From a virus: 49,761 bases of DNA. The position numbers were made by a program, and so were the translations under genes. The stretch spans positions 1 through 49,761 of IMG/VR virus record IMGVR_UViG_3300045972_000139. One strand, 5' to 3'. Below are positions 1-49,761 of this stretch, piece after piece. Below the pieces are notes generated by a model, which saw nothing but the letters and a program-made list of their open reading frames with translations, made no database searches and was not told the origin of the DNA. Positions within the stretch are counted from its first letter, which is position 1, and every line of letters starts with the position of its first letter.

Positions 1-127
1 TGGGACGAAGTGGCGGCGTACTGAGGTAGCGCGCCATGTCGCTCCTCCTCGCGAGACTCGGCGGCGGGGGCGGCCCCACGCCGGTTGCCATCGCGGGGAC
101 GTCATCGGGGACGGGCGCGGCAACGGC
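1..127. repeat. Terminal direct repeat. Bases 1-127 equal 49635-49761, giving one 49,634-bp circular or permuted unit plus overlap.
   Basis: The first and last 127 nt (tgggacgaagtggcgg...gcggcaacggc) are identical by direct comparison. The ORF opening at 49670 continues as 36..848. Confidence 0.95.
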
Positions 128-848
128 GGCCGTCAAGGCTACGCCGCGCGTCGCTGGGACGTCGTCCGGCGTCGGCGCTGCCACCGCAGCAATCAAGGCC
201 GGCGCGAAGGTCGCCGGCACATCGGCCGGCATCGGCGCCGCATCGCTCGCAGCGAAGGCCATGCCCCGCGTTGCTGGCTCGGCGGCTGGCGTCGCTACGG
301 CGGCGGCTGCCGTTCGCGCAACGCCGCGCGTGTCCGGCACGTCGTCGGGCACGAGCTCGGGGGCGGCGACGGTCACCACGGGCACGGCGACCACGCCCGT
401 CGCTGTCGCGGGCACATCGGCGGGCGTCGGCGCGGCGTCTGCCGCCGTCAAGGCCACGCCACGCATCGCGGGGGCGTCTGCGGGGACTTCGACGGCGGCG
501 TGCGCGGTGCGCGCGGCTGGCGTCATCGCGGGCACGAGCGCGGGCATCGGCGCAGCATCGGCGGCGCTCCGAGCCACGCCTCGCATCGCGGGCACATGCG
601 CGGGGACGTCGACAGCCGCGGTCGTCGTCACGGCGCCCACGGTCGGCGCTGCGGCGATTGCGGGCACCGCCGCGGGGACGTCGACAGCATCGGTGGCGGT
701 CAACGCGGCGGGCATCCTGGCGGGGCTGAGCGCGGGGCTAGGGTCGGCGTCGTGCGTGGTCACGGTGCCGGGGCCCGGCGGCGACCCCGACCCGGCGATC
801 ATCGTGACTCACTGGCGGAACGACGCGGCGTTCTTCATCTTGGCGTGA
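36..848 (+). CDS. Ala/Gly/Thr/Ser-rich tandem-repeat protein, about eleven ~20-residue AGTSAGxGAASAAVKATPRI units. Putative fibrous or beta-solenoid virion appendage.
   Basis: ATG preceded by GAGGT. The 270-aa ORF has regular 20-aa periodicity and follows the head genes on the same strand. The other frames are Arg-rich junk. Confidence 0.7.
   Translation: MSLLLARLGGGGGPTPVAIAGTSSGTGAATAAVKATPRVAGTSSGVGAATAAIKAGAKVAGTSAGIGAASLAAKAMPRVAGSAAGVATAAAAVRATPRVSGTSSGTSSGAATVTTGTATTPVAVAGTSAGVGAASAAVKATPRIAGASAGTSTAACAVRAAGVIAGTSAGIGAASAALRATPRIAGTCAGTSTAAVVVTAPTVGAAAIAGTAAGTSTASVAVNAAGILAGLSAGLGSASCVVTVPGPGGDPDPAIIVTHWRNDAAFFILA
87..767 (+). repeat. Imperfect tandem ~60-bp repeats (about 11 units) inside the CDS 36..848
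   Basis: Recurring ...gccggcacatcggccggcatcggcgccgcatcg...aaggccacgccacgcatc... units, which produce the 20-aa protein periodicity. Confidence 0.75.
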
Positions 849-1132
849 GTGCGGCCGCGCTTCTTCTTCCGCGATGTCTTCCGCGCCGCCTTCACGAACG
901 CGCGGAGGTCGCAGACTGTGCGAAGGCTCACGATCATGGGCCACGAGTCCCTGCCCCATTCGCGGTAGCCCACCAGTCGCTCGTATGCGTCGGAGACGTT
1001 GCGAGTGACGCGCCGCGCCTCGCTGCGCTCAGGCTCGGGAAGCCACTCCCACGCGCGGCGCTGCTGTCGTGCCCACCGGCTACGCGGGCCGGGGACCCAC
1101 GACAGGCATCGATGGCGGTGCGAGGGCCTCAC
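809..1132 (-). CDS. Hypothetical basic protein with a Lys/Arg-rich C-terminal tail (KTSRKKKRGRTHAKMK)
   Basis: A GTG start overlaps the upstream stop (GTGA). It is in frame with the protein-like C-terminal part of ORF 809..1354. The 3' end overlaps the convergent CDS 36..848 by 40 nt. Confidence 0.5.
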   Translation of the reverse strand: MRPSHRHRCLSWVPGPRSRWARQQRRAWEWLPEPERSEARRVTRNVSDAYERLVGYREWGRDSWPMIVSLRTVCDLRAFVKAARKTSRKKKRGRTHAKMKNAASFRQ

Positions 1133-1392
1133 TCGATCACCACGACGAAGCGGTGACCCTCGATGACCCCGGCGGCGTGCAGCAGCTCCGCGGCGCGCTC
1201 TGAAAGCGGGTCGTCGATGCGGTTGAATACCGCGATGAGAAGCCGCGCCATTGCAGGGGCCTGCGCGGCGAGCTTGGCGCGGGCGCAGTCGTCCGCGGAG
1301 CCGACGCCGAACTGGCCGATGTGCGGGACGTACGGCGATGCCACGTCGATGCACGACCCGTCAGCCTCCCACGTCTCGAGGTGCGGCTTCAC
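1129..1392 (-). CDS. Hypothetical protein
   Basis: 87-aa ORF with balanced composition and high GC3. GTGA-coupled to both neighbours. Confidence 0.7.
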   Translation of the reverse strand: MKPHLETWEADGSCIDVASPYVPHIGQFGVGSADDCARAKLAAQAPAMARLLIAVFNRIDDPLSERAAELLHAAGVIEGHRFVVVIE

Positions 1393-1583
1393 AACAGGCC
1401 TCCGTTGTTAGATATGGCGTCGAGCGCCGCATGCAGCCGCTTGTTCTCCGCGATGACCGCGCGCAGGTACTCCGCGCATTTGTCGCTGAGTGCATCTTCG
1501 CGGCAGTTCTGTTCGGCGAACGACGCCTGCTCTCGCAGGTAGCCGACCGCGTCGCCGTTCGTCGTGGGGTCCTGCGGCTTCAC
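1389..1583 (-). CDS. Hypothetical small helical protein
   Basis: GTG at 1583 overlaps the stop of 1580..1837 (GTGA). Only this C-terminal part of ORF 1389..1658 looks protein-like. Confidence 0.6.
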   Translation of the reverse strand: MKPQDPTTNGDAVGYLREQASFAEQNCREDALSDKCAEYLRAVIAENKRLHAALDAISNNGGLL

Positions 1584-1837
1584 TTCAGCCGCTCCAGCCG
1601 CTGCGCCGCCTGGCACTCGGTCCCCGCGTTGCACCCGAAGTCGCCTGCGACACGGCACGTCGCCTCGCCCGACAACCCGAGCCGCTTCGCGACCTCCGTG
1701 ACCCCGAGTCGGCGGATGGCCTCGACCAGAACCTCCCGCTGCTCTTTTGATATGTGACTCTCCACGTTTGATGCCTCACTTTCCAATCGTACATACCACG
1801 CGCGCAACCGCTTGACGACCCGAACAGCGTCATTCAT
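1580..1837 (-). CDS. Small helix-turn-helix protein (sigma-70 region 4 / LuxR-like HTH)
   Basis: The segment SKEQREVLVEAIRRLGVTEVAKRLGLSGEAT fits an r4/LuxR-type HTH pattern. It is the first gene of a 4-gene minus-strand cassette. Confidence 0.6.
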   Translation of the reverse strand: MNDAVRVVKRLRAWYVRLESEASNVESHISKEQREVLVEAIRRLGVTEVAKRLGLSGEATCRVAGDFGCNAGTECQAAQRLERLK

Positions 1838-1885
1838 GGTTGCGGGGATACCAGCGCGTCCACTGAAGACGACTGCGCACCCGTA

Positions 1886-1921
1886 GGCCCCTGAAAATCG
1901 CCTCGGTCTCGGCCCCTGAAA
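1886..1921. promoter_or_regulatory. Two direct repeats GGCCCCTGAAA (1886-1896, 1911-1921) in the divergent intergenic region
   Basis: Exact 11-mers 25 nt apart, lying between the minus cassette start (1837) and the capsid gene start (1983). Confidence 0.3.
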
Positions 1922-1982
1922 CGCAGGCCGATGAGCCCGACCGATTCAACCGCTGCGCACCGCGCGGCTTCAGGAGCCTCAC

Positions 1983-3206
1983 ATGGCGTTCGATATCTCG
2001 GCGGCCACGCCGATTCTCAAGCAGTACTACACCCCCAAGAAGGTCGAAACCCTCGTCATCCAGAGCCCCGCGCTCGCGGTGATGCCCAAGGACACGGGCG
2101 GCTCCGGCGTCGCGTACGTCGGCGCGATCCGCTCCGCCATCACGTCGGCCGTCTCGTTCACCGACACCACGGCGTTCGCGTCGCAGAGTTCCAGCGTCTA
2201 CAAGCAGTGGGTCTGCCCGTGGCGCAGCGGCTACGCCCGCGCGCTCGTCAGCGGCGAGGCCCTCGACAAGACGGGCAACGACCGCGGCGCGTTCGTCAAG
2301 GCGGTCATCTCCGAGACCGAAGGCGCGTACGACGCGATCGGCCAGCAGATCGGAGCCGCGCTCTGGCACAACGGCGGCGGCGCCATCGGCAAGCTCGACG
2401 GACTCTCCAACGTCGCGACGGCGACGGTCACGCTCGCGAACCCGAGCGACGCCATCAACTTCCGCGTCGGCCAGGTCATCAAGACCAGCGCGACGGATGG
2501 CGTCACCGGCACCGTGCGCGCGGGCTCGGTCACCCTCACCAACGTCGACATCTTCGCCGGCACGCTCACCGCCTCGGGCAACTGGACGGCTGGCATCGCG
2601 ACCGCGGTGAACACCGACTACCTGTTCCCGGACGGCGACTTCGGCCTGGCGTTCCAGGGCATCCCGGCGTGGATCGTCCCCGGCTCGCTTCGCTCCGGCA
2701 TCCTCGCCACGACATTCAACAGCGTGGACCGTTCGACGGACCCCATCCGCCTCGCCGGCGTCCCCTACCAGGGCCGCGGCGCTCCGAAGAAAGAGAGCAT
2801 GGTCCAGCTCGGCATGATGCTGCACCGGCTCAAGAGCAAGCCGAGCCACTTCTTCGTCAACGATCTCGACTTCGCGGACATCTCGAAGGACCTGCTGACC
2901 AACACGCGAATCACCACCGAGACCGCGTACAAGAACCCGCAGATCGGCTTCGCCGCCATCGAGTATGTCGCGCCGTTCGGCACGATCAAGATCATGACCG
3001 ACCCGTTCCTCTCGCAGGGCACGGCGTACATGCTCGACATGTCGACGTGGCTCATGCCGTCGATGGGTCAGATCCCTAAGGTCGACTTCCTCGACAAGAT
3101 GTCGTGGCTCCGCACCGCGGGCGCCGACTCTTACGAGTTCCGCACGCTGTACCGCGCCGCCACCTACTGCTCGAACCCCGCCAAGAACGGCGTCATCGAG
3201 TTCTGA
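1983..3206 (+). CDS. Major capsid protein (HK97-fold type expected)
   Basis: 407 aa with an AGGAG RBS and non-biased composition. It lies in the head module downstream of portal and scaffold. Size and position are typical. Confidence 0.75.
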   Translation: MAFDISAATPILKQYYTPKKVETLVIQSPALAVMPKDTGGSGVAYVGAIRSAITSAVSFTDTTAFASQSSSVYKQWVCPWRSGYARALVSGEALDKTGNDRGAFVKAVISETEGAYDAIGQQIGAALWHNGGGAIGKLDGLSNVATATVTLANPSDAINFRVGQVIKTSATDGVTGTVRAGSVTLTNVDIFAGTLTASGNWTAGIATAVNTDYLFPDGDFGLAFQGIPAWIVPGSLRSGILATTFNSVDRSTDPIRLAGVPYQGRGAPKKESMVQLGMMLHRLKSKPSHFFVNDLDFADISKDLLTNTRITTETAYKNPQIGFAAIEYVAPFGTIKIMTDPFLSQGTAYMLDMSTWLMPSMGQIPKVDFLDKMSWLRTAGADSYEFRTLYRAATYCSNPAKNGVIEF

Positions 3207-3252
3207 GGTCCAGGCGGATGAGCGCCACGCGCTCGCCGCTGCTCACACGTTG

Positions 3253-3288
3253 GCCGGCGTGGCCGCTCCTGCAGAGTGGCCCGCCGGC
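3253..3288 (+). other. GC-rich hairpin downstream of the capsid gene (GCCGGCG ... CGCCGGC), with no U-tract
   Basis: A perfect 7-bp inverted repeat flanks a CTGCAG-centred loop, 47 nt after the capsid stop. Confidence 0.3.
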
Positions 3289-3333
3289 TGACGCTCACCC
3301 TCCTCTCGCGACTCGAAAAGACAAGGTGGCCGC

Positions 3334-3744
3334 ATGGCTGACAGAGACTTCGCAATCCTGCAAACGCAGGGGAACAGACACGTAAACCTCAATTTCGGCG
3401 TCAAGCTCGTCGCGGGCTCTCCCGTCTTCGTCGAGGGCGACACCGCGGCGAGCATCACTGGCTCGTACCTCACGCTGACTGATACGGGCGTCGGCATCAT
3501 CGGCGTGACCACGACGAATCCGTATCTTGCGGTCGTCAAGGTCACCGGCTCGCGCGCGATGGGCACGCCGACGACCAACTCCGGGTGGATCTTCAGCCTC
3601 CCGACGCAGAACACGAACGGGACGTGGACGTTCACGATCACTACGTGGACGAACGCCGCGGGCACACACACCGCGGCGGACATGGCCGCAGGCGACATCA
3701 TGTACGTCGACCTCGTGCTCCGCAACTCCGGGGTGCTCCCGTGA
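3334..3744 (+). CDS. Virion-associated hypothetical protein, a possible capsid decoration or Ig-like beta protein
   Basis: 136 aa, Thr/Gly/Val-rich and beta-like, with a GGTGG RBS. It lies directly after the capsid gene. Confidence 0.6.
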   Translation: MADRDFAILQTQGNRHVNLNFGVKLVAGSPVFVEGDTAASITGSYLTLTDTGVGIIGVTTTNPYLAVVKVTGSRAMGTPTTNSGWIFSLPTQNTNGTWTFTITTWTNAAGTHTAADMAAGDIMYVDLVLRNSGVLP

Positions 3745-4052
3745 AGCCGAAGGGCCCCAGCATCGCCGTCATGCTCGGCGGCGGTGCGCCGGGTGGCGAG
3801 GGCGACTCCGAGGAAGAGGGCGACCTCTCGCTCTCGGAGACCAATGCGCGCGCTCGTGACGCGGCTACCGCGTTCGCCGCGAGCCTCGAGAACGAGGGGC
3901 GCGACCCCAAGCGCATCGTCGATGCGTTCCGCTCGCTGCTGACGCTCTGTCAGCACATCGACGAGCTCGAGGAGAGCGGCGAGGAAGAGGACGAGGAAGG
4001 CGAGGCTGAGGAGCCCGTCGATGAAACCGTCGAAGAGTCCACGGAGGAGTAA
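3741..4052 (+). CDS. Acidic protein with a Glu-rich C-terminal tail
   Basis: GTG start in a GTGA overlap. The C-terminus reads EESGEEEDEEGEAEEPVDETVEESTEE. Confidence 0.6.
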   Translation: MKPKGPSIAVMLGGGAPGGEGDSEEEGDLSLSETNARARDAATAFAASLENEGRDPKRIVDAFRSLLTLCQHIDELEESGEEEDEEGEAEEPVDETVEESTEE

Positions 4053-4058
4053 TCCACC

Positions 4059-4754
4059 GTGGCCTATACCGTCACGCTCGCCACGCTCTGCGAACGCGTC
4101 CTCCAGAGGGGAAACCTGGAGGGCGCGTCCGCGTTCATCAAGCCGTTCGAGTTGGTCGACCTCGTCAACGGGTCGATCGCAGAGTGGGTTGACGAGGTGC
4201 GCGGCACGACGTGGAATGGCACCTACTCACGTTCGAGCCAGCGCATCGCGACCACGAACGGGACGCAGCGCTACGCGCTCGCGGGGGACTTCCTGTCGCT
4301 TCTGTCGGTCGACATTAGCATCGCGGGCGGCGCGCCGGTCATCTCCGCGCGCGCCTACCAGGAGGAACAGCGCAACGCGTTCAGGAGCACCATCCTGGGC
4401 GCGTGGGGACTTTCGAATCCCATCTACTACCAAGTCCAAGGGACGGACATCTCGTTCATTCCGGTGCCGCAAGGCGCGTACGCGGTGACGATCAACTACG
4501 TCCCCACGTCGCCCGTGCTTGCGGACCCCTCCGACACCATCGACAGCATCAACGGGTGGGAAGAGTTCATCGTCCTCGATGCGGCGATTAAGTGCTTGAT
4601 CAAGGCTGGCGAGGCGGAGACCGTACCCATCCTTTCGCAGCGGCTCGAGCAGCAGCGCCAGCGCATCCGTGCGATGGCTCCGCGTCGTGACCACCAGTTC
4701 GCGGAGCGCGTGCACGTCGTCGAGAACTCCAGTAGCGGATGGGATGACTGGTGA
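4059..4754 (+). CDS. Putative head-tail adaptor / virion structural protein
   Basis: 231 aa with a GGAGGAG RBS. Its position matches T7 gp11-like adaptors, between the capsid gene and the large tail protein. Confidence 0.5.
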   Translation: MAYTVTLATLCERVLQRGNLEGASAFIKPFELVDLVNGSIAEWVDEVRGTTWNGTYSRSSQRIATTNGTQRYALAGDFLSLLSVDISIAGGAPVISARAYQEEQRNAFRSTILGAWGLSNPIYYQVQGTDISFIPVPQGAYAVTINYVPTSPVLADPSDTIDSINGWEEFIVLDAAIKCLIKAGEAETVPILSQRLEQQRQRIRAMAPRRDHQFAERVHVVENSSSGWDDW

Positions 4755-5161
4755 AGTCGACGACGAACACGGGCGCCGCGCGCGTCGCGAGTGACGGCGC
4801 GGTCACGCAGCTCGGCGGCAAGGCCGCGCCCACCGACGTCGTCACGGAGACGGACGTTCAAGATCCGGCGAAGCTCGCCCGCATGATCGCACGCGTGGTT
4901 GGCGACGTGGCAGCGCTCAAGCGGCGGTTCGCGCCGCGGCGCGTCGACTTCCACGACATCACGACGGCGGCGGGTGGCACGGCCATCCGACTAGAGCACG
5001 GGCTGAATGGGCGCGTCGTGTGGTGGCCCATCGACTACCAGATGACCGGCGCCACGGTGGCTCCCATCCTTCAGCGTTCGTCACTCACGGACGCGAGCAC
5101 GCTCGTACTGCTCAGCTACACCACGGGCACCGTTTCGATCAGGGTCGAGGAGTACGGTTGA
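4751..5161 (+). CDS. Virion structural hypothetical protein
   Basis: 136 aa, GTGA-coupled, with protein-like composition. Confidence 0.65.
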   Translation: MKSTTNTGAARVASDGAVTQLGGKAAPTDVVTETDVQDPAKLARMIARVVGDVAALKRRFAPRRVDFHDITTAAGGTAIRLEHGLNGRVVWWPIDYQMTGATVAPILQRSSLTDASTLVLLSYTTGTVSIRVEEYG

Positions 5162-8100
5162 TGCCAGTTCCTCCGCACATCATCCGGTCGTCCGCGGTGC
5201 TACCTCTCGGGGAGGCTCCGCGCGGCGAGCTCGTAGACTTCGGCGCGAAGAACCTCCGCGGCGAGAACATCCGCCAGTTCCGCCAGGGCGAGGCGTCGAC
5301 GCGCTTTGGCTTCACCGCGCTCGGTAACACGCGCATCGACGGCACGTCGCCTACGACGGGCGGGAGGCTACTACAGTACGCGCGCTCGCCCGTGCGCATC
5401 GCGGACAACCAGATCGAAGCCTACTCGTCGAAGGCGAATGCGTGGCAGGTGCTCGGCCGCGTGCCTGAGGTCGCCGTCAAGATGACCGCGCTTCCTACCA
5501 TCGGGCTTGGGTCCTCGATCGAGGATGTCGACGCCACGAACGGATACCTCGCGATTTCGTATGTGGCGTCGGCGCTTCCGGCCGCGTTCGGACTTGTGTG
5601 CTACCTCGCGATCATCGACCAGGCGACGGGGGCGATCGTTCGCGCGCCGGAGATCGTCGGGTCGAACTATGATCTCACCCCCGCCCTGCTAGGCATCGTG
5701 GGGAACAGCTTCGTCGCGGTGCGCTACAACGCGACCGGCACGAAGCTGGAGGCGTGGGCGATCGATACGACCAGCAAGGCGACTATCAGCGCGGGATGGG
5801 TTGCATTCGCGGCGTCAATCGCGACGAATGCCACGGGCGTATATACGCTCTGCTCGCTGCCCTTCGGCAGCCGCATCGCGGTCATGTACGTCAACACGAG
5901 CGTCGGCACCAACCGCGCGACGATCATCACGATTAGTGCCACGGCCGTCGTCGGCGTTGGCGCCAACGTCTTCACGAACAGCATCACGCCTGTCGCGGTG
6001 TGCTTGGCGGGCGACGACATCGACACGCTTTGGGCAGCATGGGATCAGGGTGTCATCGTCCAAGTAGCAGGCTACAACGGCACCAACCTCGGCGTCTTCA
6101 AGGCCACGGTTGCCACGATGCTCACGATGGCAACGGGCGTAGCGAACGCGGGTTTGTACATCACCTCCACGGGCACTACGGGCAAGGCTCGCGTGTGGGC
6201 GAACGACTCGAACGCGGCGAACTACCGCGGCCAGATGCGCGGCGTACAGACGACCGCAGGCGCGGCCGCCGCCGATGGCGCGCAGGTCACGGTATACAAC
6301 GTCATCATGGCACGCAAGCCCTTCACTACGGGTGGGCGCGTCTACTCGTCGTTCTGCGACCTCGACACGGCTGGCGCGCAGTTGACGCAAGCGAACATGG
6401 TCCTGTGCGACTGGACCAACAACGCGACGTGGTTGCGTCCTGTTTCGAACCCGAGTCCAGGCCTCGCGTGGCCTGGCTTCTTCGCGCAGGGAAAGGCCAT
6501 CGTGCAGGCCAATGGCCACCTTGCATACGCGATGGGACAGAAGCGCGCGGGGGTCTATGGGTCGTACGGTCAACTCCTCGTCGATCTCGACTTCACATCC
6601 TCTGCGCGCTGGCTCCCGTGCGCGTGGGGCAACTCGACATACCTGAGCGGCGGGCTTCCGTCGTACTACGATGGCTCGCGCGTGGCGGAGATCGTGTTTC
6701 TCATCCGACCCAACGCGCCGACCGTGACAACGGCGGGCACGGGCCTCACGCTCGCGGTGGGCCGCCAGTACGTCGCGGTGTACGAGGAGGTCGATGCCGA
6801 CGGCAACTGGCACCAGTCCGGGGTGTCGAACCCGACGAGCTCGGGGCCGGTCGCGAACAAGACCATCACCGTCGCCGTCGCGCCGCTGACCATCAGCTCG
6901 CGCATCACCGCGAATACGGCGACGCGCGCGCTCCGCGTGGCCATCTACGCGACCACGGACGGATTCGCCGCGCCATGGTATCGCCTCGCGACGGTGGCCA
7001 ACGACACGAGCGCGGCGGTGGTCTCGTACGCCGACGCAGTCAGCGACGCGAACCTGTCGAAAGGCGCGAAGCTCTACGAGCAATACAACGTCCTCGGCAC
7101 CGCGCTAGACAAGCGCCCCCCACCTTCATTCCAGTGCCTCACGAACTACAACGGCATGTTGGTCGGGGCGAGCGGCTCTGATGTCTGGTACTCGGGCCAA
7201 AATGTCTCGGGCGAAGGCGCGTGGTTCAATCCGATCTTCCAGGTCCCCGTCCCCGGCGAGGGCGACATCACGGCGCTTTGGGTCATGGATGGGACGCTCT
7301 TCGCGGCCAAACGCCGTGAAATCTACGCAATATCCGGCGAGGCTCCGAGCGACAACGGCACCAGCGGCGGGCTCGGGCAGCCGCGAAGGCTCGCCGTCGA
7401 CGTGGGGTGCATCGAGTCACGTTCGCCGTGCGTCACGTCGCTCGGCGTGTTCTTTCAGTCCGAACGCGGCATCGAGATCCTGACCCGCGCGCAGGCGGCA
7501 GAGTGGATCGGCCAAGACATCCAGGTCACGCTCGCCGCGTTCCCTATCGTCACGGCGGCAACGGTCGACCCGTCGAACTCGGGTCAGGTGCTCATCGAAC
7601 TCGCCGCGTCGGAGTCGAGCGGCATGGTGACGGGTGGCGGACGAACGCTCGTGTTCGACCTCTCGTCAAGCGCGTGGATCAGCACCGACCGCCGATCGTC
7701 GTCAGGCGGCGTTGGCGATGCCCCGTCGCAGTCGGCGTGCATCATCTCCGCCACGGCGGGATACCGTTACGCATGGATGACGCAAACGGGCGTCGTGCAT
7801 GTCGAGGACCGCACCACGCGGCTCGACGCGGGCTATTGGGTGACCCCGCTCATCGAGACGGGGTGGCTACACGGGTTCAAGAACGAGCAACGCGTGTGGC
7901 GTGGCTCTTTGATGTTTCAGCGCTATACTGCGGCCGGGCTCAAGGTGGAAATGGCCTACGACTACGCCGAATACACGGGCGATAGCAACTCCGTCGCGAC
8001 GTGGTCGGAGGCCGACACTCTTGGCCAGCGTCAACTCGAGTGGGTGCCACCGCCGCGCGCGGAGAGTGTGAAGTTTCGGATCACCGCAACGGCGCCCGCG

Positions 8101-8211
8101 GTCCCCGGCACGGGACAGGGACTTTCGTTCATCGGCGTGCAACTCGACCTAGCTGGCAAGCAGGGACCGCAGAAGGGCACGCTTCGACTTGACCCGGCGC
8201 TGAGGAGATAG
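5161..8211 (+). CDS. Large tail structural protein (nozzle / tail-tubular-B-like, beta-rich)
   Basis: An ATG overlaps the upstream stop (TGATG). About 1016 aa and rich in G/T/S/A/V. The Arg-rich first 47 codons of track ORF 5020..8211 were discarded. Confidence 0.6.
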   Translation: MPVPPHIIRSSAVLPLGEAPRGELVDFGAKNLRGENIRQFRQGEASTRFGFTALGNTRIDGTSPTTGGRLLQYARSPVRIADNQIEAYSSKANAWQVLGRVPEVAVKMTALPTIGLGSSIEDVDATNGYLAISYVASALPAAFGLVCYLAIIDQATGAIVRAPEIVGSNYDLTPALLGIVGNSFVAVRYNATGTKLEAWAIDTTSKATISAGWVAFAASIATNATGVYTLCSLPFGSRIAVMYVNTSVGTNRATIITISATAVVGVGANVFTNSITPVAVCLAGDDIDTLWAAWDQGVIVQVAGYNGTNLGVFKATVATMLTMATGVANAGLYITSTGTTGKARVWANDSNAANYRGQMRGVQTTAGAAAADGAQVTVYNVIMARKPFTTGGRVYSSFCDLDTAGAQLTQANMVLCDWTNNATWLRPVSNPSPGLAWPGFFAQGKAIVQANGHLAYAMGQKRAGVYGSYGQLLVDLDFTSSARWLPCAWGNSTYLSGGLPSYYDGSRVAEIVFLIRPNAPTVTTAGTGLTLAVGRQYVAVYEEVDADGNWHQSGVSNPTSSGPVANKTITVAVAPLTISSRITANTATRALRVAIYATTDGFAAPWYRLATVANDTSAAVVSYADAVSDANLSKGAKLYEQYNVLGTALDKRPPPSFQCLTNYNGMLVGASGSDVWYSGQNVSGEGAWFNPIFQVPVPGEGDITALWVMDGTLFAAKRREIYAISGEAPSDNGTSGGLGQPRRLAVDVGCIESRSPCVTSLGVFFQSERGIEILTRAQAAEWIGQDIQVTLAAFPIVTAATVDPSNSGQVLIELAASESSGMVTGGGRTLVFDLSSSAWISTDRRSSSGGVGDAPSQSACIISATAGYRYAWMTQTGVVHVEDRTTRLDAGYWVTPLIETGWLHGFKNEQRVWRGSLMFQRYTAAGLKVEMAYDYAEYTGDSNSVATWSEADTLGQRQLEWVPPPRAESVKFRITATAPAVPGTGQGLSFIGVQLDLAGKQGPQKGTLRLDPALRR

Positions 8212-8217
8212 ACGACG

Positions 8218-10329
8218 ATGGGCTATTACTACACGGCCGCGGGCGATAAGATCACCGTAGACGATCACTCTTCGGAGACCGATCGCGCCCTCGCACACTA
8301 TCAGCAGCAAATCGACGGGCAGGCACAATCCAAGTCGTTGGATCAGGCCGCGGCGCAGACCGCGGCGGCAGCAGCGGCCAAGAAGGCAGCCGAAGACAAG
8401 GCGAACGCGGACGCGGCTGCGATCGGGCAGATCAAGAAGGACGCCTACAACTCGCACTTCCAGTACGGCGGCACCGCGACCGGGGCGGCGCAGGCGGCGG
8501 GGATGTACGGGTCGATGGGCCAGAACGCGCAACAGCGCGAAGGCGTCCAGGTCGACTACGGCAGGGCGAACAGTGCGAACAATCAGGCGGAGCAGTCGCG
8601 CGCTCAGCAGCTCGGTATCGCGGGCATCATGGCCGCGCGCGCACGCGGCGAGGTGCCGAGCATCGCCTCGATGCAGGCCGACCGGCAGATGCACCAGGCC
8701 GCGGCCGAGCAGACGAGTGCGGCCGCCTCCGCGCGTGGCCCCGCGGCGCTGGCGCTCGCGCAGCAAGGCGCGGCGGCGAACACCGCGGGCGCGCAGGCGA
8801 ATATCAGCAGCATGGCGCAGATCAACGGCGCGCAGGAGCGGCTCCAGGCGGAGCAGGCGGCCATGGGCGCTTACTCTGGCATGCGCGGGCAGGACTACCA
8901 GAACCAATCGCAGGCAGCGCAGCAAGCGCAGTACCAGGCGGGTCTCAGCGCGGAGCAGCGCAAGCAAAACGACCAGTTCCAGCTTGGCGCGATGGGCCTG
9001 CAGAACGACGTCAACAAGGCGCAGCTAGGCGCGCAGGGCAACCAGGCCAGCATCGAAGCCAACGCCTCGCAGGCGAAGGCGCAGGCGGCTCAGGCTCAGG
9101 CGGCACTCGCTCAGAATCAGTCGCAATACGACTCATCGCGGTGGGATAAGTACCTCATTGCCGGAGGCGGTGCCGCGGCGACGGCGGGCGGAGTGCTGCT
9201 ATTGAACGCGCTGGGCGGCAACGCCGGCAACGCGGGTGGCGGCAACACAACAGTCGGTGAGTTCGGAGCCTCGCCAAACTACGGCGTGCCGCTGGCTGGC
9301 GATACGTCGACGTCTTCAAGCGACACAGGGAGCTACTACGGAGGTAACGACGGGTCGTCCGCGGGCGCATCGTCGAACCCGTGGCAAGACGGGGTCAACT
9401 CCGACGTTAGGCTCAAGCAAGGCATCGAGAACGAAGGGCAGCATCCGCTCATGAACGGCAACTCGCGCGTTGACGCGTTCCTCGATGGCATCCACCCTCT
9501 GAGCTACCACTATAAGCAGGAGTCGAGCGAGCCGCGGTCGCAGCCTACGGGCGGGCGTTACCTCGGCATCTCCGCGCAGGACCTCGAGGCCGTGCCCGAA
9601 GTGGGGCATCAGCTCGTGAGTGAGGGTCCGCGGGGTAAGCAGGTGGAGATCGGCCCGTCGCTTTCGGCGGCGCTCGCAGGTCTCGCGCGTCTGCACGAGC
9701 GAGTGAAGGAGTTGGAAGGCGATGCGCATGACGGGGCACCGCATCACGGCGCACCCGAGCGCGGCGCACCGCAGCACGGCCACATCACCTCCGACATGCG
9801 CGCGAAGGGCGACGTGGTCTCCGAGGGCTCCGCGCCGTACGTCGACCCGCGCCGCGCCGCGTGGGAAGAGGGGCACGCGGCGGCAGTCGCGGACGTGGGC
9901 ACGCTCGCGAAGAAGACCCCCGAGCAGCTCCGCGCGTACGGAGACCATCCGCTCGCGGCGGCCGTGCGCGATGCGAAGCGCGGCGCGTACAACGAAGGCG
10001 GGCGCGGTCAGCTTGCGGACGACCAGCGCATGCGCTTTGCTGCGGCTGGCGCGTCGATGGATGCTGCGGCGGTGGGGCATGCCGACCGCATGGCGGAGGC
10101 TCGCGCGAGGCTAGCTGCGCCTCCGAGTACGATCGACCGCATGATGAGCGCGCCCGGTCGCGCGTACGAGTACCTCGCGAGCGCGAAGCCCACGGCGCCC
10201 GAGCGCGGCATCGCTCACGCGCTCGGCTACGAGCTCGCGGACGAGCGGAGCCCCGCGGCGTTCACGCGCGGCGACCCTGAGGATATCTCGCGGCCGAAGG
10301 GCATCGCATCCGTCTACGGGGGTCCGTGA
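8218..10329 (+). CDS. Internal virion / ejection-like protein: Gln/Ala-rich coiled coil, one TM segment, and an internal peptidase-S74-like (intramolecular chaperone) domain
   Basis: The segment SDVRLKQGIE...LSYHYKQ...GISAQDLEAVPEV...LARLHERVKELEG matches the S74 pattern (SDxRxK ... YxYK ... GxxAQ ... LExxL). Confidence 0.6.
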   Translation: MGYYYTAAGDKITVDDHSSETDRALAHYQQQIDGQAQSKSLDQAAAQTAAAAAAKKAAEDKANADAAAIGQIKKDAYNSHFQYGGTATGAAQAAGMYGSMGQNAQQREGVQVDYGRANSANNQAEQSRAQQLGIAGIMAARARGEVPSIASMQADRQMHQAAAEQTSAAASARGPAALALAQQGAAANTAGAQANISSMAQINGAQERLQAEQAAMGAYSGMRGQDYQNQSQAAQQAQYQAGLSAEQRKQNDQFQLGAMGLQNDVNKAQLGAQGNQASIEANASQAKAQAAQAQAALAQNQSQYDSSRWDKYLIAGGGAAATAGGVLLLNALGGNAGNAGGGNTTVGEFGASPNYGVPLAGDTSTSSSDTGSYYGGNDGSSAGASSNPWQDGVNSDVRLKQGIENEGQHPLMNGNSRVDAFLDGIHPLSYHYKQESSEPRSQPTGGRYLGISAQDLEAVPEVGHQLVSEGPRGKQVEIGPSLSAALAGLARLHERVKELEGDAHDGAPHHGAPERGAPQHGHITSDMRAKGDVVSEGSAPYVDPRRAAWEEGHAAAVADVGTLAKKTPEQLRAYGDHPLAAAVRDAKRGAYNEGGRGQLADDQRMRFAAAGASMDAAAVGHADRMAEARARLAAPPSTIDRMMSAPGRAYEYLASAKPTAPERGIAHALGYELADERSPAAFTRGDPEDISRPKGIASVYGGP

Positions 10330-12239
10330 TGGGATTCTTCGCCACGCTCCCCGCTGACGTCCAGGCGTCGCTCATTGCGGAGGGGTACGGCCCGCCCGCG
10401 CCGCTGCAAAGCTACGCGTCGGACCCCGCTCCTCCGCCGCCATCCCCTGCCCCGCCGCCCATGCCGCCTGCGGCGCTAGACGCCACGCTGGCACGCATGG
10501 CGGCGCATGCACCCGCCGCTAGGCCTAGCGTCTTTGGCCCGCCCATGGCGCCCCCTCAGGCGCCCATGTCTGCACCGGCTCCGCCGCCCGTTGCAGCGCC
10601 CGCGGCGCTGGACGCGGCACTTGGCAGTCTGGCGAACGCGCACTCCGCGCCGCCGCGAACGGCGCTCTCGGGGATGCCTCCGATGGCTCCGCCGCGGAGC
10701 CCTTTGGAGTCAGGCCCCGAGGCGCCTCCGCGCCATGGGCCGATGGCAGGCGGCTACGTCGGTGGGACACCCGTAGGCGCGGGCGAGACCGCGGGTAACC
10801 GCTACGCCAACGGCGGCGGGGCGGGCGGCGGAGTTCCGGGCGAGGCTGCGGCTCCCCGCGACGTGAACTGGGGTGGAGGCGGCGGTGGCTCTGCGACCAT
10901 CCCCGCGCACGAGCAGGCGCTCGTGATGCCCGCGCGGCAGAGGGCGCTGACGGGGGCCATCGACGCCGAGGCTGCGGCCATCGAGGCGCAGAAGACCGCC
11001 GTGGGCGGGTCTGCCGATGCAGCTGCGGAGATTGAGCGGCAGCGCGCCATCGGGACGCAGGAGATTGCCAGGGCCGCCGAAGACGCAGGCATCGACGTGA
11101 AGCTCCGCGCGAAGGCGCGCGCCGACGAGTCGAAGGCGTTCCGCGAGCACATCGACGCGTACGCGGCGAAGCTCGCGGAGGACAAGATCGATCCGAACCG
11201 CATGTGGAACAGCGCGAGCACGGGTCAGCAGATCACGTGGTCGATCGCGAAGGCGCTCGGCGCAGTGGGTCAAGCGTTCCTCGGTCAGTCGACGAATCAG
11301 GTTGCCGACCACATCGAGCGCATGGCCGCGCAGGACGTGGCCGCGCAGAAGGCGAACCACGACATCGGGCGCGAGCGCCTCAGCGATATGCACTCGATGT
11401 ATTCGCAGGCGCTCCAAGCGTCGGGATCAGCCGAGGAAGCCGACCGCGTCGCGACGGGCTACGCGCTCGAGGCCGCAAAGCAGAACGCCGCCGCGTTGAC
11501 GCAGTCGGCAACGAGCAAGGCGCAGAAGGCGAAGGGTGAGGAGCTCCAGGCCGCGCTCATCGAAAAGCAGGCGATCATCGGTGAGAAGAAAGCCGAAACG
11601 GAGATCAAGCTGAACCCGCTCGTCCAGGCGCGCACGGTGTCGACGGGGCCGGACATGGCGAAGCTCGGAAAGCAGGCGTTGGACCTGCAACTCGACTACG
11701 CCAAGATCGGGAAAGAGGTCTCCTATGACCAGGCATTCGCGGCGGTGATGAAGTCTCACACCGGGCAAACTGTCCGCGGGTTTGCCCCCGTGCAAGGAGC
11801 GAAGGCCGAGCCAGGCGGCAAAGACGAGAAGATGAACGAGGCCCGAACCGAAGTAGAGGGTGGTCTGAAGATGATCGACAACGCGCTCGAGACGGGGGCC
11901 GCGTACAAGCAAGGCCCCATCGGCGCGTTGTGGTCTCACGTCCCCGGCGCGACCGACTCGAAGATCGACAAGCTCGAACGCGACAAGTACAACGCTCAGG
12001 TCAAGGCCGTCGTCGGCGCAGGATGGAAGCTCGTGACGAGCGGCATGGAGCCGAAGAACCCAAGTATCATCGAAGAGCTTTCTGAGCACTACCAAGTACA
12101 CCCGAGCGATAGCGATACGCTGGCGCGTGCGAAAATGGGCGCACTGAAGAACATGCTCAAGGACGCCGCGGGGTCGAAGGGCGTTCTCTACGACACGTCA
12201 AAGAGCGGTGTCGTCGCCCCCCCGACCTTCGCGAAGTAA
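10326..12239 (+). CDS. Internal virion protein with a Pro/Ala-rich N-terminus and a long coiled coil
   Basis: 637 aa, GTGA-coupled. Its position is analogous to T7 gp14/15-type core proteins. Confidence 0.55.
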   Translation: MMGFFATLPADVQASLIAEGYGPPAPLQSYASDPAPPPPSPAPPPMPPAALDATLARMAAHAPAARPSVFGPPMAPPQAPMSAPAPPPVAAPAALDAALGSLANAHSAPPRTALSGMPPMAPPRSPLESGPEAPPRHGPMAGGYVGGTPVGAGETAGNRYANGGGAGGGVPGEAAAPRDVNWGGGGGGSATIPAHEQALVMPARQRALTGAIDAEAAAIEAQKTAVGGSADAAAEIERQRAIGTQEIARAAEDAGIDVKLRAKARADESKAFREHIDAYAAKLAEDKIDPNRMWNSASTGQQITWSIAKALGAVGQAFLGQSTNQVADHIERMAAQDVAAQKANHDIGRERLSDMHSMYSQALQASGSAEEADRVATGYALEAAKQNAAALTQSATSKAQKAKGEELQAALIEKQAIIGEKKAETEIKLNPLVQARTVSTGPDMAKLGKQALDLQLDYAKIGKEVSYDQAFAAVMKSHTGQTVRGFAPVQGAKAEPGGKDEKMNEARTEVEGGLKMIDNALETGAAYKQGPIGALWSHVPGATDSKIDKLERDKYNAQVKAVVGAGWKLVTSGMEPKNPSIIEELSEHYQVHPSDSDTLARAKMGALKNMLKDAAGSKGVLYDTSKSGVVAPPTFAK

Positions 12240-15104
12240 ATGGCCGAACCGACCACTCCCCCCGTACCCGCGCCGGCCACCGTGCCCGCGGGCAGCATCA
12301 CGCTCTACGACCCGCAGACGAAGGCGCCTGTCACCGTCGCCGCGGAGGACGCGCCGGGGCATATCCTCGCCGGGCGGCTCAACTACGTCCCCGGTCAACG
12401 CATCCCGGTCAAGGTCAACGGGCAGATCGGAACCGTCGACGCCGACGCGCTCGGTGATGCCGTCGCCAAATACGGCGCCAAGCCGGTCACGGGCGCGCAG
12501 TACCACGAGCACGAGCAGCAAAAGAAGTACGGCGACACGTTGCACGCGGCGGAGGCGTTCGGCGTCTCCGCTCTCGACTCTGCGACGCTCGGCGCGTCGA
12601 ACGCTCTCATCGGCGGGCTCGGTGGCAAGGGCGTCCGCGAGCATCTCCGCGGCGTCACCGAAGCGAACCCCAACGCATCGACCGCGGGCGACGTCGTCGG
12701 ATTCGTGGCCCCCGTCGCCGCGGACGTGCTCTCGGGTGGCTCGCTCACACCTGGCATTGCTGCCGCGGAGGGCGCACGCCTAGCCGAGCGCGGCATCGCG
12801 CGCACGCTCGCGAAGGGCGCCGCGGAGACGGCGCTACTTGGCCCCACGCGGCTGCTGTCGAAGGCTGGCGGGCTTGCCGAGGCTGGCGCGCGGGCGCTTG
12901 TCGGGCGCGAGGCTGAGAGCGCCGCGGCGCGCACCGCGCAGAACATCATCGCGGGCGGCGTGCGCGGCGCGGTCGAGGGCGGCATCGCGGGCGTCGGAAC
13001 CGAGGTCGGCCACCAGTACCTACAGGATGACCCGGCGCTATCCGGCGAAGCGCTGGCGTCAGCGTTCACGCATGGCGCGCTCATCGGCGGCGCGCTCGGC
13101 GGTGTACTGCACGGCGTGGGCGGGATGCTCACCACGAAGAAGGCCCCCGCGATGCTCGGCGAGCGTGGCGACGCGACGCTGGCGGGCAGCGTGGATCGCA
13201 AGGCGCTCTCCGGTGGCGTCGAGGCTGCGGAACTCGGCGCGGACGAGGCTGCGGTCAAGGCGGCCGACCACGGCAAGGCGCCCGGCGAGAAGACCGTCGC
13301 CGACCAGGCTGCGAAGCGGATTATCGATCAGGTGGATGATCCGAAGGCGCGCGCGACGCTGGAGAAGGCGTGGACCGACCGCGGCCCGCACGGGTTCGCG
13401 AAGCACGACGAGCTGGTGGGCGACGCCACGCGTAAGGTCGTCAAGAGCCTCGATGCGTCGCTCGAGGCCGGACACATCGTCGACATGGCGACGTTCGGAG
13501 AGGCCAAGGCGACCCAGATGGCCGCGCTGGTCCCCGCCGAGAACATCGGCATGGTGAAGAAGGCCGCGACGCACGTATGGGACGAGTCGATGAAGGTGCT
13601 CGACGAACTCGACTCCTACGCGGCGAAGGGCGGCGGAGAGCCGAGCATCAAGCGGCTCAAGAAGCAACTGACGGACCTCGTCACCAAGACGGAAGGCATG
13701 GCCGATCCGGCGTCGGGCATGATGGCGATCGACAGCTTCAAGCGCGCGGTCGGCAAGGAGACCGCGTACGGGACCAACCCGTTCGGGCGCACCGACGCCG
13801 CGCACGCGTTCGACGCGCTGTACGAGAAGATCCGGCTGGTCCTGGAGGATGAGAGCGTCTTCGGGCGCGGCGCCGTCGCTCAGAAAGAGGTCAACCAGGC
13901 GACCACCGAGATGCTCGGAACGTCGCGGTTCTTCAACGGCAAGTACACGGTGTCTTACGACTCCAAGGCGGGCGTTCCGATCTATCGCGCGAACGACGCA
14001 TCGATCGACGGGTTCATGAAGAACCTCACGCGCCCATCCGGCGACCTGAACACCGAGGCGTTCGCGGACAAGATCAACCGCCGCCGCGCGTTCCTTGATG
14101 CGGTGACGAAGAACTACACCTACGACGCGGCGGGCAAGTCGGCCATCGCGACGGACCGCGCCGCGCTCGACACGATGGAGAAGACCATCGCCCACACGAG
14201 TACGGAGGTCGCGCACGTCAACCAACTGAAGGCGCTCATGGCGGACGAGGGGCACGCGTCCAAGATCGGGCACAGCATCCCCGTGCTCGGCGGCATCATC
14301 GGCCTCGCCGTAGACTCCGTTACGAAGCCAGGCATGAGCCTCGCGCGGCTCGCCGAGCTCGAGGCGATGAAGAATCGCATCATCGCGAAGGTCGACGACG
14401 GCGTTGCGTCCGTGAAGACCGCGCTCCGCGGTGATGCCGAGCATCGCCGCAAGCCGGGACTGCCGCCGCACGACCGCGACACGTACGAGAAGCGGCGCGC
14501 GAGCGTGCTCAACGTCGCGAGCCAGCCCGAAGTGGTGCAGGCCCACATCGCAGGCGCCACGGGGCCGATGTCTCAGCGCGCTCCAGGCGCCGCCGCGGCG
14601 TTTCAAACGTCGGCCATCCGAACCGTGCAGTACCTCATGGCCGCGCTGCCCAAGCCGCCGCCGCCAAAGGCTAGCAGCCTCACGCCGCAGCTCGACATGG
14701 AATCGTGGCAACCGAGCGACCAGCAAAAGAGCCAGTTCGCGCGGAAGTTCGACATGGTGACGCATCCAGAGCACGCGCTGCAACTCGTCGCGGCGGGCAC
14801 GATCACCGCCCAGCACGTCGAAGCGCTCCAGGCGACCAACCCTCAGTCCTACGCGATGCAGGCGAAGAAGCTCCAGGCCGAGCTCGCCGCGCTGAAGAAG
14901 CCCGTTCCGCTCGACATGCAGGGGCCGATTCGTACGTTTCTTGGGATTCCACAAATGGACCCCGATACCCAACGGCTGATGATGCTCGCGACGCCTAAGG
15001 GCAGCGCGCAGGGTCCCGAAGGGGCACCTCCGCAAGGCCCGCATCGACCGCTAAAACTCGCGGATAACATGACGTTGAACGCGAGTGGTGCTACTAGAGA
15101 GTAG
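12240..15104 (+). CDS. Large internal virion / ejection protein
   Basis: 954 aa with an ATG directly after the TAA of the upstream gene. It holds a Gly/Ala-rich putative membrane-active segment. Confidence 0.55.
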   Translation: MAEPTTPPVPAPATVPAGSITLYDPQTKAPVTVAAEDAPGHILAGRLNYVPGQRIPVKVNGQIGTVDADALGDAVAKYGAKPVTGAQYHEHEQQKKYGDTLHAAEAFGVSALDSATLGASNALIGGLGGKGVREHLRGVTEANPNASTAGDVVGFVAPVAADVLSGGSLTPGIAAAEGARLAERGIARTLAKGAAETALLGPTRLLSKAGGLAEAGARALVGREAESAAARTAQNIIAGGVRGAVEGGIAGVGTEVGHQYLQDDPALSGEALASAFTHGALIGGALGGVLHGVGGMLTTKKAPAMLGERGDATLAGSVDRKALSGGVEAAELGADEAAVKAADHGKAPGEKTVADQAAKRIIDQVDDPKARATLEKAWTDRGPHGFAKHDELVGDATRKVVKSLDASLEAGHIVDMATFGEAKATQMAALVPAENIGMVKKAATHVWDESMKVLDELDSYAAKGGGEPSIKRLKKQLTDLVTKTEGMADPASGMMAIDSFKRAVGKETAYGTNPFGRTDAAHAFDALYEKIRLVLEDESVFGRGAVAQKEVNQATTEMLGTSRFFNGKYTVSYDSKAGVPIYRANDASIDGFMKNLTRPSGDLNTEAFADKINRRRAFLDAVTKNYTYDAAGKSAIATDRAALDTMEKTIAHTSTEVAHVNQLKALMADEGHASKIGHSIPVLGGIIGLAVDSVTKPGMSLARLAELEAMKNRIIAKVDDGVASVKTALRGDAEHRRKPGLPPHDRDTYEKRRASVLNVASQPEVVQAHIAGATGPMSQRAPGAAAAFQTSAIRTVQYLMAALPKPPPPKASSLTPQLDMESWQPSDQQKSQFARKFDMVTHPEHALQLVAAGTITAQHVEALQATNPQSYAMQAKKLQAELAALKKPVPLDMQGPIRTFLGIPQMDPDTQRLMMLATPKGSAQGPEGAPPQGPHRPLKLADNMTLNASGATRE

Positions 15105-15167
15105 CGAGTTTTCCGTAGCATACTGCGCCCCCACTGAATCAGGGGCCCCAACGAAGGGCCATGATTC

Positions 15168-15629
15168 ATGACGTTTCCCGCAGCATCACGAAAAGCCGCA
15201 TTTATCTCCGCCCCGCGCGCGCTCCAGGCGACAGGGCCTCAGGGGCAGGTTCTCGCCGTGTCCGTCAGCGCGGTCGCTAGCTACTTCGCGCTCTCGGCGG
15301 GACTATCTCAGGCGCCGTTCGACAGCACGACGCGGTCGGACCTCAAGAGCCTCACTCGGAACTATCTCACGATCGAGTGCGACGTGGACCTTGGCATCAT
15401 CCTCGGGTCCACCGCCGCGCTCGTGACGGCGGGCAACGCGCCGGTCATCGCGACGGTGGGCACGCTCGCCGCGGGCGTCTACACCGCCGCGGCGGGTACG
15501 TGCTTCGTCATCTACGCGAAGCAGCCGACGCGCATCTTGCTGCAGGATGGTCTCGACCTCTTCTTCGGCTTCGTCGCATCGGGCGCGGGCACGATGCGCG
15601 TCTACCAGTCGAGCAGCGACTCGGCGTAG
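15168..15629 (+). CDS. Hypothetical structural protein
   Basis: 153-aa ORF that starts the fibre sub-module after a 63-nt gap. Confidence 0.55.
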   Translation: MTFPAASRKAAFISAPRALQATGPQGQVLAVSVSAVASYFALSAGLSQAPFDSTTRSDLKSLTRNYLTIECDVDLGIILGSTAALVTAGNAPVIATVGTLAAGVYTAAAGTCFVIYAKQPTRILLQDGLDLFFGFVASGAGTMRVYQSSSDSA

Positions 15630-15631
15630 CG

Positions 15632-16048
15632 ATGAGCGGCCCCGCGTCAAACCAGAGGCTCGACGCGCTCCAAGGCGCTGATTTCTCCGAGACGTTCCTG
15701 TTCTTCAACCCGCCATCGAGCGGGTCGAAGGACGTGAGTGATCTCGTTCCCGTCGACTTCACGGGTGCAACTGCGCGCATGATGGTCAAACCGACGAGTG
15801 ACTCGACCGCGGTGGCGATTCTATCGCTCGCCATCGGCACCGGGCTCGAGTGGACAGCGGCTACGACGACGCCAGGCCCCGCGCTGCCCGCCTACAACAA
15901 TGGGCTGGTCGTCACCATCACGAAGGCGCAGCTCCTCGCCGCGGCCGCGGGGACGTTCTACTACGATTTGCTGGTCGACTGGGCGAGCGGTACGACGGCG
16001 ATCCTCGCTCGAGGGACGTTCACCATCGAGGCGACGGCGACGCGATGA
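15632..16048 (+). CDS. Hypothetical beta-rich (Ig-like) tail-associated protein
   Basis: An internal ATG of ORF 15377..16048 lies directly after the upstream TAG. A GTFYYDLLV...GTFTIE pattern recurs in fibre-associated domains. Confidence 0.55.
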   Translation: MSGPASNQRLDALQGADFSETFLFFNPPSSGSKDVSDLVPVDFTGATARMMVKPTSDSTAVAILSLAIGTGLEWTAATTTPGPALPAYNNGLVVTITKAQLLAAAAGTFYYDLLVDWASGTTAILARGTFTIEATATR

Positions 16049-16197
16049 TCCGCGTCGTCATCATCCCGATCCGCGCGTCACGCGTGGTCATTACGAAGGT
16101 CGAGGCCCCGTCGTCGGTGGGCGTTACGTTCCACATACTCACTGAGACAGGCCTCGTACTCGACACGGAAGCTGCCGACCAAATGAGGACTGAATAA
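16045..16197 (+). CDS. Small hypothetical protein (50 aa)
   Basis: ATGA overlap with the upstream stop and a TAATG junction with the downstream gene. Confidence 0.45.
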   Translation: MIRVVIIPIRASRVVITKVEAPSSVGVTFHILTETGLVLDTEAADQMRTE

Positions 16198-16676
16198 TGG
16201 CCGACGTCAAGATCACCGCACTCCCCGCGCGCGCGACCGTCGTAACTACGGACGTCGTCCCCGTGGTAGACGCGGCGTCTGGTGTACCTGCCACGCAAAA
16301 GGCCACCGTGGCGCAGCTTCGCGCGGCGATGATGCCGATCGTGGACGCCGACGTCTCGGCTACGGCCGCCATCGCGGGCACAAAGATCGCCACGACCCCG
16401 GCGTCCGCCATCGCCGCGCTCAACATCGACTGGTCGATGAGCGGCGTCTATACCAAGACGCTCGCGGCGGGCGTCAACACGTTCACGTTTTCCAACGCAG
16501 CCTCGGGGATGTGCATCATCGTGCGCCTGACCGGCGCGGTGTCGACCGTCGCGTGGCCCACGGTCAAGTGGGCCGGCGGCGCAGCCCCCGTGCAGACGGC
16601 ATCGGGGACCGACATCTACACCTTCGTCCACGACGGCACGAGCATCTACGGTTCGGTCGTGCAGGCGATGGCCTGA
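16197..16676 (+). CDS. Tail fibre / tailspike-like protein
   Basis: The N-terminus MADVKITALPARATVVTTDVVPVVD...TQKATVAQL resembles conserved fibre N-termini (ITxLPxAT...D..PVV). Confidence 0.5.
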   Translation: MADVKITALPARATVVTTDVVPVVDAASGVPATQKATVAQLRAAMMPIVDADVSATAAIAGTKIATTPASAIAALNIDWSMSGVYTKTLAAGVNTFTFSNAASGMCIIVRLTGAVSTVAWPTVKWAGGAAPVQTASGTDIYTFVHDGTSIYGSVVQAMA

Positions 16677-17398
16677 TGAAGCCGTTCTCCTTCATCAAGT
16701 CGTCGGGCGGCGTCTGGGCGCCGTCCTCCGCGAGCGTCCCTCTCCTCGCCTGGTACCGCCCCGATCTCGGCCTAACGCAGTCGGGTGGACTCGTTACCGC
16801 GTGGAACGATCAGAGCGGCGCAGGCGACGCGAACCGCAACCAGGCGGCCGCGGGCGCGCTTCGTCCGGGATTCACGGCGTCAGACGCCGCGTATGGCAAC
16901 AAGCCCACCCTGACGTTCTCCGGCTCGCAGTCGATGGCGTGCGCGGGCGCGTTCAGCGTGGCAATCGCGACCCCGATCAGCGTGGTGGTTGTGGGTCACA
17001 CGGGAGCATCGTCCGCATGGCTCGCGTGCCGGACTCCTCAGTACAACGCCTTCGGGTCCTATCCCAATACGGCTTCGCTAATCCTTGAGACGTCTGGGAC
17101 GAACGCGATATCCACCGTGACGAACACGGCAGCCCCAGGCGTCCGCATGTTTACGGACGACGGCGCTAACTGGAAGATGTACGACAAGAACCTAACAACG
17201 CCCGTGGGCACCGCGGCAACCCCTCACTGGGAATCCAATACCTTTCTGGACGTCGGCACTGCGCCCGGCTTCGCGTCGCCGTGCGTAGGCAGCATCGCGG
17301 AGATCATCGTCTTCGGCGGACTGCTCAGCGGCACCGACGTCGCGAACCTGCGCACGTACCTCAACACCACCCGCGCGTACGGACTCGCCGTCACGTGA
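16676..17398 (+). CDS. LamG/concanavalin-like receptor-binding candidate
   Basis: The pattern LLAWYRPDLGLTQSGGLVTAWNDQSGAGD...KPTLTFSG is typical of laminin-G-like phage tail domains. TGATG junction. Confidence 0.45.
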   Translation: MKPFSFIKSSGGVWAPSSASVPLLAWYRPDLGLTQSGGLVTAWNDQSGAGDANRNQAAAGALRPGFTASDAAYGNKPTLTFSGSQSMACAGAFSVAIATPISVVVVGHTGASSAWLACRTPQYNAFGSYPNTASLILETSGTNAISTVTNTAAPGVRMFTDDGANWKMYDKNLTTPVGTAATPHWESNTFLDVGTAPGFASPCVGSIAEIIVFGGLLSGTDVANLRTYLNTTRAYGLAVT

Positions 17399-17417
17399 TG
17401 CACCTACGGAGCCGACC

Positions 17418-17885
17418 ATGACCCCGACCGACCCGCGCGCTGAGCCATCCGAGAAGCCGACCAAAGAACTGCCCGCCGTCCCTGCGTGGGCCGTCGAGCT
17501 CACGCAGTCCGTCAAGAGCGGCATCGCGGAGCTCCGTGCAGACGTGGCGCTGGTCTCCAACGACCTCGGCGTGGTGAAGGACCGCGTCGCCATCCTCGAG
17601 AGCTTCCGATCCGACCAGGAGCAGCGCGCGAACCGCACCTCCGCGGGCGTCCGTAGCCTCTCGACCACCGACGCGGCGCAGGAGGCGCAACTCGCGCAGG
17701 AGCGTGCCGCACGCGAGGAACTCGCCGCGAAGGTAGACAGCCTCGCCAAGACGAACGAGACGCAGCTCGCCATTCTCGGCAGGCTCGACGCTGTCGTGAA
17801 GAACCCCCTCGCAAAGACCCTCGTTGCGATGCTCGCGACGGCGGCGATCACATGGCTTGCCGGCCACGGAGTCCACGTCCCATGA
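17418..17885 (+). CDS. Coiled-coil protein with a C-terminal TM helix. Lysis-cassette (holin/spanin-like) candidate.
   Basis: GGAG RBS and a C-terminal hydrophobic stretch LAKTLVAMLATAAITWLAG. It lies immediately upstream of the endolysin cluster. Confidence 0.55.
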   Translation: MTPTDPRAEPSEKPTKELPAVPAWAVELTQSVKSGIAELRADVALVSNDLGVVKDRVAILESFRSDQEQRANRTSAGVRSLSTTDAAQEAQLAQERAAREELAAKVDSLAKTNETQLAILGRLDAVVKNPLAKTLVAMLATAAITWLAGHGVHVP

Positions 17886-18139
17886 ACAGCATCAGTTCCC
17901 ACGCCATCACCTTCGTCGCCGCGGCCTACGTCGCCGCGGGCCTCATCATCGTCGACGTCACCGCGTGCTTCCCCGAGATGCGCAAGGTCGAGGCCGCCGC
18001 CGGCTACGAGGCGCAGCATGTGGCCTGCGTGGACCGCTACAACGACCGCAAGACGATCGACCTCTGCCGCGCTCGCGTGCGCGCCGCGTGGCTGATCGAC
18101 GCCGCGACCGACGCCGGCAGCGAAGGCGGTGACCAGTGA
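17882..18139 (+). CDS. Small N-terminal-TM protein (holin or i-spanin candidate)
   Basis: ATGA overlap. It has a TM stretch AITFVAAAYVAAGLIIVDV followed by a Cys-containing soluble part. Confidence 0.55.
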   Translation: MNSISSHAITFVAAAYVAAGLIIVDVTACFPEMRKVEAAAGYEAQHVACVDRYNDRKTIDLCRARVRAAWLIDAATDAGSEGGDQ

Positions 18140-18363
18140 GCGCCGCGAACCTCGTGCGCCTCGTGCGCCTCGTCGCGGACATCATCGCGGGCGACCGCAC
18201 CGACGCGCTCGCCGTCGCGCGCGAGCTGATGAATCTCGCCGTCGACTCGATTCCGGTGGAGGACCTCAAAGGCGAGTTGCTCGACCGCGATCGCATCTGG
18301 GCCGAGCTCGCCGCCGACATCGCGGAGAGCATCAAGGTGGGCCCGGCGCCCGTCGATCCGTGA
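18136..18363 (+). CDS. Small hypothetical protein in the lysis cassette
   Basis: 75 aa, GTGA-coupled on both sides. Confidence 0.55.
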   Translation: MSAANLVRLVRLVADIIAGDRTDALAVARELMNLAVDSIPVEDLKGELLDRDRIWAELAADIAESIKVGPAPVDP

Positions 18364-19109
18364 GGCCCAGCGTTCGCGCGGCGTTCGTGGGCTTCTCGGC
18401 GGGGCCCGAGGGCGTCGTACCGTGGATGTACGCAGACATTCTGGGCCTCGTCACCACGGGCATCGGCAACCTGATCGACCCGCCATCAGCTGCGCTCGGC
18501 TTGCCTTGGGTGGTCGCCGCGACTGGGCAGATTGCCACGGTGGCCGACGTGATGAGGGACTGGCATCGGGTGAAGAACGACCCCTCGCTGCGCACCCTCG
18601 GCCACCGTGCGTGCGAGCACATCACCGCGCTGCGGCTCACTGACGAGGGCGTCGACTTCGTCGTGGCTCGCACGCTGGAGGCGAACGACGTCGCCCTTTC
18701 GCGGCGCATCCCGGACTGGGAGGACCTACCCGCGTGCGCGCAACTCGCCATGCACTCGCTCGCGTGGGCATGTGGGCCTCACGCGAATTTCCCCGCACTG
18801 TTCTCGGCGGTCAACGCTGGCGACTTCGACGCGGCGGCGGTTCACATCGCGATCAACGAGTGGTCGCAGCGCCCCGACGGGACGCGCGTGCGGAATGCGG
18901 GGCTCGTGCCGCGCAACGCGGCGAACCGCGTGCTGATGCGGAACGCCTCGCGCGTGCAGGGCTATCACCTCGACCCGGACTTGATCGACTGGACGCACGA
19001 CCTCGCGGTCACCGACGCGCCCACCGTGCCCGCGCTCCCCGAGTCGGAGACGGGCAGCGGGCCGATCATCCACCCGCTCTCCTACGGCGAGCCCGACGAC
19101 GTGGCGTGA
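18360..19109 (+). CDS. Endolysin, T4-type lysozyme (GH24)
   Basis: EGVVPWMYADILGLVTTGIGNLI aligns residue for residue with the T4L catalytic motif [23 protein letters not shown] (Glu, Asp, Thr). GTG start in a GTGA overlap. Confidence 0.85.
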   Translation: MRPSVRAAFVGFSAGPEGVVPWMYADILGLVTTGIGNLIDPPSAALGLPWVVAATGQIATVADVMRDWHRVKNDPSLRTLGHRACEHITALRLTDEGVDFVVARTLEANDVALSRRIPDWEDLPACAQLAMHSLAWACGPHANFPALFSAVNAGDFDAAAVHIAINEWSQRPDGTRVRNAGLVPRNAANRVLMRNASRVQGYHLDPDLIDWTHDLAVTDAPTVPALPESETGSGPIIHPLSYGEPDDVA

Positions 19110-19128
19110 GACGGCACGAGATGGGGCG

Positions 19129-19389
19129 TCACGGGCCCCACTCGGCGCACTCGGGGCAGTAGCGCTGATACTCGGCGCGGTATGACCCGCAGCCTTCGCA
19201 GTTGTCCTTCCCCCGAATCGCCTCCGCCATCGCGATGAGGCCCGCGAGCGCGGCGGCGCCTCGCAGGTAGGCGCGGCACTCCGTGTGCGTCGGGCACCAC
19301 CAGCCCACGCATGTGCACTGCCCGCAGACGACGCACGGCGGCGCTCCGTAGCGGCACGGCGGCTCGGGACCACCGCCGGCCCACCTCAC
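19129..19389 (-). CDS. Cys-rich (about 14 Cys) putative zinc-binding protein
   Basis: A GTG is preceded by GGAGG. Several CxxC pairs are present (CVVCGQCTC, CEGC, CPEC). It is the last gene of the leftward arm. Confidence 0.55.
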   Translation of the reverse strand: MRWAGGGPEPPCRYGAPPCVVCGQCTCVGWWCPTHTECRAYLRGAAALAGLIAMAEAIRGKDNCEGCGSYRAEYQRYCPECAEWGP

Positions 19390-19525
19390 CGCGTCGCCTC
19401 CGGCCACGCGCGCGCGGCGGTCCAGTCGTGCAGCGCGGTGCCGTAGCGCGCAGGGAGCACGACGAGCAGCGGGTGCGCGACCGCGTTGTGGACGGCGGAC
19501 CAGAGCCAGCGGGTCGCGGAGTCGA

Positions 19526-19658
19526 GGCTGGGGCCTGGAATTGAACCAGGGACCACCGGCTTACAAGGCCGGCGCTCTGTCGCCGCTTGCACGGCAGCCG
19601 AGGCGGTTTCCGGCGTCGACTGACCGGACCTTTCCCGAACGTTCTGAGCTACCCCAGC
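19526..19658 (-). tRNA. tRNA-Thr(UGU)-like gene with a ~60-nt insertion in the D-loop (133 nt, no encoded CCA)
   Basis: Manual fold: acceptor GCUGGGG/CCCCAGC, D-stem GCUC/GAGC, anticodon stem CCGGC/GCCGG with loop CUUGUAA, variable UGGUC, T-arm CCUGG-UUCAAUU-CCAGG. The D-loop is 68 nt. Confidence 0.7.
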
Positions 19659-19674
19659 CTCCACTCCGCCACGC

Positions 19675-19917
19675 TCACCCATCGCCCGCATCCTTCTCCG
19701 CGTCGCCCGCGGCGGCGGCCATCAGCAGCCCAGCCAGCGCGGAGAACGCGCTCGACAGCCTCTCGCAGTCGTCCTGCGACAGATACGACTTGTACCGGCC
19801 TCCCTCCTCATCGGGCAGGTAGCACTTCACCATGTCGCCCCGGCAGGTCACCACGGCGTCAATCCCAAGCTCGTTGACGACAGCCAACGCGCCGTCACGA
19901 TAGCTCTCCGCGCTCAC
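19675..19917 (-). CDS. Hypothetical protein (80 aa)
   Basis: GTG in a GTGA overlap with the stop of 19914..20645. Only this part of ORF 19675..20193 is protein-like. Confidence 0.6.
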   Translation of the reverse strand: MSAESYRDGALAVVNELGIDAVVTCRGDMVKCYLPDEEGGRYKSYLSQDDCERLSSAFSALAGLLMAAAAGDAEKDAGDG

Positions 19918-20645
19918 CGCCCCACCTCCGCCGCGAGGCAGCCAGGGGCAGAGCGATACGCATCGACGGCCACGGCGAGCGCGGTGCATGCATCGGTGTC
20001 GAATCTGCCGTCCTCGTCGGCGGCGACGCATCGACGGGCAGCGCGCAGCAGGGTGTGCTCTCTCGTGCGGTACTCCTCCCCGCGCTGATTTACCCCGAGC
20101 TCTCTCCGCAGCGCGGTCACCTCCGCCGCGAGGCAGCCCGGCGCGTGGGATTCGGGGGCGTCGATGGGCCATGTGCGCGTGCAGACCCCGCATAGCCTCG
20201 CGTCGCCGTCAGGAAGCTCGGAGATACGATGCTGCGTCATCGTCCGCAGCGCCGCCCGCAGCGCGGTCACCTCGGCGCGGAGGGCGTTGGCGTCCGGGAT
20301 GGTGTACTCGGGGTCGACGCCGTACTCGGGCGCCCATAGCACCGCAGGCTTGCCCACGCGGATGTTGTCGGCGGCCTGGCGTAGCCTCGCACCTGGCATG
20401 GTGAGCGGACCCGCGCCCGTCTCCATGAAGTGCGCGAGCACCTCGCAGTGACGAGCACACCGCTCACGTTCGGCGTCCCGCTCCGCCCGCGCCTCATCGC
20501 GCTCGCGGGTGAGGGTGGCGATGGTGGCGCGGAAGTCCTCGTAGGGCGCGGCGAGCGCGTGGCTCAGTGCCGCGCGGGACGATGCGGCGTCGCAGTCGCT
20601 ACACCCGAACGCGGGGCTGCCCGCGTGCGCGACGCAGCCGCTCAC
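19914..20645 (-). CDS. Hypothetical protein with internal duplications (PGCLAAEV / AEVTALR motifs)
   Basis: 243 aa, GTGA-coupled. It holds an exact 21-bp (19923-19943 = 20118-20138) and an exact 17-bp (20107-20123 = 20257-20273) in-frame repeat. Confidence 0.7.
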   Translation of the reverse strand: MSGCVAHAGSPAFGCSDCDAASSRAALSHALAAPYEDFRATIATLTRERDEARAERDAERERCARHCEVLAHFMETGAGPLTMPGARLRQAADNIRVGKPAVLWAPEYGVDPEYTIPDANALRAEVTALRAALRTMTQHRISELPDGDARLCGVCTRTWPIDAPESHAPGCLAAEVTALRRELGVNQRGEEYRTREHTLLRAARRCVAADEDGRFDTDACTALAVAVDAYRSAPGCLAAEVGR

Positions 20646-20947
20646 GTCCCACCTCCCGCATCGAGGGCCGCGAGGGCGTTGCCGGTGGCGTTCTCCGCTT
20701 CGACGACACGCTCGACTACCTCGCCCATTTCCTCGTCAACAAATGCGGCGTGCGTCGCATAGGGCAGGTAGCCCAGGTGCAGTACCAGCACCCTCGCCGC
20801 CTCCACCACGGCGCGCATCGCCTCGACGCGAGCCTCCGCAGCGAGGGCGCGGGTGTGCCACGTCGCGACGGTGCCCCCGAGGGCGTCCACCACGTCGGCG
20901 CGGGTGAGTCCCGCATCCGGGCCGGGCTGCTTGCGTCGTGTCGTCAT
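20642..20947 (-). CDS. Hypothetical protein
   Basis: 101 aa with ATG and a GGAG RBS. Balanced composition. Confidence 0.7.
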   Translation of the reverse strand: MTTRRKQPGPDAGLTRADVVDALGGTVATWHTRALAAEARVEAMRAVVEAARVLVLHLGYLPYATHAAFVDEEMGEVVERVVEAENATGNALAALDAGGGT

Positions 20948-21013
20948 GTCTCAGTTCTCCGTCCCCTCGCCAGGTCGCGAGCCTGGTAACGCGTCATCGC
21001 CGAGGGGTGCGTG

Positions 21014-21235
21014 TCAGGTCGCCACGATGTCTGCGCGGTCGCCGTAGCCGTAGCCGGAGCCGTAGCCGTAGCCGTCGCCGTCGCCGTAGCCGGAGCCGTC
21101 GCCGGAGCCGTCGCCGTAGCCGTAGCCGGAGCCGGAGCCGTCGCCGTAGCCGTAGCCGTAGCCGGAGCCGTCGCCGTAGCCGGAGCCGTCGCCGGAGCCC
21201 AGATCCGTCGGGGCCTTGCCCCTCAGGACTTCCAC
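21014..21235 (-). CDS. Low-complexity (Gly-X)27 peptide with X = Tyr, Ser or Asp, 73 aa
   Basis: GTG at 21235 lies just upstream of the stop of 21223..21546. The ORF reads VEVLRGKAPTDL-(GX)27-RADIVAT and is the only minus-strand frame of the hexamer array that sits in an ORF of the supplied track. Confidence 0.5.
   Translation of the reverse strand: MEVLRGKAPTDLGSGDGSGYGDGSGYGYGYGDGSGSGYGYGDGSGDGSGYGDGDGYGYGSGYGYGDRADIVAT
21038..21199 (-). repeat. 27 tandem hexanucleotides (plus-strand GCCGTA / GCCGGA / GCCGTC)
   Basis: Read directly: 162 nt of uninterrupted GCC-G(T/G)(A/C) units. Confidence 0.9.
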
Positions 21236-21546
21236 GGCGCGGCCTTCCACGCGGCCTCGGCCGCAGGCGTCACCGCGAGGACCGCCGTGATGTTGCGCAG
21301 CACGATGTCCGCCGCGAGGCCGATGCGGCACGACGCGCTCGGCCCGTTCGACGCGAGCCCCATGAAGCCCTTGACGTCGGCGCTCCAGTAGACGCAGAGG
21401 CGCGCGTCGCGTAGCGCGATCGTCTCCCCGTCGATGTCCGTCGCGTAGCCGAAAAACACACCGCGATGCGCGGTCGTCACGACCACCGGACGGGCCTTGC
21501 TGGTGGTGGTCTTCTTCGCGGTCTTCTTCTTCGTCGCCATTCTCAT
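21223..21546 (-). CDS. Hypothetical protein with a Lys/Thr-rich N-terminus
   Basis: 107 aa, ATGA-coupled to the upstream gene, with protein-like composition. Confidence 0.7.
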   Translation of the reverse strand: MRMATKKKTAKKTTTSKARPVVVTTAHRGVFFGYATDIDGETIALRDARLCVYWSADVKGFMGLASNGPSASCRIGLAADIVLRNITAVLAVTPAAEAAWKAAPWKS

Positions 21547-21776
21547 TTCTCCTTCGTCGTTGTCGATGCGAAATCCTCAATGCGCACCCTGCACTCACTA
21601 GCGCTGCTCCACACGCCGTCGCTCTCCGCATCCACCTCCCGGCAGATGCGCACCGCCTCCGCGAGCGCCTCCGCGCGCACCTCGCGCAGGAGGGAGGCGA
21701 GGTCGATGAACTGCGGACGGTGGACGTTAGCCTCCAGCCACGCCCGCGCGCGGGCTTCGTCGGCGGGGGCGGTCAT
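21543..21776 (-). CDS. Hypothetical protein (77 aa)
   Basis: ATG in an ATGA overlap with the stop of the GNAT gene. The alternative ATG at 21791 is not excluded. Confidence 0.6.
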   Translation of the reverse strand: MTAPADEARARAWLEANVHRPQFIDLASLLREVRAEALAEAVRICREVDAESDGVWSSASECRVRIEDFASTTTKEK

Positions 21777-22222
21777 GGGGTCATCTCCCATCGAAGCTTG
21801 ACCTGAGTGGGCGCGTGGTCGACACGGGGCCGCGTAGGGCGCGTCCACGACCCGCCGCCGGCCTCTCCGATGCACCTCCACCCGCTCGCGCGAAGGCTGC
21901 CCCCCCCCTCTTCCGGCAGGGTGTACGTTACGAGCTTGCGATACCCGAGCGCGCGAGCTGCGCGCCACGCGGCGCCGTAGAGCATCGAGCATGCGTTGCG
22001 CTCGCCCGTCGTCGCCACGCGCGTGACTTCGGCGGTCCACCCGTCCTGAAGCCCGCGCGCGACAGGGCGACCGACGACGGCCACACCGACTACGACACCG
22101 CCGAGCGAGCAGCCGACTGCGAAGAGTCCCGACTGTGGCGGCTTGTGATGCCGATGGTGCGCCGCTACGAACGCCTTCGCGTCGCCGATGGTCACCGGGT
22201 GGAGCATGAGCCGCTCGCTCAC
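21773..22222 (-). CDS. GNAT-fold acetyltransferase-like protein
   Basis: The pattern HRHHKPPQSGLFAVG...VGVAVVGRPVARGL...EVTRVAT...NACSMLYGAAWRAARALGY recalls a phage/plasmid GNAT family. GTG in a GTGA overlap; alternative ATG at 22207. Confidence 0.55.
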   Translation of the reverse strand: MSERLMLHPVTIGDAKAFVAAHHRHHKPPQSGLFAVGCSLGGVVVGVAVVGRPVARGLQDGWTAEVTRVATTGERNACSMLYGAAWRAARALGYRKLVTYTLPEEGGGSLRASGWRCIGEAGGGSWTRPTRPRVDHAPTQVKLRWEMTP

Positions 22223-22362
22223 CTCCGCACCCGCAGCGGCCGTAGCTTGCGCGCCCGCTCGTAGGCGGCGACCGCGTCGATCAGAGCTAGGTACGCGGAC
22301 GTGTCGCGCTCCGACGCGTACCGGCGCGCCGCTAGGATGAGGGCGTCGAGTTCGGGGGTCAT
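22219..22362 (-). CDS. Small helical ORF (47 aa), below the track size cut-off
   Basis: Reads MTPELDALILAARRYASERDTSAYLALIDAVAAYERARKLRPLRVRR. ATGA overlap upstream and GTGA overlap downstream. Confidence 0.45.
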   Translation of the reverse strand: MTPELDALILAARRYASERDTSAYLALIDAVAAYERARKLRPLRVRR

Positions 22363-22877
22363 GCTGCCACCGCCCGAAGTCCGTTGACGAACGCGAGGAG
22401 CGCGTCAGACGGGCGGAACCACTCGCCGTCGAGCCGGTCCTCCGAGAACCTGGCGTGAAGCCGGAGCTCGTCGGGCTTGTCACCGGGGAAGCACGCCGCC
22501 AACTCGACGGCCGAGCACGCGAGCTTGCGAAGCTCCTGGACGCGGCGCATCACGTCCGACGTCCAGCCAATCTTGACCGCACCGTCCGTCGCCCGGACGG
22601 CCACGTAGACAACGCCGCAGCGCCCCCGTGCGATGCTCTTCGGGTAGCGTGCCTCGACCCACGCGAGGCCATCGGCAGGCGTGATCCACACGCCTCCGCG
22701 GCCGCCACAGTCGGTACGCCGCGCGGGCATCCCTTCGTGGAGCCAGCGCTTCACCGTGCCGTGCGCGACGTCGATGCGCTCCGCGAACCGTCGCCCATTC
22801 ATCTCGCCGGTACGGAGAATGCCCGCCGCACGCTCGGCGCGGGACTCCGGAATCTGGCACTTCGCAGGGGATTTCAT
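22359..22877 (-). CDS. HTH + T5orf172 (GIY-YIG-like, MUG113-type) domain protein
   Basis: N-terminal HTH (MNGRRFAERIDVAHGTVKRWL), then GVVYVAVRATDGAVKIGWTSDVMRRVQELR...LHARF...GEWF. ATG at 22877 is preferred over TTG at 22916. Confidence 0.65.
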   Translation of the reverse strand: MKSPAKCQIPESRAERAAGILRTGEMNGRRFAERIDVAHGTVKRWLHEGMPARRTDCGGRGGVWITPADGLAWVEARYPKSIARGRCGVVYVAVRATDGAVKIGWTSDVMRRVQELRKLACSAVELAACFPGDKPDELRLHARFSEDRLDGEWFRPSDALLAFVNGLRAVAA

Positions 22878-22924
22878 GGTGTAACCTTGGCGTATTTCCG
22901 AACTTATGTCAATCAACGCGACTG

Positions 22925-24340
22925 TTACGGTCGCACATCTTCAGCGAGGGCTTCGGCGGTGCGCCACGTGAAGCGCAGCGGCGCGCCGGGGGCGACGTGG
23001 GCAGCGGTCGCGAGGTCTTGCACAACGGCTCGTCGGACATCGGGCGCCGCACGCTTCCACGACTTCGCTAGCACGTCGAGCGACCGAAGCACGTCGCGGC
23101 GGACCTCCTCGCTCGCGAGCGCACTCGGCTTCGCGTCGGCCACCTCCGCTGCGTCAAGGCGGCGTTGCGCTTCGTCGATCTTCGCGACCTTCACGCGCTT
23201 CTCATCGCGAGTCATGTCCCCATCGTCGAACGACTCCAGCACGCGTTCGCGCTTCGCCGCTAGCTTCGCGCGCTTCGCGGCGTAATCGACCACCGGCGCG
23301 GACACCGGCTCGGGTCCGCGCGCGATGTCCTCACGCAGCTCCGCGAGCCGAGCGACAATGAGCGGGCCGGCCTCCGACTCGACGGTGCCCACCCGTATGT
23401 AGTTCGTCGTGCAGTGCGCCGCGCATCGGTAGTAGTGCCGACGACCTGAGCCGACCGGACCCGCGTATGCCGCCGACATCTTCGCCCCGCAGAGTCCACA
23501 TCGAGCGATGTCGCGAAGGAGCCATGTCGACGTCTCCGACACAGCCGACCGCGCCTTGCCCATGAGGCGGCGCGAGGCCACCGCGTCGCGCGCCTTGTCG
23601 AACGTCGCCGCGTCGATCAGAGGCTCGTGATGCCCCTTGACCCACTCGCCCCGGCTGTTCTCGATGGCGCCCGTGTAGAGCCGCGTGCGGAGGATGCCGT
23701 TGACGCTGTCCTTCCGCATGCCGAGCTCCGTCGCGATATCGCTCATCGACTTGCCGCGGATCGCCAGGCGGAACACCTGGCGCACGCGCTCCGCCCCATT
23801 GGGATCGACGGAGAGGACGTTGCGATCCTGGCCTCGCGCGAGAGGGCGCACGTAGCCGATGGGCGGCAATCCTTCGACGTAGAACCCTCGGTCGCGGAGC
23901 AGTTGCCGCGTACCGACCAGGCGGTCCCGTATTCGGGCGTGCTCCTCGTCCGCCATCATCGCGCGCATCGTCAGCATCATCTTCCCGTCGCGTGTCGACG
24001 GGTCGCACGAGTCGTCGATCGCGTAGAAGCTCGCGCCCTTCTCCAGAATCTCGCGAACGCTCTTCAGCGTCTGCTCCGTGTCGCGGCTCCACCTGTCGAG
24101 CTTCGCGCAGAGCACGATGTCACCTTCGCGTACGTCGCGATGTAGCGCGAGCATCTGGGTGCGCCGCTCTTGCTTCTCGCGGATGCCAGACTCGGCCTCG
24201 ACGAAGAAGCGATCGACCGTCAGGCCGCGGCTTTTCGCGTACGTCGAGATCGTGTTTTGCTGGTCTTGGAGGCTCGTGCCGTGGGCTTGCTCGACGGACG
24301 AGACGCGGGCGTAGCCGATGGCTCTTCGGGGTCTGGACAT
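22925..24340 (-). CDS. int: Large serine recombinase (integrase)
   Basis: N-terminal resolvase motif AIGYARVSSVEQ...DRWSRD, a long C-terminal recombinase/zinc-ribbon region with Cys pairs, and a coiled coil. The alternative upstream ATG at 24400 would add 20 aa. Confidence 0.9.
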   Translation of the reverse strand: MSRPRRAIGYARVSSVEQAHGTSLQDQQNTISTYAKSRGLTVDRFFVEAESGIREKQERRTQMLALHRDVREGDIVLCAKLDRWSRDTEQTLKSVREILEKGASFYAIDDSCDPSTRDGKMMLTMRAMMADEEHARIRDRLVGTRQLLRDRGFYVEGLPPIGYVRPLARGQDRNVLSVDPNGAERVRQVFRLAIRGKSMSDIATELGMRKDSVNGILRTRLYTGAIENSRGEWVKGHHEPLIDAATFDKARDAVASRRLMGKARSAVSETSTWLLRDIARCGLCGAKMSAAYAGPVGSGRRHYYRCAAHCTTNYIRVGTVESEAGPLIVARLAELREDIARGPEPVSAPVVDYAAKRAKLAAKRERVLESFDDGDMTRDEKRVKVAKIDEAQRRLDAAEVADAKPSALASEEVRRDVLRSLDVLAKSWKRAAPDVRRAVVQDLATAAHVAPGAPLRFTWRTAEALAEDVRP

Positions 24341-24403
24341 GCGAGAGCCTTCAATAGCAGAGCTGCGATGCGGTCGAACCTCGTCATAGTGTTGCCTCAT
24401 TTT

Positions 24404-24601
24404 TCACGTCGGTATCCCCCGCGGCATCGCCATCTGCAACGACGCCACCTGAGCCTCGAGAATCGCGATCCGCTCCTCGGTCGTGCGAGTCGTCGGATGT
24501 CGCGTGGCGTAAGGCGGGGCCTCGCACTCGCACGGTGGATCGTGCCCGGCGTCGCGCTCGCAGCGGTGCGGGCCGGAGGTCGTGGGGCAGCGTGTGGTCA
24601 T
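24404..24601 (-). CDS. Small Cys/His-containing hypothetical protein (65 aa)
   Basis: ATG in an ATGA overlap with the upstream ORF. Lies just upstream of int. Confidence 0.4.
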   Translation of the reverse strand: MTTRCPTTSGPHRCERDAGHDPPCECEAPPYATRHPTTRTTEERIAILEAQVASLQMAMPRGIPT

Positions 24602-24750
24602 GACGGGCACCCAGCCAGCCGCCACGCGTTCTGAGCGAGCGAGTCGCACGTCGCGCGCGCGAGGTCCTCCCACATCCACGGGGAGCGCAGCGCTTGCCAT
24701 CCACGGTCGGGGATAGCCACGCGGGGACGGTAATCTAGGCACATCTGCAT
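24598..24750 (-). CDS. Small hypothetical protein (50 aa)
   Basis: ATG preceded by GAGG. Confidence 0.4.
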   Translation of the reverse strand: MQMCLDYRPRVAIPDRGWQALRSPWMWEDLARATCDSLAQNAWRLAGCPS

Positions 24751-24943
24751 TGACCTCACGTGACCTTCCTCTAGTCCCCGCCGCAGGATTCGCACCTGCC
24801 CCAACCTTCAGCGCCGTTCGGAATACGCCTCGGGTCTTCGTCTAGGACGGGGGTAAGCAGCTCGCGTTTCATCGCGGCGAGCCAACGCGGTCAGTGCGCG
24901 GGGTTCAAGCGCGCGCTGAAGTCAGAAGGGCGGCGCACCGAAG

Positions 24944-25459
24944 TCAGAACGCGGGCTTACCGTTCGCCACGGCGGGCGCCGCAGCCGCGGGCGGGTTCTT
25001 CGCGCGGCTCTTGAGCACGATGCCCTTCATCTTCTCCGCGAACGACAGGGCCTCCGCCTTGGGCATCACGTTCTCCACGTTCAGCCCGCGACCGCCGAGC
25101 CTGTTGACCCACTGCACGCGGGGGAAGCTCTTGCCCTTGTGAGCCTCGTTCGGGCCGTCGTACGGCTCGAGCGCGATCACGATCTCGACGACGTTCAGAT
25201 CCATCCCGTGCATCGGGCCGTCCGCGACCGCGAAGACGGAGATGTCGTCGCCCGTCCACCCGCAGTGCCCGAGCGCTTCGATCGTCCGGTCCTGCGTCTT
25301 GTCCGTCAGCCAGCCGTCCCAGCGGATCTCCTCCCCCGACCCGTCGACGTCGCCCAAGATCTGAAAGACCACCTGCATCGCCGGGGTCCTGTTCGCGCCC
25401 ACCTGCGCGAGCAACGCCTTCACCGCGCGCGCCTGATACGTACCCGCCTGAATCGCCAT
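24944..25459 (-). CDS. DUF669-like (SSB-like) recombination accessory protein
   Basis: About 171 aa, directly downstream of the Sak4-like ATPase, which is the usual partner arrangement. TTG at 25465 is an alternative start. Confidence 0.5.
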   Translation of the reverse strand: MAIQAGTYQARAVKALLAQVGANRTPAMQVVFQILGDVDGSGEEIRWDGWLTDKTQDRTIEALGHCGWTGDDISVFAVADGPMHGMDLNVVEIVIALEPYDGPNEAHKGKSFPRVQWVNRLGGRGLNVENVMPKAEALSFAEKMKGIVLKSRAKNPPAAAAPAVANGKPAF

Positions 25460-25461
25460 GA

Positions 25462-26382
25462 TCAACCCGCCTTCTTCTGCTGATAGATGTATATGTCTGC
25501 CGAGGCAATCGCCTCGCTGAGTGACGCCACCGACTCTCCGCGCGATGCGATGAACGCCCGCGCGGACACCGCAACCGACTGGTCCGCGAGCTCGCCCAGT
25601 TTCGCGTCGAGCTCACCGCGGAGACGATCGAGCGCCCCCGCTCCGCCGTCACGCACCGCGCGCTCGAACGTCGGCCAGTCGAGCGGCATGCTCGCAGGCA
25701 ACGCGTACCGCGTCTTGCCGTTGTAGCCCGCGCTCGGCGCCGTCTTGAGCACGCGCTTACCCGTCGCGATGCCCTTGGTCCGCCCGTTGTCCGTGTCGAA
25801 CGTGGCGACCTCGTGAGACGCGTAGCCGACCACGTCGCACCACTCGATCAGGAGCCCCGCGGCCTTCTCGTGGATCTTGACCTGCCACTGCTCGTAGTCG
25901 TCCCCCTCCGGGTTCCGAACGCTCTTGCGAATCGAGTGCGCGATGAGGACGATGCCCATCCCGCGCGCGCGCACCGCGGACAGCTTGTTGAGCAGCACGC
26001 GCCACTCGTCGAGCGCCGCCACATACCCCTTGCCGTACCCGAAGGCCTCGATGTTCGCCATGCGCTTACCCTTCGCGTCGCCCCTCTCGCAAACGGCCGC
26101 CCAGCAAAGTGGCTCTACCCAGTCGAGGCTGTCGAGAACGAGCGTCTTGTACGCGTGCGGCTCGCGAGCGAGCTGGTCGACCTGGTCGAGCAACTCCGCC
26201 CACGTCCGCGGCTCGGGGAACGCGTGCGCGTCGATGTTCAAGAGCCCGTCCTCCGCCGCCAGGAACACCGGAGACGGCGCCGCCGCTCCGAAGGTGCTCT
26301 TGCCGCACCCGCCCGGACCATGCACGAGCACCCGCACGGGAGCCTCGCGCCGCGTCGCCTTCACATTCATCGTTGTAGCCAT
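25462..26382 (-). CDS. Sak4-like AAA_24 / RecA-fold ATPase
   Basis: Walker A motif VLVHGPGGCGKST and Walker B-like TLVLDSLD. The start was trimmed to ATG 26382 (MATTMNVK). Confidence 0.7.
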   Translation of the reverse strand: MATTMNVKATRREAPVRVLVHGPGGCGKSTFGAAAPSPVFLAAEDGLLNIDAHAFPEPRTWAELLDQVDQLAREPHAYKTLVLDSLDWVEPLCWAAVCERGDAKGKRMANIEAFGYGKGYVAALDEWRVLLNKLSAVRARGMGIVLIAHSIRKSVRNPEGDDYEQWQVKIHEKAAGLLIEWCDVVGYASHEVATFDTDNGRTKGIATGKRVLKTAPSAGYNGKTRYALPASMPLDWPTFERAVRDGGAGALDRLRGELDAKLGELADQSVAVSARAFIASRGESVASLSEAIASADIYIYQQKKAG

Positions 26383-26463
26383 CGTCCACTCACTTTCTCG
26401 GGCGCGATTACGGCAACCCGGGTTCCTGTCACTCACTCCACCGTCTCAGCGACGTCGTCGCTG

Positions 26464-27531
26464 TCACTCCACTGTCGCCAATTCCTCGTGTGCCGCGTCC
26501 GCCGTCCTGAACACGGCGTCATCGTCGATGCTCGCGGAGCCCGTGCAGACCGCGAGATACGCACATCCGCCGAACTGACTGCACGCGTCAGGGTTGCGCG
26601 GGGCGTAGCCGCTGCGCTCGGCCTCGTGGAGCATCTTCGACGACGACCACATATCGAACGCGTGCTCACGCTCGTCATGCTCGAGACGAACGATCGTCGC
26701 GCGCTGGTAGTAGCGGCCCGGGTTCTCTCCAATGTCGGCGCGGAGGCGCTCGCGCCACTCTTCGGGTGACTCGTCGTGCTCACGCTGGTTCGCGTAGAGT
26801 CGCGGCGTGGGGTCTGCCTTCGTCGGCTTCGTCCACTTCCTCGACTCTTCGGGCGTCGCCTTCAGCGGCTTCATCCCAGGCTTTCGGATGACTGTGTAGA
26901 TGCAATCGTCGACGGGATACCCCGCCGCGTGGGCTCCGTTGATGTAGATGCTGACCTGCGTGTCGAGCGCGCGGATCTTCTCCCAGTAGAGAGACCCCGC
27001 CTCGATGTCGCTCGACGTCGTCTTCAGCTCCTCGACGTGCAAGCGACCCGTGGCCGACTTCACGATCGTGTCGAACTTGCCACCGATGAGAAACGTGCGG
27101 CTCGCGTGGCCCGTGTCCGGGTTCACGAGCGGCATCTCGAACCGCTCCTCAGCGGCCACGCACGTCAGGCCGTCGTCCGCCCACCGCGCCGCGTAGCCAA
27201 GGAGAAGCTCCTCCACCGTGACGAGCATGTGCTCGGACACGGCGTCGTTCTTCGCCGCCTTCGCGCGCACCGCATCGACGGCCGCCGCGTAGCGATCCGA
27301 CGCATCGCCCGTGGCGCGCCTCCACGCCTCGTGCCCGTCGTGGGTGAGCGTGCCGAACGTCAACGGCTCCGCGACCTCGCGCGGGCGACGCCGCATCACG
27401 TAGCGGTAGCGGTGCCGCCTCATGCACGCGCGCGCCTCGCGGAGCTCGCTCGTCGTGATGACGCGGAGGTGATGCTTGGCGGTGGCCGGAGTGTCGCCGG
27501 TCTTTGCCTCGATGCTGACTGCCGCGCTCAC
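26464..27531 (-). CDS. PD-(D/E)XK exonuclease, Cas4/RecB-like with a 4-Cys cluster
   Basis: An N-terminal Cys (ACMRRH), core GKFDTIV...LHVEELKTT, and a C-terminal CSQFGGCAYLAVC. GTG start in a GTGA overlap. Confidence 0.7.
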   Translation of the reverse strand: MSAAVSIEAKTGDTPATAKHHLRVITTSELREARACMRRHRYRYVMRRRPREVAEPLTFGTLTHDGHEAWRRATGDASDRYAAAVDAVRAKAAKNDAVSEHMLVTVEELLLGYAARWADDGLTCVAAEERFEMPLVNPDTGHASRTFLIGGKFDTIVKSATGRLHVEELKTTSSDIEAGSLYWEKIRALDTQVSIYINGAHAAGYPVDDCIYTVIRKPGMKPLKATPEESRKWTKPTKADPTPRLYANQREHDESPEEWRERLRADIGENPGRYYQRATIVRLEHDEREHAFDMWSSSKMLHEAERSGYAPRNPDACSQFGGCAYLAVCTGSASIDDDAVFRTADAAHEELATVE

Positions 27532-27725
27532 GACTTCGCCCTCCGAGCCTTGTTGACCTCGATGTCCCGAGCCGTAGCGCACACGCGGATAGCCTGCGTC
27601 ACCGGCATCTCAGCCAGCGCCGCGCAGAGTCGCCGCGCGGCGTCCACCGGGATGCCCGCGTCGTGCGCCATCTCGACGATCACGGAGGAGTCCTCCAGCG
27701 CCGTCACGAGAGAGAGGAGTGTCAC
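27528..27725 (-). CDS. Early micro-gene, hypothetical (65 aa)
   Basis: GTGA-coupled at both ends. Confidence 0.6.
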   Translation of the reverse strand: MTLLSLVTALEDSSVIVEMAHDAGIPVDAARRLCAALAEMPVTQAIRVCATARDIEVNKARRAKS

Positions 27726-27883
27726 GCGCCACCGTCCCGACGCTCATTGCACGCGCGCCAGAGCGCCTCGTTCTCGCGCTCCAGCCTGCGCACGTCGTCG
27801 CGCAGGCGGTCAATCTCCGCCTCGTAGCGGTCGCGAAGCTCCGTGAGGCGCGCAAGCACGTCGTCGATGGCGTCGGTATTCAC
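27722..27883 (-). CDS. Early micro-gene, coiled-coil peptide (53 aa)
   Basis: GTG in a GTGA overlap. Reads VNTDAIDDVLARLTELRDRYEAEIDRLRDDVRRLERENEALW. Confidence 0.55.
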   Translation of the reverse strand: MNTDAIDDVLARLTELRDRYEAEIDRLRDDVRRLERENEALWRACNERRDGGA

Positions 27884-28095
27884 GGCACACCTTCCTCTCC
27901 GACGATGTCGAGGCACTGGAGCGCGAGCCTCACGAGCCGCTCCGAGTCCTCGGGCGACGAGTGCGCGATGCGGAGCGACTCGCGCAGGTCAGCCATGGCG
28001 CTCCGCACGATCTCCCGGTTCGACCGCTCGCGACGGCGGGCGATGTCTCCCACCGTCTTCGCGGGCGTCCACGTGGACGGGATGCGGCGGCTCAC
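27880..28095 (-). CDS. Early micro-gene, hypothetical (71 aa)
   Basis: GTG in a GTGA overlap. Only the C-terminal 71 codons of ORF 27880..28602 look protein-like. Confidence 0.55.
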   Translation of the reverse strand: MSRRIPSTWTPAKTVGDIARRRERSNREIVRSAMADLRESLRIAHSSPEDSERLVRLALQCLDIVGEEGVP

Positions 28096-28355
28096 GACGC
28101 GGCCTCGACACTGAGCGCCGCGCGTCCGGCGGCGTAGAGCGCCACCATGATCTCTTCTTCCTGGGCCTCGGTCAGCTCGAACAGGTTCCAGTTGGTCCAG
28201 AGCGTTCCTCCGTCCCAGATCTGAGGGCATAGCGGCATGTTGACCCCGTATTTCGGGCACGGCTCGAACACGGCGTTCGCGGTCAATTCCTCGCGCTGGT
28301 CGCCGTCGTGGTCGTACGCGATGGGCAGCGTCACCTCGACCCACGCGCGCCTCAT
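28092..28355 (-). CDS. Early gene, hypothetical (87 aa, Trp/acidic-rich)
   Basis: ATG in an ATGA overlap. Balanced composition. Confidence 0.7.
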   Translation of the reverse strand: MRRAWVEVTLPIAYDHDGDQREELTANAVFEPCPKYGVNMPLCPQIWDGGTLWTNWNLFELTEAQEEEIMVALYAAGRAALSVEAAS

Positions 28356-28630
28356 GCCGCCACCTGGACGGCCTTACGAGCCTCGTAGGCGGCGAGGAAC
28401 GCATCACGCGTCTCGATGAGGAGGACCCTAGCCACCTCGCGCAGTTCCGGGGTAACGACGACGGACCACCGCGTGGCGTCGTCGAGCCGGATCGAGACCG
28501 TGGACCCGTCGTGGAGCAGGACGACGGCCTCCGCGGCCGTGTCCAGGCACCGCTCGTCCAGCGCCCATACCACACACGAGGCGTAGAGCCCATCGACGCC
28601 ACCGGCGACGGACATGAGCACGCGGCTCAC
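28352..28630 (-). CDS. Early gene, hypothetical (92 aa)
   Basis: GTG in a GTGA overlap; alternative ATG at 28615. Confidence 0.6.
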   Translation of the reverse strand: MSRVLMSVAGGVDGLYASCVVWALDERCLDTAAEAVVLLHDGSTVSIRLDDATRWSVVVTPELREVARVLLIETRDAFLAAYEARKAVQVAA

Positions 28631-28791
28631 GGGCGCACCGCCTTCTCCGCGGCGTGCGCGGCATGCAGGCACCACGCGCAGGCGTCCAGCGTCACCACCA
28701 CGCGCCCGCACGGGCAGAGCACGGCGGGGCGCTGCGGCTCCCATCCCGTACGGTCGTCACGCGGCGTCGCGCTCCGCTCCGGGAGGCTCAC
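28627..28791 (-). CDS. Early micro-gene with a Cys cluster (54 aa)
   Basis: GTG in a GTGA overlap. It contains the motif CPCGRVVVTLDACAWC. Confidence 0.5.
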   Translation of the reverse strand: MSLPERSATPRDDRTGWEPQRPAVLCPCGRVVVTLDACAWCLHAAHAAEKAVRP

Positions 28792-28946
28792 GGGAGCACC
28801 GCGATGCTGGCGACCCATCCGGCGGCCATGAGTTCGTCGGCGACCGCGTAGGCCGCGACGCTCGTGCGGTAGTAGGTGGTCGCGAGGCCCCACGCGTGAT
28901 GCACGCTGAGGGCGACCGAATGCGTCGCGTTGCGGGTGAGGCTCAC
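28788..28946 (-). CDS. Early micro-gene (52 aa)
   Basis: GTG in a GTGA overlap. It ends ...AVLP inside the GGTGCTCCCGTGA junction motif. Confidence 0.5.
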   Translation of the reverse strand: MSLTRNATHSVALSVHHAWGLATTYYRTSVAAYAVADELMAAGWVASIAVLP

Positions 28947-29095
28947 GACGCCACCACCTTCGCGTCGAGGCCGAGCTTGCGGAGGGCGCGCACCGAGCGG
29001 CGCGCGTCGGTGAGGCTGTCGGCGCGCTGCACGATGACGCTGCCGTCCTCGCGGGTCATACCGGTGGAGACCACGAACGTACGCGGCGCGCTCAC
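28943..29095 (-). CDS. Early micro-gene (50 aa)
   Basis: GTG in a GTGA overlap. Confidence 0.5.
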   Translation of the reverse strand: MSAPRTFVVSTGMTREDGSVIVQRADSLTDARRSVRALRKLGLDAKVVAS

Positions 29096-29250
29096 GGGAG
29101 CACCGCCACGAAGTCGCGGGCGATCGTCGCCGCCGAGAACCACCCGAAGATGCGAGCCGCATCGACGCAGCGCATCGACGCCCCGTGAGACGCGCGACCC
29201 TTCAGGATCACGAAGACAAAACCGTCAGACTTGCGGATGTACTTGACCAT
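29092..29250 (-). CDS. First gene of the leftward early operon (52 aa)
   Basis: ATG at 29250 preceded by GGAGTGG. It lies downstream of the PL-like promoter and ends ...AVLP. Confidence 0.55.
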   Translation of the reverse strand: MVKYIRKSDGFVFVILKGRASHGASMRCVDAARIFGWFSAATIARDFVAVLP

Positions 29251-29299
29251 GGGGAACCACTCCAGGTGCGGGGCGCGTTGTGCGCCGTCCGTGAGAGGA

Positions 29300-29346
29300 A
29301 CTATTGCCGTTCGGGAACTGGTTGTCAACCGGGAATGTGTTCCCGG
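29300..29346 (-). promoter_or_regulatory. Leftward early promoter/operator (PL/OL-like)
   Basis: On the minus strand: -35 TTGACA (29328-29323), a 17-nt spacer and -10 AATAGT (29305-29300). Operator half-sites TTCCCG/CGGGAA form CCGGGAA-CACA-TTCCCGG and TTCCCGAACGGCAA. Confidence 0.6.
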
Positions 29347-29406
29347 TCAGAAATCGTAGTTCTCCACACGCTCGGTTGGGCGCGGGTGGGCCGGTAGGAT
29401 CGGCCC

Positions 29407-29622
29407 ATGCGACAAAACGGCGTGGATCGGTCCAGGCTCCGCTACTGCATGTTCGCGGTCGCAACGACACGCGATGCGAGCGCCGAGCTGCGCACCGCGC
29501 TCCTGGAGTGCCTCGTGGAAGCCGTCGATGACGATGTGCGCTGGCGTGGCCGCTGCCGCGATACCGACGTGCGCGCGGCTACTCGAGTTCGCGCTTGGTA
29601 CGACGAGAGGGCGTGGGCGTGA
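29407..29622 (+). CDS. Possible small ORF (71 aa) between PL and the 3' end of the repressor gene
   Basis: ATG ORF with high GC3 and mixed composition, but no clear RBS. It overlaps the convergent repressor gene by 44 nt. Confidence 0.3.
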   Translation: MRQNGVDRSRLRYCMFAVATTRDASAELRTALLECLVEAVDDDVRWRGRCRDTDVRAATRVRAWYDERAWA

Positions 29623-29971
29623 CCTCGACCTGAGCCGGGCGGCCCGGTGGAGCGGGCGACCTCAACTCCGCGAGCATCGACGCCGCAAGCTCATCTTTCG
29701 TGGCTTTCGGGGGCCGACCGACGCGCGGAGGGTCGCCGACCTCCGGCAGTTCGATGGCGTTGCTCCCCAAGAGCGCCTTGGGTGCCACTCCGAGTACCTC
29801 GCTCAGCGCGACGAGCAACGGCCCAGGAGGAAGCCGCTCGCCCTTCACGTAGCGCGTGAGCGTGGGAGACCCGACCCCGATGCGGCGCGCGAGCTCGGCT
29901 TGATTCAGGCCGATGGCCTTCATGTACGAGCCGATGTTCTCCGCGAAGGTGGGGAGGCGCATGACGATCAT
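29579..29971 (-). CDS. cI-like repressor (XRE-family HTH)
   Basis: HTH segment MKAIGLNQAELARRIGVGSPTLTRYVKGERLP. It is divergent from the cro-like gene. The start was trimmed to ATG 29971. Confidence 0.8.
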   Translation of the reverse strand: MIVMRLPTFAENIGSYMKAIGLNQAELARRIGVGSPTLTRYVKGERLPPGPLLVALSEVLGVAPKALLGSNAIELPEVGDPPRVGRPPKATKDELAASMLAELRSPAPPGRPAQVEVTPTPSRRTKRELE

Positions 29972-30011
29972 GCTGCCACCCAAGAAAGCGCGCGAATGTG
30001 CGGACAAGTCG

Positions 30012-30047
30012 TTCCCGCTTGACAACTCATTCCCGAACGGGAATAAC
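30012..30047 (+). promoter_or_regulatory. Rightward early promoter/operator (PR/OR-like)
   Basis: -35 TTGACA (30019-30024), a 17-nt spacer and -10 AATAAC (30042-30047). The palindrome TTCCCGAACGGGAA (30030-30043) lies in the spacer. 29 of 34 nt match the OL module. Confidence 0.6.
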
Positions 30048-30053
30048 TACGCC

Positions 30054-30332
30054 ATGCAGACCGCGGGCGAACGTCTGAAGGTGCGGCTCGACGAACTTGG
30101 GTGGTCACAGCGTGACCTCGCGCGCGAGGTGAAGACTTCGGCCGCCGTCGTCTCTCGACTCATCTCGGGGGAGCGGTCGCCGTCGCTTGACCTGGCGTTC
30201 CGCATCCAGGGCAGCGCGGTGGCTCTCCCCGCTGACACGTGGGTTACGCATCCCGAAGCCGATTCCTCGCCTGAACTCGCCACCGACGACTCGGGCGAGC
30301 ACCCCGCCGCCGTCGACGCGAAGGTCGGCTGA
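30054..30332 (+). CDS. Cro-like XRE-family HTH regulator
   Basis: HTH segment LDELGWSQRDLAREVKTSAAVVSRLISGERSP. The ATG lies about 7 nt after the -10, so the mRNA is possibly leaderless. Confidence 0.75.
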   Translation: MQTAGERLKVRLDELGWSQRDLAREVKTSAAVVSRLISGERSPSLDLAFRIQGSAVALPADTWVTHPEADSSPELATDDSGEHPAAVDAKVG

Positions 30333-30335
30333 GCG

Positions 30336-31106
30336 ATGGCGAACGAACTCACGATCGGAAGCCATGCCGTTCGACGCGACGGCGACATGTGGTGCATCAC
30401 GGACATGTGGCGCGCGAGTGGCGCGCCGAAAGAGAAGCGCCCGAACGATTTCCTCTCCGGCCCAGGCAAGGCGTTCGCGGAGTTCCTGAGTGATTCTCTC
30501 GATGCCGCCAAAACCGGCATCGTGAAAACACGGCGGATCGGTGGCGCGTCGCCGGGCGGAGAGACGTGGACGCACTGGCAACTCGCGCTCGCGTACGCGA
30601 AGTGGATCTCGCACGACTTCCACGCTCGCGTGAACGAGGTCTATCGCGCGTTCATGGCGGGGCAGCTCGTCCCGCGTGATGACGAGGCCGTGCGACTCGC
30701 ACTCCGCATCAAGGCGCTCGACTCCAGGGACTACGAGAGCAACTGGAGCACCGAACTGAAGCTGGAATTTGCTCGGTTGCGCAAGGTGGTCGGGTGGACA
30801 CCTGGGCAAGGTGCGGAGCCGCAGTCTCTCGCCCACGCGTACGGCAAGACGTGGCGCATCATCCTTGGTGACCAGATCTACGAGGCGCTGAAGCTTCGCA
30901 ACCCTCATCCGCGCGAGGGGAGCCTTCACGGCCAGTGGATGCAGGATGAGCGAATGCGCCTCATTCGGCGTGAAGACATGGTCGTGACCATGTTCGTCGC
31001 GCGCCGAGCAACGAGGTGGGCAGACTACGAACGCGAGATGCGGTCGCACTTCCGCCGCGCGCCGATTCAACTCCGGCTCGTCGCCCCATCGTCGCGCGCC
31101 ACCTAA
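30336..31106 (+). CDS. KilA-N + P63C domain DNA-binding protein (antirepressor-like)
   Basis: KilA-N pattern GETWTHWQLALAYAKWISHDFHARV, followed by a P63C-like C-terminal half. Confidence 0.65.
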   Translation: MANELTIGSHAVRRDGDMWCITDMWRASGAPKEKRPNDFLSGPGKAFAEFLSDSLDAAKTGIVKTRRIGGASPGGETWTHWQLALAYAKWISHDFHARVNEVYRAFMAGQLVPRDDEAVRLALRIKALDSRDYESNWSTELKLEFARLRKVVGWTPGQGAEPQSLAHAYGKTWRIILGDQIYEALKLRNPHPREGSLHGQWMQDERMRLIRREDMVVTMFVARRATRWADYEREMRSHFRRAPIQLRLVAPSSRAT

Positions 31107-31114
31107 CCCCATCG

Positions 31115-31164
31115 CCCTGAGTGTGACTCGCGTGCATATCGCACGCAATTGCACTCAGGGTTTT
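31115..31164 (+). terminator. Rho-independent terminator after the KilA-N gene
   Basis: Outer stem CCCTGAGTG/CACTCAGGG, inner GCGTGC/GCACGC, followed by TTTT. Confidence 0.65.
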
Positions 31165-31207
31165 GTGCGCCCTAAACCACTGATCAAACGTCACTTGAGG
31201 TAATTGG

Positions 31208-31456
31208 ATGTCGCGTTCGTCTTCACCTGAACGACTCTTCGTTGGCTGTTCCGAGTGCGCCTACGATGTGCCGTCCGCCCGCAGTAAGTCGATTCCCCGC
31301 GTGCCCGCTGCGACGCTGAGTGTCGTGACATCGCGCGGCGTGCGGCAGCTCTGCGAGGCACACGCGGCCTCGCTTTCTGTTGCCCCGGAGTGCGACATCC
31401 CGCTGCGTGACGGGTCGCCCGTGGCGGCGTCGCGCTGCGCAAGGGTGCAGCCGTGA
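31208..31456 (+). CDS. Hypothetical Cys-containing protein (82 aa)
   Basis: ATG preceded by GAGGT. High GC3. Confidence 0.55.
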   Translation: MSRSSSPERLFVGCSECAYDVPSARSKSIPRVPAATLSVVTSRGVRQLCEAHAASLSVAPECDIPLRDGSPVAASRCARVQP

Positions 31457-31680
31457 GGCGTCTCGTCGTGCACGCGCCGACCGCAGCGCTCCGCCGCTGG
31501 GACCTGCGACTCGACCGTCTGCCGCGTTGGGTCCTGCGCGATACGCGCATCGAGATTCAGCGCGAGATCATCGCGCGCGACATGGCGGCGCTCGCGGAGG
31601 TCATCGAGGCGCGCTTCGTCGCCATGCACAACGCCGACGACGGGCCGTGGTCGCGCGAGCCGGGGCGGGCTGCGTCGTGA
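31453..31680 (+). CDS. Hypothetical protein (75 aa)
   Basis: GTG in a GTGA overlap. Confidence 0.6.
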   Translation: MRRLVVHAPTAALRRWDLRLDRLPRWVLRDTRIEIQREIIARDMAALAEVIEARFVAMHNADDGPWSREPGRAAS

Positions 31681-31919
31681 AGGCGCCCCGCGCCGTCACC
31701 CGCGCGCCGATGCTCGACATCATCACTGAGCTCGCGGTCATCGCGTGGCGTGATGCGGAGACCGCCAGGCTCCGCGCCATCGACAAGGCGAAGCTGCACC
31801 AGTCGCCCGTGGCGCAGTGGCACGCCGACCAGACGCTCCAGCGCGCGACGGTCAAGGCGTGGGACGAAGCCGACGCGCTCGAGACGCTCATTCAAGAGCA
31901 GGCGGCAGAGCGGCGATGA
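31677..31919 (+). CDS. Hypothetical protein (80 aa)
   Basis: GTG in a GTGA overlap. This is the protein-like part of ORF 31380..31919. Confidence 0.6.
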   Translation: MKAPRAVTRAPMLDIITELAVIAWRDAETARLRAIDKAKLHQSPVAQWHADQTLQRATVKAWDEADALETLIQEQAAERR

Positions 31920-32020
31920 GCATCCTGGCTTGGCTTCTGATACTCCGCGCGCCCGCTTCGTTTGCGGTTCGGTGTGACCGACTCAAGGCGTTCTACTCGC
32001 GAAAGACGTGGGCGCGATGA
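31916..32020 (+). CDS. Small hydrophobic peptide ORF (34 aa)
   Basis: ATGA overlaps at both ends. Reads MSILAWLLILRAPASFAV... Confidence 0.35.
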   Translation: MSILAWLLILRAPASFAVRCDRLKAFYSRKTWAR

Positions 32021-32466
32021 TGCACTCGCGCACGCTACGCCTCGTGACCGAGCCGAGGCCTGCAACCCGCGGCGACTGCGTCGGCGGCGCCAGGCCGTGC
32101 CAGTGGAAGGAGTGCCGACACCACCTCATCGCGTGCGCGGGGGACATCGACGTGGAGACGATGATCGCCACCTGCGCGCTCGACGTGGCCGACCGAGGCG
32201 GCGCGACGCTGGCAGAGGTCGCGACGGTCTTTGGGCTGAGTCGCGAGCGCGTGAGGCAGATCGAGGAAGGGGCGCTGGCGACATTGAAGCACCGACTCAA
32301 GCACATGCGCGACGCGGTGTGGACGCTCGCGGAGGTTCCGCCGTCTGACAGCGACTTCGCCGACGTGGTGGACGGGCCGTTCAAGGCCGCGGTGGATCGC
32401 GCGTGGCAGAGGATCGTTCCCGTGAGTGAGCGCGGCAAGCTCGGGCCTGGGTTGGTGCGGCGGTGA
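32017..32466 (+). CDS. Sigma-70 region-4-like HTH DNA-binding protein with an N-terminal Cys/His motif
   Basis: Motifs CVGGARPCQWKECRHHL and ATLAEVATVFGLSRERVRQIEEGALATLKHRL. Confidence 0.65.
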   Translation: MMHSRTLRLVTEPRPATRGDCVGGARPCQWKECRHHLIACAGDIDVETMIATCALDVADRGGATLAEVATVFGLSRERVRQIEEGALATLKHRLKHMRDAVWTLAEVPPSDSDFADVVDGPFKAAVDRAWQRIVPVSERGKLGPGLVRR

Positions 32467-32663
32467 CCGCGCTCTACCCGGGAGATCGCGTGTGCGTGGT
32501 CGCGCCGTGGTCGTCGTTCAACGGAATGAGAGGGTGCCTTGTCGAGATGCGCGGGCCGCGTCCGCTCGTGCAACTCGATGGCGATGTCGGCGCGGTGTTG
32601 CTGTTTGCTCACGAGGTCGTGGGCGTCGATGAAGCGAAGGGTATCAACGATGTCAATTCGTAA
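32463..32663 (+). CDS. Small hypothetical protein (SH3/KOW-like guess)
   Basis: 66 aa, GTGA-coupled. Confidence 0.55.
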   Translation: MTALYPGDRVCVVAPWSSFNGMRGCLVEMRGPRPLVQLDGDVGAVLLFAHEVVGVDEAKGINDVNS

Positions 32664-34068
32664 AGCTACGGACGTGGCACCGCCTACGTCGCCAGCGAAG
32701 ACGCTGACCTACCACGACTTCATAGCCGACAAGGCGCAGTCCGTGGGTAATCACGGGTTCGCCCCCGAGTCACTACCGTCCTATCTCTACGACTTTCAGT
32801 CGGCGCTTGTAGAATGGGCGCTACGCAAGGGCCGCGCGGCTATCTTCGCGGACTGCGGGCTTGGCAAGACCCCGATGCAGCTCGCGTGGGCTGACGCCGT
32901 GGTGCGTCGAGAGAACCGCCCGGTGCTACTCCTGACCCCGCTCGCCGTGTGCGGACAGACGATTCGCGAGGGCGAAAAGTTCGGAGTGGACTGCAAGCGA
33001 CCAGACGGCACGGCGCTCGCTCCGCGCGTATACGTGACGAACTACGAGAGACTGCACCACTTCGACTCGGCGGACTTCGCCGCCGTCGTTTGCGACGAGT
33101 CGAGCATCCTCAAGAGCTTCGACGGCGTGACCCGCAGCGCGGTTACGGCGTTCATGCGCAAGCTCCCGTACCGGCTCCTATGCACGGCGACCGCCGCGCC
33201 GAACGACACCGTCGAACTTGGCACGTCCTCCGAGGCGCTTGGGTACCTCGGGCACATGGACATGATCGGGCGTTTCTTCGTCAACGACAAGAAGAACTGC
33301 GGTCTAGGCCGTCACTCCGGTAACGCCCCCGAGTGGCGCTTCCGTGGTCATGCGGAGCACCCGTTCTGGAGGTGGACGTGCTCCTGGGCGAGGTCGATAC
33401 GAAAGCCGTCTGACCTCGGATTCGACGACGCGCGGTTCACTCTCCCCGAACTCGTCGAGCGCGAGCATCTCGTGTCGGCCGAGAAGCCACGCGACGGGTT
33501 CCTGTTCTCCGTCCCCGCCGTGGGACTGCGCGAAGAGCGCGAAGAACGGAGGCGCACCCTGAGGGAGCGCTGCGAGACCGCGGCGAAGCTCGTGGTCGAT
33601 ACCGGTCAGCCTGCCGTGATGTGGTGCCACCTCAACGACGAGGGGAACCTGATCACATCGCTCGTTCCGGGCGCCGTGCAGGTGAGCGGTACGGACTCCG
33701 ACGAGGACAAGGAGTCCAAGTTCGCAGACTTCGCCGCGGGCAAGATTCGCGTCCTCGTGACCAAGCCCATCATCGGAGCGTGGGGACTGAACTGGCAACA
33801 CTGCGCGCACATGACGACGTTCGCCTCGCACTCGTTCGAGCAGCACTATCAGACCGTTCGCCGCTTCTGGCGTTTCGGTCAGACGCGACCCGTGACGGTC
33901 GACCACGTCATCTCCGAGGGCGAGGCGCGAGTGCTCGCGAACCTGCGTCGAAAGCAGGAGGCGGCGGAGAAGATGTACGAGTCGATCAACGGACACATGA
34001 GAGACGCTCTCGGCATTTCGGGAGCGCGTGAATACACGAAGACAGAAGAGGTGCCGCCGTGGCTGTAA
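32650..34068 (+). CDS. SNF2-related SF2 helicase
   Basis: Motif I ADCGLGKT, motif II VVCDESSILK, and a C-terminal helicase lobe. The start was trimmed to ATG 32650 (MSIRK). Confidence 0.75.
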   Translation: MSIRKATDVAPPTSPAKTLTYHDFIADKAQSVGNHGFAPESLPSYLYDFQSALVEWALRKGRAAIFADCGLGKTPMQLAWADAVVRRENRPVLLLTPLAVCGQTIREGEKFGVDCKRPDGTALAPRVYVTNYERLHHFDSADFAAVVCDESSILKSFDGVTRSAVTAFMRKLPYRLLCTATAAPNDTVELGTSSEALGYLGHMDMIGRFFVNDKKNCGLGRHSGNAPEWRFRGHAEHPFWRWTCSWARSIRKPSDLGFDDARFTLPELVEREHLVSAEKPRDGFLFSVPAVGLREEREERRRTLRERCETAAKLVVDTGQPAVMWCHLNDEGNLITSLVPGAVQVSGTDSDEDKESKFADFAAGKIRVLVTKPIIGAWGLNWQHCAHMTTFASHSFEQHYQTVRRFWRFGQTRPVTVDHVISEGEARVLANLRRKQEAAEKMYESINGHMRDALGISGAREYTKTEEVPPWL

Positions 34069-35111
34069 CTGACCAGACCGTGACCGACAAGTGGGCCGCT
34101 TACAACGGAGACTGCATGGAGGTCGTCCGCGCTTTGCCCTCGGAGAAGATTCACCTGAGCGTGTACTCGCCTCCGTTCGCGGGGCTCTACAACTACAGCT
34201 CGTCCGAGCGCGACTTCTCAAACTGCGCGAGCTACGACGAGTTCTTCGCTCAGTACGGGTATCTCGTCGAGGAACTGGCGCGCGTCACGATGCGCGGGCG
34301 CATGACCGCCGTTCACTGCATGGACGTGCCCACGGGCAACACGGGGCGCGATGGTCTCATCGACTTCCCCGGCGACATCGTCCGACTCCACAAGGTCCAC
34401 GGGTTCGACTACGTGGCACGGTACTGCGTGTGGAAGGAGCCCTACGCCGTGCGCATGCGCACGCTCGCGAAGGGTCTCGCTCACCAGACGGTCGCGGAGG
34501 ACGCCTCGCGTTGCTCCGCGGCGAACGCGGATTACCTCCTCGTCTTCCGTCGCCACGGGGACAACCCCGTGCCGATCGAGCACCCTACGGGGCTACTCGA
34601 CTACGCGGGAGCGCGCCCCGTGCCGAAGGACATCGTCCGCTTCCGCGGGCACACCGGGAAGCAGACGGAGAACCGCTACAGCCAGTGGATTTGGCGTCAG
34701 TACGCGAGCGCGTTCTGGGATGACGTGAGGCTCAACCGCGTCCTGCCGTTCCAGGACTGCAAAGAGGCGGACGACGAGAAGCACGTTCACCCGCTGCAAC
34801 TCGACGTCATAGACCGTGTGGTGGCACTCTGGTCGAACCCCGGCGAAACGGTGTTCACGCCGTTCATGGGCGTGGGGTCCGAGGTCTACTCGGCGGTGCG
34901 TGCGGGGCGTCGTGGCATCGGCGCGGAGCTGAAGACGAGCTATTACCGACAGGCTATCGCGAACCTCCGCGCGGCGGAGACCGAAGGAGGCGTTGAGTCG
35001 TCGCCTCAGGATTCGCTCTTTGAGCCTGAGTTTCTCGAAGGCGAAGCGGAGGGCCGTGGGTCGAACCGTCGTCCCGGCATCAAGGAGTCTGGAGTGCTGA
35101 CGGCGAAATGA
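34059..35111 (+). CDS. Beta-class DNA methyltransferase, motif IV SPPF (predicted N4-cytosine, N6-adenine not excluded)
   Basis: Motif IV VYSPPFAGLYNYS comes before motif I FTPFMGVGSE, which is the beta-class order. Confidence 0.8.
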   Translation: MAVTDQTVTDKWAAYNGDCMEVVRALPSEKIHLSVYSPPFAGLYNYSSSERDFSNCASYDEFFAQYGYLVEELARVTMRGRMTAVHCMDVPTGNTGRDGLIDFPGDIVRLHKVHGFDYVARYCVWKEPYAVRMRTLAKGLAHQTVAEDASRCSAANADYLLVFRRHGDNPVPIEHPTGLLDYAGARPVPKDIVRFRGHTGKQTENRYSQWIWRQYASAFWDDVRLNRVLPFQDCKEADDEKHVHPLQLDVIDRVVALWSNPGETVFTPFMGVGSEVYSAVRAGRRGIGAELKTSYYRQAIANLRAAETEGGVESSPQDSLFEPEFLEGEAEGRGSNRRPGIKESGVLTAK

Positions 35112-35272
35112 CTATCCCGCCCCGCTACTGGGCGCTGTCCTTGCGTCCCTCCTACCGCGGAGCATCGCAGGAAGCCTTGGACAGCCTCCTGGCGGAGTGT
35201 CGCGCGGAGGTAGAGGCCAGCCGGCCCATAGACACGGAGGGCTCGCACGAGCCGGGGGATGCGTACCGGTGA
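35108..35272 (+). CDS. Small ORF (54 aa), below the track size cut-off
   Basis: ATGA overlap with the MTase stop and GTGA overlap with the helicase start. Confidence 0.4.
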   Translation: MTIPPRYWALSLRPSYRGASQEALDSLLAECRAEVEASRPIDTEGSHEPGDAYR

Positions 35273-36882
35273 GCGCCACTCTCTCCATGTTCGATCGCCC
35301 CGCGCTCGCGACGCTGCGGCCCTACCAGGTCAACGCCATCGCCGCGCTTCGCGCGCACGCGAACGCGGGGCGTACGCGGCTCCTGCTGACCGTGCCCACG
35401 GGCGGAGGCAAGACGTTGACCGCGGCCGACATCATGCGCTCCGCGCTGTCGTACGGGCACCGCGTTCTGTTCGTGGTTCACCTGCGCGAGCTCGTGGACC
35501 AGACCGTGCGCGCGCTGGCGCGGTGCGGCATCACCCACGTCGGCGTGATGCGCGGCGACGATGACCGCGTCGACGAATCCGCACCCGTTCAGGTCGCGAG
35601 CATTCAGACACTCGCACGACGCAAGCGCCCGGATGCGCAGGTCGTCATTCTTGACGAGGCGCACCGCTCGCTCGCGGACACGTACGCCGCGCACATCTGG
35701 GACGCGTACCCGGATGCGGTCGTCATCGGCCTGACCGCTACGCCGTGTCGTGGCGACGGGCGGCCGCTGGGAGATCGCTACCAGGAGCTCGTGGTCGGCG
35801 CGACGTACTCCGAGCTCATTGCGGGCGGCTTCGTGGCGGAGCCCATCGTGTACGCGCCGCGCATCGAACTTGACACGTCATCGCTCCGTCGCGTCGCGGG
35901 CGACTGGGACGCCGAGCAAGTCGAGGAGATGATGTCTGGGCTCGCGGGGGAGATCGTTCCCACGTGGCAGGCGCACGCGGGCGGGCGCTCGACCATCGTG
36001 TTCGCGTCGGGCATCCGGCACTCGCGCGACATCGTGCGGCGGTTCCTCGAGGCCGGGGTCACCGCGGAGCACCTGGACGGAGAGACGCCGGGAGACGAGC
36101 GCGCGGCGATTCTGGAGCGGCTCGCGAGCGGTGAGACGACCGTGGTATCCAACTGCGCGGTACTCACCGAGGGATTCGACTCGCCGGGCGTACGATGCGC
36201 CGTCATCGCGCGGCCGACGCTCTCGCTGGTGCTGCACATGCAGACCGCGGGGCGCGCGCTGAGGCCTGGCCCCGTGCAGCCGGTCATCATCGACCACGCG
36301 GGCAACGTGGGGCGGCACGGCATGCCGCACGAAGATCGCGTGTGGAGCATCCACGGCCCGGCGAAGCGCGTTGCCGCGAAGTCGCTCTATCGCACGTGTG
36401 CGCAGTGCTTCGCGTACTACGCCGTCTCCGCGTCGGCGTGTCCGCACTGCGGGTTCGCGCCGCCCGTGAAAGAGCGCGAGTTGCCCGTCGAAGCGCCCGC
36501 CGTTGTCGAGCGCGTCACGACCGATCTGATCGAGCGGAACTTCTACGTCTCCGCGGTGAACCTCGCGCGCTCGCGCGGACTCAAGCCCGGCATGGCGGGG
36601 TTCAAGTTTAAGGAGAAATTCGGACGGTGGCCGCCGTGGTCATGGTCGCAAGAGACCAAGGCGCAGTTCGCGAGCGACTCCGAGTGGCAGCGCAAGCTGG
36701 AACATCGCCAGGCGGAGAAAGCGCACTTCGCGGCGCAAGAGGCTGAGGCGCTGGCGAGGCAAGCGGCGGAGCCGGTGGTTGAGGATGCGGGATACACGAC
36801 CGACCCCGTCGATTGGATCCCCGACGACGATATCCCTTTCATCTTTGACGCGACGATCTTCGGAAGGTGGGACAGGCCATGA
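35269..36882 (+). CDS. DEAH-box SF2 helicase with a C-terminal zinc ribbon
   Basis: Motifs VPTGGGKT, ILDEAHR, GLTATP, QTAGRALR and CAQC...CPHC. Confidence 0.8.
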   Translation: MSATLSMFDRPALATLRPYQVNAIAALRAHANAGRTRLLLTVPTGGGKTLTAADIMRSALSYGHRVLFVVHLRELVDQTVRALARCGITHVGVMRGDDDRVDESAPVQVASIQTLARRKRPDAQVVILDEAHRSLADTYAAHIWDAYPDAVVIGLTATPCRGDGRPLGDRYQELVVGATYSELIAGGFVAEPIVYAPRIELDTSSLRRVAGDWDAEQVEEMMSGLAGEIVPTWQAHAGGRSTIVFASGIRHSRDIVRRFLEAGVTAEHLDGETPGDERAAILERLASGETTVVSNCAVLTEGFDSPGVRCAVIARPTLSLVLHMQTAGRALRPGPVQPVIIDHAGNVGRHGMPHEDRVWSIHGPAKRVAAKSLYRTCAQCFAYYAVSASACPHCGFAPPVKERELPVEAPAVVERVTTDLIERNFYVSAVNLARSRGLKPGMAGFKFKEKFGRWPPWSWSQETKAQFASDSEWQRKLEHRQAEKAHFAAQEAEALARQAAEPVVEDAGYTTDPVDWIPDDDIPFIFDATIFGRWDRP

Positions 36883-37295
36883 CTGCTGCGATGTCGGAAC
36901 TGGAACTCATGCGTTTCTTTATGGCGGAGTGCGCGGTTCACCTGCCGAACGTGCGTGTGTTCCGGCGCGACATCATCAACGCCGACGTGCAGAAGAATGG
37001 GCGCCACTTCCACATGCGCGCGGGCATCAAAGGCCAGGCGGATTTGTACGCCTACGTCGACGGCGGGCGCGTCGTGGAGCTCGAAACGAAGGCCGCACGC
37101 GGCACGCTCGCGGACGAGCAAAAGACGTGGCGCGCGTTCTGCATCGAGCGCCGCATCCCGCATCTCGTGCTCCGCGCGAAGCCGAAGGAGTACCCCGCCG
37201 AGACTGTCGAGCGGTGGATCGCGGAACTGCGGGCGGTGGTCGCTCAGACGGCGACGAACACGGCGTGCAAGTGCGCGCTCGGGTTGCCCGCATGA
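36879..37295 (+). CDS. VRR-NUC domain nuclease
   Basis: Motif GQADLYAYVDGGRVVELETK...EQKTW (D...ExK). ATGA overlap. Confidence 0.75.
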   Translation: MTAAMSELELMRFFMAECAVHLPNVRVFRRDIINADVQKNGRHFHMRAGIKGQADLYAYVDGGRVVELETKAARGTLADEQKTWRAFCIERRIPHLVLRAKPKEYPAETVERWIAELRAVVAQTATNTACKCALGLPA

Positions 37296-37320
37296 GCGCT
37301 CTTTTCCAGAGGACCAACCC

Positions 37321-39492
37321 ATGAGCGCGTCGCCTTCCTTCACCCCCACCGTCGAGATTGCATGTGCTATCGCGCGCGCGGGGATGCGCGTCGTGCTCAT
37401 TCACGGCGTCGACGCGTCCGGCGCATGCACGTGCGGGCGCGGCGACGGCTGCCCCGAGCGCACGCGTGGGAAGCATCCCATCTTGCGCGAGTGGACCAAG
37501 AGCGCCACCGATGACGAACAGGCGCTCCGCGACCAGTTCGCGCGTCTGCGGTTCGACCCTAACCTCGGCATCGCCCTCGGTGTGCAGTCCAGCGGGCTGT
37601 ACCTCGTCAGCATCGACGACGACGACGCCGCGCGCATGGCGGAGCTCGAAGAGCAGTACGGCGAGCTTCCGCACACGCGCAGCGGGCAGAGCCCACGCGG
37701 GGCGCATCTCGTGTTCGCGCTCGCGAGCGATACGCCGCTCGACCGCATCAAGAACATCACCGGCATCGGCGGCAGCCCCGGTGTCGACATGAAGGCGGCG
37801 GGCGGTCAGGTGGTCATCATCGGACGCAACGCGGGCGGCGAATACAGCGGCTTCGACGTGTCCGTCGCCGTGGCGGAGCTGCCCGCGGCGTGGACGCTGG
37901 CGATACTCGCGCCGATCAAGCTCCCGAAGTCAGCCGGCACCTACACGCCATCGACGCTCAGGGAGGATGCCAAGGCGAAGCGGAGGCACGAGGTCTACCT
38001 CGACTCTGCCATCGCGAGCGAGTGCCGTATGGTATCGAGGACGGGCGAAGGGCAGCGGAACACCGCCGTTCACACCGCCGCGTGTCGGCTCATCCCGCTC
38101 GCGTCGGGGCTGCACCTGCCCCGCGGCGTGGCTCACGTGCGTGAAGAGGTCGTGTCCGCGGGCGTCGCGTCGGGGCTCTCCGAGTCCGAGGCGCGTGCGA
38201 CCGTGGCGAGCGCGGAGCGATGGGCGACGGAGCAGGGTCTCGTCCGCGTGCCTCGGGAGGTCGATGCGGAGGCTCCGCCGTCGCGACATCTCACCGTAGT
38301 ACGTGACGACACCCCCGAGTCGACCCCCCCCGTCGAGCTCATCGAGGATAACGGGCAGCCGGCGAAGGTCGCCGAGAACGGAGTACGCATGCTTGCGATT
38401 CATGGTCGTGGCAGGCCTCGGCTGAACCTGTTGACGAACCGCGTCGAGTGGCCCGATGGCTCGCGTGTGTCCGACGCTGACGAGATCCGGATTCAAGGCT
38501 GGCTCGTAGCCCAGCCGTCGAGCCACCGCGTGCGCATCGGCATCGAGGCTGTCCACGCCGCCGTCCTAGCCTACGCGGAAGCCAACCCGTTTCACCCCGT
38601 GCGCGACTATCTAGGGGGGCTCGTATGGGACGGCGTGGCGCGTCTCGAGACGTTCGCTCGCGACTGCCTCGGTGCCGCCGACTCCGAGCTCGTGCGCGGG
38701 TACATGCGGTGCTTCATGATCGGGGCCGTCGCGCGAGCGATGGTTCCGGGGTGTCAGTTCGACACCGTGCTCGTCCTCGAGGGCCCGCAGGGGGCGCGAA
38801 AGACGAGCGCGTTGCGGGCGCTCTTTGGGGCGCAGTGGTTCGGTAACACGCCGATCAACGTCAAGAAGTCCCCCGACTGCTACCAGGCGCTCGACGGATT
38901 CTGGGGCTATGAGTTCGGGGAGGTCGACGCGTTTTCCAAGACCGAGGCCGGCGCGGTCAAGGGGTTCATCTCGATCCGCGAGGACACGTACCGACCGAGC
39001 TACGGGCGCAACACCGTAGTTCGCCCGCGTCAGGTGGCGTTCTGCGCGACGACCAACGCAGACACGTACCTCTCAGATGAGAGCGGCGCGCGGCGCTTCC
39101 AGCCCGTCCTCTGCGGCACGGTCGACCTTGCGCGCATCGGGGCCGACCGTGACCAGCTTTGGGCGGAGGCTGTCCACCGGTACGCCGCAGGCGAGCCGTG
39201 GCACCTCGGAGACGCCCTCGCCGAGCTCGCCGCCGACGACGTGGACGGCCGATACCAGGGCGACTCATGGGAGGCTCTGCTCCCTTCCCTGCTCTCCGAC
39301 CACGCATCGGTCACCTCCGCCGCCGCCCTACTCCTGATCGGCGTCGAGCCCGGTCGGCAAGGCCGCGGGGATGAGATGCGTGTAGGTGCCGCACTGCGTC
39401 GGATGGGTTGGAAGCGTCGCCGGTTCGAGCGCGGAGGCGTTCGGTCCTACGAATACGTCCGAAGCCCTACCCAAGGTAGGCCAATGCGATGA
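37321..39492 (+). CDS. Bifunctional primase-polymerase (PrimPol) fused to a VirE/D5-like P-loop NTPase
   Basis: Motifs VSIDDDD and RGAHLVF in the N-terminal half, and LEGPQGARKTS in the C-terminal half. AGAGGA RBS. The Arg-rich first 122 codons of the track ORF were discarded. Confidence 0.75.
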   Translation: MSASPSFTPTVEIACAIARAGMRVVLIHGVDASGACTCGRGDGCPERTRGKHPILREWTKSATDDEQALRDQFARLRFDPNLGIALGVQSSGLYLVSIDDDDAARMAELEEQYGELPHTRSGQSPRGAHLVFALASDTPLDRIKNITGIGGSPGVDMKAAGGQVVIIGRNAGGEYSGFDVSVAVAELPAAWTLAILAPIKLPKSAGTYTPSTLREDAKAKRRHEVYLDSAIASECRMVSRTGEGQRNTAVHTAACRLIPLASGLHLPRGVAHVREEVVSAGVASGLSESEARATVASAERWATEQGLVRVPREVDAEAPPSRHLTVVRDDTPESTPPVELIEDNGQPAKVAENGVRMLAIHGRGRPRLNLLTNRVEWPDGSRVSDADEIRIQGWLVAQPSSHRVRIGIEAVHAAVLAYAEANPFHPVRDYLGGLVWDGVARLETFARDCLGAADSELVRGYMRCFMIGAVARAMVPGCQFDTVLVLEGPQGARKTSALRALFGAQWFGNTPINVKKSPDCYQALDGFWGYEFGEVDAFSKTEAGAVKGFISIREDTYRPSYGRNTVVRPRQVAFCATTNADTYLSDESGARRFQPVLCGTVDLARIGADRDQLWAEAVHRYAAGEPWHLGDALAELAADDVDGRYQGDSWEALLPSLLSDHASVTSAAALLLIGVEPGRQGRGDEMRVGAALRRMGWKRRRFERGGVRSYEYVRSPTQGRPMR

Positions 39493-39818
39493 GGTGGGGT
39501 TGCCGAATTCTTCAATCATTACCACGCGGTGACTCTTCCCCCTTACCTACCCTACCTATTATTAGGAGGGAATACAGAGAGAGAAGAGAGAGCACGGAGG
39601 CGAGCGCGAGGCGCGTGCCCGCGTCGTGTGCGTGGGCGCGCGAGGCCCGCGTAGGAAGTTTGGGGAGTGGTAGGGAGGTGGGACGGTGGGGTAGCGCACA
39701 TAGTGCGATAGTCGTGGTATGGCCCCCTAACCGAACATCCGTCCAGTGTCGGAACTATTTTCAAGAATCGACCGCAAGGCACTTGCGCTGGGGCCCCAGC
39801 AGGTTCATCTTACTTCTC
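39493..39818. other. 326-bp non-coding region with skewed composition: pyrimidine tract, (GA)n mirror repeat, G-quadruplex motif and palindromes. Candidate origin, late control region or ncRNA.
   Basis: No protein-like ORF. See the finding for element coordinates. Confidence 0.5.
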
Positions 39819-39980
39819 ATGAAGACCGCAACGAAGTCCCTGGGCGAGACCTACACCGCGGCCGTTTCTGCCGCGATGGCTGCGGAGAACGCGGGGCTCT
39901 CGGCTTCGACGCAGAACCGCAAGTGGCGGGCGGTCTTCGTGGCGCAGGACGCGCTCAAGGCCGCGGGGCAGTGGTCGTGA
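39819..39980 (+). CDS. Small hypothetical protein (53 aa)
   Basis: An ATG in ORF 39489..39980. No obvious SD. Confidence 0.45.
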   Translation: MKTATKSLGETYTAAVSAAMAAENAGLSASTQNRKWRAVFVAQDALKAAGQWS

Positions 39981-40162
39981 GGGCGGCGGCCCGACTCCAG
40001 GCGGCGGCGGGCCGCCTGGCCACCGTCCGCGCGACGCTGGACGCTGTCAGGGATGCGCTCCCCGCGGGTGAGCGCGACCTCATCACGGAGGCGATACTCG
40101 CCGTCATCCGGGCCGAGGCCCGGACCACTAAGGCCGCCGACGCGCTCGGAGGTGCCGCGTGA
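39977..40162 (+). CDS. Small hypothetical protein (61 aa)
   Basis: GTG in a GTGA overlap. Confidence 0.5.
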   Translation: MRAAARLQAAAGRLATVRATLDAVRDALPAGERDLITEAILAVIRAEARTTKAADALGGAA

Positions 40163-40362
40163 AGCCGCGCAAGGCCTCGGGGAAGAACATCCCCGAGAGT
40201 CAACGGTCGACCGTGGCCGTCAAACTGCGCCTCCCGCCGGAGGTAGCGGAGGCGCTCGACGAACTCGCGGACCGCCTAGGGCTTACGCGGGCGGGCACGG
40301 TATCGATGCTGCTCGACGCCTACGTCGATGGCGGGCCGGAGATGCCCCTAGACGCGCCCTAG
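40159..40362 (+). CDS. Ribbon-helix-helix (CopG/Arc-like) DNA-binding protein
   Basis: STVAVKLRLPPEVAEALDELADRLGLTRAGTVSMLL fits a beta-strand / helix / helix pattern. Confidence 0.6.
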   Translation: MKPRKASGKNIPESQRSTVAVKLRLPPEVAEALDELADRLGLTRAGTVSMLLDAYVDGGPEMPLDAP

Positions 40363-40379
40363 ACCGACGGCGCCACGAT

Positions 40380-40428
40380 GTGTCGCACCCGCGTCGCGGG
40401 TGGCTTCGGGCGGGCAACGCGGCGACAC
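40380..40428. terminator. Nested GC-rich hairpins between convergent genes (possible bidirectional terminator)
   Basis: Outer stem GTGTCGC/GCGACAC and inner CACCCGCG-T-CGCGGGTG. No clear U-tract. Confidence 0.35.
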
Positions 40429-40434
40429 ACGGGG

Positions 40435-40665
40435 CTAGCGCACCACCGTGCATCGCACCGGGTACGGGTAACGCCCCTGGCTCACCCCGGCGGCGACTTG
40501 GACAGGACTGGGTAGCGAGTCGTCGGCGGTGTACTTGCGGCCGTCTGCTTCGACGTTGACGCAGAACGCCGGATCATCGGCCGAGCCAACGACATCGGGC
40601 CACGCGGGGTCAACGGGCGTGGCGCACGCGCTGGAGACCAGCAAGCAGGCAAGGCCGAGACGCAT
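40435..40665 (-). CDS. Small secreted / lipoprotein-like protein, reverse-oriented moron
   Basis: Signal-like N-terminus MRLGLACLLVSSAC with a weak lipobox. It is the only minus-strand gene in this plus-strand block. Confidence 0.55.
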   Translation of the reverse strand: MRLGLACLLVSSACATPVDPAWPDVVGSADDPAFCVNVEADGRKYTADDSLPSPVQVAAGVSQGRYPYPVRCTVVR

Positions 40666-40702
40666 CCTCCGAGCGTCCCACGCTCATCCGCGTCTCGCAA
40701 CG

Positions 40703-40747
40703 TGTGCCACTTGACACCTTGGGCACCGAATGGCACAAGTGTGGCAC
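40703..40747 (+). promoter_or_regulatory. Phased GGCAC/GTGCC repeats upstream of the TerS-like gene
   Basis: GTGCCAC (40703-09), TTGACA (40711-16), GGGCAC (40721-26), TGGCAC (40731-36), GTGGCAC (40741-47). Spacing is about 10-11 bp. Confidence 0.4.
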
Positions 40748-40752
40748 AACTA

Positions 40753-41256
40753 ATGCCCAAGGCCGCACCTGAACAAGCGTCCGACAAGCCCGCCGAGAGG
40801 ACGCCGAAGCTCCACCAGGCTACGGCTGACCGCGTCGAGGCTATCGCCCAGACGATGCGCGACGGCACGTTCCGGCACGGAGTGACACTCCCGGCGTTTC
40901 GGGCGAAGTGGGGGCTCTGTCAGCAGCGCGTAGGCGAGCTCTCGACGCTCGCAGCGAAGAAGGTCCGCGCGGAGCACGACCCCGACATCGTCGCGGCCAA
41001 AGGGTTCAGCGCGCTCGAGCGCATCGCCGACAATGCGATGGCTGACGACGACATCGAGAGCCGCAAGCTGGCGCTCAAAGCCTACGACACTTGGCTCGTG
41101 CGATCGGGTGCAGCCGCGCCGACGAAGGCGACCGTGGCCGTCACGGGCGACCTCTCGCAGCTCACTGACGAGCAGCTCGAAGCGCGCAAGGCCGAAGTGC
41201 TCGCGCGTCTCGCAGTGGCGTCGGCGTCGAAGGACGCGAAGGACGGGGACGAGTGA
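40753..41256 (+). CDS. Putative small terminase subunit / DNA-binding protein
   Basis: 167 aa with a helical N-terminal region and a coiled-coil C-terminus, at the start of the late block. The assignment rests on position and shape only. Confidence 0.4.
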   Translation: MPKAAPEQASDKPAERTPKLHQATADRVEAIAQTMRDGTFRHGVTLPAFRAKWGLCQQRVGELSTLAAKKVRAEHDPDIVAAKGFSALERIADNAMADDDIESRKLALKAYDTWLVRSGAAAPTKATVAVTGDLSQLTDEQLEARKAEVLARLAVASASKDAKDGDE

Positions 41257-41543
41257 CGCAGCCTCAGGCCAAGCAGCCGCTCGACGACTCGTACGAGATG
41301 CGCGTCGGGTTCGACGGTGAGATCCGCGCGCGCGATGAGGGCGCTGACTCGTGCGAAGGCAGCGCCGAAGTACACGCGGCGGTGCAGTCGAGCATCGAAG
41401 TGCTCCGCATCCGCCACTGCGCCGTCCCCGGCTGCGAGTGGGCGAGCGTTGGGCACGCGCACTTGGTGCCGACGCCGGAGGTTCTAGACATCCGGCTCGG
41501 TATCGAAGGCGCGCGCGTCGAATCGCGGAGCGGCAAGCCATGA
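41253..41543 (+). CDS. Hypothetical protein with a Cys/His motif (HCAVPGCEW...GHAH)
   Basis: GTGA-coupled, high GC3. Confidence 0.55.
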   Translation: MTQPQAKQPLDDSYEMRVGFDGEIRARDEGADSCEGSAEVHAAVQSSIEVLRIRHCAVPGCEWASVGHAHLVPTPEVLDIRLGIEGARVESRSGKP

Positions 41544-41941
41544 CCGCCGCTGTCGCCAGGCTCTCACGCCTGGACTGCGTCATCCGACCGGGGCGACCCG
41601 ACGACCTGGCGTTCGTCGTCGACTCGTGGACGAAGCACGCCTACCGCGGGCAGCGGATGCGCACGGCGACCTCGCACGTCCGTGCGCTGCTCGCGCGCGC
41701 GACGTCGCGTCTCGTCGTGGCGCATGTGCCCGATGATCCGGAGTCGATCCTCGGATGGGTCGCCGGAGAGGCGGGGCCGCCGCTATGCATCCACTACGTG
41801 TACGTGCGAAGCCTTGCGCGGTCGCAAGGCGTCGCCACGGCGATGCTGGGCACCGTGGTGAACGACGCCGCGGACTACTCGACGCGCTACGCCGCGCCAC
41901 CGAAGGCGTGGACATACCGACCGGAGAGGGCGAAGACGTGA
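41540..41941 (+). CDS. GNAT-like acetyltransferase candidate
   Basis: 133 aa. The patterns IRPGRPDDLAFVVDSW and IHYVYVRSLARSQGVATAML are GNAT-like. ATGA overlap. Confidence 0.45.
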   Translation: MTAAVARLSRLDCVIRPGRPDDLAFVVDSWTKHAYRGQRMRTATSHVRALLARATSRLVVAHVPDDPESILGWVAGEAGPPLCIHYVYVRSLARSQGVATAMLGTVVNDAADYSTRYAAPPKAWTYRPERAKT

Positions 41942-42141
41942 AGCGCGCGATACCAATCTCGATCGACTCGTCGGCGTCATCCGATGGGCTCCGCGTCCAC
42001 GTGCGCCGTGGTGAACGCGACATCCGAACGGTGTCGGTCCCCGGCGAGATCATCCGGTCGGTGAATGCCGCAACGGGCATCGACCTTTTCCGCGCGGTCA
42101 TCGCAGAGATTGCCGACGCGCTCAGACAGGTACAGGAATGA
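41938..42141 (+). CDS. Small hypothetical protein (67 aa)
   Basis: GTG in a GTGA overlap. Confidence 0.5.
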   Translation: MKRAIPISIDSSASSDGLRVHVRRGERDIRTVSVPGEIIRSVNAATGIDLFRAVIAEIADALRQVQE

Positions 42142-42470
42142 CCAACACCAACGACACCCGCGGAGTCATCGACGGGAACGAAGCTACGACCGTTGCGAAG
42201 GCGCGCGATCGCCTCGCCGGGCGACGTGCGACTGCCATCGAGCAAGCGGCGAAGGCGTGCATCGTAGCCACGGGCACCGCGCAGAACCGCCACGTGCGGC
42301 GCAACAACCTGAGGCTCGCGCGTCTCGAGGTGAAGGCGCGGCGCAAGGCTGTCGCGAACGGAGAGACCGTGATGATCACCGACGCCGATGGCGCGGTGCG
42401 GTTCGAGCCGGTGACCGACGAGCACCTGCGCGCGATGAATCTGTCGAACGCCGAGACGGCGCACCGATGA
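42138..42470 (+). CDS. Hypothetical protein (110 aa)
   Basis: ATGA overlap. Balanced composition. Confidence 0.65.
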   Translation: MTNTNDTRGVIDGNEATTVAKARDRLAGRRATAIEQAAKACIVATGTAQNRHVRRNNLRLARLEVKARRKAVANGETVMITDADGAVRFEPVTDEHLRAMNLSNAETAHR

Positions 42471-42850
42471 GCCGCCACAACCCCTACCGAGCGCCCGCGG
42501 TCGCAACGTCTCCCGTCGTCTACGGCCCGCCGCCCGTCGCCGTGGCCCCCGTCGCCATCGCACCCGCGCCCGAAGCCGTCGTCGCCGCGCTCCTAGGCTC
42601 CGCACCGACCGACCCCACTCAGGAACCCGCCATCATGAAGTTCGCATCCGTACATCTCGACGTGAGCATCCCGCGTGTGAGCGCGGAGAAGGGCCTCGCG
42701 AACTCGGAGACGTCGTACTTCGACGTCGAGCGCAGCGGCGTGACCATCGAGCTCGACGTGGCCACGGGCCTCGTCAGGCTCAGCAAGAACGACGTGGAGG
42801 CCTTCGTGCCCGTGAGCAAGGTCACGCGCTTCGGAGCGCGCGTCTCGTGA
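42467..42850 (+). CDS. Hypothetical protein with a Pro/Ala/Val-rich N-terminus (127 aa)
   Basis: ATGA overlap. This is the protein-like part of ORF 42065..42850. Confidence 0.6.
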   Translation: MSRHNPYRAPAVATSPVVYGPPPVAVAPVAIAPAPEAVVAALLGSAPTDPTQEPAIMKFASVHLDVSIPRVSAEKGLANSETSYFDVERSGVTIELDVATGLVRLSKNDVEAFVPVSKVTRFGARVS

Positions 42851-43104
42851 CGCTCACCGAACTCGCCGCGAAGCTGGACGCCATCGAGGCCGCGGAGGGC
42901 GGCACCGTCACCCGCGCGACCATCGATACGCTCCGCGATGTGGCGACGGAGCTCCGCGCGCTAGGTGTCGCGTTGGTGGCGCCCGTCGCCGTGTCCGAGC
43001 CGCTGACGTTCCCCGGCTTCGGGACGAACTTCATCGACCTGGACCGCGTGCCCGAGCCTGTCACCGCATCCGACCCTGTACCCGAGTCGGCGCCCGTCGC
43101 CTGA
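42847..43104 (+). CDS. Hypothetical protein (85 aa)
   Basis: GTGA overlap. Its TGA stop is in the same frame as terL. Confidence 0.6.
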   Translation: MTLTELAAKLDAIEAAEGGTVTRATIDTLRDVATELRALGVALVAPVAVSEPLTFPGFGTNFIDLDRVPEPVTASDPVPESAPVA

Positions 43105-43257
43105 GGGCGACCGCGCTGCACACGGCTGGCTACCGACCGCAAGGCGCTGGAGGCGCTCGAAGCCATCGAGCGTGAGCAGCTCCGACGCGCAGGCGCGTCC
43201 GACGCGTCGGCGTTCGCGCGCACGGTCGGCATCGTCCCCGACGCGTGGCAGGAGCGC

Positions 43258-44535
43258 GTGCTTCGCTCGACGGGCAAGCGCATCCTACTGAACTGCTGCC
43301 GCCAGGCGGGCAAGAGCACGACCTTCGCGCTCCGCGCTCTGCACCGGGCGGTCTACCAGCCGAAGGCGCTGGTACTCATCGTGGCGCCGTCGTGGCGGCA
43401 GTCCGCGGAGGTACTCCGCAAGGTGCAAGACTTCCTCGGGGCGCTGCCCGTGCCTGTCCACCTCGACACGGACAGCAAGACCGAGGTGGCGCTCAAGAAT
43501 GGGAGCCGCATCGTGTCGCTCCCCGCGGGCGAGGCGAAGATCCGCGGCTTCTCCGCGGTCACGGAGTTGATCCTCGATGAGTCGGGCGACGTGCCTGACG
43601 AGCTCTACTACGCCGTCCTGCCGATGCTGATCATCAGCCGCGGCACGCTGCTCGCGGGCGGCACGCCGAAGGGCCGCCGCGGGTTCTTCTTCGACGCATG
43701 GGACAAGGGCGGCCCCGGATGGGACCGCATCGAGGCGCCTTGGAGCGCATGCCCGCGCATGCCCGCGGAGGAGATCGCAATCCAGCGCGCCGGTCTCAAG
43801 GAAAAATTTGCTCAGGAGTTTGAGTGCGCCTTCGTCAGCCTGTCGGGCGGTATGGTCTACGCGTCGTTCACCGAGGCGGAGTGCTGCATTGAAGCGCTGC
43901 CCACGGACGGCGCGTGGCACTACATGCTCAGCATCGACTTCGGATTTGTCGACGCGACGGCGTTCACGGTGCTCGGCTGGCGCGACAACGACCCGACGCT
44001 TTACGCCGTCTTGTCGTTCAAGGAAACGGGGCTGCACGCCGACAACATCGCGGAGCACATCCGAACGCTCCGCACGTCGTACGCGTTCAGCAAGATCATC
44101 GGCGACATCGGCGGGTACGGCAAAGGCCCTGCGATGGAGTTGCAGTCGCGGTACGGGCTGCACATCGAGGCCGCGCCGAAGACGGACAAGGCGGGGTTCA
44201 TCGACCTCATGAACGCGGCGTTCTCGCGCGGGACGATCAAGATCTACCGCGCCGCGAACAAGGGTCTCATCGACGAACTGCTCGCGCTCCCGTGGAACGA
44301 CGCGCGGACGAATCAGGCGGACGGGTACGAGGACCACACTAGCGATTCCTTGCTCTACGGGTTCCGCGCGGCGAGCGCGTACTTGCAGCGTCCGGTGGAC
44401 CCGAAGCCGACGACGCAGGCCGAGCAGATCACCGCGTACACGGCGAACGTATGGCGCGAGCACGAGGAGACGCTCCGCCGAAGCGCGCAACAGAACTACG
44501 AGCTTGGCTCGTCGTGGACAGGAGACGAGGCATGA
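43258..44535 (+). CDS. terL: Terminase large subunit. The true N-terminus may lie upstream of 43258.
   Basis: Walker A CCRQAGKST, Walker B LILDESGD, and a nuclease half SIDFGFVDATAF. GTG 43258 has an AGGAG 3 nt upstream. Confidence 0.85.
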   Translation: MLRSTGKRILLNCCRQAGKSTTFALRALHRAVYQPKALVLIVAPSWRQSAEVLRKVQDFLGALPVPVHLDTDSKTEVALKNGSRIVSLPAGEAKIRGFSAVTELILDESGDVPDELYYAVLPMLIISRGTLLAGGTPKGRRGFFFDAWDKGGPGWDRIEAPWSACPRMPAEEIAIQRAGLKEKFAQEFECAFVSLSGGMVYASFTEAECCIEALPTDGAWHYMLSIDFGFVDATAFTVLGWRDNDPTLYAVLSFKETGLHADNIAEHIRTLRTSYAFSKIIGDIGGYGKGPAMELQSRYGLHIEAAPKTDKAGFIDLMNAAFSRGTIKIYRAANKGLIDELLALPWNDARTNQADGYEDHTSDSLLYGFRAASAYLQRPVDPKPTTQAEQITAYTANVWREHEETLRRSAQQNYELGSSWTGDEA

Positions 44536-44723
44536 CCCACGAGGACCACGAGACGAGCATCGACCGACTGCGACCGCTGCTCGATGAGCTGTCATCGGGT
44601 CAGAGCGTTGTGGTGTGCGCGCTCGTTTGTTCGATGCTCGCCGACGCGTTCGACCGCGGGCGCGACGAAGGCAGGCTCAGCGCGTACGCCGCCATGCAGT
44701 CGTCGCTACGGAGGGAAGCATGA
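44532..44723 (+). CDS. Small hypothetical protein (63 aa)
   Basis: ATGA overlap. Confidence 0.5.
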   Translation: MTHEDHETSIDRLRPLLDELSSGQSVVVCALVCSMLADAFDRGRDEGRLSAYAAMQSSLRREA

Positions 44724-44875
44724 AGGTCACCATTCGAGTGAAGCGAAAGCACAAGACCGAACTGCGCACACTCATGCCTGGCGAGAAGTCGCGTGCGATC
44801 ATCACCGCGGCGCTCGCGCTGGGTCTGAGCATCATGCACGAGCGAGCGCAGGCGCGCCGAGCGGAGGCCAATTGA
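44720..44875 (+). CDS. Small basic protein (51 aa)
   Basis: ATGA overlap. Confidence 0.45.
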   Translation: MKVTIRVKRKHKTELRTLMPGEKSRAIITAALALGLSIMHERAQARRAEAN

Positions 44876-45087
44876 TCACCGCTGAAGAACTGGCCGCGTA
44901 CGTGTCCACACTCCAGGCCGCTGGAGTGACGGGGCGCGCGAAGATTGGCGACATCGAGATCACAATCCCGCCCGTCGTCGATGCGCGCGCTGCGGACGCG
45001 CCGAAGCGCAGCGCGAAAGCCGAATATGACAACCTCCTGTTCGCATGCACCGAGGGGCTGCGCGAGGAAGACGAGGCGCAGTCGTGA
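44872..45087 (+). CDS. Small hypothetical protein (71 aa)
   Basis: TTG in a TTGA overlap. Confidence 0.45.
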   Translation: MITAEELAAYVSTLQAAGVTGRAKIGDIEITIPPVVDARAADAPKRSAKAEYDNLLFACTEGLREEDEAQS

Positions 45088-45263
45088 GTTCCGATCCGTT
45101 CGCGACTGCATGCGACGCCGCGCGGGATGCCGCCGACGTTCGACGCGCTGAGTTCGACGACGTCTTGCGTCGATATGACGAGTACGTGATTCGCCTCGCC
45201 GCCGACATCATCGCCGTCGCCGATACCCTCCCCACCACTGAACCCGAGGTCACGATGACGTGA
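45084..45263 (+). CDS. Small hypothetical protein (59 aa)
   Basis: GTG in a GTGA overlap. Confidence 0.5.
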   Translation: MSSDPFATACDAARDAADVRRAEFDDVLRRYDEYVIRLAADIIAVADTLPTTEPEVTMT

Positions 45264-47173
45264 GCACCTACAATCCCGCTGAGTCTGGCAACGCCGACGT
45301 CTGTTGGTGGGCAGAGGAGAACGCCGATCGCCGCGCGAGCATCGTGACGGATGTGTCCGGGCGACTCTGGCGCGACCAAGCGACCACGCGCGAAGGCATG
45401 CTCCGCGCCGCGCGCATGTACGGCTCGCTGCCGATGATGGGGCTGAGCCCGCGGCTGTACCGGCAGCGCACGATGAGTCGAGGTCGACGGCTCGCGCTCA
45501 ACATCGTCAAGAGCGTCGTCAACACGTACGTGGCGATGGTCACGAAGGACCGGCCCAAAGTCTCGTTCGTGACGAGCGGCGGCGAGTACGAGCTCCAGCA
45601 GCGCGCGAAGCGGCTCGAGCGATTCGTCGACGGGACTTGCTACGACCAAGGGCTACACATCCAGGCGTACCAGTGCGTGCGCGACTCGGCGCTATTCACG
45701 TTCGGCATCGTGAAGTTCTTCAAGGACGTGACCGACCCGAAGAAGCCGCGCGTCGGCATCGAGCGCACGCTTCCGTGGGAGTGGCTGTTCGACGAACAGG
45801 AGGCCGCGGACGGCAAGCCGCAGAACGGCTACCACGTCAAGTTCATGGATAAGCGCTCGCTCGCGGCGTCGTATCCAGACCTCGCGGGCGACATCCTGGC
45901 GAACGCGAACGGAGGCGCGTTCGACGACATCGGAGAGAGCTTCGACCAGGTGAACACGGTGGAATGGTGTGTCGTCGTCGAGACGTGGCATCTGCCTCCG
46001 AACGCGGACACGCCAGGGCGACACGTCATCGCGTGCGTCGGCGTCGACAAGCCGCTCGTAGACGAGGAGTGGACGTGGCATCGGTTCCCCGCGGAGATTC
46101 TCTATCGCGAGCGGCCCATTCAGGGCATCCACGGCGAGAGTCTGGCCGACGAACTCGCGCCGATTCAGGTGGAACTATCGCGGCTGTTGATGAGCATCCA
46201 GCGCGCGCAGATGTACGCGGTGGGGCACTGGGTCGTTGAGCAGAACAGCGAAATCAACACCAACCAGATCGACGACGTGCAGGCGAGCATCATCCGCTAC
46301 CGCGGCACCGCGCCGACGTTCCACGCGCCGCAGACGGTGGCGAACGACGTATACGGGCACCTCGACAGACTATGGGGCCGCGGGTTCGAAGTCGTTGGTG
46401 TGCCGCAGATGAACGCGGCGGGGCAGAAGCCAGCCGGCATCGACTCGGGCAAGGGCCTGCTCGTGTACGCGGAGGTCACGAGCACGCGTTTCAAGCCGTG
46501 TTACGCGGAGTACCAGGACTGGTACATGCGCGTAGCGCAGCAAATCATCCACCTGGCGGCGGAGATTGCCGAGGACCATCCCGACTTCGCGGTGAAGGCC
46601 GGCGGCAAAACCATGGATGCCGTGAAGTGGGGCGACGTGCATCTCCGCGAGGAGGAGTACGTGCTGCAGATGTACCCGACGAACAAGCTCGCGGACGACC
46701 CCGCCGCGCGGCTGTCGCAGGTGCAGACGATGATCAACTCGGGAATGATTCCCGACATGCGAACGGGGCGCAGGCTGCTCGACATGCCCGACATGGATGC
46801 GTACGCGAGCGCCGAGGACGCCAGCTACGACAACGTGCAGGAGGCGATGACGCGCATCCTGGAGAAGTGCGAGAGCTTCCCCGCGGAGCCGCACATGGGC
46901 GTCGAAGGCCTGACCGAGGCCCTACGCATCGCTCAGCAGACCTTCCTCAAGGCGCGGCTTCAGACGATGTCGAAGAAGTCGGAGAAGCTCACGCTCCTCA
47001 CCGAGTGGATGGACAACTGCGCGGAGTTGCTGAAGCAAGCCATCGCCGCGCAGACGCCGCCCCCGCCGCCGGGCATGGGACCGGGAGGGCCGCAGTCAAT
47101 GCAACAGTCGATCGCCCACGATGTGCAGCGCATGCAGTCGCACCAAGCCGCGCAGAATTTGGTCGGCGCGTGA
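45260..47173 (+). CDS. Portal protein
   Basis: 637 aa, located between terL and the scaffold-like gene. The assignment rests on size and position. Confidence 0.75.
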   Translation: MSTYNPAESGNADVCWWAEENADRRASIVTDVSGRLWRDQATTREGMLRAARMYGSLPMMGLSPRLYRQRTMSRGRRLALNIVKSVVNTYVAMVTKDRPKVSFVTSGGEYELQQRAKRLERFVDGTCYDQGLHIQAYQCVRDSALFTFGIVKFFKDVTDPKKPRVGIERTLPWEWLFDEQEAADGKPQNGYHVKFMDKRSLAASYPDLAGDILANANGGAFDDIGESFDQVNTVEWCVVVETWHLPPNADTPGRHVIACVGVDKPLVDEEWTWHRFPAEILYRERPIQGIHGESLADELAPIQVELSRLLMSIQRAQMYAVGHWVVEQNSEINTNQIDDVQASIIRYRGTAPTFHAPQTVANDVYGHLDRLWGRGFEVVGVPQMNAAGQKPAGIDSGKGLLVYAEVTSTRFKPCYAEYQDWYMRVAQQIIHLAAEIAEDHPDFAVKAGGKTMDAVKWGDVHLREEEYVLQMYPTNKLADDPAARLSQVQTMINSGMIPDMRTGRRLLDMPDMDAYASAEDASYDNVQEAMTRILEKCESFPAEPHMGVEGLTEALRIAQQTFLKARLQTMSKKSEKLTLLTEWMDNCAELLKQAIAAQTPPPPPGMGPGGPQSMQQSIAHDVQRMQSHQAAQNLVGA

Positions 47174-47204
47174 CGCGCGGACCCACTGAGAAAGACAACG
47201 AGAC

Positions 47205-48176
47205 ATGAACCAACCGACCATCACCGAAGTCGCCGCTGCCAAGCCCGTGCTCACGGCATCCGAGCAGGGCGAGCCCACCGTCGAGGAACTCGCCGCGCTC
47301 ATCGATCCCGCCACCGCGGCGCCGCTCGAACCGTACGCGACAGATCTCGCCCCCGAAGCGCCGAAGCCCGCGGAGCCAGCCACCGCTGCGACGGACCCCG
47401 TCGAGTCCGCCGCCGACACCGCGGAGGCCGACGCGGCGCACGATCGCGCGCAGAAGGCCGCCGCGCGAGCTCGCGAGGGCTCGCGAAGGTACGCGGAGAC
47501 TCAGGCCGCGCTCCGCGAGCAACGCGCGCAGGTCCATCGCGCCGCGCATGACGCGGATGTGCTCCGCCGCGAGAACGCCGCAGCTCGTCAGCGGGAAGCC
47601 GGGCTGAAGGCGGACCCCTACAAGGCGCTGAAGGAACTCGGCATGACCGACGCCGACCTTGCGGCGCGCGCGATGCGCGAGAACACGCCGGAGGCGGTAA
47701 CGCAGCGGCTCGCTGACCAGCTTGCCGAGGAGCGCGCGGCCCGCGTGGCACTCGAGACGCGGCTGGCGAACGAGCGCGCGGCGTCGCACCAGGCGCAGGC
47801 GGAGGCCACGTTCACGCGCGTCGCGGATGACGAGGCGTCATACCCGAGGCTGTCGCAGCTCGCGACCAGCGCGCAGCTCACGGTCGCGAAGGCGGCGCTG
47901 CAGCAAATCTCGCGCAACGGCTACGACATCGGCGGGCTATCGGATGCGCAGGTGGCCGAAGCGTGCGAGGCGTACCTCGCGCCGAAGCGCGCCGCGAAGG
48001 TGGCGGCCGCGCCTACGCGCACCGCAGCGCCCACGACATCGGCGGCGAAGCCGAGCGGGCGCACTCTCACGAACGCGCAGGCGCAGACGCGCGTGGTCGC
48101 GCCCGCGTCGTGGGATTCGCTGAGCGAAGAGCAGCAACTCGCGCACATCGCGGCATCACTCCCGGAACCGACGTGA
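47205..48176 (+). CDS. Scaffolding protein candidate
   Basis: 323 aa, Ala/Glu/Arg-rich and helical, directly after the portal gene. Confidence 0.6.
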   Translation: MNQPTITEVAAAKPVLTASEQGEPTVEELAALIDPATAAPLEPYATDLAPEAPKPAEPATAATDPVESAADTAEADAAHDRAQKAAARAREGSRRYAETQAALREQRAQVHRAAHDADVLRRENAAARQREAGLKADPYKALKELGMTDADLAARAMRENTPEAVTQRLADQLAEERAARVALETRLANERAASHQAQAEATFTRVADDEASYPRLSQLATSAQLTVAKAALQQISRNGYDIGGLSDAQVAEACEAYLAPKRAAKVAAAPTRTAAPTTSAAKPSGRTLTNAQAQTRVVAPASWDSLSEEQQLAHIAASLPEPT

Positions 48177-48183
48177 GGACATC

Positions 48184-48639
48184 ATGAGCAAATCCGACCA
48201 GTGGGAGAGCGATCTCCTGAAGTTGTACCTCCAGAACGTCGCCGCAGCCGGCATCGGTGACGCTGGCGGGCTCCAGCCGAGCGCCGTCGCGGGCAGCGTC
48301 TACGTCGCGCTCCACACCGCGGACCCCGGCGAGGCGGGCACGCAGGCGACCAGCGAGGCGACGTACACCGGGTACGCGCGGCAGGCCGTGGTGCGCAGCG
48401 CGGTCGGCTGGACGGTCAGCGGTACGGCGCCATCGCAGGGCGTGAACGCGGGCGCAATCACCTTCCCCGCTTGCACCGCAGGCGGCGACACGCTGACCCA
48501 CTTCTCGGTGGGCGACTCCGCCTCGGGCGCCACTAAGTATCGCTACTCGGGCGCCATTACCGGGGCCCCCGTCGTCGTCTCGACGGTGAACACGCCGCCG
48601 ACCGTCGCCGCGGGCGCACTCGTCATCACGGAGGACTAA
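48184..48639 (+). CDS. Virion-associated hypothetical protein (YVALHT...GYARQ family pattern)
   Basis: GAGGA RBS. The pattern LLKLYL...VYVALHTADPGEAG...GYARQAV...ITFPA recurs in phage structural modules. Confidence 0.6.
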   Translation: MSKSDQWESDLLKLYLQNVAAAGIGDAGGLQPSAVAGSVYVALHTADPGEAGTQATSEATYTGYARQAVVRSAVGWTVSGTAPSQGVNAGAITFPACTAGGDTLTHFSVGDSASGATKYRYSGAITGAPVVVSTVNTPPTVAAGALVITED

Positions 48640-48980
48640 TGGGCGCGCAGGGCACCGCCACGATCGACTTCGGCGCGTTCCCTGGCGCGTCAGATACGAG
48701 CGTCGCCGTGGCGGCCGCGGGCATCCTTGCGGGCTCGCTCGTCGAGGCATGGCTCTACCCGACCGCGACCGCCGACCACTCCGCCGACGAGCACCTCGTC
48801 GAGCAGATCAAGGTGCGCGCGGGCGCGGTTGTCGCGGGCGTGGGGTTCACCATCTACGCGTTCTGCGACGCGCCTGCGCCTGGCGGCATCGACGGCCAGG
48901 AGGCGCGCGGGCAAGCCAATAGCGACTCGGGCAACGTACTGATCTACGGGCAGTGGACTGTCGCGTGGGTCTGGAACTGA
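48639..48980 (+). CDS. Virion-associated hypothetical protein (113 aa)
   Basis: TAATG junction. Balanced composition. Confidence 0.6.
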   Translation: MGAQGTATIDFGAFPGASDTSVAVAAAGILAGSLVEAWLYPTATADHSADEHLVEQIKVRAGAVVAGVGFTIYAFCDAPAPGGIDGQEARGQANSDSGNVLIYGQWTVAWVWN

Positions 48981-48989
48981 GAGGACATC

Positions 48990-49658
48990 ATGCCGCTTCA
49001 AATTCAGGGCAACGCAGGCGTCACCGCCGAGGTCGAGACGAACACGCGGGCGATCCGCACGACGCTGCGACCTATCGACGTGGGCGCGCTCGGGTCGTAC
49101 CGCGTCGCGGAGTTCTCGGGGCTCATGGCGACGATCGCCGCGAAGACGGCCACGGCGGGCCACATCTTCGCGTGGCGGTGGGGCGACGCCACGCGGTTCG
49201 CACTGCTCAAGTACCTCAAGATTCGATACTCGGTCGTCACCGGATTCACGGCGGCGCAAGAGCTTGGCTTCGACGCGATCATCGCGCGTGGGTACACGGT
49301 CAGTTCCTCGGCGGGCACGGCGATCACGCTTGGCGGCAACTCGATGAAGAAGCGCACGAGCATGGGTGCGTCACTTCTGACGGATGCGCGCATCGCTGCG
49401 GCGGTGGCGCTCACGGCTGGCACGCACACGCTCGACGGCCAGCCGATTGTCACGTCGGGGCGGCGCACGCTCGCCGCCGCGGCGACGGTCGAGGGTCTCG
49501 ACTTCGAGGAGGCGCTCGACCTCACCAACTCGGGTGACTACCCCTACGTCTTCGCCCAGAACGAGGGCATCATCGTGCGCAACAACATCCTGATGGGAGC
49601 GGGCGGCACGGTGCGTCTCCACGTCCAGATGGCATGGGACGAAGTGGCGGCGTACTGA
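48990..49658 (+). CDS. Virion-associated hypothetical protein (222 aa)
   Basis: GAGGACATCATG start context identical to that of 48184. Beta-rich composition. Confidence 0.6.
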   Translation: MPLQIQGNAGVTAEVETNTRAIRTTLRPIDVGALGSYRVAEFSGLMATIAAKTATAGHIFAWRWGDATRFALLKYLKIRYSVVTGFTAAQELGFDAIIARGYTVSSSAGTAITLGGNSMKKRTSMGASLLTDARIAAAVALTAGTHTLDGQPIVTSGRRTLAAAATVEGLDFEEALDLTNSGDYPYVFAQNEGIIVRNNILMGAGGTVRLHVQMAWDEVAAY

Positions 49659-49669
49659 GGTAGCGCGCC

Positions 49670-49761
49670 ATGTCGCTCCTCCTCGCGAGACTCGGCGGCG
49701 GGGGCGGCCCCACGCCGGTTGCCATCGCGGGGACGTCATCGGGGACGGGCGCGGCAACGGC
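49670..49761 (+). CDS. 5' part of the tandem-repeat protein gene, a duplicate of 36..127 created by the window overlap
   Basis: The sequence is identical to 36-127. Confidence 0.9.
   Translation, partial: MSLLLARLGGGGGPTPVAIAGTSSGTGAAT

What the first reader, a model, noticed from the sequence alone, without database searches (positions are those of the whole stretch)
19526..19658. Canonical tRNA-Thr(UGU) carrying a ~60-nt insertion in the D-loop
Read on the minus strand, every tRNA helix is perfect:
- acceptor GCUGGGG/CCCCAGC
- D-stem GCUC/GAGC
- anticodon stem CCGGC/GCCGG with loop CUUGUAA (anticodon UGU)
- variable loop UGGUC
- T-arm CCUGG-UUCAAUU-CCAGG

U8, A14, R15, A21, U33 and the T-loop UUCAA are all canonical. 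The D-loop, however, is 68 nt (19578-19645) instead of about 8-11 nt. The extra ~60 nt can form two hairpins: GG-UCCGG/CCGGA-CC around a GUCGAC-containing loop, and GCCG-UGCAAG-CGGC. No CCA is encoded.

As far as I know, bacterial and phage tRNA introns are group I introns of more than 200 nt in the anticodon loop, and bulge-helix-bulge introns are archaeal or eukaryal. A compact D-loop insert in a phage tRNA fits neither class. It could be a small self-processing or host-processed intron, a regulatory or protective expansion (for example against tRNA-targeting nucleases), or a freshly disrupted pseudogene.
Basis: partly seen in the sequence, partly recalled or inferred. Interest (0 to 1): 0.8.

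Follow-up and report, generated by a model that had tools for sequence, protein, structure and literature searches.

The report
Phage threonine tRNA with interrupted D-loop
A temperate phage carries a threonine tRNA gene that is perfect except for about 60 extra bases in one loop; this copy is probably a recently acquired, disabled gene, but similar short inserts recur in other phage tRNA genes and appear undescribed.

Summary
On the minus strand, 19526-19658 is a tRNA-Thr(UGU) gene with 21 of 21 Watson-Crick stem pairs and a 68-nt D-loop. ARAGORN and Rfam miss this reading. They call a 73-76-nt version with two acceptor mismatches and a 2-bp D-stem (33.7 bits).

The insert matches no Rfam ribozyme or intron. 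It folds no better than shuffled sequence (z = +0.4), has no second copy in the genome, and reduces the predicted D-stem probability to 0.01.

A close relative (L368, 96-98% identical in the flanks) has no tRNA. There, 91 unrelated bases, including the ATG of the next gene, replace window 19516-19681. The tRNA therefore sits in a roughly 166-nt cassette at a mosaic joint. One open frame now runs through it.

My best reading is a recently acquired tRNA gene that cannot decode in unprocessed form (0.45). The main rival is a working tRNA with an intervening sequence (0.28).

The pattern is not unique. One is an unannotated gene in Lactobacillus phage Lb whose insert stem shows compensatory changes. 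I found no paper describing this.

The parts
19526..19658 (-). Whole tRNA-Thr(UGU) gene including the D-loop insert (133 nt; the discriminator C is 19526)
   Evidence: Sequence. The pattern matches once against 0.00 expected. ARAGORN calls tRNA-Thr from base 1 after in-silico excision.
19646..19658 (-). 5' exon part: acceptor 5' strand GCUGGGG, then U8 A9, then D-stem 5' strand GCUC
   Evidence: Sequence. It pairs 7/7 with 19527-19533 and 4/4 with 19574-19577 (7 pairs, 7 Watson-Crick).
19578..19645 (-). 68-nt D-loop, about 57-60 nt of which is inserted. Exact borders cannot be set. The only GG in a near-canonical 3' context is 19583-19584.
   Evidence: Fold z = +0.42 and +0.37. No Rfam match at E<=10. 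No second copy in the genome. It contains the genome's only AACGTT and 2 of the avoided CCGG sites.
19526..19577 (-). 3' exon part: D-stem 3' strand GAGC, G26, anticodon arm (anticodon UGU at 19563-19565), variable loop UGGUC, T-arm, acceptor 3' strand, discriminator
   Evidence: This part carries the Rfam tRNA match. The anticodon arm is 5/5 paired with U33 and A37.
19524..19599 (-). The shorter tRNA called by ARAGORN (19524-19599) and Rfam (19526-19598). It is a weaker alternative reading that takes its 5' strand from inside the insert.
   Evidence: 33.7 bits, two non-standard acceptor pairs, 2-bp D-stem.
19516..19681 (-). Cassette that differs from the close relative L368: 23-nt leader, the tRNA, and a 10-nt trailer. 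L368 has 91 unrelated bases here.
   Evidence: blastn breakpoints and pairwise alignment.
19675..19917 (-). Upstream 80-aa gene. Its stop codon is 17 nt before the tRNA.
   Evidence: GC3 periodicity. The exact product is on record on L369.
19386..19515 (-). Conserved part of the small downstream gene (TRWLWSAVHN...). It has lost the ATG present in L368. Its stop overlaps the next gene's GTG (GTGA at 19386-19389).
   Evidence: GC3 of 0.95-1.0 from 19515 downwards. Homolog P0096. Alignment.
19386..19682 (-). 98-aa open frame that runs from an ATG overlapping the upstream stop, through the whole tRNA, into the small gene
   Evidence: ORF list. Called as a CDS on L369. It shows no coding periodicity in 19530-19680, and no CDS here turned up in the protein collection that holds this contig's other JGI gene products.

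Best explanation
This is a genuine bacterial-type tRNA-Thr(UGU) gene whose D-loop holds about 57-60 nt of unrelated, non-conserved sequence.

It entered this temperate phage recently, as a cassette of about 166 nt, by non-homologous (mosaic) recombination inside the leftward operon. The same joint removed the start codon of the next small gene. One open frame now spans the tRNA.

As transcribed, the RNA can still form the acceptor, anticodon and T arms. It is therefore a plausible substrate for end-processing enzymes. The D-arm is not predicted to form across the 68-nt unstructured loop. Without removal of the insert it is most likely not a working decoder. In short, it is a freshly disrupted tRNA gene, or a tRNA-like remnant.

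Shown:
- the anatomy
- the absence of known intron or ribozyme signatures
- the absence of the cassette from a close relative
- the breakpoints

Inferred:
- recency of acquisition
- loss of decoding function
For: - Anatomy and non-chance status.
- The insert folds no better than shuffles.
- No Rfam intron or ribozyme matches.
- There is no second copy of the insert and no terminal repeat beyond the 4-nt CAGA.
- From the partition function, the D-stem pairing probability is 0.01, while the acceptor probability is 1.0. The median D-stem probability for the other insert-bearing tRNAs is 0.35.
- No GG lies in a clean canonical G18-G19 context (sequence).
- L368 is 95.8% identical to window 19398-19515 and 97.6% identical to 20244-20530, yet has no tRNA. 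Homology stops 10 nt after the tRNA.
- The small gene's ATG in L368 is GCG in the window.
- More distant relatives with the same lysin and convergent small-gene layout have no tRNA.
- The cassette is rich in sites the genome avoids. It holds 4 CCGG in 133 nt, while the genome has 232 against 435 expected. It also holds the genome's only AACGTT.
- There is no coding periodicity in 19530-19680.
Against: - All 21 stem pairs and the invariant bases are intact: U8, A14, G15-C48, U33, A37, G53, T54, T55, C56, A58, C61. No decay is visible. This is also what a very recent disruption would show.
- Gaining a cassette and then hitting its D-loop would be two rare events in a short time. It is simpler that the donor already carried the insert, which hints that it was tolerated there.
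- Short D-loop inserts recur in tRNA genes of the IMG/VR collection. In one family the insert evolves under structural constraint. A functional class is therefore plausible.
- No insert-free allele of this tRNA was found.
Confidence: 0.45

Rival explanations
1. It is a working tRNA-Thr with a short intervening sequence. It would belong to a so far undescribed set of phage tRNAs whose D-loop insert is either removed after transcription, by a host or phage nuclease plus a ligase or by cleavage without religation, or tolerated as an extra arm at the elbow.
For: - The exons and identity elements are perfect: G1-C72, C2-G71, G35, U36.
- In the first 119 IMG/VR loci, 41 distinct tRNA or tRNA-like genes have 40-70-nt D-loop inserts and a 6-7/7 outer acceptor. 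Ordinary-tRNA controls pair at random there.
- 30% of those inserts fold with z < -2.
- Such genes sit in tRNA arrays. L110 has four insert-bearing tRNAs in a row that share a motif.
- In the Lactobacillus phage Lb family, every member found carries the insert, and its closing stem has compensatory changes.
Against: - The window's insert has none of the marks seen in the convincing cases. It has no closing stem, z is +0.4, and the D-stem probability is 0.01.
- It shares no motif with other inserts. The only shared word is a 13-mer with L020/L055, which the follow-up scan did not support as a motif.
- No bacterial pathway is known that removes such an insert (established knowledge).
- A close relative does without the tRNA.
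- Only 38% of the insert-bearing set has a canonical anticodon arm, so the set is not uniformly made of decoders.
Confidence: 0.28
2. The tRNA-derived sequence is now mainly protein-coding. The 98-aa frame 19386-19682 would be translated to keep the conserved C-terminal peptide, and the coupled downstream gene, expressed after the native ATG was lost. The tRNA shape would be a leftover.
For: - The frame is open and in phase. Its ATG overlaps the upstream stop (ATGGGTGA) and lies 9 nt after GGAGAAGG. Its stop overlaps the next start (GTGA).
- It is called as a CDS on L369.
- The conserved part differs from L368 mostly at synonymous sites.
- 68 minus a canonical 8-nt D-loop gives 60, which would preserve the frame.
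Against: - There is no codon-position GC signal in 19530-19680, while neighbouring genes reach 0.9-1.0.
- Only the C-terminal 45% of the frame has a homolog.
- Searching the frame against the protein collection that holds this contig's other JGI gene products (P0001, P0002) returned only P0096 from another contig. So no CDS here is on record from that source.
- An open frame of 56 codons in 68% GC DNA is not rare (my estimate is about 0.3).
- The GGAGAAGG is inherited coding sequence of the upstream gene and is also present in L368.
Confidence: 0.15
3. The real gene is the 73-76-nt tRNA called by ARAGORN and Rfam (19524/6-19598/9). The upstream GCUGGGGUAGCUCAG would be a stray 5' tRNA fragment, as in the many loci where a 5' fragment precedes a complete tRNA.
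For: - Both tools call it.
- The arrangement of a 5' fragment followed by a complete tRNA is common in the scans.
Against: - The inner 5' strand has two C-C mismatches. It has no U8-A14 context and only a 2-bp D-stem. Its 33.7 bits compares with 45-74 bits for ordinary phage tRNAs.
- It does not read as a decayed copy of the outer fragment by eye: beyond the first four bases, about half of the first 15 positions match (sequence).
- The outer strand gives 11 of 11 perfect pairs.
Confidence: 0.05
4. It is a tRNA-like processing signal. The intact acceptor/T-arm minihelix would serve as an RNase P or RNase Z cut site that splits the operon transcript, with no decoding role.
For: - The acceptor stem probability is 1.0, and the T-arm is intact.
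- The element lies inside an operon, 17 nt after one gene and directly before the next.
- No promoter or terminator was found nearby.
Against: - There is no conservation.
- The close relative lacks it.
- This role would not explain the perfectly kept anticodon arm.
Confidence: 0.05

Closest known systems
Archaeal bulge-helix-bulge tRNA introns at non-canonical positions, including the D-arm
   Same: They are short (about 12-100 nt) intervening sequences that interrupt an otherwise canonical tRNA outside the anticodon loop. In the genome-contig scan, 8 of the 10 insert-bearing hits were in contigs labelled archaeal or with archaeal-looking sequence.
   Different: They need a bulge-helix-bulge motif at the exon-intron joints and the archaeal or eukaryal splicing endonuclease. 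Here the only motif-like matches would cut into the T-arm. The phage is bacterial in type: it has a GH24 muramidase, and a lysin relative lies in a Gemmatimonadaceae MAG.
Group I self-splicing introns in bacterial and phage tRNA genes (Rfam Intron_gpI)
   Same: They interrupt bacterial-type tRNA genes and are removed at the RNA level.
   Different: They are more than 200 nt long, have a P1-P9 fold, and lie in the anticodon loop. This insert is about 60 nt, lies in the D-loop, and has no Rfam match even at E<=10.
Intervening sequences of bacterial 23S/16S rRNA that RNase III excises without religation
   Same: They are short extra sequences lodged in a loop of a structural RNA. The RNA can still work in pieces, which gives a bacterial route that needs no ligase.
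   Different: They occur in rRNA and rely on a long double-stranded stem as the RNase III substrate. The window's insert has no such stem. The phage Lb insert does have one.
D-loop-insert tRNA and tRNA-like genes found here, for example in Lactobacillus phage Lb (NC_047983, 21170-21299)
   Same: They show the same anatomy: a perfect outer acceptor, the GCUC/GAGC D-stem, and 40-70 nt inside the D-loop. They lie in contigs of a viral collection, and tRNA finders miss them.
   Different: The best cases have a structured insert with a closing stem and covariation. Many have aberrant anticodon loops. The window's insert is unstructured and unrelated in sequence.
Theta (HDV-like) ribozymes next to phage tRNAs (PMC10879173)
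   Same: They are small RNA elements physically linked to phage tRNA genes and thought to act in tRNA maturation.
   Different: They lie beside the tRNA, not inside it. That paper does not mention the D-loop, the D-arm, introns or insertions. No HDV-like match was found here.
5' tRNA fragment followed by a complete tRNA (duplications at integration sites)
   Same: A 5' acceptor plus D-stem fragment lies tens of bases upstream of tRNA-like sequence. This was the commonest result of all three collection scans.
   Different: In those loci the inner tRNA is complete and canonical, and the outer fragment is redundant. Here the inner 5' half is defective, and only the outer strand completes the cloverleaf.

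Membership tests
tRNA (Rfam RF00005, class I cloverleaf) | Four stems of 7, 4, 5 and 5 bp in cloverleaf order | tested here: met
   21 of 21 Watson-Crick pairs when the outer 5' strand is used. ARAGORN calls tRNA-Thr from base 1 after in-silico excision.
tRNA (Rfam RF00005, class I cloverleaf) | Invariant and semi-invariant bases: U8, A14, R15-Y48, A21, U33, R37, G53 T54 T55 C56 R57 A58 C61 | tested here: met
   All are read directly from the sequence.
tRNA (Rfam RF00005, class I cloverleaf) | D-loop of about 7-11 nt with G18 G19 free to dock on the T-loop | tested here: not met
   The D-loop is 68 nt. The candidate GG (19583-19584) lies in a predicted hairpin. The D-stem probability is 0.01.
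tRNA (Rfam RF00005, class I cloverleaf) | Score at or above the Rfam gathering threshold | tested here: met
   33.7 bits against 29, but only for the inner, mismatched alignment at 19526-19598. The spliced form could not be scored with the tools at hand.
Group I intron | More than 200 nt with a conserved P1-P9 core, typically in the anticodon loop | tested here: not met
   The insert is about 60 nt and lies in the D-loop. No Rfam hit at the gathering threshold or at E<=10.
Bulge-helix-bulge intron | Two 3-nt bulges separated by a 4-bp helix at the splice sites | tested here: inconclusive
   My strict-motif script found only two matches, both with the 3' site in the T-arm. There was no enrichment in the insert-bearing set (35 against 34.2 expected). 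The script also missed most archaeal positive controls, so relaxed motifs are not excluded.
Bulge-helix-bulge intron | A host with the archaeal or eukaryal splicing endonuclease | tested here: not met
   The phage encodes a GH24 muramidase and a serine integrase. A lysin relative lies in a Gemmatimonadaceae MAG. This is indirect, because the host was not identified.
Small self-cleaving ribozymes (hammerhead, twister, twister-sister, pistol, hatchet, HDV-like/theta) | Match to the family covariance model | tested here: not met
   The only hit is Twister-P5 at 11.9 bits (gathering score 37.6, E = 5.5), and it lies in the tRNA exons. Fourteen other insert-bearing loci gave none at E<=1.
Miniature mobile DNA element (MITE, IS-derived) | Several copies, terminal inverted repeats, target-site duplication | tested here: not met
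   The genome holds no second copy (the best other match is 13 nt). The only flanking repeat is the 4-nt CAGA, and removing one copy would not restore a D-loop (sequence).
Protein-coding sequence | Codon-position GC periodicity and homologs covering the region | tested here: not met
   No frame stands out in 19530-19680, while flanking genes reach 0.9-1.0. The only homolog covers just the C-terminal 45%.
Phage attachment site in a tRNA gene | A 3' tRNA fragment next to a tyrosine integrase and matching a host tRNA | tested here: not met
   The integrase is a serine recombinase 3.3 kb away. The T-arm plus acceptor 21-mer matches nothing in 185,579 species genomes.

The most novel reading that the evidence does not exclude
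The gene is a working member of an unrecognised class of tRNAs and tRNA-like RNAs associated with bacteriophages. These would carry short (about 35-70 nt) intervening sequences in the D-arm, and in some phages in the anticodon loop. The inserts would be removed or tolerated by a route that is neither group I self-splicing nor bulge-helix-bulge splicing. That would amount to a third kind of tRNA interruption, in the bacterial world.
Probability: 0.25. Interest if true: 0.8.

Novelty: new variant of a known kind. Interest (0 to 1): 0.5.

Why it matters
If the insert is removed or tolerated, bacteria or their phages have a way of handling interrupted tRNAs that is not in the textbooks. Phage tRNA counts, which rest on ARAGORN or tRNAscan calls, would then be systematically incomplete.

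If it is a dead gene, it is still a clean example of how tRNA cassettes enter phage genomes at mosaic joints and damage neighbouring genes.

The wider pattern can be tested now. One example lies in a named phage, Lactobacillus phage Lb, whose recorded host is L. brevis ATCC 367.

Tried and rejected
- **Relatives of the phage or the tRNA.**
  - Nothing was found in the GenBank phage collection with a 601-nt query or a 25-kb query.
  - Nothing was found in IMG/VR by DNA pattern or by two neighbouring proteins.
  - The T-arm/acceptor 21-mer matched nothing in 185,579 species genomes.
  - The 92-aa neighbour has no homolog.
  - Lysin homologs led to ten syntenic loci without any tRNA.
- **A shared insert motif.** The 13-mer GTTCGGGAAAGGT is shared with L020/L055. 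A follow-up scan gave 63 hits. Only L020 and L055 were tRNAs, and the rest were coding sequence, so this is not a motif.
- **Metagenome scan for Thr(UGU) with a 47-77-nt D-loop.** It gave 54 hits. Nearly all were a 5' fragment plus a complete tRNA, and none resembled the window's insert.
- **Bulge-helix-bulge search by script.** It showed no signal, but it failed its own positive controls, so I count it as weak.
- **Attachment-site idea.** Rejected, because the integrase is a serine recombinase 3.3 kb away.
- **Assembly artefact.** Unlikely, because a second assembly is identical, although it may derive from the same reads.
- **Codon demand.** ACA is only 3.4% of Thr codons and ACG is 60%. This neither supports nor excludes a need for the tRNA.
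- **Literature.** Eight successful full-text searches found no description of short D-loop inserts in phage tRNAs. The library holds open-access papers only.

Full report
**What is in the sequence**

Read on the minus strand, 19658-19526 is GCUGGGG-UA-GCUC-[68 nt]-GAGC-G-CCGGC-CUUGUAA-GCCGG-UGGUC-CCUGG-UUCAAUU-CCAGG-CCCCAGC-C.
- All 21 stem pairs are Watson-Crick.
- The invariant bases are present: U8, A14, G15 with C48, A21, U33, A37, G53, T54, T55, C56, A58 and C61.
- The threonine identity elements known from E. coli are present: G1-C72, C2-G71, G35 and U36. These elements are established knowledge, not tested here.
- No CCA is encoded.

A pattern joining the D-stem 5' strand, a 40-70-nt gap, the D-stem 3' strand and the T-loop matches once in the window. 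It matches 0.00 times in 100 shuffles. The seven acceptor pairs come on top of that.

Deleting the middle of the D-loop in silico makes ARAGORN call a full-length tRNA-Thr(tgt) from base 1, for a wide range of deletions.

**What the standard tools see**

- ARAGORN calls a 76-nt tRNA-Thr at 19524-19599.
- Rfam tRNA scores 33.7 bits (gathering score 29) at 19526-19598.

Both take a 5' strand, GCUGCCG, from inside the insert. That strand has two C-C mismatches and a 2-bp D-stem. Ordinary tRNAs in the phage loci I fetched score 45-74 bits.

By eye, the inner 5' half does not look like a decayed copy of the outer one. I treat the short call as an artefact of the penalty these tools put on long insertions.

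**The insert itself**

The 68 nt fold no better than dinucleotide shuffles: z = +0.42 with 123 of 200 shuffles as good, and z = +0.37 in my own run.
- In the partition function of the whole RNA, the acceptor stem has probability 1.0 and the D-stem 0.01.
- No Rfam family matches the region at E<=10, apart from the tRNA itself and a chance-level Twister-P5 hit in the exons.
- The insert has no second copy in the genome. The only flanking repeat is the 4-nt CAGA, and removing one copy would not restore a D-loop.
- My bulge-helix-bulge script found nothing usable. It also missed most archaeal positive controls, so I count that test as weak.

**Genomic setting**

The window is a complete genome of 68% GC with a 127-nt terminal overlap. 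It encodes a serine integrase, a GH24-type lysin, Sak4 and a primase-helicase.

The tRNA lies inside a minus-strand operon.
- It starts 17 nt after the stop of an 80-aa gene.
- The codon-position GC signal is 0.9-1.0 in the neighbouring genes. It vanishes between 19680 and 19530 and returns at 19515.
- An open frame (19386-19682/19691) runs through the tRNA.
- That frame's ATG overlaps the upstream stop, and its stop overlaps the next gene's GTG.
- A gene caller on a second assembly (L369, 100% identical) calls it as a 98-aa CDS.
- Searching the frame against the protein collection that holds this contig's other JGI gene products returned no product from this contig.

**The key comparison**

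The only homolog of that frame is P0096, a 55-aa protein beginning MHHPHGQAMTRWLWSAVHN... It covers just the C-terminal 45% of the frame.

Its contig, L368, compares with the window as follows:
- 95.8% identical to window 19398-19515
- 97.6% identical to window 20244-20530
- homologous at the end of the upstream gene (19682-19717)
- no tRNA

In L368, 91 unrelated bases, including the ATG of the small gene, stand where the window has 19516-19681. Homology resumes 10 nt after the tRNA's 3' end, and the ATG of L368 is GCG in the window.

The tRNA with its insert is therefore a cassette of about 166 nt at a mosaic joint. The cassette was gained in this lineage or lost in the other, and the joint removed the native start of the next gene.

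More distant relatives with the same lysin and convergent small-gene layout also lack a tRNA.

The cassette carries sites the genome avoids. It holds 4 CCGG in 133 nt, while the genome has 232 against 435 expected. It also holds the only AACGTT in 49.8 kb. This fits a recent foreign origin.

**Is such an insert unique?**

No. They split into two groups:
- In 41 distinct sequences, the outer 7-mer pairs 6-7/7 with the 3' acceptor strand and ARAGORN finds no inner tRNA.
- In the others, a 5' tRNA fragment precedes a complete tRNA, and the outer 7-mer pairs at random.

Further properties of the first group:
- 30% of their inserts fold with z < -2.
- They lie in tRNA arrays beside normal tRNAs.
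- L110 has four consecutive tRNAs of 117-123 nt. Three have an insert of about 50 nt in the anticodon loop and one has it in the D-loop. They share a (A/G)CAGCAA motif, preceded by a hairpin in at least three of the four; L105 has the same motif.

L033 is Lactobacillus phage Lb (NC_047983, 21170-21299), whose host is L. brevis. Nothing is annotated at that position. All members of that tRNA family found in IMG/VR carry the insert. Its closing stem shows two compensatory pairs and its inner hairpin one, in only three sequences.

In another family, a tRNA-Gly(CCC) that also serves as an attachment-site tRNA, both alleles exist. One is insert-free. The other has an exact 34-nt hairpin inserted between GGTAG and AGC.

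Limits of this set:
- Only 38% of the insert-bearing set has a canonical anticodon arm, against 79% of ordinary tRNAs. Many members are tRNA-like RNAs rather than decoders. The window's gene is in the canonical minority.
Eight were in contigs labelled archaeal or with archaeal-looking sequence, one was a tandem-duplication artefact, and one was an Actinomycetes MAG.
- A metagenome scan restricted to Thr(UGU) gave only two or three true cases, and none resembled the window.

**Weighing the explanations**

For this copy, the marks of the convincing cases are all missing:
- no closing stem
- no stable fold
- no predicted D-stem
- no conservation

In addition, the cassette is absent from a relative that is 96-98% identical in the flanks. 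I therefore favour a recently acquired tRNA gene that is disabled, at least in unprocessed form (0.45).

Two points count against this. The exons are flawless, although a recent event would leave them so. It is also more economical for the insert to have arrived with the cassette, which hints that a donor tolerated it. Together with the recurrent pattern, this keeps a functional intervening-sequence tRNA alive as the main rival (0.28).

The read-through coding frame (0.15) is compatible with either reading. The short tRNA call and a pure processing-signal role are minor (0.05 each).

**Novelty**

Eight full-text searches found no description of short D-loop inserts in phage tRNAs. The theta-ribozyme paper (PMC10879173) concerns elements beside tRNAs, and it does not mention the D-loop or introns. 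The library holds open-access papers only, so absence of a paper is not proof.

I rate the finding as a new variant of a known kind. It is an interrupted tRNA gene that fits neither known intron class, and its function is unproven. The wider pattern is worth testing directly.

Noticed in passing
IMG/VR loci L011-L129, e.g. L011, L013, L015, L017, L018, L022, L027, L028, L033, L036, L041, L069, L078, L080, L085, L091, L095, L096, L118, L127: 41 distinct tRNA or tRNA-like genes have 40-70 nt inside the D-loop and a well-paired outer acceptor stem. ARAGORN calls none of them. 30% of the inserts fold with z < -2, and only about 38% have a canonical anticodon arm.
   Followed up: partly
L110 3875-4487 (minus strand); L105 94-210: Four consecutive tRNAs of 117-123 nt score 39-50 bits against Rfam tRNA. 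Three have an insert of about 50 nt in the anticodon loop and one has it in the D-loop. The inserts share a (A/G)CAGCAA motif, preceded by a hairpin in at least three of the four. L105 has the same motif. The D-loop member has only a 5-nt anticodon loop.
   Followed up: partly
L365 (Lactobacillus phage Lb NC_047983): locus 3001-3130 (record 21170-21299) and locus 2868-2925 (about record 21375-21432): Two unannotated odd tRNA-like genes lie side by side between the DUF722 gene and the terminase genes. One is a tRNA-Ile(GAU)-like gene with a 57-nt structured D-loop domain. The other is a 58-nt tRNA lacking the whole anticodon arm (Rfam tRNA 47.2 bits).
   Followed up: partly
L091 1186-1292 and L127 10297-10402: These two tRNA-like genes have the same acceptor and T-arm. 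Their anticodon loops are only 5-6 nt. Their D-loop hairpins differ in sequence but have the same architecture, which suggests a conserved non-decoding tRNA-like RNA.
   Followed up: no
L013, L044, L100, L395 compared with L370, L377-L379, L381, L382, L385-L387, L394 and others: One tRNA-Gly(CCC) exists in two alleles. One is insert-free. The other has an exact 34-nt hairpin inserted between GGTAG and AGC of the D-arm. Many other contigs hold only the 3' 45 nt of this tRNA, as attachment sites do.
   Followed up: partly
window 19386-19682 (minus strand): The small gene after the tRNA has lost the ATG seen in its 87%-identical homolog on L368. A 98-aa frame now runs from an ATG overlapping the upstream stop (ATGGGTGA), through the tRNA, to a GTGA overlap with the next gene.
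   Followed up: yes
L368 (1491-nt JGI contig) compared with window 19398-20530 and 23996-24403: In L368 the small gene is followed directly by an integrase homolog (about 75% identical in protein). In the window the two are 3.4 kb apart and in the other order, so this region is strongly mosaic.
   Followed up: partly
whole window; 19638: CCGG (232 observed against 435 expected), TCCGGA, CCCGGG, GGATCC and GTGCAC are strongly under-represented, which suggests restriction avoidance. AACGTT occurs once in the genome, inside the tRNA insert.
   Followed up: partly
window 21014-21631 (minus strand) and 20938-21414 (plus strand): A low-complexity repeat encodes runs of GYGDGSGY-type residues on one strand and RSRSRR on the other. 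The second assembly (L369) ends here.
   Followed up: no
window 1-127 and 49635-49761: The two ends of the contig are identical over 127 nt. This indicates a circular or terminally redundant complete genome.
   Followed up: yes
Genome-contig loci L245-L364; metagenome loci L191-L244: A 5' tRNA fragment (acceptor plus D-stem) lying 40-70 nt upstream of a complete tRNA is common. It is notable in Patescibacteria (Saccharibacteria, Doudnabacteria, Levybacteria and others). Often the fragment is an exact duplicate of the tRNA's own 5' end, as expected at integration sites.
   Followed up: no
L038 2248-2365; L105 182-241: Weak matches to the Y RNA-like family YrlA, a tRNA mimic (36.8 and 24.6 bits; gathering score 69), lie inside phage tRNA arrays.
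   Followed up: no
L358 (Actinomycetes MAG JANXME010000326.1): This is the only clearly bacterial genome hit with a true D-loop insert, a 41-nt hairpin (CCTTCC...GGGAAGG) placed before TGGTA. It may lie in a prophage.
   Followed up: no
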